Shown here: piece after piece, positions 1 through 64,000 of the stretch
Layout: the number at the start of each line of letters is the position of its first letter
How positions within the stretch are numbered: position 1 is the first letter of the stretch
DNA from: Eledone cirrhosa
Taxonomy: Eukaryota
Assembly: GCA_964016885.1 (NCBI GenBank)
Contig: OZ024751.1
Span: 33,356,001-33,420,000 of the forward strand
DNA length: 64,000 bases
Direction of reading: 5' to 3'
Notes under the pieces: model-generated
Databases searched by the model: none
The model's input: the letters and a program-made list of their open reading frames with translations, nothing else
What the model was told of the DNA's origin: nothing
Translations under genes and position numbers: made by a program

Positions 1-127
1 CACACTCGCACAAGCATACACATGCGGGAGCATCATTTCTTCAGACTTCAGTCGAATGAATCAAGATGAAATAGTAGAGGAACCCCGGCTACTGAACTCG
101 AAATAATTTATCGAAATACAAGGTTTT

Positions 128-306
128 TGTATTTGTTTAGGAAGATACTTGATGTGAAATCGTGTGCTGAAACAGATATTGTTATATTTTGAGGCTAGTC
201 ATTTTGTCAATAAAAGCACACGCACTAATCTATTTTCACTTCAGCTTTATTATTAGTTATTTCATCAAATCTCTTTCGTCACACATTCTGTGACCTTCTC
301 AATGAC
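128..306 (-). mobile_element. pLTR-like terminal fragment; related pieces at 31771-31852 and 53709-53735
   Basis: Shared TGAAATCGTGT..GAAACA.ATATTGTTATA sequence. The minus strand has TTGAGAAG-GTCAC-loop-GTGAC-GAAA followed by AATAAA. Confidence 0.5.
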
Positions 307-501
307 ATTTGTTCTTCTTCTCTCTCCCTCCTCTTCTTTTGGGCCTTAATTCTGAATAGCAATATGAATTAAACGGGGTAAGATCAAAAATATAGCCATT
401 ACACTAATGCGGCCTGACCGACCTTCCTCGTTAGAAGACTTACCCCTTGACTAGAACTGTAAAAAAGGTTCGATAAGTTTACGAAGAAATTGATCAATTA
501 T

Positions 502-619
502 GAAGGTTGAAAGGCAAAGCTAACTTCGGCGGGATTTGAACTCTAAACCTAAAAGGATGTAACTTTATGCCGCAAAGCATACTGTCTGACTCTCTACCTT
601 TACTGCTAACCTACCACCC
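502..619 (-). mobile_element. SINE family A, old partial copy
   Basis: GAAAGGCAAAGCTAACTTCGGCGGGATTTGAACTC. Confidence 0.75.
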
Positions 620-1855
620 TGTCTTTTCTAGAAAACTTTAAATTAATCGATATTTATATGCAAAATATTATTAAAACATACGCAAAATAAATTGTGATTA
701 CTAAGGTCAAAATACCAATTCACATGACTAAAATATTTGGCGACTAAAACTTTCGGAAACACTTTTATTCCTCTTTAGTGAGAATATTGTAGTAGAATAA
801 TAAATAAATGAGAGTTAGTGTTAATTTTTGTCTAATTAATAACGTCAGGTGTGAATAATATTCGCTTCACGTAGACATGTTCGTATGAAATATTTAATTA
901 GTTTCCTAATTAACCCGTATAAATAATCGTTATTTTTGTTGTCGTAAAAAATTTTAATTAATTTTCGTAAAGTTGTAGTGTGAAGTGCTCTGCACATATT
1001 TGAATATCTTAATATAATTAAAGTAATATGAAGTAGTAACAGCAACTGCAACCAACATATTCAAAGATTGACCTCGATTTACGAAAGTTTAACGATAAAA
1101 AATAAAAAAATCGAACAAGACTAATCCAATGTAAGTGTATACATACTGTGCTGTATTCTACTGACCGAGCACAATTAATTTTAGAATTAATATAGAAAAT
1201 ATATTGGTGTTGGGGTTATGCTGTAAGGCATAGAAAAAGTTTTTGATTGTACAATTTTTTCTTTAAAAAAATAACAGTTACAGACACCTATTATGATTCA
1301 AATTTCTATGGTACATTCCGTATAATCTTTTCTCCAACTTTGTTCAATAAGACGTTGTTCCATTAGATGAAAAGATATAAAAAGAACGTTGACTACCTTT
1401 GTTAAAAATAATGTTTCTCAGTAGAAAGTTGAAAAATATGCACATACATTGAGAAAGTGAATAACGTGATAAAAGATCATAAAGATAAGCTGGGAATATA
1501 AAAATGGAAACGACTCTGTGGAGTTATATTTCATAAAGGTGAGACTATATCTATATACACTATATCTATATCTTAATCTGTATACATATATATGTGTGTG
1601 TGTGTGTGTGTATGTGTGTACATACACTATATATATGTGTATGTGTATACATACACTATATATATATATATATATATATATAACTTACATAAATTACTTC
1701 TTTCATTCGGTCATTCGGAACGAAACTGAATGAATTATGTTTTAGTGAGTTTTAGTACCGGGTGACTATATTAGATAGAATACTCATACTCCACACCCGG
1801 TATTGAATACTCTTTCTTATACTCCTTATCATTACCGTCTCTCTCTCTCTCTCAA

Positions 1856-1911
<56 letters not shown>

Positions 1912-2601
1912 TCTCAAACCCCATCCACTTTCAGAATTCACGATACCATGGTCATTCATGATGGTCTTGACCATGCTTTTGGAAAAACTGTTAACCATCT
2001 CATGAAGCCCTTCTCAGATACGTGTTTGTCTGAGAAACTTTGTGTGTTTCTGGTATAGTATATAGACCAGAAGACTTTAATTGTAACATATCTGTGTATG
2101 AAAATATCAAATATGAAGTAAAACAATGTCATAAAACATTGCAGTGTTACAATATTACCAGAACTGTGTAAATACTAGAGTAGGAAGAATGGTAAGGATT
2201 GTAGGAATAATATAGAGAGCTTGAGGATCTTCAAAGGAAAATACGAGAATAGCTTCCAAAGAATAGAAATAATTCAGGAAATGAAAGACCGAAATTAGAT
2301 AGAAAGGAAATTGTAAATGTGGCTAAATCTTTTTCGCTAGAAAAAAGAACGACGCCATGATATAAAATTGAAACTAAAAGACGGATCTTTTCAACGAACG
2401 GATGAGAGATAGGAATCCTGATAGTTTCCATGTAAATACAACAGAATCATAACTAGGAATATGTAAGTTGAATAGGAGAACGAATGCTGGGAATGTGATA
2501 AGCTAATAGGGAAAGGTAGCAAACATAAGGATTATCAATGTTATACTACCTCAGGAATATTCCCGTAAAAAACCTGTGGAATGGAGGAAAGTAAAATCGG
2601 T

Positions 2602-2860
2602 GGAGTCCGACATCCACATTGAACGGTTTCGATTTAGCACAATTTATCCGAACATCAATATTAGAGCATTCGTATAGAGACATCAGGGCAAAAAGAATGT
2701 AGCCATCGATCCCTGCAGAACCTTCCACAGAACGTCTCGTGGAATGTGATCGGATACCTTTGAGTTCTACGAAGCAACCAGTCCTCCTACAATTTCTCAA
2801 AAAACTGCCGCAGTGTGCATATTTGGTCTGTTGTGTTCTACCACCTTTGGATATAAAGTT
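2602..2860 (-). pseudogene. Decayed non-LTR retrotransposon RT fragment, RTE-clade-like
   Basis: Frameshifted peptides DQICTLRQFFEK / CFVELK / DHIPRDVLWKVLQ / GIDGYILFALMSLYECSNIDVRINCAKSKPFNVDVGL resemble the LINE RT region from TDQIFTL through FVDLEKAYDRVPR to just before GLRQG. Confidence 0.8.
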
Positions 2861-3993
2861 TACGAAATTCACTACATCACTACATGACAGAGAGAGAGAG
2901 GAGAGTAAAAGAGTTGTGTTTGGATGTGTACGCGTATGTATATATGTAGAGTAATATTCTGTAATGCGGCCTAAATGCATCATCAGTAAATATGTAAGAA
3001 AGTTTTAGTTAAATACAAACATTTAGCCGACAATTTTTATCTAAAACATGATTGACTAAAGGAAAATAATGTATTAAGAAGAACAAAAATGTCTTTACAA
3101 TAACAACAACCACCATATAGATGGATATTATCAGTTTAGTCTTTCAAAGGAAAACTTAAAACAGAGATCTGTGTAGTAAGTTGAAGAAAGCAGCTGTCTA
3201 CTCGTGGTGAAGGTATCATTAACACATCTTTTGTTAGATAAAAGAAACATTCCTTGGAAATTAAATCAATTTATTTCCTGCTTTCTAACATCTCTTGCAG
3301 CAAAGACACCGTTCTTAATGAATTCATAAGTATTCTTGATAAAAATAAAGGGAGATCTCTGCAGTATGTTTGATCTGTTCGCAATTCAGCAGAGATATAC
3401 GACGGTTTAGCTCTGCCTATTAGGAAGATCAACTATCAAAGATATTTTACTTTAGCATTGAAGCTATACTTGACCTCTATATTCAGATGAGTCTTTCTCA
3501 CAAGAAAGTATTTGGCATTTAGATCGGAACATTGCTTCGAATAATTGAAGCTATAATACTCATGTGGAAATCATCCTTGTTATTATTTTCTCCCCACTTT
3601 AGTACAACATTCATGCCAAGAGTTGGTAGAAATTTTATTTGTAAAGGGTTATGTACCGACAGGATTGGATAATGTCGATTAACTGATTCAGATTCAGAAA
3701 ACTGCTGAATTGTAATAAGTTATTTCATGCCGAATATATAGACAAATATATGAGATATGCCTCAAAAGTAAATACAGCGCAATTCTATGAAATATTATTT
3801 CGCTTATTTCATATTAATCAATATACTTACACCAGGGATATTTTATTACGTTTGACATGCCCTAAGCCAATATTGGCATATATATATATATATATATATA
3901 TATACATTACATATATGTGTGAGTGAGTGAGTGAGTGTGCATGCATGTGTATGTTTATACAACTATATATGTATGTGTATATATGTGAATTTG

Positions 3994-4038
<45 letters not shown>

Positions 4039-5329
4039 ATATATGTATATGTGTATGTGTGTGTATTGAAGTACCTAGTATTGTTCACTTTTAATTAACT
4101 TCTAGAACGACATGACTTCTATATTTTGAAAGATATTTTTAGAAATATTTCCTCGCACGAAGAACTGATTTTAACTTTGTGTGAAATAATACCATTAAAA
4201 GCTTGTTACATTGAAATTAATTACTTGTAAAGAACTTCTCCGTTATTGGTTTTGCTAATTAATTTCGTTAATTAATTTGTGCAGCTTTCTATTCAGCTTT
4301 TATATGTAAACTTTAAATGTTCGTTGACAACAAATGTGGAGTATTGTAGAGCTTCCAGTGACCCACTTTAAAATATTTACTTTCACTCATTGTCTTCTCT
4401 TAACATCCTTCTAACAGCATCTTGCAAATGTTCCTCCATTTTGATTTCTATAAATAAGTACTCGTACTAAACTGATATCGATTAAATTGATTATATTATA
4501 TTCTTCCTTTACAAAACACTGGCCTAAGAAACCGATATTAAAACTTAATAGCAATTCACAAGAGGGGGAGGAAAACAAATAGCAAACATGTAGATAATAA
4601 TCAAAATATTATAATGAAAATTTGTTTTATTTGTAAGGAATGGTTAACATTTCTACAACAATTGCAATACACAAAAGTTTTAATGGTTTATTTGTAGATA
4701 AGCTTCTATTAGAGAGAATTGCTGAGGTTATCACACAATGAAAATACAAAGTTCACAACGGATCATACGCATGTAGAAGTTGATTTGCTTTCTTGTTGTG
4801 ACAAGATAAACAGTGAAATCAGAAATTATTACTTTATAGATCCCTTTAGAAATAAAAGCATCAATGAAGAAAAATCAACTGAGATTACTCCGATTTACGT
4901 TTTGTTTGTTTTTTTGGTAGTGGGCGTAGGGGGGGGGGGGGTTATTTCAAATTATTGTAGATGATAAATAGACAACGGGTGTTTGTATTGCTCATAAATT
5001 GTATATAAAGTTCAGAAGGAGAAGTGAAATAAATGGTAATTGCTTATTGATTTCCTTGTCTGATGGGCTTTATATTTTGTTGTTTCCTTAATACAGTTCG
5101 TAATTCCTTTTACTCGTTTCATTCATTCCATCGTAAAATCTTTCGATTATGTGTTGCAAGTCCGCCGCCATGTTGCAAACAAGAGAATGTTCTACAAGTA
5201 GAAACGATGATTCTGTTTCAATCTCCAAACTGAAGTTAATGTTTTTATTCTGCTAAATTCGAGAGGGAAGGGTATGAAAACGACGCCTTCCGGTTTCACA
5301 TTACTTAAAATTATGTATAAGAACTTTAA

Positions 5330-8300
5330 CAGCACATATTTCACATAGCTACATCAACAACACATATTTCACATAGCTACATCAACAACACATATTTCAA
5401 ATAGCTACATCAACAACACATATTTCACATAGCTACATCAACAACGCATATTTCACATAGCTACATCAACAACACATATTTCAAATAGCTACATCAACAA
5501 CACATATTTCACATAGCTACATCAACAACGCATATTTTACATAGCAACATTAACAACACATATTTCACATAGCAACATTAACAGCACATATTTTACATAG
5601 CAACATCAACAACACATTTCACATAGCAACATTAACAACACATATTTTACATAGCAACATCAACAACACATTTCACATAGCCACATCAACAACACATTTC
5701 ACATAGCAACATTAACAACACATATTTTACATAGCAACATCAACAACACATTTCACATAGCAACGTTAACAACACACAGTACAGATAGCAACGTTAGTAT
5801 CAGACATTACACATAACAACATTAGCAATAAACATTACACAGAAACATTAGTAACTCACATTACACATAACAACATTAGTAACTCACATTACACATAGCA
5901 ACATTAGTAACTCACATTACACATAGCAACATTAGTAACTCACATTACACGTAACAACATTAGTAACTCACATTACACATAACAACATTAGTAACTCACA
6001 TTACACATAGCAACATTAGTAACTCACATTACACATAACAACATTAGTAACCCACATTACACATAACAACATTAGTAACTCACATTACACATAACAACAT
6101 TAGTAACTCACATTACACATAACAACATTAGTAACTCACATTACACATAACAACATTAGTAACTCATATTACACATAACAACATTAGTAACTCACATTAC
6201 ACATAACAACATAAGTAACTCACATTACACATAACAACATTAGCAACTCACATTACACATAACAACATTAGTAACTCACATTATACATAACAACATTAGT
6301 AACTCACATTACACATAACAACATTAGTAACTCACATTACACATAGCAACATTAGTAACTCACATTACACATAGCAACATTAGTAACTCACATTACACAT
6401 AACAACATTAGTAACTCATATTACACATAACAACATTAGTAACTCACATTACACATAACAACATAAGTAACTCACATTACACATAACAACATTAGCAACT
6501 CACATTACACATAACAACATTAGCAACTCACATTACACATATCAACATTAGTAACTCACATAACATTAGTAACTCACATAACAACATTAGTAACTCACAT
6601 TACACATAACAACATTAGCAACTCACATTACACATAACAACATTAGTAACTCACATTACACATAACAACATTAGTAACTCACATTACACATAACAACATT
6701 AGTAACTCACATTACACATAACAACATTAGTAACTCACGTTACACATAACAACATTAGTAACTCACATTACACATAACAACATTAGTAACTCACATTACA
6801 CATAACAACATTAGTAACTCACATTACACATAGCAACATTAGTAACTCACATTACACATAACAACATTAGTAACTCACATTACACATAACAACATTAGTA
6901 ACTCACATTACACATAACAACATTAGTAACTCACATTACACATAACAACATTAGTAACTCACATTACACATAGCAACATTAGTAACTCACATTACACATA
7001 ACAACATTAGTAACTCATATTACACATAGGAACATTAGTAACTCACATTACACATAACAACATTAGTAACTCACATTACACATAACAACATTAGTAACTC
7101 ACATTACACATAGCAACATTAGTAACTCACATTACACATAGCAACATTAGTAACTCACATTACACATAGCAACATTAGTAACTCACATTACATATAACAA
7201 CATTAGTAACTCACATTACACATAACAACATTAGTAACTCACATTACACATAGCAACATTAGTAACTCACATTACACATAACAACATTAGTAACTCACAT
7301 TACACATAGCAACATTAGTAACTCACATTACACATAGCAACATTAGTAACTCACATTACATATAACAACATTAGTAACTCACATTACACATAACAACATT
7401 AGTAACTCATATTACACATAACAACATTAGTAACTCACATAACAACATTACTAACTCACATAACAACATTAGTAACTCACATTACACATAACAACATTAG
7501 TAACTCACATAACAACATTAGTAACTCAGATAACAACATTAGTAACTCACATTACACATAACAACATTAGCAACTCACATTACACATAACAACATTAGTA
7601 ACTCAAATTACACATAACAACATTAGTAACTCACATTACACATAACAACATTAGCAACTCACATTACACATAACAACATTAGTAACTCACATTACACATA
7701 ACAACATTAGTAACTCACATTACACATAACAACATTAGCAACTCACATTACACATAACAACATTAGTAACTCACATTACACATAACAACATTAGTAACTC
7801 ACATTACACATAACAAGATTAGTAACTCACATTACACATAACAACATTAGTAACTCACATTACACATAACAACATTAGTAACTCATATTACACATAACAA
7901 CATTAGTAACTCACATTACACATAACAACATTAGTAACTCACATTACACATAACAACATTAGTAACTCACATTACACATAACAACATTAGTAACTCACAT
8001 TACACATAACAACATTAGTAACTCACATTACACATAACAACATTAGTAACTCACATTACACATAACAACATTAGTAACTCACATTACACATAACAACATT
8101 AGTAACTCACATTACACATAGCAACATTAGTAACTCACATTACACATAACAACATTAGTAACTCACATTACACATAACAACATTAGTAACTCACATTACA
8201 CATAACAACATTAGTAACTCACATTACACATAACAACATTAGTAACTCACATTACACATAACAACATTAGTAACTCACATTACACATAGCAACATTAGTA

Positions 8301-8820
8301 ACTCACATTACACATAACAACATTAGTAACTCACATTACACATAACAACATTAGTAACTCACATTACACATAACAACATTAGTAACTCACATTACACATA
8401 ACAACATTAGTAACTCACATTACACATAACAACATTAGTAACTCACATTACACATAGCAACATTAGTAACTCACATTACACATAGCAACATTAGTAAGTC
8501 ACATTACACATAACAACATTAGCAACTCACATTACACATAGCAACATTAGCAACTCACATTACACATAACAAAATTAGTAACTCACATTACACATAACAA
8601 CATTAGTAACTCACATTACACATAGCAACATTAGCAACTCACATTACACATAGCAACATTAGCAACTCACATTACACATAGCAACATTAGCAGCAGTACA
8701 TAGTACAGATAGCAACATCAGCAAGAGATATTACAGATAGCAAGATTAGCATCAGATATTATTTCAGATAACAGCATTCACAATAGACATTTCACATCAC
8801 AACATTAACAACATTAGCAG
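5330..8820. repeat. 28-bp satellite, roughly 120 units
   Basis: Core unit CTCACATTACACATAACAACATTAGTAA; the 5' block uses the variant CACATATTTCACATAGCTACATCAACAA. Confidence 0.97.
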
Positions 8821-8927
8821 CAATATAGAGCTGAGATAGCAACAAAACCTACATTACATACCCACAGTACAAGCAATATAGAGCTGACATAGCAACAAAA
8901 CGTACATTACATACCCACAGTACAAGA
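8820..8927. repeat. 53-bp tandem duplication
   Basis: GCAATATAGAGCTGA.ATAGCAACAAAAC.TACATTACATACCCACAGTACAA occurs twice. Confidence 0.85.
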
Positions 8928-9026
8928 AATAAAAACTAATAAATAAACGTCACAAAAGGTGTTTATATTTATTCTTTGAACAGTATTATGGTTTGGAAAT
9001 ATGGTTCGACATTGAGTGGTTCGACA

Positions 9027-9030
9027 TATG

Positions 9031-9065
<35 letters not shown>

Positions 9066-9268
9066 ATATGTATGTATATGTACATATATGTGTGTGTATT
9101 TATATATATGTGTGTGTGTGTCTTTATATATATATATATATACGTGTGTGTATGTATATATTTATATGTGTATATGTATATATTTATATATGTGTATACA
9201 TATATATATATATATATTTATATATAAATATATATATAAATATATAAATATATATATATATATATATT

Positions 9269-9300
<32 letters not shown>

Positions 9301-9316
9301 AATATATATATATATT

Positions 9317-9356
<40 letters not shown>

Positions 9357-9368
9357 TATATATATATT

Positions 9369-9410
<42 letters not shown>

Positions 9411-9503
9411 AATATATATATAAATATATAAATATATATATATATTTATATATAAATATATATATAAATATATAAATATATATATATATATATTTATATA
9501 TAA

Positions 9504-9554
<51 letters not shown>

Positions 9555-9561
9555 TATATAA

Positions 9562-9600
<39 letters not shown>

Positions 9601-9658
9601 ATACATATATAAATATATATATATATAATACATATATAAATATATATATATATAATAC

Positions 9659-9691
<33 letters not shown>

Positions 9692-9706
9692 AATATATAA
9701 ATATAA

Positions 9707-9750
<44 letters not shown>

Positions 9751-9822
9751 CATATATAAATATATATATATATAATACATATATAAATATATATATATCT
9801 ATATATAAATATATAAATATAA

Positions 9823-9855
<33 letters not shown>

Positions 9856-9868
9856 AATATATAAATAT

Positions 9869-9901
<33 letters not shown>

Positions 9902-9902
9902 A

Positions 9903-9955
<53 letters not shown>

Positions 9956-9982
9956 AATATATAAATATATATATATATATAA

Positions 9983-10032
<50 letters not shown>

Positions 10033-10436
10033 TATATATATATATATAAATAATATATATATATATATAAATAATATATATATATATATAAATAATATAT
10101 ATATAAATAATATATATATATAAATATATATATATAAATATATATATATAAATAATATATATATATAAATATATATATATATTAATATATATATATAAAT
10201 AATATATATATATAAATAATATATATATATAAATAATATATATATATAAATAATATATATATATAAATAATATATATATATAAATAATATATATATATAA
10301 ATAATATATATATATAAATAATATATATATATAAATATATATATATATAAATAATATATATATATAAATAATATATATATATAAATAATATATATATATA
10401 AATATATATATATATAAATAATATATATATATAAAT

Positions 10437-10467
<31 letters not shown>

Positions 10468-10490
10468 AATATATATATAAATATATATAT
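9027..10490. repeat. (TA)n-derived array with TAAA/TAAT interruptions
   Basis: Direct inspection. Confidence 0.97.
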
Positions 10491-10830
10491 ACACTGGATG
10501 CTGAGTACGAATGACACACTGATGTCATAGAAACGTCACCGAGAGAGAGAAGCAGGTGATATCATTTACGAACAAATTTTTCATTATGTAAATCTTGTCA
10601 CATACCCTTTCTTATTTAATGTGATGTTTAGGAATTTCTATTAAAAATCTCTCTCTAAGCTCTATTTCTTACGACAGGCACATCTAGATTAATCACGCAT
10701 CAACTAACAGGAAATAGCATTATGAATTTAAATACGTTCGCTAATTTTGTAGGAACGAGAAGAAAAACATACCAAGCAGCTAAAAGAACAGAAATGATAA
10801 TAGTAATAATAATAATAGTGATGATGATAT

Positions 10831-10861
<31 letters not shown>

Positions 10862-10943
10862 AAGCCATTTTCCTTATTTCAGTTTGTGATTAACATTATT
10901 GGAGTGAAACCGTAGTTTTGTACATAAAGGCTCCATGTGTACC

Positions 10944-11057
<114 letters not shown>

Positions 11058-11214
11058 TAGAGAGAAATATAGTAATTAAGATGAAGCAGATGGACGACCT
11101 GACCTTAGGTTACAATCACGACTATAATTTTAAATTAAGTTTCACTTCTGGTTCAGTGACGTCACACTGGAACTGAATTGAGAAACGAATAATAATAGAT
11201 TGTAATATCTCACT

Positions 11215-11640
11215 TATTATTATCCACCACCCCTATTATTATCATCTACCACCCCTATTATTATCATCTACCACCCCTGTTATTATCATCTACCACCCCT
11301 GTTATTATCATCTACCACCCCTATTATTATTATCCACCACCCCTATTATTATCATCTACCACCCCTATTATTATTATCCACCACCCCTATTATTATCATC
11401 TACCAACCCTGTTATTATCATCTACCACCCCTATTATTATCATCTACCACCCCTGTTATTATCATCTACCACCCCAATTATTATCATCTACCACCCCTAT
11501 TATTATCATCTACCAACCCTGTTATTATCATCTACCACCCCTATTATTATCATCTACCACCCCTATTATTATCATCCACCACCTCTATTATTATCATCTA
11601 CCACGTCTGTTATTGCCGTCTACCAACTCTGTTATTGCCT
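11215..11640. repeat. 22-bp minisatellite
   Basis: Unit ATTATTATCATCTACCACCCCT. Confidence 0.95.
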
Positions 11641-11658
11641 TCTACCATGTTCTACCAC

Positions 11659-11980
11659 TTTACTCTTGCTACGAAGATGGTAGACAAGACAGCCAATGTG
11701 GACTGCACAAGTCTTTTATCGAGGTTTGATATATATCTGCCCTCGATGAACGATTTCATAGATGACGTGACCATTACATCGTAATTGGGCCCTCAAATAA
11801 AGTAGATTCTACAAGGGTTTGAGAAGCTGATCGTCTGGGTAAAAGTTCAAGCTTACAATGTTGAGGTTTTCTGGTACTGATATAAGGGATGTTTGTTTAT
11901 CAGATTCTTACTTTCAGTAAGGCTCGGCTTTTCCTGCAACTTCAGCAGTCGACTACAGTACGGGACTAGCAGTATCTCCC
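11659..11980 (+). pseudogene. Decayed RT fragment of an R2-like (HERO-type) non-LTR retrotransposon
   Basis: FTLATKMVDKTANVDC...MNDFIDDVTITS*LGPQIK*ILQGFEKLIVW, then KFK after a frameshift. FIDD is the catalytic motif; the context resembles HERO AFMDDLT...ILQGLEKLITW as recalled. Confidence 0.7.
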
Positions 11981-12584
11981 TTCGGTGGCCAGTCAAAGTA
12001 GTATAAATGGTACAAGCGGGGGAATTCATGCACTGCTGAATCTCAAACATGTGTACCAACATATGTGATAGATACTATCTCTACCTAACAGAGATTTAAT
12101 TCACAAATGAAATATGTTTCACCTGTAAAACACTGAAGTTAATATCAAGAAGTACAGATATTTTTGTGTTAGAACTACAAGCAGGCTAAACTTCTTTGAT
12201 TACTAAATGTTCAAACATTGATTATCAACGAAAAAGAAGCATTTTTATAATACTTTTATTTATTAGTTTTCGTCTCCCCATTCCTTCACCTCCTCTATCA
12301 CACTCTCTCCTCCCCTTCACCTTCCTCTATCACACTCTCTCCTCCCCTTCACCTGCCTCTATCACACCCTCTCCTCCCCTTCACCTGCCTTTATCACACC
12401 CTCCTCTCATTCTCCGTCTATTTACATTTAATTTTAACTTATATAATTTAATATAATTTATTAATTCATATCATAATTAAAAATTTCAATATTTATTTAT
12501 TAGTTTTATATTCTATATTTCATAAACTTATATTTAATTTTTGTTCAAAATATATCTTAATATTCATAAATTCATTTAAACATA

Positions 12585-12875
12585 TGTATACGCACGTACA
12601 TACATACATACATACATACATACATACGTACATACGTACATACATACATACGTACATACATAGATACGTACGTACATATGTACATACATACATACGTACA
12701 TATGTACATACATTCATACATACATACATACGTACATACATACGTACATACGTACATAGGTACATACATAGATACATAGATACATACGTACATACATACG
12801 TACATACATACATACGTAATACATACATGCATACATACAGGCTTATATATAGACATATACGCACATATACATATA
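12585..12875. repeat. (TACA)n/(TACG) microsatellite
   Basis: Direct inspection. Confidence 0.95.
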
Positions 12876-13031
12876 TTATTATTAATGTTTCTCACACCAC
12901 CCAACCTCCATCCCTCTTATACGTTAACCTCTCAGAAACCCGTATATACATTGCCATGGTTACGTGCTGTTTTTTCTCATCTTCACGTCGATGTATATTT
13001 ACACTTATTTCTATAAATTTATCATCTATTA

Positions 13032-13219
13032 TGGTGGATTGGCAGTATCGGTAGAGGATCAGACGCCATGCTTTGACGCATAGAGTTACGGCCCTTGCCA
13101 TTCTGAGTTCAAATCCCGTCGATGTCAACTTTGCCTTTCATCCTAACGGGGGTCGATAAATAAAGTACCAGTAATACACTGGGTATTTGCTGGCCTTGTG
13201 CCTAAAGTAGAAACAATTA
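13032..13219 (+). mobile_element. tRNA-derived SINE family A
   Basis: A-box-like TGGCAGTATCGG, B-box GAGTTCAAATCC, central TTTGCCTTTCATCC..GGGGTCGATAAA, end AAAGTAGAAACAATTA. Confidence 0.9.
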
Positions 13220-13585
13220 TATCTACACAAAATTTACTTGGTTTAGATTTTAGACTGTCTTATGGGGAATACATTGTAATGTTTGGTGAAACGAGCAGTG
13301 GAACACCGTTTGTTATGGAACACTGCTGTTCCCCCTGAAGAACGTGCTTTTACTTATTTAGCCCTAGGCCAGTACTGACCGAGCAGTCTTGTGTTTCAGA
13401 TCATTCCGTCTTTTTACAGTTCAGTTTATCCTGGGTCAGTTTACCCCGTGACACATTATCTAATTAACTCATCTTTTGGTGGGTATTTTTTTCTTGGGGG
13501 GGAGGGAGCGATATTTTTTATTTCCAGAACGTCTAGTGACGGCGGAGACATACCCCCACATGGCCCAGATAGCCAGTGTAGACTA

Positions 13586-13727
13586 GGGTGGTGAATTGGC
13601 AGAGTCGTTACAACGTCGGATAGAATGCTTTATGGTGTTCGTTCCGGATCTCTGCCCTCGGAGTTCAAATCCAGCCGAGGTCAACTTTGCCTTTCATCCT
13701 TTCGAGGTCGAGAAGAAAAGTACCAGT
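13586..13727 (+). mobile_element. SINE family A, diverged and 3'-truncated
   Basis: GAGTTCAAATCCAGCCGAGGTCAACTTTGCCTTTCATCC. Confidence 0.8.
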
Positions 13728-13824
13728 CTAGTTCTAAGGTCGATTCTTCTTCTATGTCTCTTTCTCATTTCCTCTCTCTCACTCTCTCTCTCTCTCTTTC
13801 TCTGAAGGAAATCTGCTATACTCA

Positions 13825-14063
13825 GGCCTGGAGAGAAGATGGGTCCACCAGGCTTAAAAATGCCCAAGAAACGCCTTCTATCAATACGGCGCCCCTACGA
13901 TTCTATCAGGAGTTATGGGATCATACATACATACCGTTTATCAATACGGCGCCCCTACGATTCTATCAGGAGTTATGGGATCATACATACATACCGTTTA
14001 AAATACGGCGTCCCTACGACTCCATCAGGAGTTACAGTACCATACATACATACAAACTAGAAG
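13825..14063 (+). repeat. Dispersed repeat containing a 60-bp tandem triplication (13881-14053); single-unit relative at 26385-26502
   Basis: Unit TCAATACGGCGCCCCTACGATTCTATCAGGAGTTATGGGATCATACATACATACCGTTTA. Both loci share AATGCCCA.GAAACGCC, TACGGCGCCC, GGAGTTA and a terminal ACTAG. Confidence 0.75.
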
Positions 14064-14493
14064 TATATGTGAGTGAAATCCTCTTCACTGACAAACTGAC
14101 ATACTATGGAAGTCTAACGAAAATACTGCTTCTTCCCAAATAAATTATTTGTTTGATTAAAAACGTTACAAATATATCTCTAATAATAACCTTGCTATTT
14201 AAAGGAACCTTTGTTAATTCAGTTCTAAAACTCACTTTTCGTTTTACACTCTAGGGCATTACAATTTGGCATCGATTGCTGACCGACAGAGAAACAAGAA
14301 GGTAGTAGCCAATTGTTGAACTATTGTTAATGGTTCTTCAATATAAATCTAGATTACAAACAACAACTACAATAATAAAATCAATAAACTTATTTTTAAA
14401 CTGGAACATTCCTAATATGCTCCAATTAATCAAATCGAATGATTATATTTAACTCAGTTGAATAAGGTCTCTTTTATGATCTCTTATATAATA

Positions 14494-16586
<2,093 letters not shown>

Positions 16587-16599
16587 CATTGAAAGGATA

Positions 16600-16730
16600 A
16601 CAACGACGATTGGTTACTCCTTCATTACATTTATTGGTAGGTGACGCGCGTTTCGCCACTGATCAGCTCAAGGTTCGATCTGTATCGATCTTACCCGACT
16701 CTATAATCGGCAGCTCGACGGACCCTTTCA
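16600..16730 (-). mobile_element. pLTR-like fragment with a degenerate long-stem-II hammerhead (16639-16725)
   Basis: Minus strand reads GGGT-CCGTCGA-GCTGCCGATT...GATCAGTGGC-GAAA-CGCGCG-TC-ACCT...AATAAA. Homologous to 29248-29368 and flanked by (TA)n. Confidence 0.65.
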
Positions 16731-16744
16731 TATATATATATATA

Positions 16745-16949
16745 GTAATAATAATAAATTTGAAGACTAAAATCCAAAGAGGGCTCGATAAGGATAAATA
16801 TATATCAGATATATAAGAACTGTAGACCAAATATTTATTAAAATAACAGATTAAAGTTTAAGCAAAGTATCGCTGCTTTCACCCTTAACGGGATCTTCTG
16901 AAAGCAGCGATTCTTTGCTTAAACTTTAATCTGTTATTTTAATAAATAT
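16745..16949 (-). mobile_element. Small foldback element: 51-bp arms (16831-16881, 16899-16949) plus tail, inserted in (TA)n
   Basis: One mismatch between the arms. The spacer on the minus strand reads GAAGA-T-CCC-GTTAA-GGG-T-GAAA, a truncated hammerhead-like core. Confidence 0.7.
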
Positions 16950-17025
16950 ATATATATATATATATATATGGGTGTGTGTGTGTATCTGCGGGTGTGTGGC
17001 CATCATTATTTAACTGAGATAACAA

Positions 17026-17215
17026 GGCGGTGGATTGGCAGTATCGGTAGAGGGTCGGATGCCATGCTTTGAAGCATAGAGTTACCTCCCTGTATGATCT
17101 GAGTTCAAATCCCGCCGAGGTTAACTTTGCCTTTCATCCTTCCGGGGTCGATAGAATAAAGTACCAGTAATGCACTGGGTAATTGCTGGCCTTGTGCCAA
17201 AAGTAGAAACAATTA
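17026..17215 (+). mobile_element. SINE family A with 18-bp TSD
   Basis: TSD ATTATTTAACTGAGATAA at 17005-17022 and 17212-17229. Confidence 0.92.
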
Positions 17216-17363
17216 TTTAACTGAGATAAAATGCTATCTCAAAAATCATATGTACATGTTGAAACGTAAGTGCAGTTTTCCAGTTTTGCAGTTTTCGATC
17301 ACAATTTTTATTAGATCTCAGCCTGTTCATTTATAATGTTCTTCATCCTTTATATGTAAGAAG

Positions 17364-17908
17364 GGGGTAGAACTGTGTAGAACTGTGGGGTACAACTGTG
17401 TAGAACTGTGGGGTAGAACTGTGTAGAACTGTGGGGTAGAACTGTGTAGAACTGTGGGGGTAGAACTGTGTAGAACTGTGGGGTAGAACTGTGTAGAACT
17501 GTGGGGTGGAGAACTGTGGGGTAGAACTGTGGGTGTGGAGAAGTGTGGGGGTGGAGAACTGTGGGTGTGGAGAACTGTGGGTGTAGAACTGTGGGGGTAG
17601 AACTGTGGGTGGAGAATTGTGGGGGTGGAGAGCTGTGGGTGGAGAACTGTGGGTGGAGAACTGTGGGTGGAGAATTGTGGGGGTGGAGAGCTGTGGGGGT
17701 AGAACTGTGGGGGTTGAGAACTGTGGGGTAGAACTGTGGGGGTAGAACTGTGTGTGTGGAGAACTGTGGGGTAGAACTGTGGGTGTGGAGAACTGTGGGT
17801 GTAGAACTGTGGGTGGAGAATTGTGGGGGTGGAGAGCTGTGGGGGTAGAACTGTGGGGGTTGAGAACTGTGGGGGTAGAACTGTAAGTGGAGAACTGTGG
17901 GGGTGGAG
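17364..17908. repeat. G-rich minisatellite
   Basis: Units GGGGTAGAACTGT / GGGTGGAGAACTGT with variable G-runs. Confidence 0.93.
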
Positions 17909-18016
17909 ACAACACTGATTTCTAGCAACCATCGCAGTTATTGATCCACTTAACATCTATTCACTCATAACCTGCTGTTTGTCACTCTTTGTTTCGGAAT
18001 ATTCTACGTGTAATGC

Positions 18017-18662
18017 ACAGACACACACACACACACATATATACAGATACACACACACATATAGACACATAGACACACCCACACACATATATATATACAG
18101 ATACACACACACATATAGACACATAGACACACACACACATATATAGACAGATACACACACACATATAGACACATAAACACACACATATAGACAGATCCAC
18201 ATCCACATATAGACACAAGACACACACACGCACTCACAGACTCACACACACAGACACACAGATAGACACTCACAAACACACTCACAGACACACACACACA
18301 CATACACATAGACACAGACACACACTCACAGACACACAGACACACACACATACAGACACAATCACAGGCACACAGACACGTATTCACAAACACACTCAAA
18401 CTCACAGACACACACACACACTCACAGACACACACACATACACACGCACACAGACAGACACACACAAACACACTCACACACACTCGGACACACACACGCA
18501 GACACACACACTCACACGCAGACACACACGCTCACAGACACACACAGACACACACACAGACATACACATACACACACACACAGAGACACACACATTCACA
18601 GACACACACAGACACACACAGAGACATACACAGACACACATTCACAGACAGACACACACACA

Positions 18663-18703
<41 letters not shown>

Positions 18704-20098
18704 ACAAACCTGTGCAATGTACGTTTGTATCCATATCCGCACATTTGAATTTATGATGATTGTGTGAGTTTGTGTTTGTCAATATATGTATGTGTCTGCA
18801 TGTGTGTGTGTGTATGTGTGTGTGTGTTTGCGTATGTCTGTGGGCGTATGTGTTTATTGGAATAGGTGTGCGTGTGTGTGTGTATATGTGTGCTACCTAC
18901 GTATGTGTGTTTATTGGTATCAGTGTGTGTATGTATGTATATGTATGTATGTATATGTACGTGTATGTATATGTACGTGTATCTATGTGTATGTATATGT
19001 ACGTGTGTGTATGTATGTATATGTATGTGTGTATGTATATGTACGTGTGTGTATATGTACGTGTGTGTATGTATATGTACGTGTGTGTATGTATATGTAC
19101 GTGTGTGTATGTATGTATATGTATGTGTCTGTATGTGTATGTATATGTACGTGTGTGTATATGTGTGTGTATGTATATGTACGTGTGTGTATATGTGTGT
19201 GTATGTATATGTACGTGTGTATGTATGTATATGTATGTGTATGTATATGTACGTGTGTGTATGTATATGTACGTGTGTGTATGTATGTATATGTATGTGT
19301 TTGTATGTGTATGTATATGTATGTGTGTATATGTACGTGTGTGTATGTATATGTACGTGTGCGTATGTATGTATGTGTATGTATATGTATGTATGTGTAT
19401 GTATGTGTATGTATATGTACGTGTGTGTATGTATATGTACGTGTGTGTATGTATGTATATGTATGTGTATGTATATGTACGTGTGTGTATATGTGTGTGT
19501 ATGTATATGTACGTGTGTATGTATGTATATGTATGTGTATGTATATGTACGTGTGTGTATGTATATGTACGTGTGTATGTATGTATATGTATGTGTATGT
19601 ATATGTACGTGTGTGTATGTATATGTACGTGTGTGTATGTATGTATATGTATGTGTTTGTATGTGTATGTATATGTATGTGTGTATATGTACGTGTGTGT
19701 ATGTATATGTACGTGTGCGTATGTATGTATGTATGTGTATGTATGTATGTATGTGTATGTATATGTATGTATGTGTATGTATGTGTATGTATATGTACGT
19801 GTGTGTATGTATGTATATGTATGTCTGTATGTGTATGTATATGTACGTGTGTGTATATGTACGTGTGTGTATGTATATGTACGTGTGTGTATGTATGTAT
19901 GTGTATGTATGTATATGTACGTGTGTGTATGTACGTGTGTATGTGTATGTATGTGTATGTATATGTGCATGTGTGTATGTATATGTATAGATGTACGTGT
20001 GTGTATGTATGTGTATGTATGTATGTATGTATGTGCATGTATATGTACGTGTGTGTATGTATGTGTATGTATTTGTGCGTGTGTGTATGTATGTATAT
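18017..20098. repeat. Compound array: CA-rich block (to about 18700), then TG/TATG/TACG-rich block
   Basis: Direct inspection. Confidence 0.95.
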
Positions 20099-20993
20099 GT
20101 GCTGCCAGCCTGTGTGTGTATATTAGTATCCGTTCTTCAATAATTCCACTTTATATCTGTAACTTATTCCTGTCCAAGCAATTCTCAATTACAGAGGATA
20201 TATACCAACTAATTAATTACCAATTAAACTTAGAATTATTGATACTTAAATAATAGTAGAGCAATGCAGCTACACGTTATATCATTTAACATTCGCTACT
20301 GTAGCAGGGATTATTTTTATTTTCATTTTTTACATCTTTTAACAATGAGCTTCACCATTAATAATTAGAGTCCATTGATTCCTACCTGCTTCTGTCTAGA
20401 ATAAATTCTGATTGACAATTTTATCTTCCGAAACCAACTAAAAATTCAAATGAATGTTATACCATTAATGGGAAAATATTTTCAATCAATGATGCTTACA
20501 CACTTCTCAGTGAAACCTGATGTCAATAGTGAGCAGTTTCTACCGTCGTCCTTTTCCTATTTATCGATATGTATTTTTGGACTTTACACTAGATTTGTTT
20601 TTCAATAGAAGATTGAAAAGGAGACCTAGACTATTATAAAAATACAATTCCCAGTCGTGTACAATGGCAGCATTGTAAAACTGAGTGTTGGTCGTTACCG
20701 TACAATATTGAGTTTGATTCCTTCCCACGGTAGTAATTTATAAACGTTGAGATGATTTGGTAGGCAATCAGGCCCGTTGCCCAAGAAACATTATATAAAG
20801 ATAGGGCCTGCAATAACGTCCCTGTCAACAAGAGACACACGATAGTGTAAGTATTTATCCAAGACTGACAGAGATAAAATTATCAACTAGGATAACTGAA
20901 AATACCGCCATTCCCTTTTTACAAATGATCTTTAAACAATAACAAAAAACAACATATTTCCTCATCCTGTGTATTATTATTATACCTCTCTCT

Positions 20994-21182
20994 GGGCGGT
21001 GGATTGGCAGTATCGGTAGAGGGTCGGACGCCATGCTTTACAGCATAGTTACGTCCCTTTACAATCTGAGTTCAAATCCCGCCGAGGTTGACTTTGCCTT
21101 TCATCCTTACGGGGTCGATAAAATAAAGTACCAGTAATGCACTGGGTAATTGCTGGCCTTGTGCCTAAAGTAGAAACAATTA
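20994..21182 (+). mobile_element. SINE family A with 18-bp TSD
   Basis: TSD ATTATTATACCTCTCTCT at 20976-20993 and 21179-21196. Confidence 0.92.
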
Positions 21183-21360
21183 TTATACCTCTCTCTTTCT
21201 CTCTCTCTCTTTCTTTCTCTCTCTCCCTCTCTCTTTCTCTCGCTCTCCCTCTCTCTCATATATAAGTTCATATATATATATACACACACACATATACATA
21301 TATACTTATAATTATACATATTAATGCGCGTACTCATACACGCACAACCACAAAAAGACC

Positions 21361-21403
<43 letters not shown>

Positions 21404-21416
21404 GTGTGTGTGTGTG

Positions 21417-21449
<33 letters not shown>

Positions 21450-21530
21450 ATATATATATGTGTGTGTGTATGTGTGTGTATATATATGTGTGTGTGTGTG
21501 TGTATATATATGTGTGTGTGTATGTGTGTG

Positions 21531-21601
<71 letters not shown>

Positions 21602-22314
21602 GTGTATATATATATATATATACGTGTGTGTAGGGTGGGGGGTTGGTTCATTCTGCTTTTCCAAATATCTATTTGATGAGTTTCATAACTGTCCCAAAAA
21701 TCTTTGACTTCCCGCCAAACATGGCATCACAGCCACCCACTTCCGGCCCATCTCCTACTAAACTATGCCATATATATATAATTAAATTACATCAAATTCT
21801 CATTCTGAAAATAACTCTCGCATTTTACAGAATATAGCGACGACATATTAGCATGGAAGGCAAAGAAGAGATTTCACTGTTTCACTTGTGTGTGTTGAGA
21901 GAATAGAAAAATATGAATACATTTCTGATAATGTGTGGCGGGGTGGGGTTTGGGTGCGTTTTCATGGATCTACGTATGTTTATCCGTGGTGGTGGTGGTG
22001 GTGGTGGGGTGGGGGCTTGGAGGTGTGGTACATCTGATATGTATCTATATATGATGATGGAGGATTTGGTTGGTCTTAACAGAGAGAGAGAGGGGGGAGA
22101 GCAGTGAGGAAGGAAGGGGAAAGAGAAACAAACACAAACGTAAAGAAAACAGGGAAGAATATTTGAATCTAAAGCAATATTTGAATCTAACATTTCTTGT
22201 ACAACTTGAAAACCTCTAGACATTGACGAAAAAATACAACTTTTATACTGTTAAAATCAATTCGGCTGACATTTCTGAAAATCACTTCCACCAGCATCTA
22301 AAATACTAAATGGA

Positions 22315-22347
<33 letters not shown>

Positions 22348-22870
22348 GTCGAGCATTTTTGTGTGTGAATTCTAAATCTAAATTTATTTATTTTTTAAAT
22401 TTTCATTTTAATTTATATTTTTTTTATTTTTAAGTGCCTAGAAAATGAGAAATGTATTTTCTCTTTTATTTTCGATTGTTAAATCTCTATTTTATATTAT
22501 TTTGTTTTATATTTTATTTCAGTTTATATTTTTTTTAGTTTTGTTGTTGTTATTGTGATTATTATTGTTGTTCTTGTGATTATTATTGTTGTTGTTGTTA
22601 TTTGTTGTTGATGCTATTGCTGTTGTTATTGTTGTTGTTGTATTTCAACAAGGAATGTTCGTGACATATTGAGTGCTTTGGATCAGAACTTGATTCCCGT
22701 GTAGCAGAGCAAGTGAATCGAAACAAATCATATTTCCTCCTATAATCCCTGACTCCTGCTTTTTTATTTTATTTAGTTTAGTTTTGTTGATATTTTTTTC
22801 AAATAATATTATACTCACTATGTTTTATACACATATATACATATATATATGTGTGTGTGTATATATACAC

Positions 22871-22902
<32 letters not shown>

Positions 22903-22949
22903 ATACACATATATGTGTGTGTGCGTATGTATATATATTATATATATGA

Positions 22950-22995
<46 letters not shown>

Positions 22996-23470
22996 TTTTA
23001 TTTTATTTTCTGCATTAATGTTTTATCCTATCCAGTTGATGATCTTCCAAGGCTCACGAAATAAAATGCTCAACTCAGAAATATTGACAGCTTCAAAATA
23101 TCCCTTCGAGCAAATTATTTCTGGGTTTTTTTCTAAATATATTTTTTTTTACATAATGTTCCTTGATTCCATCCACGTACATTATTGCAATAGAATCCTT
23201 GGTTGGATTAAGAATGAGATTTTAGCCTTGAGATTGAGCTTCCTGTTTTTGAATTTTAACTTGTTGGCTCAAATTTAAATATGTGGAGATTGCTGAGAAT
23301 ATGTAAACCATTCAATGACTGTTGGTGGGGTATTTGCTGCCGACATTTCGTGATTGTTATCATTTACTGTACAGCACTAAATCAGACCTGATCCTGTAAG
23401 AGCTCAGCGATCAACAACGTTCCAAGTGTGACCACCTTATCTTGGAACATTTAATTACAAGTATGTCATC

Positions 23471-23636
23471 TGATAGGCTTCCACATTGTTGTCGTCTACA
23501 CAATTTCCCCTCAGAACATTTTGGTCAACCCGAGTAGATGTTAAAAATACTTGTCCAATATGCCCTGCATTGGAATCGAACCTGGGTACTAATGACTGTA
23601 AAGCAACTTCTTTAACCATTCGGCCATGCTGTGTCC
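23471..23636 (-). mobile_element. tRNA-derived SINE family B
   Basis: Minus strand: CATGGCCGAATGGTTAA (A box) ... GGTTCGATTCC (B box) ... TTGGACAAGT ... GAAGCC. Relatives at 37003-37106(+), 37297-37436(+), 43500-43586(-) and 43775-43937(-). Confidence 0.7.
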
Positions 23637-24562
23637 ACAATCACTAAATATATGACCCTTGGTATTAGTGAAATAACTAACTAACATAGTTGCTCTTATT
23701 TAGGTTTCTATATCGGGGAGAAATGTGAAATATCTCTGCTTCAAGGTAGACTTTAAATATCTCTACTTCCCCAGTAGTTTATTGAGATCAGAAAGATAAA
23801 ATGGGATTTGAACCCAGAAAGCAGTGAACTGGAATATATACTGCTAGATGTTCTGTTAGACGCACTAAAAACTCTGCCAATGCACCGTCTTTTATATATC
23901 TTGTGATGAATAAATTACAAAAGTATTTTATTTGTTGGTTCTTCATTGAATAGAGAAGTTGTATTTTATAAAAGAAAATTATGTCACCAGCTCATAATAC
24001 ATGTCAAGTATGTTATATATACTTCACTTGTTTACACAATTGTATATTTATTACGTAGTTTCACAGTGGAAAATATTTACAACTCAAAGATGCTTAGTAA
24101 CAAGTATTTTATGTGTTTTCCGATGAATAAATTAAGTATTGATTTTATTTCATTGATAAGCTCAAGATGTTCATTCAATAAAACAGTGGTGAATTACAAA
24201 CAGGATTTTTTACATTATTAATATTGACAAAGAAATAAAAAGATTAATATTTATTATCTTCAAAGTTTTGGTGTCATGTAGCCCCAGTTCCTCCCTGATT
24301 CAGCAATCTATGATGAATGGTATTCAGGCCATAATAATCCTGTAGTTTCAGGAATAATATGTCTAAAGATTATAATCTTTAGAATTAGATATAAATGTCA
24401 TTCTTTGATAGCTATTCATTTATAATATTGATATTCCCCAAACCCCGATGGTTGCCAAGCAGCTAAAATGCCATCAAATCATCAGTGGATTTATTGTAGA
24501 CTTTTATACAGACTTGGTCTACTAACATATACACAGATAACTCGGATAGCTGCAGTTCATCA

Positions 24563-24780
24563 CTGTAAATATAGCAAACATTGCATGATCAACCATAGAT
24601 GCACTATATTGCTGTAAATATAGCAAACATTGCATGGTTAACCATAGATGCACCATACTGCTGTAATATAACAAACACTGTATTATCAACCATAGATGCA
24701 TCACACCACTGTAAAAATAGCAACATCTACATGATTAACTATAGATGTATCTCATCGCTATAGACAGCAAAACTTACATG
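24563..24780. repeat. Degenerate 49-bp tandem repeat, about 4 copies
   Basis: CTGTAAATATAGCAAACATTGCATG...AACCATAGATGCA recurs at 24563, 24612, 24661 and about 24709. Confidence 0.8.
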
Positions 24781-27700
24781 ATCATCGAGTATTTTTTTAG
24801 TTTGAAGTAAAATTCCAGACCGTCTCATTATGGTCTGACTTCATCTCAAAACACTAATTACTACATATGTTGGTTGTTATTCAAGTAAGCTGACACTCTG
24901 ACTCATCATCGACATAGTTTTTACTCATTTAAAGCGATTGTAATATCAGATTTAATGATTTCTTCAGTATCAGAAACACACATGAATTCTGGTGAAAAAA
25001 ATATGTTGATCAAAATAAATATTTAATTTATGATATTGATTAGAATGAAATCTGCTTTCCCAAGAAGATGAAAGGAGCGGCAGTCGAACAATTATCGATA
25101 AATGGTAAACTTTATAACTAATTTAAGTTAATTTAAATTCTCTATGATATTAACCCTTATGTTTCGTATTTAACGACAGATTACTATCATGTCGATCTTC
25201 CATAGATACTTGCTGGCCTAACTTTATATGTTTGTTCGCTTATCTGCAACAACGTGGTTTCGGGTGTGATCCCACTGTGTCTCTTCTTGTTCTCGATTAC
25301 AGTAAAAATGTGTTAAACTGAACGGGGAACTAAAATCAATTGAACACCATTACTTCAAGAGGATCTGTTTCCATGCAGCAGAGAAGCTATTGGGAGAGGT
25401 TGGATATACTACCATTTTTTTTTCATGGAATGTAGACGGGAAAGCTAATAAAGAAGGGAAAATATGTAATAATATATAGATAGGTAGATAGATATAGTTC
25501 ATACATATATAATGTGTTAAAGTGTTAATAAACCAGCAAAATGAACGAATTATCTTTTCCAGCTCGCCAACGTAAACTAATTCCATCAAGCAATAGTATG
25601 TTAGCACATGATTGAACTTTCAGTCAACTACCTCCTACATGATGTGTGACTCACATTTTGTTATCCAACCATTGGATCGTTATAAGACTACTTATTAAAG
25701 AGTAAATATTTTTAAAAAAAAACGATTTTTCCTTCGTGTGGGAGTGGAGGTTAACTCATGCCTAGTCTCACCTTACGTTTGTTTCTGAAGTAAAGATATT
25801 TTCCAGTGAACGAGTTTTCTTCTCTTTGTACCGACTACAGCTGAGATATCGAGTGAATTTATTACTTGATTCTATTTACTTATTTACTTGATTCTACCTC
25901 TTTAGTGTGGCAAAGGTTACAATTATTTACTTGATTCTACCTCTTTAGTGTGGTAAAGGTTACAAAAGTAAACAGCCGCCAAGAATATAAATATTTTCGA
26001 AGGATGTAGACATCAGTCTGAAAAAAAAATAAACGAAAAAGATGGGTTTCAAATTTACTTGTAATATTTGCTTTGCACCGTGATTATGGCATTAACTGGT
26101 CTTTCTGACTGACCTTAAAACAGTCAACGTTTGGTTAGACTGTATGAAACTGGTAAACCATTCCACTACTCAACATCTATTTCCAACATAAATTAACCCA
26201 TTTTCCATCATCTCGTGACTATAAAATATACAAAGTAAAATTAATGGAGCATAAATTTAAATTATTATTTCGATAAATCATCTCAAATATTTTGAAGTAC
26301 CAGTCCAGTCCTGGTGTCGATTCTTCCACTATATCTCTTTAACACTACCTCTTTATTACTGTCTCTTCTTCTCTGTGATCAGTCCTGGGAGGGTTGGGCT
26401 CCGTCAGGTTTTAAAAGAATGCCCATGAAACGCCGTATGTTATTACGGCGCCCTTGCGATTCCCCAGGGAGTTACGGAGCATTATATACAAACACACTAG
26501 TGTTGATTCCATACAATATAGATTTTCTTCATAAATCAATATTTAAGAATATATAAAATGAAAATTTCGCAAAAAACTAAGCTTGAAAATATTCCAAAAT
26601 TGACACATCAATAATGTATCTTTAGAGTTATTTTTCTCATTCGATCAATATGTTGTCTTATAATTATGTTGTATATTTTTTAATTTATGGAATGTATATG
26701 AAAGAAACTTCCTAAATCAGGATTTTCATTCGGTTTTGTGAGGAGGTGGGACGGTGAAAAGATATTGAAAAAATATATAAAATCCATGTTAACTAATTTA
26801 TTTAAATAGATTCTGGAACTTAAATAGAAACAAACCAGAGTAAATTAAACGTTGTTGATTCATTTTAATTTTGCATATATCATAGATAATTACTTTGTTT
26901 CTAACTGAAATCAAGTGCAACCACCGAAATAGAAACTAACGCTCACCATTAATTATGCAGGAGTAGTGGGGTATCAGACTAGTGAGTACGATTAATGGAA
27001 ATTAGTGGTGTTACTCTTACGTATTCAGTACACATTCTGTTGTAGACGAATTATGCATTTCATCCTTTCAGGATCGATATAAGTATCAGTAATATAATGA
27101 GGGAATAACTACCATTACACTCTATAAATGAATATAGTCTTGTAGAAATAAGAAAAACATTTATTTATGAATTTAATTTCTATTAATTCTACTCTATAAT
27201 TTAGGAGAAATCATTGAGGTAAACACCTGGGTATCTTAGAGGGAATGTTAAGTGTTATACAGAATTATTTAAACCCTGTAGTGTTGGGTGCTGTCAATTC
27301 TTGTTGTTTGGGAGTTCTCGCTAGGGAGGGCGTCCGTCATGTGGCTGGTATTGTCACAGTTAGAAAGTGTACATAAAGTGGGGTGCTCTAATCTACTCTC
27401 TACCTCTGGTCGTGTGATGACCAGAAACGAAGGACAGGTTTTGAGCTGAGCCGAAAGGGTTTGCATATATTGCTTCAGGTATTTAGACAGGCGTTAAGTT
27501 CTAAATGTTTCAGGAATTAAATCTATGACCTTATTTTCGTAAAAACTTTCAAGAAATTTAGAAAAAAAAAAGTTATAGTAGAACAAAATGTGTTTGTCGA
27601 AGATATGGATAGAAAATGACAGTTAATACACATACCTTATTGACAAAAGAATTAATTTCGTTTTTACCGAAAAAACAATGTGTCAGTAATGAAGTCAAAC

Positions 27701-29247
27701 ACCTAGTTTTCAGCAATCCCTAATGTTAACGAAGATTTATAAAAAATATATATACAAAATAAAATAACATAATGCCATCGATAGCTTAATAGATTTTATT
27801 GCTAAACAATGTGTCAGAAAGGAATCCCAAAACCAAGTCTTCGTCAGCTATACACGACTAATTCCTATCTAGAACAACAATAACAACAATCAGATCTCTG
27901 CTGGAGACATGGTTAGGAGAAACTTCTTTTTTTTACAATAAAGTTTCAAATGAAAAGTTTAAAATAAATTTTATTTTATTTTTTAAAAAGAGAAAAAAAA
28001 AGAATGAAGGAGAGAGAAACTATGAAATGATTGTTCTATTTTAATACTTTAAACTATTCGAGTAACTGAACTAATCTTTGGTTGAAAACAAAGAAATAGT
28101 ATTTCCTGCAATGAACAACCATTGCTCATGACGACTTCCTCTAGTGAAACATATGAGGAAAAAAAGACAAGAGCCAGCGGTTTTTGTAAGTGAAATGAAG
28201 CGTAGGTATACATGCTGATGAAGTAGGAAGAGGAAGGGGTATAGAATGTATAAGGAGGGAGATAAAGAGAAGTGGTGGAAAGAGGTCGTATGATATGAAC
28301 TGTATCTTCATTGGGGTTGAGGACCTATTGTAAGAGGACACAATATCACACACTATTATTCTCTATTCACAGTTTGTTTGCCTTTGTTTCCTCTATTCAA
28401 AAGAAATAATAAACGATAATTAAACAAAAAAATAAAACACACAAAACGATGGAAACAAAAAAAATCCAAAAATATATTTTTTAAATGAATGTATGACTTT
28501 CATTGAACATTTCAGTTGGTTTTTTAGTGTTTTTATGGAATATAAAGTGTTTAACCTTATTGTTTTCTTTCATTTTTCACTTTTTTTTCTTCATTTTTGC
28601 TGTTTTGGGGGGGGGATTTTTTTCCGCTTTTATTTTACTTTTGACCTTATTGTTTTTTTTGTTTTGTTTTATTTTGTTTTTTTTTTACTTTTTCTCCTTT
28701 TTTCTGCTTTTTGGCCCGGGTGCTGTTTACAGAAAATTGTTCCACGCTTCACTAATCGTTCAGCTACGGAGTTGTATTCCAATAATATTAAACATTTCGA
28801 TTCAGATCAATTTACATTTGGTAGAATTTTTATATTACAACATAACGGAATTTTTTTTTTTTTTTGCCTTGCTGTTGTTGGTAGTGGTGGTGGTGCTGCT
28901 GCTGCTGTTCTTTGCTCTTATTTTCGTTTTGTCTTCTGTTATTTAAAAGTAAATACTTTCTAGGCTAGACATTTTTAATGACGTTCTTGTGGCGGTGCCC
29001 AACATGGCCTTAGCTCCTCAGCTGGAACGCAAATAAATAAATAAATAAACATATACATACATATATATATATATATATAGTAAAGGTAAAACTATATATG
29101 CAAAGCTCAAATGTATGTAGAGAACTGTATATGAGAGTATATCATTGTCAAGTAGTTTTAGAATTGAAACATGTTTAAGGAATTAAAAATGATTTAAAAA
29201 CTAACTTTTCCATCTATATACTTGATTATATATCATTACCACAGCAG

Positions 29248-29368
29248 AGGTCTGACTAGCTTTTGATTCCAGAGTCGGGCTAGATCGATACAGATCGAAC
29301 CTTGCGCTGATCAATAGCAAAACGCGCGTCACTATTCAATAAATGTAATGAAGACATAAGAAATCGTC
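29248..29368 (+). mobile_element. Second copy of the same pLTR-like family with a degenerate hammerhead
   Basis: AGGT-CTGACTA-GCTTTTGATT...GATCAATAGC-AAAA-CGCGCG-TC-ACTA...AATAAATGTAATGAAG. Shares AGATCGATACAGATCGAACCTTG with the 16.6 kb copy. Confidence 0.65.
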
Positions 29369-29553
29369 CTTTTTATTATTATTATAATCGGGTGTGAGGT
29401 GGAGTAAAACCCGGGGGGAAGGGGTAAATCTGACAAATTAATAAGTGGGGACTGAGGATGATTATTCAAGACTTGAGAGTTCGTGAATTATTGACGGACG
29501 TTTCAATGTCAGTCAACCAAATTTTGTACAATAATTCACATAATGAGGTTTAA

Positions 29554-29756
29554 TTTGGACACAAGTTCCAAAATTGGGAGGAGGGGAAAGCTGATAATGT
29601 CGACCCATTATATGACTGGTGCTTTATATTTATCGGTCCTGAAAGGATGAAAATCACAGTTCACCTCAGTGGAACTTTAACCCAGAACGTAGAGGATCAG
29701 AATGGAATACTGCAATGTATTTGATCCGACATACTAACGGTTCTACTAATCCACAA
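29554..29756 (-). mobile_element. Older subfamily relative of SINE A (similar remnants near 23800, 27050, 32930)
   Basis: GACTGGTGCTTTATATTTATCG..GAAAGGATGAAA matches the reverse complement of the core. Confidence 0.65.
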
Positions 29757-30261
29757 TCGCACCAGGTGACGTTATGATTATTTTAATTCATAAGTAAAAC
29801 CAAGACATTGCACACACAACACAATACAACACAACACAACACATATATACATGTATGTATATACATACATATATACAGAGAGAGAGAGAGAGAGAGAGGT
29901 GAAGCGGGGGAAAGACAAAGGTAGGTGTAAAATAGAAATGTTAAAACTATATATTTGGTAAATAAAAACAAGAGCAAGCAGACAATATTTGAAAAAGTAA
30001 ATAATAATGATATTTCTGATATCACTGAACCGTGTAGTGACCGAAAATGATTGCCGATTCCCATCAATCTTCTTCATTTGGAAAGTATTCTACTGATTAA
30101 TATATTTAATATTTGCCTAATTTATTCCATCAATTCCTCCTCAATCATCACAACCTTACATCTTTACATTTGTTTTTCTTCTTCTTCGTTGTTGTTGTTG
30201 TTTTCTTTATGTACAAACATTAGTAGTATTATCTTTTATTAACGAACTCTAAGTTATTCTA

Positions 30262-30296
<35 letters not shown>

Positions 30297-30406
30297 CAAC
30301 AAAACTTAATATAGAAATATAGAAGCCATTCTATATTAAATACTTATGTATTAAGTACCTCATTAACTCTGGTTGCCCTCGATTTCATTCGGATTCTGAC
30401 ACACAC

Positions 30407-30458
<52 letters not shown>

Positions 30459-30459
<1 letters not shown>

Positions 30460-31247
30460 GATCCCTATCCCTACTGGACTTCCAACTCAGGGTAACAGAG
30501 GAAGGCAACATCCACACCTGCTTCTATAAAAAAGTCGCCAGCAGGGACCTGTTCGTACATTTCAGATCGGCCCTCCCAGCCGCCGCTAAGTTCGGATACA
30601 TAAGGAACGAACTAAGACGTATCCGGAACAAATGTACCGACGCTAGAGATCGAGACATACACACCACACATTTCCTGGAAGTACTCAAACTGAACGGATA
30701 CACATCCACCACAAACCGTGCCAGAAAGAACAGAAGACACCACACCCGAGGCACTAACACTTGCTTCCTGAAGCTCCCACACTTCAGTGACGAAACAACA
30801 ACAGCCATCCGCAGAGCTATCAAACGAGAGGGACTAGATATCCAACTGGCCCACTCAGGTCCTTCTCTACGCGGACAGCTAACCAAAAGACACTCCACCA
30901 GACATGACAACTGCTGCAGGCTAGCCAACTGCCCCATCAACTACACAGACCTATGCCACCAGGCTTACGTCGTATACAGACTAGAGTGTGACAAATGCAG
31001 CAACTTCTACGTAGGTAGCACCACCAGACCACTCCACATAAGAATAAAAGAACACCTCAATACTAACGCTTCCTCATTTAAGAAACACCTAGTTAAATGC
31101 AAAAACACCGACAAAACCATAACAGTTAGGATAGAAACTAAAGAAAGAAACCTCGGCAATCTTAGAATTAAGGAAGCACTAATTATAGACAAAACACAAC
31201 CACCAATCAATAATAGACTAGAAATCAACACCCAATTTATAACTTGA
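30459..31247 (+). mobile_element. Penelope-like retroelement ORF, 5'-truncated: RT C-terminus/thumb, Cys-rich linker and GIY-YIG endonuclease (262 codons plus TGA)
   Basis: Manual translation is stop-free: GSLSLLDFQLRV...LKLNGY...CCRLANCPINYTDLC...VVYRLECDKCSNFYVGSTTRPLHIRIKEH...IKEALIIDKTQPPINNR. It shows LD (RT motif 7-like), the NGY thumb motif, VVY-x9-FYVG (GIY-YIG), the R..EH motif, and the distal E and P.IN motifs. It begins abruptly after (TA)n with no start codon, which is why the ORF track missed it. Confidence 0.93.
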
Positions 31248-31755
31248 TAGAGCTTCTAGCCCCATATTTACACACACCACACACACGCATGCACACGCTT
31301 ACACCTCCACGTATTCTCTCTCTCACACACACATACACACACAAAGACCAGTTCTAACACGAGATAACATCTATCCCCCACATTTACGTATAGACATATC
31401 TTCTCACTCTCACACACACTCACATACTTACACCTTCATGCATTCTCCCACACACTTAAACAGGCATGTACAAAAAAAAAACCCTTTTAAAGGGAGACTA
31501 CTCTTTATCCCCCTAACCTTAACTCTTTGACATTAGAGATAGAACAGATACTCTATACCATTTCCTTTCAGCATGACTTGGCAAGCTATTTAGAACACTG
31601 GTTTAACCGCTTTAGTTCCCTCCGAAGAAGAGATATTATCTCGAAAATTATGGACATTTAAATAAATCTAAGGTAAAAGACTAATTGTCAACAATATCTT
31701 TTGCATTTGCATTCTATGTCCATACCTGCATTGTTTTGGCTTTATTATACATATA
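31248..31755 (+). mobile_element. 3' UTR / pseudo-LTR of the Penelope-like element, with a degenerate hammerhead-like motif at 31622-31646
   Basis: CCGAAGAA-GAGAT-ATT-ATCTC-GAAA is followed by AATAAA (31661-31666), and the segment ends in TA-rich sequence. Confidence 0.65.
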
Positions 31756-32036
31756 CAAACGTATATATATTTGTTTTGCGAGGATTTTGATATGAAATCG
31801 TGTCGAAACAAATATTGTTATACTTGGGGAGGGTCATATTGTTGTAATAAATAATATTGCCAGACTTAATAATAGATATATATATGTTTGTGTCTATATT
31901 ATATCTGTATTTTTTACCGTTGGTCAGTCAATGGTAAACATTGAGGACCGAATAAATTAACTGATATAAAAGATACAGAAGCGAAAACCAACTAAATAGT
32001 GAGTGTGTTCTGTTATTAATTTTGGCAATATTATTA

Positions 32037-32083
<47 letters not shown>

Positions 32084-34170
32084 ATCTTTAAATTGTCTGT
32101 GATGTATAATTACCACTTCTTATTCCCGCTTAACTAATTTACTAATTTAATCCCAGTAATCTTTCTGCGACCTGAACTACTAGTTCTAGTCCTGGTGACT
32201 GATTCTTTCTCTGTGTGATAAAACTAAGTTGTTCACACATGTCAGAAGCTTGTGCTACATGTAGAGAACCTCTTGAAGCTGTGGACACATTTCGTTATCC
32301 TTATATACTGTTATAGCTAAACATAAAGTATGACCTGGACGACTGATTACCGTTTGCTCAAGTCCATATATTCTCAACCAGGTACTATAGTTGGTATTTG
32401 TCAAATAGATGGAAACTTCTAAACCATTTGTTTACACATAAGTACCTCTCCTGGTCTTCGTCAAATCACACCATTCCGACACCATGGTACTCACATGAGA
32501 TTATATCTCTTTTATAAGATGGTAAAGTAATCACATTTGTACTTGGCACAACAACCCTGTTTGTAGATATTGATAGGTTCTCCATAAATCCATAGCTATG
32601 TTCCAGAAAATACTAGGATCTGTAAACATTGCTATTAAATTCTTACATGACATTTGTTAACCGTGAATATTTATATTAGCATTTTTGAGTTTCGTTAACC
32701 TTCAATATCGCAGTTAACCTCGAATATGTTGTGCGGGTTTTTTAATGTTTGTCTTGTCTGTTTTGGTCTTTTTTATCGCTTTAAGAAACCATAACTGATA
32801 AAAAAAATAGTAATTAGATAATAAATATTTATGCAAAATATAGGTTTATTAATTGGTTTATAATAAATCTAACGTAGATGTAATCACATTTTTTTTAAAT
32901 TAGAATCCTCGTTGTTGTGAAAATAATTGTTTCTATATTTGACACAAGGTCAGCAATATCAAGAGAAAATAAAAGTAGATTAAATCGTCCCCAGTGTGTG
33001 ACTGGTACTTTATTTTAACGACTTTAGCAAAGCTAACCTCAGCGTCGTGAAAATAATGAAGCATAAACCTACATTCTACTCTTCCATCTGTTCACACAAT
33101 TGTTTAGAAATAGTTGTCTCCTTATCAAAAGAGAATTACCATTATGATTCTGCCGAGAAATATTTTAAAGTGGCGGCTATTTAAGTCAAGCCGGATATAA
33201 TATAATATAATTGGTTAGTTTCATTTTCCTGTCGTGCATTAATTTAGCAGCGTAATTAATTAAAAAGTGCTTGTGTAAAATATATTATATTTCAGAAGAT
33301 TCCAGATTATTTTAATGTAATGTACTTCTTAGGATTATTTTTTGTACAAAGCTGAGAGTAAAAAGTGTATTTACACTTCAATTTTTTGTTGATAAAAAAT
33401 ATTTCCCTCTCATAGTTTCGTGCGTTAGTTTGGTTGGCAGGAGAGAACACAGAAGTATTTCAAATTCAGAGTTGGATGGATTAAATCATTCCTCAACCGA
33501 AAATACCCACACGCACACGCACACACAGACACACACACACACACGCATACACACACATATATATGCGTTTATGTTATGTTGAAAATGAGTATACATACAT
33601 GCACATTTGTGTGTGTATGTGTGTGTGCAAATAATGGAATTTTATTCCATTTTATCAGCTCGAGAGAGTTTTCATTGATCACATCTCATATATTTTTATG
33701 TGAAGTAATATCAGTTATGGAGTGTTTTCTTGTGTACTACTCAGCAATGCTGTACTACTCGGCTACATCATCAAATAAAAATTCTTCGATTTGATTAAGA
33801 AAGAAATGTTTCTATTAATATTTTTCTCGCCATCCAAAAGCACTTTTTCTTTCTTGCCAAAAGCAATATCTCTTTGTAATGGGTGAGTTTTTCAATAAAG
33901 GCAATAAACGATTAGAATGGCATCTTTTGGTCTTGTTTACTGTCCATAAAATGGGGGAAAATATTCTCTTTTGAAATATGTTAAAATCGGTACTCCCGTG
34001 AAGTGAAAACTAACAGAAATTTACATTTTTAGTTGTGGGGAGGGGAATGTGAAAAACATCTCATAACCTCTCTTTCATGTGTGAGTGTCTAGGTACATAA
34101 ATACACACACACATTAATACATACAGACATACATATATACACGTATGCATGTACACACACTCACATATGT

Positions 34171-34201
<31 letters not shown>

Positions 34202-35384
34202 CACATACATATATATATATAAATAAACTAATTTTCATTCCTGGCACCTCAATATTTAACACGCTTTTTTATAATTTTTTTAGTGAGTCTCGAAAAGTCT
34301 TTCTTGTCAGGAAATTATTTTTTGTTTCATTTGTTCCCCGTTTTCGTTCCCAGTGTTGCTTCTACCATCTTTGAAACAAGGAAAGAAGGAAAATTCTGTT
34401 ATATATATATATCTATTCATATTATTACATTAAAAGTCTATTATAGAAATAGAATTAGTTGTAATTCTATTTACTTTTCTCTCTTATGATAAAAAACATG
34501 ACTGACTGTCGTGGTTGGTGATAAGGTAATTTGAAACTACAAAACAACCAAAAGTGAGGAAGTTGTTTATACACTTTCGCTTCATAGATCTCTCTCTCTC
34601 TCTTGAAGAAAGAATGAAAGAAATATAAACGATGTATATATAGGACTAATCAATCTTGGCTTGTTTTTTTATATATATATTTCTCTTTTTATTTCCTTTT
34701 ATTTTAATTTATTTTGTTATATTTCTAGTTTATACAAATATAAGATTTGTTTCCTAGTAACTTTTATATATTTTATTTTGTATTTTATATTCATTTTTAT
34801 TCTCTATTTATTTTATATTTTTATTTTATATTTCTATTTTAATTTATTATTTTATATTTCTATTTTATATTTTTTCTTGGCAAGCTCTGAAACATTTCAA
34901 TATTGCTTATTGTAGAGTAAAATGAAACGTGTTTTTCAGCTTGTATTTTGTTTTTAAAAAAAATTTAATTTTAGAAATGTAAGTGAATCAATTTCATATT
35001 CATCTTAACATCATGTTGATTAAGCTGGAAATAACCGGTAGATGTCAGTTTTCAGCACACATTTATTAATAGTATCAACTGGAAACACCTTCTTCAATCA
35101 TTACTATTCCTACAACTGTCAGAATTCTATGAAGATAAAAAAAATTGTTATGCCATGAATAGTTATAGTATGGTTTAGACTATAAATATTTGCATTGCAC
35201 AGTGCACAGTGCATATTGCACATTTTAGACTGCACATTGCAAATTGAAGGCGGGCTAGAAGAGGGATGGCCATTCCTCGCAGGTATGGAAACACAAACAC
35301 AAAACACACACACACACAGAACACACACATATATTAAATGCATGTTTATATCAAGTAGATATTTATGTGTGATTTTGTGTGTGT

Positions 35385-35567
35385 ATATATATATATATAT
35401 TAGATGTATATATAATATATATATACATGTATAATGTACATATACAGACACACACACATATATATATATGTATATATATATATGTAGATACCTAAATTTA
35501 TATATATATATACATAAATTTATATATATATATATATTATACATGTATATGTAGGTATATATATATT

Positions 35568-35614
<47 letters not shown>

Positions 35615-35674
35615 AATATATATATATATATATCTATGTATATATATATATATCTATGTATATATATATATATC

Positions 35675-35705
<31 letters not shown>

Positions 35706-35706
35706 C

Positions 35707-35746
<40 letters not shown>

Positions 35747-35899
35747 GATATATATATATATATATATACATAGATATAGATATATATATACATAGATATA
35801 TATATATACATAAATATATATATATATATATACATAGATATATATATATACATACATAGATATATATATATATATACATAGATATATATACATACATAG

Positions 35900-35934
<35 letters not shown>

Positions 35935-36640
35935 CATAGATATATATACATACATAGATATATATATATATATACATAGATATATATATATACATAAATA
36001 TATATATATATATACATAGATATATATATATATACATAGATATATATATATATATACATAGATATATATATATATATACATAGATATATATATATATACA
36101 TAAATATATATATATATATACATAGATATATATATATACATAGATATATATATATACATAGATATATATATATACATAGATATATATATATACATAGATA
36201 TATATATATACATAAATATATATATATATACATAGATATATATATACATAGATATATATATATATATACATAGATATATATACATAAATATATATATATA
36301 TACATAAATATATATATATATACATAGATATATATATATATACATAGATATATATATATATACATAAATATATATATATATATACACATATATATAAATA
36401 TACATATATATATATATTATACATATATTATGTAGGTATATATATGTATATATTATGTAGGTATATATGTATATATTATGTAGGTATATATGTATATATT
36501 ATGTAGGTATATATGTATATATTATGTAGGTATATATATATGTATATATTATATAGGTATATACATATATATGTGTGTGTGTGCATGTGTGTGTGTGTGT
36601 GTGAATGCATGTGTGTGTATGTATATATATATTAAGTAGG

Positions 36641-36672
<32 letters not shown>
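35385..36672. repeat. (TA)n array with CATAGA units
   Basis: Direct inspection. Confidence 0.96.
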
Positions 36673-36673
<1 letters not shown>

Positions 36674-37193
36674 ACGTGTTAATAGACACGGATGTAAACT
36701 GTCAACAGTCTTTGATATTTCTGCCAACACAAATACCTTGTTTTCTCTTTTCCTTGTTTTCTCTTTTCCTTGTTTCGCTATTTTTTATCTCTTGTTTATA
36801 TATTTATTTGTCAAAATATGCTGCATCAGTCTCTGTAGACGTTGGTCCATCTATCAAAATATGTTCCTACAACAACAACAACAATAACAGACATTACACC
36901 AACAACTATGTATATATTTGAACAAAAATGATAGTAGAGTATGTGTGGATTTGCTGTAATTGTGTGTATATAGAGCCTTATGTTTGTATCTGAACATGTG
37001 ATCTTTCATGGCTGCGGGTTCGACCTGAATGTGCAGCACCTTCAGCAAGTATTTCTACTATTAACACTAGTAAGTCGCTGCTAAGGAGACTGTACAGAAG
37101 CCTGTCAAATTGACACTAGATATAATTCAATGGACCAATCTTAACACAGTTTTACGCTGATTGTGCCAGAGAAATATATTAAGGCTGCATATG

Positions 37194-37275
37194 TAGGGTG
37201 TCCCAGAAAAATGTATGTATACACATATTTATTAGAATGTTGTTGAAGTGTGTATACATTTTAAGAGTCATCCTG
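37194..37275. mobile_element. Tc1/mariner-like MITE remnant
   Basis: Degenerate TIRs TAGGGTGTCCCAGAAAAATGTA / TACATTTTAAGAGTCATCCTG, followed by TA. Confidence 0.55.
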
Positions 37276-38337
37276 TATATGTGGACGTAGGGATAAGTGA
37301 GTAGTTAAGAGGTTCATTTCCCAATCATGAGTTTCCGGGGTGAAAGCCACTACATACCATTATAGGCACGTGTCTTTACTGTCTTCCTGGGTCAACATTT
37401 TTCAGGGAAATTTAGTAGTCTGAATATGTGTGAAAATAGATTGTACCTGAAATTCAAATGTCCGGTCTTACCACTCTGTTTCAGCCTGCAAATTACGTTG
37501 AAAGTACACGTGTTTAAGTGGAATATTCAACCATGTTCAATTGATTGATCAAGAACAAGTTCATCGTCGAAACGAACGATGGATCCATCAGAAATCTCTG
37601 TGGAATACTCAGCCAGTTATACTATAATGCAAATGAGAAAACAGTTCAATTTATCTAAATACCTGAACCAACACTAATCATCGTCGCAACTGACGTGGGA
37701 TCTATCAAATCCTGTTATTAGTATCAAGTGCTATCAGTTTATGACTGTCAACATATTTGTCATCATATTTTGTGAAAATAACTTAAAATATAATTTTAAA
37801 AAACAGGTAAAACCGAAAAAGCAAAACACAGGAAAACAGAAAAAGCGAAAAGAGAATGGCTTGGAATTTAAAATTATTTTTCATTCGATATTTTGCTGAC
37901 ATTTACAATTAGGCGCAACGGAATCCTCCTAATAGTTGCATGTCTTCAAACTCCTTATTGCAAATATATAATTAAATATTAATGATTTTAATGAGATATC
38001 ATTTTTTGACATGTGGTTAAAATGAGTAATGTGATACATAGGGGGAGGACAAGCTAATGAATTACTATAAGGTATGGATGATGGCTTTACAGTGGTGGTG
38101 GTGGTGGTGGTAACAACAGTTGGTGTTGCTAGTGGTGATAGTGGTTATGGTAGTAGTGCTAGTGGTGGTGATGGTGGTAGTGCTGGTAGTAGTGGTGGTG
38201 GTGGTGGTAGTAGCAACAGTAGTTGGTGTTGCTGGAGGTGATGATGTTCAAGACATCCTCCATTTAAGTCAATGAGAAGAGAATTCTGATCTTTATCCCA
38301 TTCGTTCCCACTTTCATTTTTTCTGTCTCCTTCAATG

Positions 38338-38404
<67 letters not shown>

Positions 38405-38460
38405 GTATCTCTTTCTACCACTCTCTCACCATCTCTCTCTCTCCTTCTCCATCTATCTAT

Positions 38461-38508
<48 letters not shown>

Positions 38509-38623
38509 GAAAAACAAAGTTGATCAATTTTAAATGAGTACTCAATACATATTAATTAGAATTAATCTGTACAGAGCATACCTTTTTACCGAGCTAAATT
38601 CACCTCCCGATGACCCTAATATA

Positions 38624-38663
<40 letters not shown>

Positions 38664-38767
38664 CACATATATATACACCGCAATAAAAACACCACTACTT
38701 ACAAGCTCTGGGGCTATTAATCACTACTAGATTCACTGTCCCTGTTAATAACGCACACACACACACT

Positions 38768-38803
<36 letters not shown>

Positions 38804-38904
38804 CACACACACACACTTATATATATATATACATATATATGTATACATACACACACTTATATATATATATAATGTATATATATATGTATATATATATTAT
38901 ATGT

Positions 38905-38949
<45 letters not shown>

Positions 38950-39124
38950 GTATATATATATATATATATATAATATATATAATATATATGTATGTGGAAA
39001 GTTATATTTAAATTGTTGGGTTACAACTAGTAAATATTTATAACTGATATAAAAGCACTCGACAAGTATTTGGAGTATATTTACGATATTAAATAAATGG
39101 AAACTATATTTATAAAACCATATT

Positions 39125-39190
39125 TATTTCATTATATATATTTCAGGGATATCATATTAACAATATGCTATGCCTTCCTCAGACAAAATA
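39125..39190 (-). ncRNA. Minimal type I hammerhead motif (mirror copy in the left palindrome arm)
   Basis: Reverse complement of 39351-39416. Confidence 0.75.
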
Positions 39191-39350
39191 CAATATAGAC
39201 AGTTTTATAGATAAATAGATTTGACATACCGTTCAACATCGACTTGTATTTGAAAAGTTGATTTGGCAGATCTGCCAAATCAACTTTTCAAATACAAGTC
39301 GATGTTGAACGGTATGTCAAATCTATTTATCTATAAAACTGTTTATATTG

Positions 39351-39416
39351 TATTTTGTCTGAGGAAGGCATAGCATATTGTTAATATGATATCCCTGAAA
39401 TATATATAATGAAATA
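39351..39416 (+). ncRNA. Minimal type I hammerhead ribozyme motif
   Basis: Stem I TATTTTGT/ATGAAATA; core CTGAGGA; stem II AGG-C-ATAGCATATT-gtt-AATATGATAT-C-CCT; GAAA; palindromic TATATA; AUA triplet. Confidence 0.75.
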
Positions 39417-39459
39417 AATATGGTTTTATAAATATAGTTTCCATTTATTTAATATCGTA

Positions 39460-40724
39460 TAATATATATGTATATATATAATATATATAATATATATGTA
39501 TATATATAATATATATAATATATATGTATGTATATATATATATAATATATATGTATATATATATAATATATATGTATATATATAATATATATAATATGTA
39601 TATATATATATAATATATATGTATATATATATAATATATATGTATATATATAATATATATAATATATATGTATATATATAATATATATGTATATATATAT
39701 AATATATATAATATATATGTATATATATAATATATATGTATATATATATAATATATATAATATATATGTATATATATATAATATATATAATATATATGTA
39801 TATATATATAATATATATAATATATATGTATATATATATAATATATATAATATATATGTATATATATATAATATATATAATATATATGTATATATATATA
39901 ATATATATAATATATATGTATATATATATAATATATATAATATATATGTATATATATAATATATATAATATATATGTATATATATAATATATATGTATAT
40001 ATATAATATATAATATATATGTATATATATAATATATAATATATATGTATATATATAATATATATGTATATGTATATATATAATATATATGTATATATAT
40101 AATATATATGTATATATATAATATATATGTATATATATAATATATATGTATATATATAATATATATGTATATATATAATATATATGTATATATATATATA
40201 TATATACATATATATTATATATATATATACATATATATTATATATATACATATATATTATATATATACATATATATTATATATATACATATATATTATAT
40301 ATTATACATATATATTATATATATACATATATATTATATATTATACATATATATTATATATATACATATATATTATATATTATACATATATATTATATAT
40401 ATACATATATATTATATATTATACATATATATTATATATATATACATATATATTATATATATATACATATATATTATATATATTCATATATATTATATAT
40501 ATATATATATACATATATATTATATATATTCATATATATTATATATATATATATACATATATATTATATATATTCATATATATTATATATATACATATAT
40601 ATTATATATATACATATATATTATATATATACATATATATTATATATATACATATATATCATATATATATATATATATATTATATATATACATATATATT
40701 ATATATATATATATGTATATATAT

Positions 40725-40755
<31 letters not shown>

Positions 40756-40810
40756 TATATATATATATATATGTATGTATATATATTATATATATATATA
40801 TATATGTGTG
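39460..40810. repeat. (TA)n-derived array with an internal polarity switch near 40200
   Basis: TATGTATATATATAA units give way to their reverse complement TTATATATATACATA. Confidence 0.93.
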
Positions 40811-41295
40811 TAGATATGTTCCATTTAAAGCGTAAACGTCTGGAATATTTAACATATTTTCAATACTTGCCTGAATGGCTTGTAGCCAACTGCGAGATCA
40901 CTTTTTATATTTTTACCATTTTATAGCAATTACACAAGTCATTATTGAGTTCATAACTCCAACAGAAATGTACTCTACAGTCTCAGTTCCTAACTAATAA
41001 GATTCTACTTCTAGTTTCTATCTTATTGCTGTTGGCTTTTTTCTCGGTTATTTTTTCAGTGTCGTTGTTGTCCTGTCCAGCCATGTTGTTTGTAACAAAT
41101 CTCTGCCTGGTTAAATTCAAGTTTGAGACGAATTTTACTCCATCTTGAATAAAAGGTTTCATCAACGAATGTAGTCATTAAAATAACAAGTTATTTAACA
41201 TGGCTGATAGATGGAGTTAATGACAGAGATAGTTATAATCATAAAATTGAATGAAAAGATTCCCATGTCAATCATACGTCTGCTTCTCTTATCTA

Positions 41296-41329
<34 letters not shown>

Positions 41330-41712
41330 GTGTGTGTGTGGACGTATGTATATATGGATGTATATATATACATGTATGTATGTATATTTATATATTTATG
41401 GACATATGTATGTACGAAGGTATGTGTATACGGAAGTATGTGTGTATGTATATATGTATGTATGTATGTATGTATATATATGCATGTGTATATATGTATG
41501 TAAGTATATATGTGTATATATGTATATATATATGTATATACACATATATGTGTATATACATATATATATGTGTGTGTGTGTATATATATATATTAAATAT
41601 ATATATATATATATATGAGAGAGTGAAAGAGACATACCTAATTACATACATTCATTTATATATATATATATATATACATATAGGGAGAAGGTGGGGGGGG
41701 GGGATATACATC

Positions 41713-41746
<34 letters not shown>

Positions 41747-42455
41747 CAGGCATGCCTTATTATGAGTAACTGTATTACTAGTAACATGGAACTGAATTCA
41801 AATCTAGCTTCTTATTATATTACATGAATGTCATTATGTAATTCTGCCATCTCAGCTGGTGAATAATATTGAAAGTTCATGTTCGACAAACAGACCCTAC
41901 GTTTATCCATGCAATATAATTACTAAGATTGTTTACTCACCATATAGTTAGCTTCGTTCTTTTAGGCTGCTTTTCCCCTCTTGCTTATACTAAGCAGAAA
42001 CGACAGGTATGTTTATATAAATAAAAAAGACGAAAGTGCCAGCGTTGTAGGTGAAGGTGAAGGTGGAGTTCACTGCCCTAACCTCATAAGCTGGTATATG
42101 TGCAAACATACACATACACACACACACAGTGGGTGACAAACACACACTCCTTCCTCCAGAAACGAATTACGCACACACACATATACAAACACACTAAAAC
42201 ACACACATATATATATATATTTATATATAGACTGGCAGATAGATAGATAGATATATGATTTTACAGATCGATACGATATTATGATGCATAGTGGCATCTT
42301 ATATTTTCTCAACTCTGCCGCACACAGACCTGCACGATAATAAAAGACGTGAACACTGAAATTAGAGTGAATTCAATATGATACAACAGTGAAGGAACAA
42401 TTCCCAAACAGAACCTACCAGGGCGAATGTGGCATTCAAGAGTTTCAACTAGAAC

Positions 42456-42505
<50 letters not shown>

Positions 42506-43499
42506 GTATGTATGTATGTATATATAAATCAGTCTTTTAAGGGGCTACAGTCTTTTAAGGGGCTACAGCAATCCATCTAGGGCGGTAATTATCAACAAGA
42601 ACAAAACTATGATGCCAACCTAAATGGAATAATCTCTTTTTCTTACCAAATCTCTATTCCTCGATAAATGTTTGCTTTCCCTGGACACGCGCCTTTTTTC
42701 TACACTAATTCAATGGAAAATAAGGAACTGGTGTATTATTCAATATAAATATAGTTCCTTTATATTTATTAGAATGTTATTTCTGTTAAAATGGTGTTTT
42801 ATTTTGAAATAGCAATGGCATACTGTCTCAAGATTTTGTAATTGAATTATTTACGAAGAATTTGTGAGTTTGATGAAGAAGATTTGATTGCTATATCGAA
42901 CAGGTGAGGCGATTTCCTAGAAATCTTATTGATAGCTGGAAGAAGAAAGAGAGAAAGATTTGAATATTTCAAAGACTTTATGATTATTTCGATGATTTTG
43001 TCCAATATTTTATGTCCAATATTTTATGTCCATTAACTTAGACCAAGAAGGTTATTAATTTCCTTGAATCAATAAAGAAATAGTAAATTCCTTTAACTTT
43101 TAGAGAACTTAGTTTTGATTGTATATCTGAGAGTCTAGAAGAGAGACTAACATAAAATCTACTTCTAAAGTTAGGTTGTTGTTGTTGTCTGTTGCTACTG
43201 CTGTTGTTGTTGATGATGATGATGATGAAGTACTTGTTTCTGATAATGATGTGTGACCCCAGGTCAGTTTGATTGATCAGGCTTATGATGAAATGTATTC
43301 CAGTCTTGACAATCATATATTTTAGAGTTATGTAGGACTACATCATCTAATGTCTTTTCCTGAGACGACGAGGCATAATTTTAGAGGGGAGAATCAGTAA
43401 ATGACAACACACAGTCAATATTGTTGTTATCTTTGTTATGAACTACAGGTTTAGCAAAAATCATTGGATTGGCCTCTTGATGTTTCTGATAAAATACAC

Positions 43500-43937
43500 T
43501 TTCCAAAGATGCCAGGTATTGGGATCGAACCCGGAACATTGTGGTTGCGAAGCAAACTATTTAACTCTTCACCAATGCCTCTGTCCACGGAGAATGGACT
43601 AAAGAGAAAATAATCACGAACGGCTTTATGGGGGAGTGTTCCAGTTGTTGGATCAACGGGACAGCCTACTCGTTAAATTAATATGCACGTGGCTGAGTAT
43701 TCAACAGATACGTGTATCTTTAAAATAATTCTCAGGGAGATTCAGCTTCATATAACATGTAACAAGACTAGACATCTGATGAGATTCCACACTGTTTCTA
43801 TCTACCCAATTCCACTTCCAAGACTCGGGTCAACCCAACGCTAGGGTGATTACATTTAACCAAGATTCCACAGAGATGTAACCAGGAACCTTATGAACGC
43901 AAAACGAACCTCATGACCATTCAGCCATGATTGCCTC
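43500..43937 (-). mobile_element. Two SINE family B copies flanking another dispersed repeat
   Basis: GGGATCGAACCCGG (reverse B box) at about 43521. The middle segment 43630-43770 resembles 37455-37670 reversed. Confidence 0.55.
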
Positions 43938-44484
43938 CACAGAGAATGGAATAATGTGTTTCTAATTGCGCTATAAAATATTATCTATGAACTAACTATC
44001 GACCTATTTTCACTATATTTGATATTTAGATAGAATAAGGAAGGAGTGTTTGGTATTTTAGCAACAATTTTCTGTAAAACAAACAACTTATTTTCCATGG
44101 CCAAAAAATAAGAAGAAAGAAAAGAAATACACATATGTCAGCCAGTAAAAATAGATTGGAATTTTATCGTTGACTAAAACTGTTTAGATAGGAAATAAAT
44201 TTGCTAAAATTAGCGAATTCCCGAGGACAAGCAACATACATTTTCACCAAATCTGAAATATCTCTGCAAACCCAAGGGAAAGCAAGTTAAAATAGAAAAC
44301 AACAGAGAAAACTGTGCTTTATTTCTCTCTCTCCTCTCTCTCTCTCTCTCACACACACTCTTCCTCGTTCACTTTCTCTCTCACTCTTTCCCTATATATC
44401 ATTCTCTCTCCCTTTCTCTCTCTCTCTTCTCTCTCCTTTCTCTCTCACTCTTCCTCATTCTCTTTCTCTCTCACTCTTTCACTA

Positions 44485-44542
<58 letters not shown>

Positions 44543-45464
44543 TAGATATTTCCAAGGATCTTAGCTATCTTCAGAAATAACACTGGAGAAGCCAACCATA
44601 TCGAAGAAGCCGGCAAATTTTTCATTGAAAGGATTGCAAGAAATTTCCACTTTTGAAAAAGCTATCGATCGCTGTTTATGTTCGATTTCAAGGCGGCAGC
44701 AATGACCACAGCAAACATTCTCCAATAACCGGCTCTTAGAAACGCCGTATTCACTGCTAAGATTTGGTCAGATAACTACTACTACTACTACTACTACTAC
44801 TGTTAGTGTTACTACTACTACTACTACTACTACTACTACAAAACCAATCCAGAACAAGAGAAAAGAAATAATCTGCCAGTTTAATTACTCTCGTAGCTAT
44901 CTCCATCTCGCTCGTTCGGCCCCTGCCTGTGTACAAATGTATATGTGCTAGCATATATATATATGTGTGTGTGTGTGTGTGTTATACCAGTGAGTGATTC
45001 TGGTGAACTTCAACAATCATCAAACACTGCTTGATTGATTTCACTAAAAGTATCAGGAATGGTGAAGACGAGGAACATGACATAGTGAAAGATCTCCATA
45101 TTGTTCTGTAGAGTTCTTTTGTTTGAATCACATCATACATTGCACACAGAGAGAACGACAGAGAGTTCGATAGACAGACAAAGAATCAGATAGATAGGGG
45201 AGAGAGAGAGAGAGAGAGTGGTAAATATATAGAGATGGAGGGAGAGAGAGAGATAGATAGGTAGATCAGGTAGATAGTTTGATAGATAAATAGAGAGAAA
45301 GCGAGTAAAAAAGAGAGATAGAAGCAGAGAGAGTTTGGCTGGATTGTAGTTATCTAATACAGTACTGTTTGCATGTTTGCTGAGGTAGATGGCTAGCAGA
45401 CGATATTACAATGAGAGGCTTAGCTTCCTTTATAATGTGCGTGTGTCTGCGTCCACCTGTATAA

Positions 45465-45523
<59 letters not shown>

Positions 45524-45584
45524 TTGTATATCTGTGTGTGCGGTTAATATAATCTCATGAAGACTAAATTAAAAACAATTCGAG

Positions 45585-45640
<56 letters not shown>

Positions 45641-46182
45641 GTACGTATTTAAATACACATATATAGATACATGTCTATACGTACGCATACATACACATAT
45701 ATATTTATATATATATTTCTACATATGTACGTATATGTAAGTGTGTGTCTGTTAGTGTGTGTATCTGTATGTGTTAGTGCCTGTATATATACATTAGTGT
45801 GTTAGTGTATATATCTATATAAGTTTGTACTAGTGTGTATATCTGTGAGTGTTTGCAAGGAATAATAAGCAAAGAGGGAGCAGATACCTTATTGATTTCT
45901 GCCTTAACGTCTTCAACTGCATCTACTCGGAATAATGCTTTGTTGCATGTGACCAACTAAATGTACATATTAAGAATTACCAATTGATTCTTCTTTGCTT
46001 TCGGCCTTACTAATCCTCCATACAAACCTGCTTCTCTATTTCTTTTCTATTGTGTGCCCGAAACAGCTGATTGTATGTATGTCTGTTTGTGTGTAGGTAT
46101 ATGTGTGTATATGTGTGTGCGGGCATGTGTGTATGTATTTATATATGTATGTATTTGTGTGTACATGTATGTTTTGTATGTA

Positions 46183-46229
<47 letters not shown>

Positions 46230-47476
46230 ACATTTCTATCTAGACTAGTATATATATATATATATATATAAGCTATACACAGGCACACGCACACATACAT
46301 ACACATGTGTTGTTGCATGTATGCATGTGTTTGTGAGTGTTCGTGCGTGTATGTAAACACATCGTTAACTTACACGCTAAACTCTTGTATTGTTTAGAGT
46401 ATTGAAACGCCCAAGTATGTTCTAGATTCTCCTGGCCACCGTCCCCCCACTTCACCTTTTTCACGTGAAACTAATAGCTATAACATGTGTAGATTGGTGT
46501 TTGTATAACACCACTCCTGATGCCCCCATTATATATATACACTAGATATACACTCCTCTCGTGCTTTCTGGGATTTCAAATGTGATGATGAAAAAATACA
46601 GTTAGTTTATCAATACTCTCGTTTGAACGAAACTTTCTTTGCTGTCTCTATATTTCTTTCTGTTTTGTTTTCACCTCTCAGCGTAGTCAGGGAGATGGGG
46701 GAAGCTGAGGGTTGGGTGATGGGAATGTTTGAAACAATCTTCACTACATCTGTGCTGGCAGATGCTAGATGAGGCATCACAAGTTTACTTGCCTCAGACA
46801 ATGAAAGAATGTATGCAATTTTGATAAGCTTCAAAAGCAAGATATGACTACTGGCTGAGGCGTCTGTCACTGCAGTCCAGCAGAAGAGAATAATATTAAA
46901 GGAAATAATTTGGAGATGTGTCAAAATCCAGCGCTTGCGTGCAATCAAGACCCAAGTGGTTGCAGAATCGAATCAGACAATTTGAAAATTGTCTTGACCT
47001 AACACAAACGAATATAGAAAAAAGACAAAAAAAGACTGTACAAGCAAGCCATGATATGCTATTAAAGTAATATTCCCCTTTAGCTCCCATTTATTATGAA
47101 AGCTTGTCGCGATTTCATGACACGTGACATGCGCACATCTTGCCATAGAGAGAAGTGAAAGACGAAAGTAACAAACATACACATTCATACACACATATAC
47201 ACAAACCAATACATACATACTCATATATATGTATATACATACATATATATATGTATATACATACTTATATGTATATACATACTTATATATATATATATAT
47301 TCATATATATTTATATATATATATATATATAATATACATGGTGCATTAAGCGAAATGTCTCCAAGACAAACATCTTCGGTATATCAGCCGAATTTAGACA
47401 TTAGTTTCCTTGCTAAAAGCATAGCAAAGTACATAAGATAGTGAAGGAAAGAACAAGATGACATAAACAAACAAAT

Positions 47477-51010
<3,534 letters not shown>

Positions 51011-51038
51011 TATGATATTAACAAATGGAAACTATATA

Positions 51039-51103
51039 TATTTCATTATACATATTTCAAGGACACCAAGTTAAATTATGGTGTGCTTTCATCAGATAAA
51101 ATA
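51039..51103 (-). ncRNA. Type I hammerhead motif (mirror copy)
   Basis: Reverse complement of 51235-51299. Confidence 0.8.
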
Positions 51104-51234
51104 TAATATAGATCAGTTTTATAAATAAATATTGACATACCCTTAAAAAATGCAACCATTGTTGTTGGAAGCCCAACAATGGTTGCATTTTTTAAGGGTA
51201 TGTCAATATTTATTTATAAAACTGATCTATATTA

Positions 51235-51299
51235 TATTTTATCTGATGAAAGCACACCATAATTTAACTTGGTGTCCTTGAAATATGTATAATGAAATA
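51235..51299 (+). ncRNA. Type I hammerhead ribozyme motif with canonical CUGAUGA core
   Basis: Stem I TATTTTAT/ATGAAATA; CTGATGA (51243-51249); stem II AAG-C-ACACCA-loop-TGGTGT-C-CTT; GAAA (51280-51283); TATGTA; AUA triplet. Confidence 0.8.
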
Positions 51300-51487
51300 A
51301 ATATAGTTTTATAAATATAGTTTCCATTTGTTAATATCGTATTTTTACTCCAAATATTTGTTGAGTGCTTTATATCAGTTATAAAACTATTTGCTTGTTG
51401 TATCCCAACAATTTAAATAGAACTTCTACATATATATGCTTTGTTTTTTATTCCATTACACAATTTATAACATTATATAACATATAT

Positions 51488-51656
51488 ATTGGCAGGGTCG
51501 GGCGCCATGCTTTGACGCATAGTTACGGCCCTTGCCATTCTGAGTTCAAACCCCGCCGAGGTTAACTTTGCCTTTCATCCTTACGGGGTCGATAAAATAA
51601 AGTACCAGTAATGTACTGGGTAATTGCTGGCCTTGTGCCAAAAGTAGAAACAATTA
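51488..51656 (+). mobile_element. SINE family A, 5'-deleted
   Basis: Same B-box, core and tail as the other copies. Confidence 0.88.
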
Positions 51657-52150
51657 TATCAATTTATATTGCTCTAAAGCAGTAGTTTTTGAAATGTTGG
51701 CTCATCACCAATTACTGGATTACAAAATAAATTTAAATAAATAAAATAGGCCGTGATATTTTGAAACAATATGCAAATATCTTTTGTGGGACAGAGTAAA
51801 AAAGTATTTTCAATGCTGTTCTTAGCTATTCGTTTATTAAGCAAAGGAAAATATATTCTTGTCGTATTTTGAAAAATATTTATAATTCATAGCCCCAAAG
51901 ATAGACTTTACGTATTTATCTAGATACAAGTTGTTGTGGATTATCTCAGTATACAGAGAATAGATTTGGATTCATCATAAAATATCAACTTAAAATTTAT
52001 ACCTTTGTCACGCGGATATATATAACTTATTCCCTCTTATATATCTTACATTGTGCTTCTAATTGATATGTATAACTTCTTCGTTCTCATATATCTTATA
52101 CTCTCTAGTTGATATATATATATATAGCTTATTCGTACTCATATCTTATA

Positions 52151-52468
52151 CCAACCAACCATCCGACCATCCAACCAACCAACCAACCAACCAACCAACC
52201 AACCAACCAACCATCCAACCATCCGACCAACCAACCAACCAGCCAACCAACCACCCAACCAACCAACCAACCAACCAACCAGCCGACCAACCAGCCAACC
52301 AACCATCCAACCATCCAACCAGCCAACCAACCAGCCAGCCAACCAACCAACCAGCCATCCAACCAACCATCCAGCCATCCAACCAACCAACCATCCAGCC
52401 ATCCAACCAACCAGCCAACCAACCAACCATCCAACCAACCATCCAACCAACCATCCAACCAACCAACC
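52151..52468. repeat. (CCAA)n microsatellite
   Basis: Direct inspection. Confidence 0.96.
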
Positions 52469-53587
52469 GACTTGACTGAGTGACATTGAAATTCGTTACT
52501 TGACAGTAACCTCCTCCTCTTGCTCTCCTTCTCCCCCCCCCCCACCTCAATAATATTGGTTGTGTTTATAAAACGACATGTATGTGACAGGGCCAAGTTT
52601 GAGTCGGTAAGGTTCGGTCAAATGGATATGTCAGGAGGAAGAAAATTATAGAGAACTAATAGCAATATCAAGTTTGTGTGATTAATGATTGTCATTGATG
52701 GTTATGTTGAGCAGTAGATCCTGTCGACAGCAGCGGTGGTGGTGGTGGAAGGGGGAGAGGTGATATAAGGGAGAGGACGGTGGTGGTGGTGGTGGTGGGA
52801 GGGGGAGGGGTGATATAAGGGAGAGGATGAGAGGACGGTGAAGAAGAAGGAGGGGGTTGGTGAAGATATTGTAATGAAAATGAAGAAGGAATCTGTTATT
52901 ACATCCGGGCATTAGGTTTGATCTGAGCTGGGCTGAGCTGAGTTGAGCTGAACTGACGTGAGAAAGGAGAAACTAGAGGAAGAGAAGGAAGAGAGAATAA
53001 GGAAAGAGGAAAAAAACAGTGATGACAGTTAATGGAGGAAGAGGAGGGAGAGGGAATAGAGAAAGGATGGGGAGAGGAGAGAAATGAGAGGAGAGAAGGT
53101 AAGTGAAGGAAAGAGTGTATGAGAGAGAGCAGGGAGAGAGAAATGCGATTTATTAGCGAGTGAAAGAGTGGGAAGTTGAGAAAGAGAAAGAAAGGGAGAG
53201 ATTTATTAGCGAGTGAAAGCGAAATAGAAATGGTGAGAAAGTTAAAGAAGAAAAAGAAAGGAAAACGATGGCAAAAAAAGGGCAAAATGAAGTGAAATAA
53301 GAGAAAATTTAATAATAACTTTGGTATTAGGTGTGACACATGTAAAAATGTGGGCAGAGACAGGGACATCACATTTTCTGACGGATTTGAACTTTTAAAC
53401 AACAGTAAGCTTGTCGAAATAACATAACAACACATATAAATACCTCATATATATATATGTGTATTCCTCCAGCGAACTGAAGAATTCTGATCTAAGGTCT
53501 GTTAGATCAGAGCTGCCCTGGGGCTCAGCAGTTCTGACAACACAGTAACAACAATTAAAATACTTTTAACATACATATGTATGTGTG

Positions 53588-53628
<41 letters not shown>

Positions 53629-53734
53629 AATGAATAATAACAGGTAGACATCATAAAATTACTGCATTCAGGATAATCCTAACCATTTCTTGCATAACCT
53701 TATATATATATTGTTATACTTTGGGAGGGTCATA

Positions 53735-53745
53735 TATATATATAA

Positions 53746-53783
<38 letters not shown>

Positions 53784-55081
53784 TTATATACATATATATA
53801 TATATATAATATATATTATATATATATATATAATATATATATTATATACATATATATATATAATATATATTATATACATATATATAATATATATTATATA
53901 TAATATATATTATATATATATATATAATATATATATTATATATATATAATATATATATATAATATATATTATATATATATATAATATATATTATATATAT
54001 ATATATAATATATATTATATAATATATATTATATATATATATAATATATATTATATATATATTATATATATATTATATACATATATATTATATATATATA
54101 TATAATATATATTATATATATATATATATATAATATATATTATATATATATATATATATAATATATATTATATATATATATATAATATATATTATATACA
54201 TATATATTATATATATATATAATATATATTATATACATATATATTATATATATATATAATATATATTATATACATATATATTATATATATATATATAATA
54301 TATATTATATACATATATATTATATATATATATATAATATATATTATATACATATATATTATATATATATATATAATTGTTTCTACTTTAGGCACAAGGC
54401 CAGCAATTACCCAGTGCATTACTGGTACTTTTATTTTATCGACCCCGTAAGGATGAAAGGCAAAGTCAACCTCGGCGGGATTTGAACTCAGATCGTAAAG
54501 GTACGTAACTATGCTGGAAAGCATGGCGTCCGACCCTCTACCGATACTGCCAATCCACCACCCTTTATATATAATATATATTATATACATATATATTATA
54601 TATATATAATATATATTATATACATATATATTATAAATGTATTTATATTATATACATATATATTATATATGTATATATATTATATACATATATTATATAC
54701 ATATATATTATATATGTATATATATTATACGTATATATATTATATACATATATATTATATAAATATATATTATATATGTATAGATATATTATATACATAT
54801 ATATTATATAAATATATATTATATATGTATATATATATATATTATATATGTATATATATATATATTATATATGTATATTTATATATATACATATATATAT
54901 ATATTATATACATATATATTATATATATATTATATACATATATATTATATATATATTATATACATATATATATTATATACATATATATTATATATATATT
55001 ATATACATATATATTATATATAGATATATATTATATATGTATATATATTACATACATATATATTGTATATATATATATATG

Positions 55082-55130
<49 letters not shown>

Positions 55131-55186
55131 ATATATATATACATATATATTATATATCTATATATATTACATACATATATATTGTA

Positions 55187-55227
<41 letters not shown>

Positions 55228-55255
55228 GTTATATATATATATATATATATATATG

Positions 55256-55342
<87 letters not shown>
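53735..55342. repeat. (TA)n-derived array interrupted by a SINE
   Basis: Direct inspection. Confidence 0.95.
54374..54563 (-). mobile_element. SINE family A inside a TA-rich array
   Basis: Full-length reverse-complement copy. Confidence 0.9.
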
Positions 55343-55344
<2 letters not shown>

Positions 55345-55751
55345 AGAAAGAGAAATTCGGTCGGTTGGGGCGGCTTAAATATAATATGATGGTGTTCCGT
55401 TCAATTGACATCATAAAGATACATGGTAGAAATGTTTCTTGTTGATCACAATGACCGTGTCAGAATGACTGTAATAAATCTGACATTAACCAGAATTAAA
55501 AACGCCATCCTACCACACAATCTCCTCCCATTTTTATCTCTCCTCCCTTTTTGTGTCCTGCTCCTCCCCCACCTCTCTCACACACTCTTCCTATCTTACT
55601 ATCTGCCTCTCTATCTATCTCTCTGTCTGTTTCATGTTTAGACTGTATTTTTATTATTGTCTCTCATTGTATTTCCTCTTCCTTCTTAGTCTCTCTCTCT
55701 CTTTTCATCTCGTTCCCTCACTTTCTTTCACCCTTTTCTTTGTATTTTCAA

Positions 55752-55824
<73 letters not shown>

Positions 55825-55941
55825 ATATATATCTCTATATATATCTATATATATCTATATATATATCTATATATATATATATATATATCTATATATATAT
55901 ATATCTATATATATATATCTATATATCTATATATATATATA

Positions 55942-55992
<51 letters not shown>

Positions 55993-55994
<2 letters not shown>

Positions 55995-56183
55995 GGGGGG
56001 TGTGCGACCCCCCAAGGCGCCTCCTCTCTATTGAGGATTTTGTTAAAAATTTTATTTTTTGTTATATCTTATTTTATTTTTATATTTTGTTATTGCCTCC
56101 TCCTTATTGAGGACGCCTTTTTGTGTAAACTCCCTCCTTTGTACTTGTCCCACTTTTGATGCCCTAGTGGCAAATAAAAGAAA

Positions 56184-56185
<2 letters not shown>
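55993..56185 (+). mobile_element. Probable retroelement 3' end inserted in (TA)n
   Basis: Unique island between TA tracts with a GGGGGG/CCCCCC hairpin and a terminal TGCC-CTAGT-GGCA hairpin followed by AATAAA. Confidence 0.4.
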
Positions 56186-56224
<39 letters not shown>

Positions 56225-56366
56225 TTTGAGTATATGTTGGTTGTTTACCGACACCTCAGTATGCAGATTGGAGCACTCGACGAAGTACGCAGGTTGGTTT
56301 GGTTACTCCGGAGTAATGTAAAGTAAAACAAATAAGTCAAATGTTTAAAATTTGGCTTCGTTTATT

Positions 56367-56421
56367 ACTGCTATATATATTTCGGTGACAGCCATCTTTG
56401 GCCGTGACCTCTTCAGACAGT
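56367..56421 (-). ncRNA. Type I hammerhead ribozyme motif in a Penelope-type terminal fragment (about 56225-56700)
   Basis: Minus strand reads ACTGT-CTGAAGA-GGT-C-ACGGCCA-aaga-TGGCTGT-C-ACC-GAAA-TATATA-TA-GCAGT, followed immediately by AATAAA. All stems pair. Confidence 0.82.
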
Positions 56422-56925
56422 CTGAATTGGTGTGGTAGAGACGGGTACACATGTTTTTGAGGTGTTTAACTGAAGTCATATGAATTCGAACAAACGAATT
56501 TCGGCGTCACAGGACACTCTCTCATCCCATTGGTCAGTTGTGAGAACATTCCTCAGTCAAAAGTCTATAGAAATTCATTCTGAGGCGAGGCAATCTGTAG
56601 TGGTTGTTTTTGTTATTGTTAAGTACATCTGACCTCTTCCCTTATGTTGGTATGGGTGTTGTTGTTGAGGTCAGCTTAAGTCCGGCTGCTCGTATTTTTA
56701 GAAGAATTTGTGTGTGTGTGTTGGCATCTATCCTGCCACCATTTCTCGTGGTGGTGGGGGGGGGGGCAAGCAGATAAAGAAATAAGATACAGTAAAATAA
56801 AAGGCAATAAAATGAAGAAAATAAAAAATAGAAAAATGAAGAGAAAATAAAATGAAATGAAAATGTAAAAGACTAAAAAAATAAGAATAAAATAAAGAAA
56901 TAAAAAAATAAAATAAGCAAATAAA

Positions 56926-57111
56926 TGTTTCTACTTTGGCACAAGGCCAGCAATACCCCAGTGTATTACTGGTACTTTATTTTATCGACACCGTAAGGAT
57001 TAAAGGCAAAGTCAACCTCAGCCGGATTTGAACTCAGAATAGCAAGTGCCGTAACTCTATGCGTCAAAGCATGGCGTCCGACCCCCTACCGACACTGCCA
57101 ATTCACCGCCC
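56926..57111 (-). mobile_element. SINE family A
   Basis: Full-length reverse-complement copy. Confidence 0.9.
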
Positions 57112-58420
57112 TAAAAAATGATAAAATAATAAAAGGAATAAGATAATAAAAGAATAAAATAAGATAATCAAATAAAATGTGTGTGTGTTATAACCAATCT
57201 CAAAGTTAGAAAGATTTGGAAGATATTGACAGAAGTAGAAAGGCTGTGTCAGAATCAATCTTTTCACTATCATGGTGTGGTGTGTTTTAACAGCAAATGA
57301 GACAAGGGTGGAGTTTAATACCCCAGAACCCGAGTGTTAAAATCCGGAATTGCAGAGGACTACAGTTCCCATTTTGGCATGGAGTTCATATGCGTGTATG
57401 TCAACTCACATCGTTCCAAGCACCCACGCACAGGCACAGGCACAGGCCCAGGTGCATCCCCTAAGCACACACAACCCCCCCCCCCCCCCACACACACACA
57501 CACACACATACACACAAACACACCCATACACACACACACATTATAAACCCACACACACACACCCACATACACACACGTACACACACCCACCCACATCCCC
57601 ACGCACACACACCCACCCGCATACACACATGTAAGTATCTGTGCATGTACAATCTTAAATAACAGTATCTATGTATGGACATATGCATAAGTATGTGTTG
57701 TCTCAGGAGTCTATCGAGACAGTGGTATGGTGGGGCTGCTGTCCTTATAACTAGAGGGAAGTTCCCATCCCACTGTTTTGCTATTGTCCATATAGCTTGA
57801 CACTTAACATGTATGTGTGACCTTAAGTTTCTGGGTCAATTTATGGCCACCCCTGTATAGTGAAGTAGCTGTTCGAAAACTGGCCTCCCTCGTCACAAGG
57901 TCAAATTTCAAGAAAAAAACTCTTACTTTACAAACCTTCCACCACAAGAGCCACCTTTTGTCAAAATCAAACGCTACACACCGAAGTGACTCCTAATCTG
58001 ATCTGCTAAATCCTCTAAGACCCTGTCATCCATACACGCAGAACTTTGACTATACCACATTAGTAAGACATTCTTGAAAAGTACAAAACAGCACAAAACA
58101 GCACTTTGACAAATGAAAGAATTTCTTTCACTTTGGTTTTTGTATTTGTTTTGCTAGATTCTTGATATAGATTTGTGTGTCTTAGTTTTCCCATCGATCT
58201 GGCCACGTGTAAAGATATTAAAAACATTTGATTAACAGACTTATTTTTAGAGAGTTTCTGCTCAATCATTAAAGAATGTTAAGAAATAAGTCATTGACTG
58301 AGAGTCTATCATTTTATTTCTTCCAGATGAAGTTTGTTAATCTCCGAGAGTTATAGATGCTGGCAAACCCTTCTTTTCACGTTTTCACATTCATTTGTTG
58401 CCACACAGACGAAGAACACA

Positions 58421-58475
58421 ATGTCTGTGACAAGATCAACTTCAGAACTGCAAAGTATCATCATTTCCATGCCAG
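58421..58475 (+). CDS. Candidate first coding segment (MSVTRSTSELQSIIISMP) within putative exon 58327-58475 of an unidentified host gene
   Basis: Acceptor ATTTTATTTCTTCCAG| and donor CAG|GTAATT. The ATG has A at -3 and the frame is open to the donor. No family recognised. Confidence 0.35.
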
Positions 58476-58550
58476 GTAATTTATTTCATATATATCTGTG
58501 TTTGTATGTGTGAATATATATATATATATATATATGTGAATATATATATG

Positions 58551-58613
<63 letters not shown>

Positions 58614-59197
58614 AGTCTATGTATTATGTGTATATATAAGTTAATCTATAAACTATATATATGATAATCTATAAACTATATATATGTTAATCCATATACT
58701 ATATATATGTTAATCCATATACTATATATATGTTAATCTCTATATATGTTAATATTATATATACTATATAACATTTTGATAATGAAATAATTAATAGTTG
58801 AAGTTAACTCCTCCATATTCTTCATTAATTAATTAAAATACACTTTATTTCATTGGAAATATGGAAACGAAAGGGTGATGTTTCGCACCAGATCAGCAAT
58901 GGTCGATTAAACCTATAATCAATAACGTTCTAACCATGACCATCCTGTCTCTGCAGATAAATCTGAAGTATATTATCCTATCATTTATTTATTCCCCTCG
59001 TTACTTCTTAACGGTAAATATTATTCTTAAGCTGGCAGCAGATAAAACAATGCCTGCCTACAAGAGCTCCATAAATCTCGCAATATTCCTAGCTCCATCC
59101 CGTCCTATACAGAAAGATTAGACACTTACCAAAAGAACAAAATATACCGTGTCTATGGACGTATTGGAATATGAAGATGATATATATATATATATAT

Positions 59198-59266
<69 letters not shown>

Positions 59267-59753
59267 GCGTGTACATTAAAAGATAGTATAAGTAGTTTTT
59301 CTTAACATGTACCAAGTTCAAATGATAAACTTATGTTCAGTTTATGCAGTCAAAGTTTTCTTACAGAATGTTGATGCCTTTGCTGGTGTCAGATCAAAAA
59401 TAAGGTTTCCCTAATATCAATATCCTTCTGGTATTCCCAGAAACTATTTCAGTACACATTTCTTTCTGCTTTCTGAACCTGAAATATTCTTCCTCGTTTC
59501 GTGTTTTTTTTTTTTTCTTTTTTTCTTTTTTTTTCTTTTTTTTTCTTTTTTTTTCTTTTTTTTTGTTGTTGTTGGTGCGAGGTGTTTTGGTCTTTTTCCG
59601 AGGGGGCAAAAGTACTCAGTATTTTATCGTGAAAGGAGTTAGTATTTGTTATGGAAATAAAATAAATTGACTTCAATGTTACTCTCCATAATACACACAC
59701 ACACACACACACGCACACGTACACGCACACGCACACGCACACACACACTCACT

Positions 59754-59813
<60 letters not shown>

Positions 59814-60075
59814 CACACGTATTGGTTACATCTTTATCTCCGATTTTGACATTGCATTTCGTAGTTTCTCGACTTGATGAACTAAATACCGATAAGAAAG
59901 TTGTACAACAATCGAGATAATCGACTGTTTACGAGAAGTACGTTAGCAGAATTGTTAAAGTGTTAGGTAAAATGACAGGTATTTCACCGGGACTTTAGGA
60001 CCGTGAGACAAACACTATCACTACTGAGCAACACAGCTCCACTGTAAGATAGTCGGAAGTGATTTCAAATCAGAT

Positions 60076-60451
60076 ATATGGTCCAAATGTTTGAAGGGAG
60101 CACATTAAAGGCTCCCTAGCACTAAATAGTGGAAAGAAACTTCGTCCCTCATTAAGGGTTCCAAAGACCTAAAACGTGTGAAAGAAACTTCGCCCCTCAA
60201 CTGCTTTTCGAGGGAATTCTTCATTTATCTACATACAGGTTTAGTTTTGTATTTAGTTTTACTACAAAACCTAAATACAAAACTAAACCTGTATGTTGAT
60301 CAATGCAGAATTCCCTCGAAAAGCAGTTGAGGGGCGAAGTTTCTTTCACACGTTTTAGGTCTTTGGAACCCTTAATGAGGGACGAAGTTTCTTTCCACTA
60401 TTTAGTGGTAGGGAGCCTTTAATGTGCTCCCTTCAAACATTTGGACCATAT
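60076..60451. repeat. Large inverted repeat, about 180-bp arms with a loop of about 14 nt
   Basis: ATATGGTCCAAATGTTTGAAGGGAGCAC... pairs with ...GTGCTCCCTTCAAACATTTGGACCATAT with few mismatches. Followed by CTGA...CGAAA-CACGTG...AATAA. Confidence 0.9.
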
Positions 60452-60605
60452 CTACAAAACCTGATTCATGGAGAGAGTTACGAAACACGTGGAATAATTC
60501 TAACTGGTAACACATGATAAATCATTGAAGAAGGAAGAAGAAAAAAACATATGTTATAAGGGATATATATATATGTGTGTGTGTGTGTGTATAACATTTA
60601 CATAC

Positions 60606-60639
<34 letters not shown>

Positions 60640-61100
60640 ATGTATGTGCACATACAGAGACAGCCACTAGCACACAACTACACCCACTTACAGTAAGTAT
60701 GTATACAGAAAAGCAAAGAGATAAACAAGTTGATATAACCGTATGGAAGGTATGTCAAGTAAACAAAGGCTACATTGGTGATAGCTATAACTGAAGAGAG
60801 CTACATCTATATACACTCACCTACATATACACATATATACATACATGTACTTCATATAGGAATATACACTGTTGATAAGGGTGTTCTTACTTGAAGAGAT
60901 TGTTAACCTACTACTCTGTAACGAAAGAACAAGACAAGAGGACGTTCAGTCATTCTCTAAAGTGTTTAGATATATTTGTGTGTATTTGTTTATTATTCTG
61001 ACACGAGTTTCGTTGTGGTTGCATGCACCTGCATCTGTATTTATTAATGAAAGTTAGTTTCTTGCTTATTTTCTGGCATTAATTTGAATCAAAATTGAAT

Positions 61101-61254
61101 CGGTGGATTGGCAGTATCGGTAGAGGGTCGGACGCCATGCTTTCCAGCATAGTTACGTCCCTTTACGGTCTGAGTTCAAATCCCGCCGAGGTTGACTTTG
61201 CCTTTCATCCTTACGGGGTCGATAAAATAAAGTACCACTAAAGTAGAAACAATT
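61101..61254 (+). mobile_element. SINE family A with an internal deletion of about 31 nt and a 19-bp TSD
   Basis: TSD ATTAATTTGAATCAAAATT at 61078-61096 and 61252-61270. AGTACCA is joined directly to CTAAAGTAG. Confidence 0.9.
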
Positions 61255-61264
61255 AATTTGAATC

Positions 61265-61305
<41 letters not shown>

Positions 61306-61491
61306 CGGGGTAACAGATTATTGTTATAGGTAGTCCACTTAAGTGTAGTCCAGTTAGGGTACTCCGGGTAGTGGAATAACGTGAAAACAAGCGGGTAGCG
61401 ATCTCTAGACCTACCAGTTCAGAGAAACAATTGTCAGCATTGAGATTAAAAACCTTTTTTGTATAGCAAACCGTGTCACTCTTCTTTCCTG

Positions 61492-61529
<38 letters not shown>

Positions 61530-61535
<6 letters not shown>

Positions 61536-61943
61536 TAAAACAATGAAATTTATCAAAAAACGGTTAATTCATAGTAAAACTCATTATTTTACGATCGTTT
61601 CTGGGGAGTAGTTCCCCGTATGTCCATTCTATTATTGATCTATGTAAAATATATTACAAAATATCTTAGTAAGAAAATATACATACGTCTTCACTACCCG
61701 CCGTCTTCAGAAATAATGGGAACAACCCCCCAGAAACGATCGTAAAATAATGAGTTGTACTATGAATTAACCGTTTTTTCTTTAATTTCATAGTTTTACT
61801 ATTTCTATTTTTGACTCTGTATCCAATGAATTATATCGTTGAAAAATTTTGTATTTTAAATTTTGCTTCACGACATCTACATACAGATTACATTGAGTTC
61901 TTCATACGGTTTAGACCCTACCATTAATTGGTGGATTTATCTG
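61530..61943 (+). mobile_element. Foldback element: 87-bp arms (61530-61616, 61718-61804), 101-nt spacer, tail; between (TA)n tracts
   Basis: The arms are imperfect reverse complements and contain GAAA-CGATCG-TA, the 3' half of a hammerhead. Confidence 0.7.
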
Positions 61944-61974
<31 letters not shown>

Positions 61975-62845
61975 TAATATATAATATATATATATCGTAT
62001 ATATATATATATCATATATATATATATATATCATATATATGATATATATATATATATCATATATATATATATGATATATATATATATATATCATATATAT
62101 ATATATCATATATATATATCATATATATATATATATATATCATATATATATATATATATATCATATATATATATATATCATATATATCATATATATATCA
62201 TATATATATATATATATCATATATCATATATATATATATATCATATATATATATATATATATCATATATATATATATATCATATATCATATATATATATA
62301 TATATCATATATATATATATATATATCATATATATATATATATCATATATCATATATATATATATATATCATATATATATATATATATATCATATATATA
62401 TATATATCATATATCATATATATATATATCATATATCATATATATATATATCATATATATATATATCATATATATATATCATATATATATATCATATATA
62501 TATATCATATATATATATCATATATATATATCATATATATATATCATATATATATATATATCATATATATATATATCATATATATATATATCATATATAA
62601 TATATATATCATATATAATATATATATCATATATATATATATCATATATATATATATATATCACATATATATATATCATATATATATATATATATCACAT
62701 ATATATATATCATATATATATATATCATATATATATATATATATCATATATCTATATATATATCATATATATATATATATATATCATATATATATCATAT
62801 ATCATATATATATATATCATATATAAACCATATATATATATATAT
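61944..62845. repeat. (TA)n array with ATCAT units
   Basis: Direct inspection. Confidence 0.96.
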
Positions 62846-62871
62846 AAAGAGAGAGGGAGAGCGAAAGAGTC

Positions 62872-62957
<86 letters not shown>

Positions 62958-63334
62958 GTGGACAAGGTTCATCATCTTGGCGTTATAATTCCCAAGCTAT
63001 ATATATAGATGTAGTGTGAGTGTGTGTGTGTGTTTGTCTGTAGTCATGTGTTGTATGTGTAAGGTGACACAGAAATCAGTGCAGGTTTGTGGCGGCACGG
63101 CCATATTGTATGTGAGTGTATCTGATTGGTAGTGTGTTACTATGTGATAGATGGGTTACAGCCATGATATATACCTAGTTAGGAAGAGATATGATGGATT
63201 ATACGTCTAAGTGATAGCATTACACATGATATATAGTAGCTATGGTTGATAATGTATTATATATGATATACGGTCTACTTGTAATGATAGAGCTAATATA
63301 CGCTTGGATGGTTTATGTATGACACAGCTGATGT

Positions 63335-63905
63335 ATGGTGGTATAGTGGTGGTGGTGGTGGTGGTGGTGTGGTGGTGATGGTGGTAGTGGTTGTGGTGGT
63401 GGTGGTGGTGTGGTTGTGGTGGTAGGGGTGGTGGTGGTGGTGGTTGTGGTGGTAGTGGTTGTGGTGATAGTGGTGTGGTGGTGGTGGTAGTGGTGGTAGA
63501 GGTGTGGTGGTGGTGGTGGTGGTGGTGGTGGTGGTGGTAGTGGTGGTTGTGGTGGTGGTGGTGGTGGTGGTAGTGGTTGTGGTGATAGTGGTGTGGTGGT
63601 GGTGGTAGTGGTGGTAGTGGTGTGGTGGTGGTGTGGTGGTGGTAGTGGTAGTGGTTGTAGTGATAGTGGTGTGGTGGTGGTGTGGCGGTGATGGTAGTGG
63701 TGGTGGTGGTAGTGGTGTGGTGGTGGTGGTAGTGGTGTGGTGGTGGTAGTGGTATTGGTGTGGTGGTGGTTGTTGTTGTTGTGGTGGTTGTTGTGGTGGT
63801 TGTGCTGGTGGTGCTTGTGGTTGTTGTGATGGTGGTGGTAGTTATTGTGGTGATGGTGGTTGTTGTGGTGGTGGTTGTTGATTTTGTGGTGGTGGTGGTG
63901 GTAGT
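63335..63905. repeat. (GGT)n-rich trinucleotide array
   Basis: Direct inspection. Confidence 0.95.
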
Positions 63906-64000
63906 AGCGACAAAAGAATTGGAGATAGTAGTTGTGGTGATATTTTGGGCATTGGTATGTGTGCATATGTTTGTGTGTGTGTGTGTATGAGTGCTATACG

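Follow-up and report, generated by a model that had tools for sequence, protein, structure and literature searches.

Introduction

In the canonical insertion unit of Penelope-like retroelements (PLEs), as set out in PMC3846280, PMC4209133 and the Fig. 2 legend of PMC8557442, a pLTR is joined head to head to an adjacent inverted pLTR through a palindromic junction, a tail is present on one side only, and dual hammerhead motifs lie on opposite strands, 100–700 bp apart and with low reported activity in vitro (PMC4209133). Passages in PMC3846280 and PMC8557442 describe the one-sided tail qualitatively, and the latter paper invokes EN-mediated resolution for it and calls the mechanism of tandem and inverted PLE insertion undefined. 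The Hydra clade, which includes Hydra-1_Obim from Octopus bimaculoides, is defined in section 11 of PMC8557442 by features that include RWK, a change from DKG to DKT, a CxCx5C linker, and CxxC and CxH around conserved E and N residues. Its members carry a canonical hammerhead and use (TA)n targets; a unit length below 3 kb is given as typical, not diagnostic, the tail measures 30–40 nt, and an inverted 5'-truncated copy was noted for Penelope-13_HM (PMC8557442).

The Poseidon element PAc of Anolis, from another PLE clade, has two internal reverse transcription (RT) starts that bound its tail, and both strands of an AT-rich target are cut and extended in vitro; the binding region lies 3' of these starts and a dimer is predicted (PMC11167929). 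The PAc starts sit inside the ORF, 30–40 nt apart, and the main text of that paper contains neither a duplicated motif nor a link to inversions. Metazoan type I hammerheads with a palindromic helix III, including those of retrozymes, have in common the core, a 2-bp stem III, a palindromic loop and predicted action as dimers (PMC4209133; PMC7229834), and the palindromic stem III is regarded as the mark of dimer-acting hammerheads (PMC4209133). The giant squid has 235 reported hammerheads (PMC6962438), and for the axolotl as many as 120,000 copies of retrozymes are reported (PMC7229834). Penelope-like insertions with recent activity have been described for O. vulgaris, in passages that mention neither Hydra nor ribozymes (PMC13282606).

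A truncated Hydra-clade insertion at 51 kb

The DNA analysed here (the window) is a stretch of 64,000 nucleotides from Eledone cirrhosa. We find that positions 51011–51430 hold a head-to-head pair of 5'-truncated pLTR copies of a Hydra-clade PLE, which reproduces the canonical layout of pLTR, adjacent inverted pLTR, one-sided tail, palindromic junction and dual opposite-strand hammerheads. Its parts are as follows.

51011–51172, minus strand: short arm, an inverted 5'-truncated pLTR copy whose short (S) terminus abuts a TA-rich microsatellite; carries a 14-nt deletion
51032–51111, minus strand: type I hammerhead motif, core start 51095, predicted cleavage 3' of 51047
51165–51174, no strand: inversion junction, in which the left arm has 8 further template bases (51165–51172), then one extra base, and the right arm begins at 51174 (by comparison with the long copy L076)
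51174–51430, plus strand: long arm, a 5'-truncated pLTR plus tail, 95.7% identical to the pLTR and 5' leader of the full-length unit L076
51227–51306, plus strand: type I hammerhead with stem I, core at 51243–51249, stem II with a C-C mismatch, GAAA at 51280, palindromic stem III and predicted cleavage 3' of 51291
51342–51430, plus strand: tail of ~89 nt, from the short terminus (~51341) to the long terminus (51430), part of the ORF 5' leader in full-length units
51347–51368, plus strand: copy 1 of a duplicated hairpin motif (RCTCY..GTYGAGYGC), 5 nt past the short terminus

The two arms are identical over 126 of 126 nt (51039–51164 versus 51174–51299), in line with the near-identity claimed for them in a preliminary description of the sequence. 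The left-arm deletion lies beyond this stretch, and the right arm extends to 51430. Copy 2 of the hairpin motif, found beyond the long terminus in read-through elements, is missing from the 51-kb insertion. A check for target-site duplication found TA repeats on both flanks, and the output of a repeat search and an Rfam scan of the whole window was dominated by TA microsatellites. Adjoining the short end is a TA-rich microsatellite of ~3.5 kb (~47500–51010) with G interruptions on one strand, and a comparable expansion lies beyond the short end of the homologous element at 39 kb. No Hydra ORF remnant was found within the window by tblastn.

Palindromes beside low-complexity DNA may be artefacts, and the 51-kb palindrome lies in just such a setting, where chimeric long reads beside the long microsatellite could have misled the assembly. 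However, the arms end at two different family-wide termini, the flanks are not mirrored, and the left arm has a deletion of its own. In contigs from public runs, moreover, these termini recur as loose ends that lead into TA repeats, and two opposite-strand joints are present. We therefore regard an assembly artefact as extremely improbable.

The preliminary description had also seen a common foldback design in this element and its 39-kb homolog. The foldback itself stands, whereas a palindrome serving the ribozyme was rejected: RNA reading through the foldback is predicted to form a single long hairpin that buries the ribozyme. A miRNA precursor was likewise rejected; an Rfam search of the element returned only hairpin-type miRNA models, all far under their cut-offs. 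What had been overlooked is that the window elements represent the ends of an autonomous Hydra-clade PLE, left after truncation. The 51-kb feature is a truncated insertion with an inverted copy and a tail, in which the foldback is an insertion by-product and the stump dead cargo, a kind already described for PLEs. The locus is in this respect ordinary, one among thousands of dead PLE stumps.

Source families and encoded protein

Exact ribozyme cores number 3,383 for the family of the 51-kb element (family B) and 1,910 for its sister at 39 kb (family A). Given those 1,910 cores, the empty result of a DNA search with the 39-kb arm is put down to filtering. The 51-kb long arm has 1,148 candidate matches, and the best reach 97–98% among the 40 scored. 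Same-strand pLTR copies ~3.8–4.1 kb apart enclose an ORF, and full-length tandem units of the form pLTR-ORF-3'UTR-pLTR were located for family A (L072, period 3,806) and family B (L076, period 4,136). Hammerhead-bearing pLTRs from partial tandem copies are present at L072, L076 and L187.

Intact ORFs of 737–742 amino acids with RT and GIY-YIG-like regions (L184, L186 and L187) occur in family A and in a close sister of B with 92% identity to it; no fully intact ORF for family B itself was seen among the loci read, the longest checked frames there having 436–456 amino acids. The protein contains RWR at residue 37, DKT at 118 and YRDD (YKDD in L187), together with CxCx5C (CNCRNKSNC, 601), a GIY-YIG-like motif, CxxC (CDLC, 699) and CxH (CRH, 726). 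Among 60 homologs, RW[KR] is present in 58 and DK[TS] in all. The GIY-YIG-like pattern VVY..YVG, with R, H, E and N, is conserved across the same 60 (motif in 48/60), in a domain that lacks a Pfam match; between its halves there is a single non-conserved C and no internal CCHH. The ORF has no match in Pfam, nor did a profile search against PDB sequences return any. A protein model built from 60 sequences has a pLDDT of 86.8, and its best fold match is TERT (E = 2.6e-10). Among 120 homologs listed, the only one named to an organism is from Argonauta hians (39%). In L184 and L186, residues ~483–512 and 588–597 form asparagine-rich, low-confidence stretches that recall the N-rich inserts described for Adineta PLEs in PMC3846280.

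The RWR, DKT, CxCx5C, CxxC and CxH motifs match the published definition of Hydra, and on these protein motifs the 51-kb feature is almost certainly the end of a Hydra-clade PLE. It shares with that clade the canonical hammerhead, the (TA)n targets and the inverted 5'-truncated copy, but differs from the members described in PMC8557442 in several respects. The units measure 3.8–4.1 kb with a long 3' UTR, outside the typical Hydra length; the tail is ~90 nt (~145 nt in one family); the copy number runs to tens of thousands; and the hammerhead is not the one listed for Hydra-1_Obim in the supplement of that paper.

Comparison with the 39-kb homolog

A second two-arm insertion in the window belongs to family A.

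38995–39459, no strand assigned to the whole: 39-kb homolog, a two-arm insertion from the sister family A; long arm 38995–39269 (minus), short arm 39272–39459 (plus)

The two elements are homologous in opposite orientation and clearly diverged, as had been proposed: BLAST gives 76.6% across 440 columns (E = 1e-81), and the long arms agree at 216 of 278 columns when aligned globally. Their centres differ, again as proposed: both 39-kb arms are truncated 87 nt upstream of the core and meet in a perfect palindrome. Each of the two foldbacks has one short and one long end.

Base-by-base comparison of the ribozymes verified the double change at the base of stem II (AGG/CCT to AAG/CTT) and the change from G-U to A-U in stem I. 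In the inner part of stem II (ATAGCA/TGATAT to ACACCA/TGGTGT), the second pair does change from T-A to C-G on both sides, but the 39-kb stem contains one G-A mismatch, so that pairing is not fully retained as the preliminary description had it. A C-C mismatch breaks stem II in both elements. The 39-kb core reads CUGAGGA, position 7 being free, and the placement of the 51-kb cleavage site at AUA, 3' of 51291, is correct.

A hammerhead fold conserved across families

Motifs in the window and in sampled copies have the CUGANGA, GAAA and UH core elements and three stems of a type I hammerhead. A check against Rfam hammerhead models, which the preliminary description had recommended, gave no match up to E = 10 for positions 51015–51450. 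The 51-kb motif folds better than shuffled sequences (z = −2.3); the 39-kb motifs fold no better than theirs (z = +0.9 and +1.1). With only the core and stem III fixed, a search pattern matched the genome 80,205 times, versus 149 in the control, and when stem III was left free the figures were 87,569 and 2,163. Hammerhead-type motifs thus number ~80,000 in a genome of 3.0 Gb, or 27 per Mb.

Pairing was assessed in the window and in 60 stretches that surround most of the 100 matches listed first; together these gave 89 motifs (72 unique) from a pattern that did not require stems I and II. Pairs 1–5 of stem I form in 90–97% of the unique motifs, and pairs 1–3, 5–7 and 9 of stem II in 85–97%, with pair 8 at 68%; in slid-register controls on the same 72 motifs pairing was mostly far lower. 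Compared with the metazoan type I hammerheads in PMC4209133 and PMC7229834, stem II is longer and carries a C-C at pair 4 (66 of 72 unique motifs), and the ribozymes sit in dispersed pLTRs rather than in short tandem repeats. Among 14 hand-picked family representatives, whose relatedness was uncontrolled, double changes occur at 15 of 17 pairs, a number reached in none of 500 shuffles, and the covariation score is 0.75, versus at most 0.17 in slid registers. The 85–97% pairing at most stem positions and the double changes support the earlier proposal that the fold was under selection in the source elements.

In a hand count of the first 100 matches listed for the pattern with stem III left free, the stem III octamer was AUAURUAU in 74, AUGAUCAU in 13, AUACGUAU in 2, AUGUGCAU in 2 and something else in 9. 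All four named octamers are self-complementary, and palindromy is kept across families. Cofolding of two ribozyme copies put another structure below the stem III dimer in energy. The duplexes of 8 nt are themselves weak, at −2.2 and −3.2 kcal/mol, and it is therefore the conserved palindrome that carries the dimer reading. From its sequence the ribozyme is predicted to cleave poorly as a monomer and to act as a dimer via the palindromic stem III.

Two termini paired as short plus long

Copies stop at two fixed places, which lie ~45 and ~135 nt beyond the cleavage site. TA or CA repeats follow these termini in nearly all of the listed copies, and the bias toward (TA)n fits Hydra. We examined 50 head-to-head pairs, chosen by position, most of them among the 100 matches listed first and located on a single contig: 43 combine a short with a long end, 3 are short-short, 3 long-long (two of which look like classifier errors by eye) and 1 was left unresolved. 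The short-plus-long arrangement, with ends ~90 nt apart, therefore accounts for 43/49 resolved pairs (p = 3e-8 against an expectation of 0.5). A distant family (L230, L231 and L233) with a tail of ~145 nt and a 50-nt loop inside motif 1 keeps the same rule. At L093, two neighbouring foldbacks stand in mirror arrangement and their short arms have a rare variant in common, likely through a later inverted duplication.

Arm variants, junctions and 5' stops

The arms of one insertion resemble each other more than those of different insertions. Arm differences come to 2.57 within versus 4.06 between insertions in family B (n = 23) and 1.17 versus 2.88 in family A (n = 12), with a permutation p of 5e-5. 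Minor sub-lineage alleles are found on both arms in 6/6 and 6/7 pair rows, while in one pair (L018) the arms are discordant for a sub-lineage marker. Gene conversion between arms could be another source of the common variants. Junction positions vary from copy to copy, and this variation together with the within-insertion similarity supports the earlier suggestion that the palindrome formed independently at each insertion.

These junctions also bear on the possibility that a non-autonomous family, either a retrozyme or a MITE-like foldback, moves as a palindromic unit. The elements are small, contain a ribozyme and occur in thousands of copies, and retrozymes are reported as PLE derivatives in bioRxiv 10.64898/2026.07.22.740005. 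Yet the junction differs at every copy, many copies are solo, and the arms measure anything between 14 nt and 3.5 kb and run on into the ORF, on which grounds a MITE was rejected; the short tandem monomers of a non-LTR retrozyme, each with a hammerhead and none with an ORF, were not found. We consider such a family very improbable.

Across 40 short/long rows, several of them unreliable in repeats, the short arm reaches further 5' in 12, the long arm in 10, and the two are equal in 18. A hand count, made from 42 rows, of clean junctions with a difference above 20 nt gave 8 with a longer short arm and 6 with a longer long arm. Either arm may thus reach further 5', which indicates that neither was simply copied from the other. 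Among truncated copies, solo or paired, 31 of 67 from family B and 8 of 23 from family A stop at −83 to −93 from the core, and the common stump size results from this shared stop. The hot spot coincides with the word YCACT, which resembles the initiator described in PMC3846280. We infer that the stop marks the RNA 5' end, consistent with the internal promoter reported in PMC2377424.

The same element could in principle have made its second arm by snap-back self-priming on one strand, its outer ends being fixed when the endonuclease resolved a hairpin intermediate and the hairpin motif acting as a DNA cutting signal. Self-priming on an antisense template has been proposed in PMC3846280, and EN-mediated resolution of the tail in PMC8557442. 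The variants common to both arms agree with such a course, as do near-symmetric junctions in 18/40 short/long pairs, some of them perfect palindromes such as the 39-kb centre; these symmetric junctions, however, lie mostly at the −88 stop, which solo copies also have. In 8 clean pairs the tail-less arm exceeds the tailed arm by 22 to 3,300 template bases, and neither arm contains the other. Unequal reach argues against simple self-priming unless central deletions followed, and such a post-insertion deletion could mimic a short arm that is longer at its 5' side. Snap-back would further make a DNA signal of a motif that resembles an RNA structure (see below). Taken together, we judge it unlikely.

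A duplicated hairpin motif behind each end

In read-through copies, RCTCY..GTYGAGYGC follows each terminus. L072, L076 (with one substitution), L184 and L149, loci that were not selected for the motif, contain both copies of it. Both also occur in the L199 family and in 14/16 matches for the family of a third element in the window, found by searches that required the 3' half of the motif, so that only its 5' half and position were free there. Among the rows scored, short ends fall 1–9 nt before motif 1 in 26/30 rows and long ends 3–8 nt before motif 2 in 18/21. The stem is formed by ACTC and GAGT in copy 1 but by GCTC and GAGC in copy 2, around loops of widely varying length, and these compensating pairs and variable loops suggest that the motif acts as an RNA structure.

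The passages on the canonical PLE unit in PMC3846280, PMC8557442 and PMC4209133 are without a duplicated motif or a 5' stop hot spot; here both are present, in addition to the count of end pairs. A statement of one priming event per motif was not found in the openly accessible literature searched, nor were the short-plus-long count, the variants common to both arms, the 5' reach of either arm, or ends placed just before a duplicated motif.

Proposed insertion mechanism

The short and long ends, the common variants, the reach of either arm and the motif before each end together favour two priming events on one source RNA. Our main reading, to which we assign a probability of about three in four, is a two-armed insertion of a hammerhead-bearing end into (TA)n, likely by two RT primings on RNA from one source; the two-priming mechanism taken by itself we hold to be probable. 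The RT-endonuclease of the element would cut both DNA strands of a (TA)n tract, and reverse transcription would be primed twice, on opposite strands, on RNA from one source copy. At each outer end RT would have started internally, at a site dictated by that end's copy of the duplicated RNA hairpin motif. The two cDNAs would then terminate independently of each other, in many cases where the RNA likely has its 5' end, 83–93 nt upstream of the core, and be joined tip to tip into a head-to-head foldback.

More tentatively, a dimeric RT-endonuclease might bind the two hairpin motifs of the leader, each subunit priming the opposite strand at its own motif, so that a complete insertion would have one short and one long end. 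This arrangement would differ from that of PAc (PMC11167929) in the position of the putative starts, which would fall within the 5' leader, ahead of the ATG. If it is correct, PLE inversions and tails share a single cause, and a sequence code made up of the two motifs, a UA patch that anneals to the target and an initiator-like 5' stop would make the mechanism of PLE integration testable. The near-rule for the ends (one short and one long, from one source, with a motif behind each) is testable in the existing in vitro system. A PLE lineage missed by both Pfam and Rfam has left ~80,000 hammerhead motifs and many long inverted repeats in this genome, the latter a possible source of double-stranded RNA.

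Other elements in the window

A third hammerhead-bearing pLTR, from a more distant Hydra family, lies on the minus strand at 56186–56574 (core 56416, long end ~56220). It is 84–94% like L219 and L222, and an inverted partner was not seen within the window. On the plus strand, a frame of 262 amino acids at 30459–31244 gives a Pfam GIY-YIG match (E = 1.8e-6) and probably represents what is left of the C-terminus of an element from another PLE clade; L036 has a comparable stretch at 4810–5671. An abundant SINE-like repeat of ~180 nt occurs at 13008–13220, 17033–17218, 21002–21184, 51494–51657, 54373–54555, 56918–57162 and 61106–61241, the copy at 51494–51657 lying 60 nt to the right of the 51-kb element.
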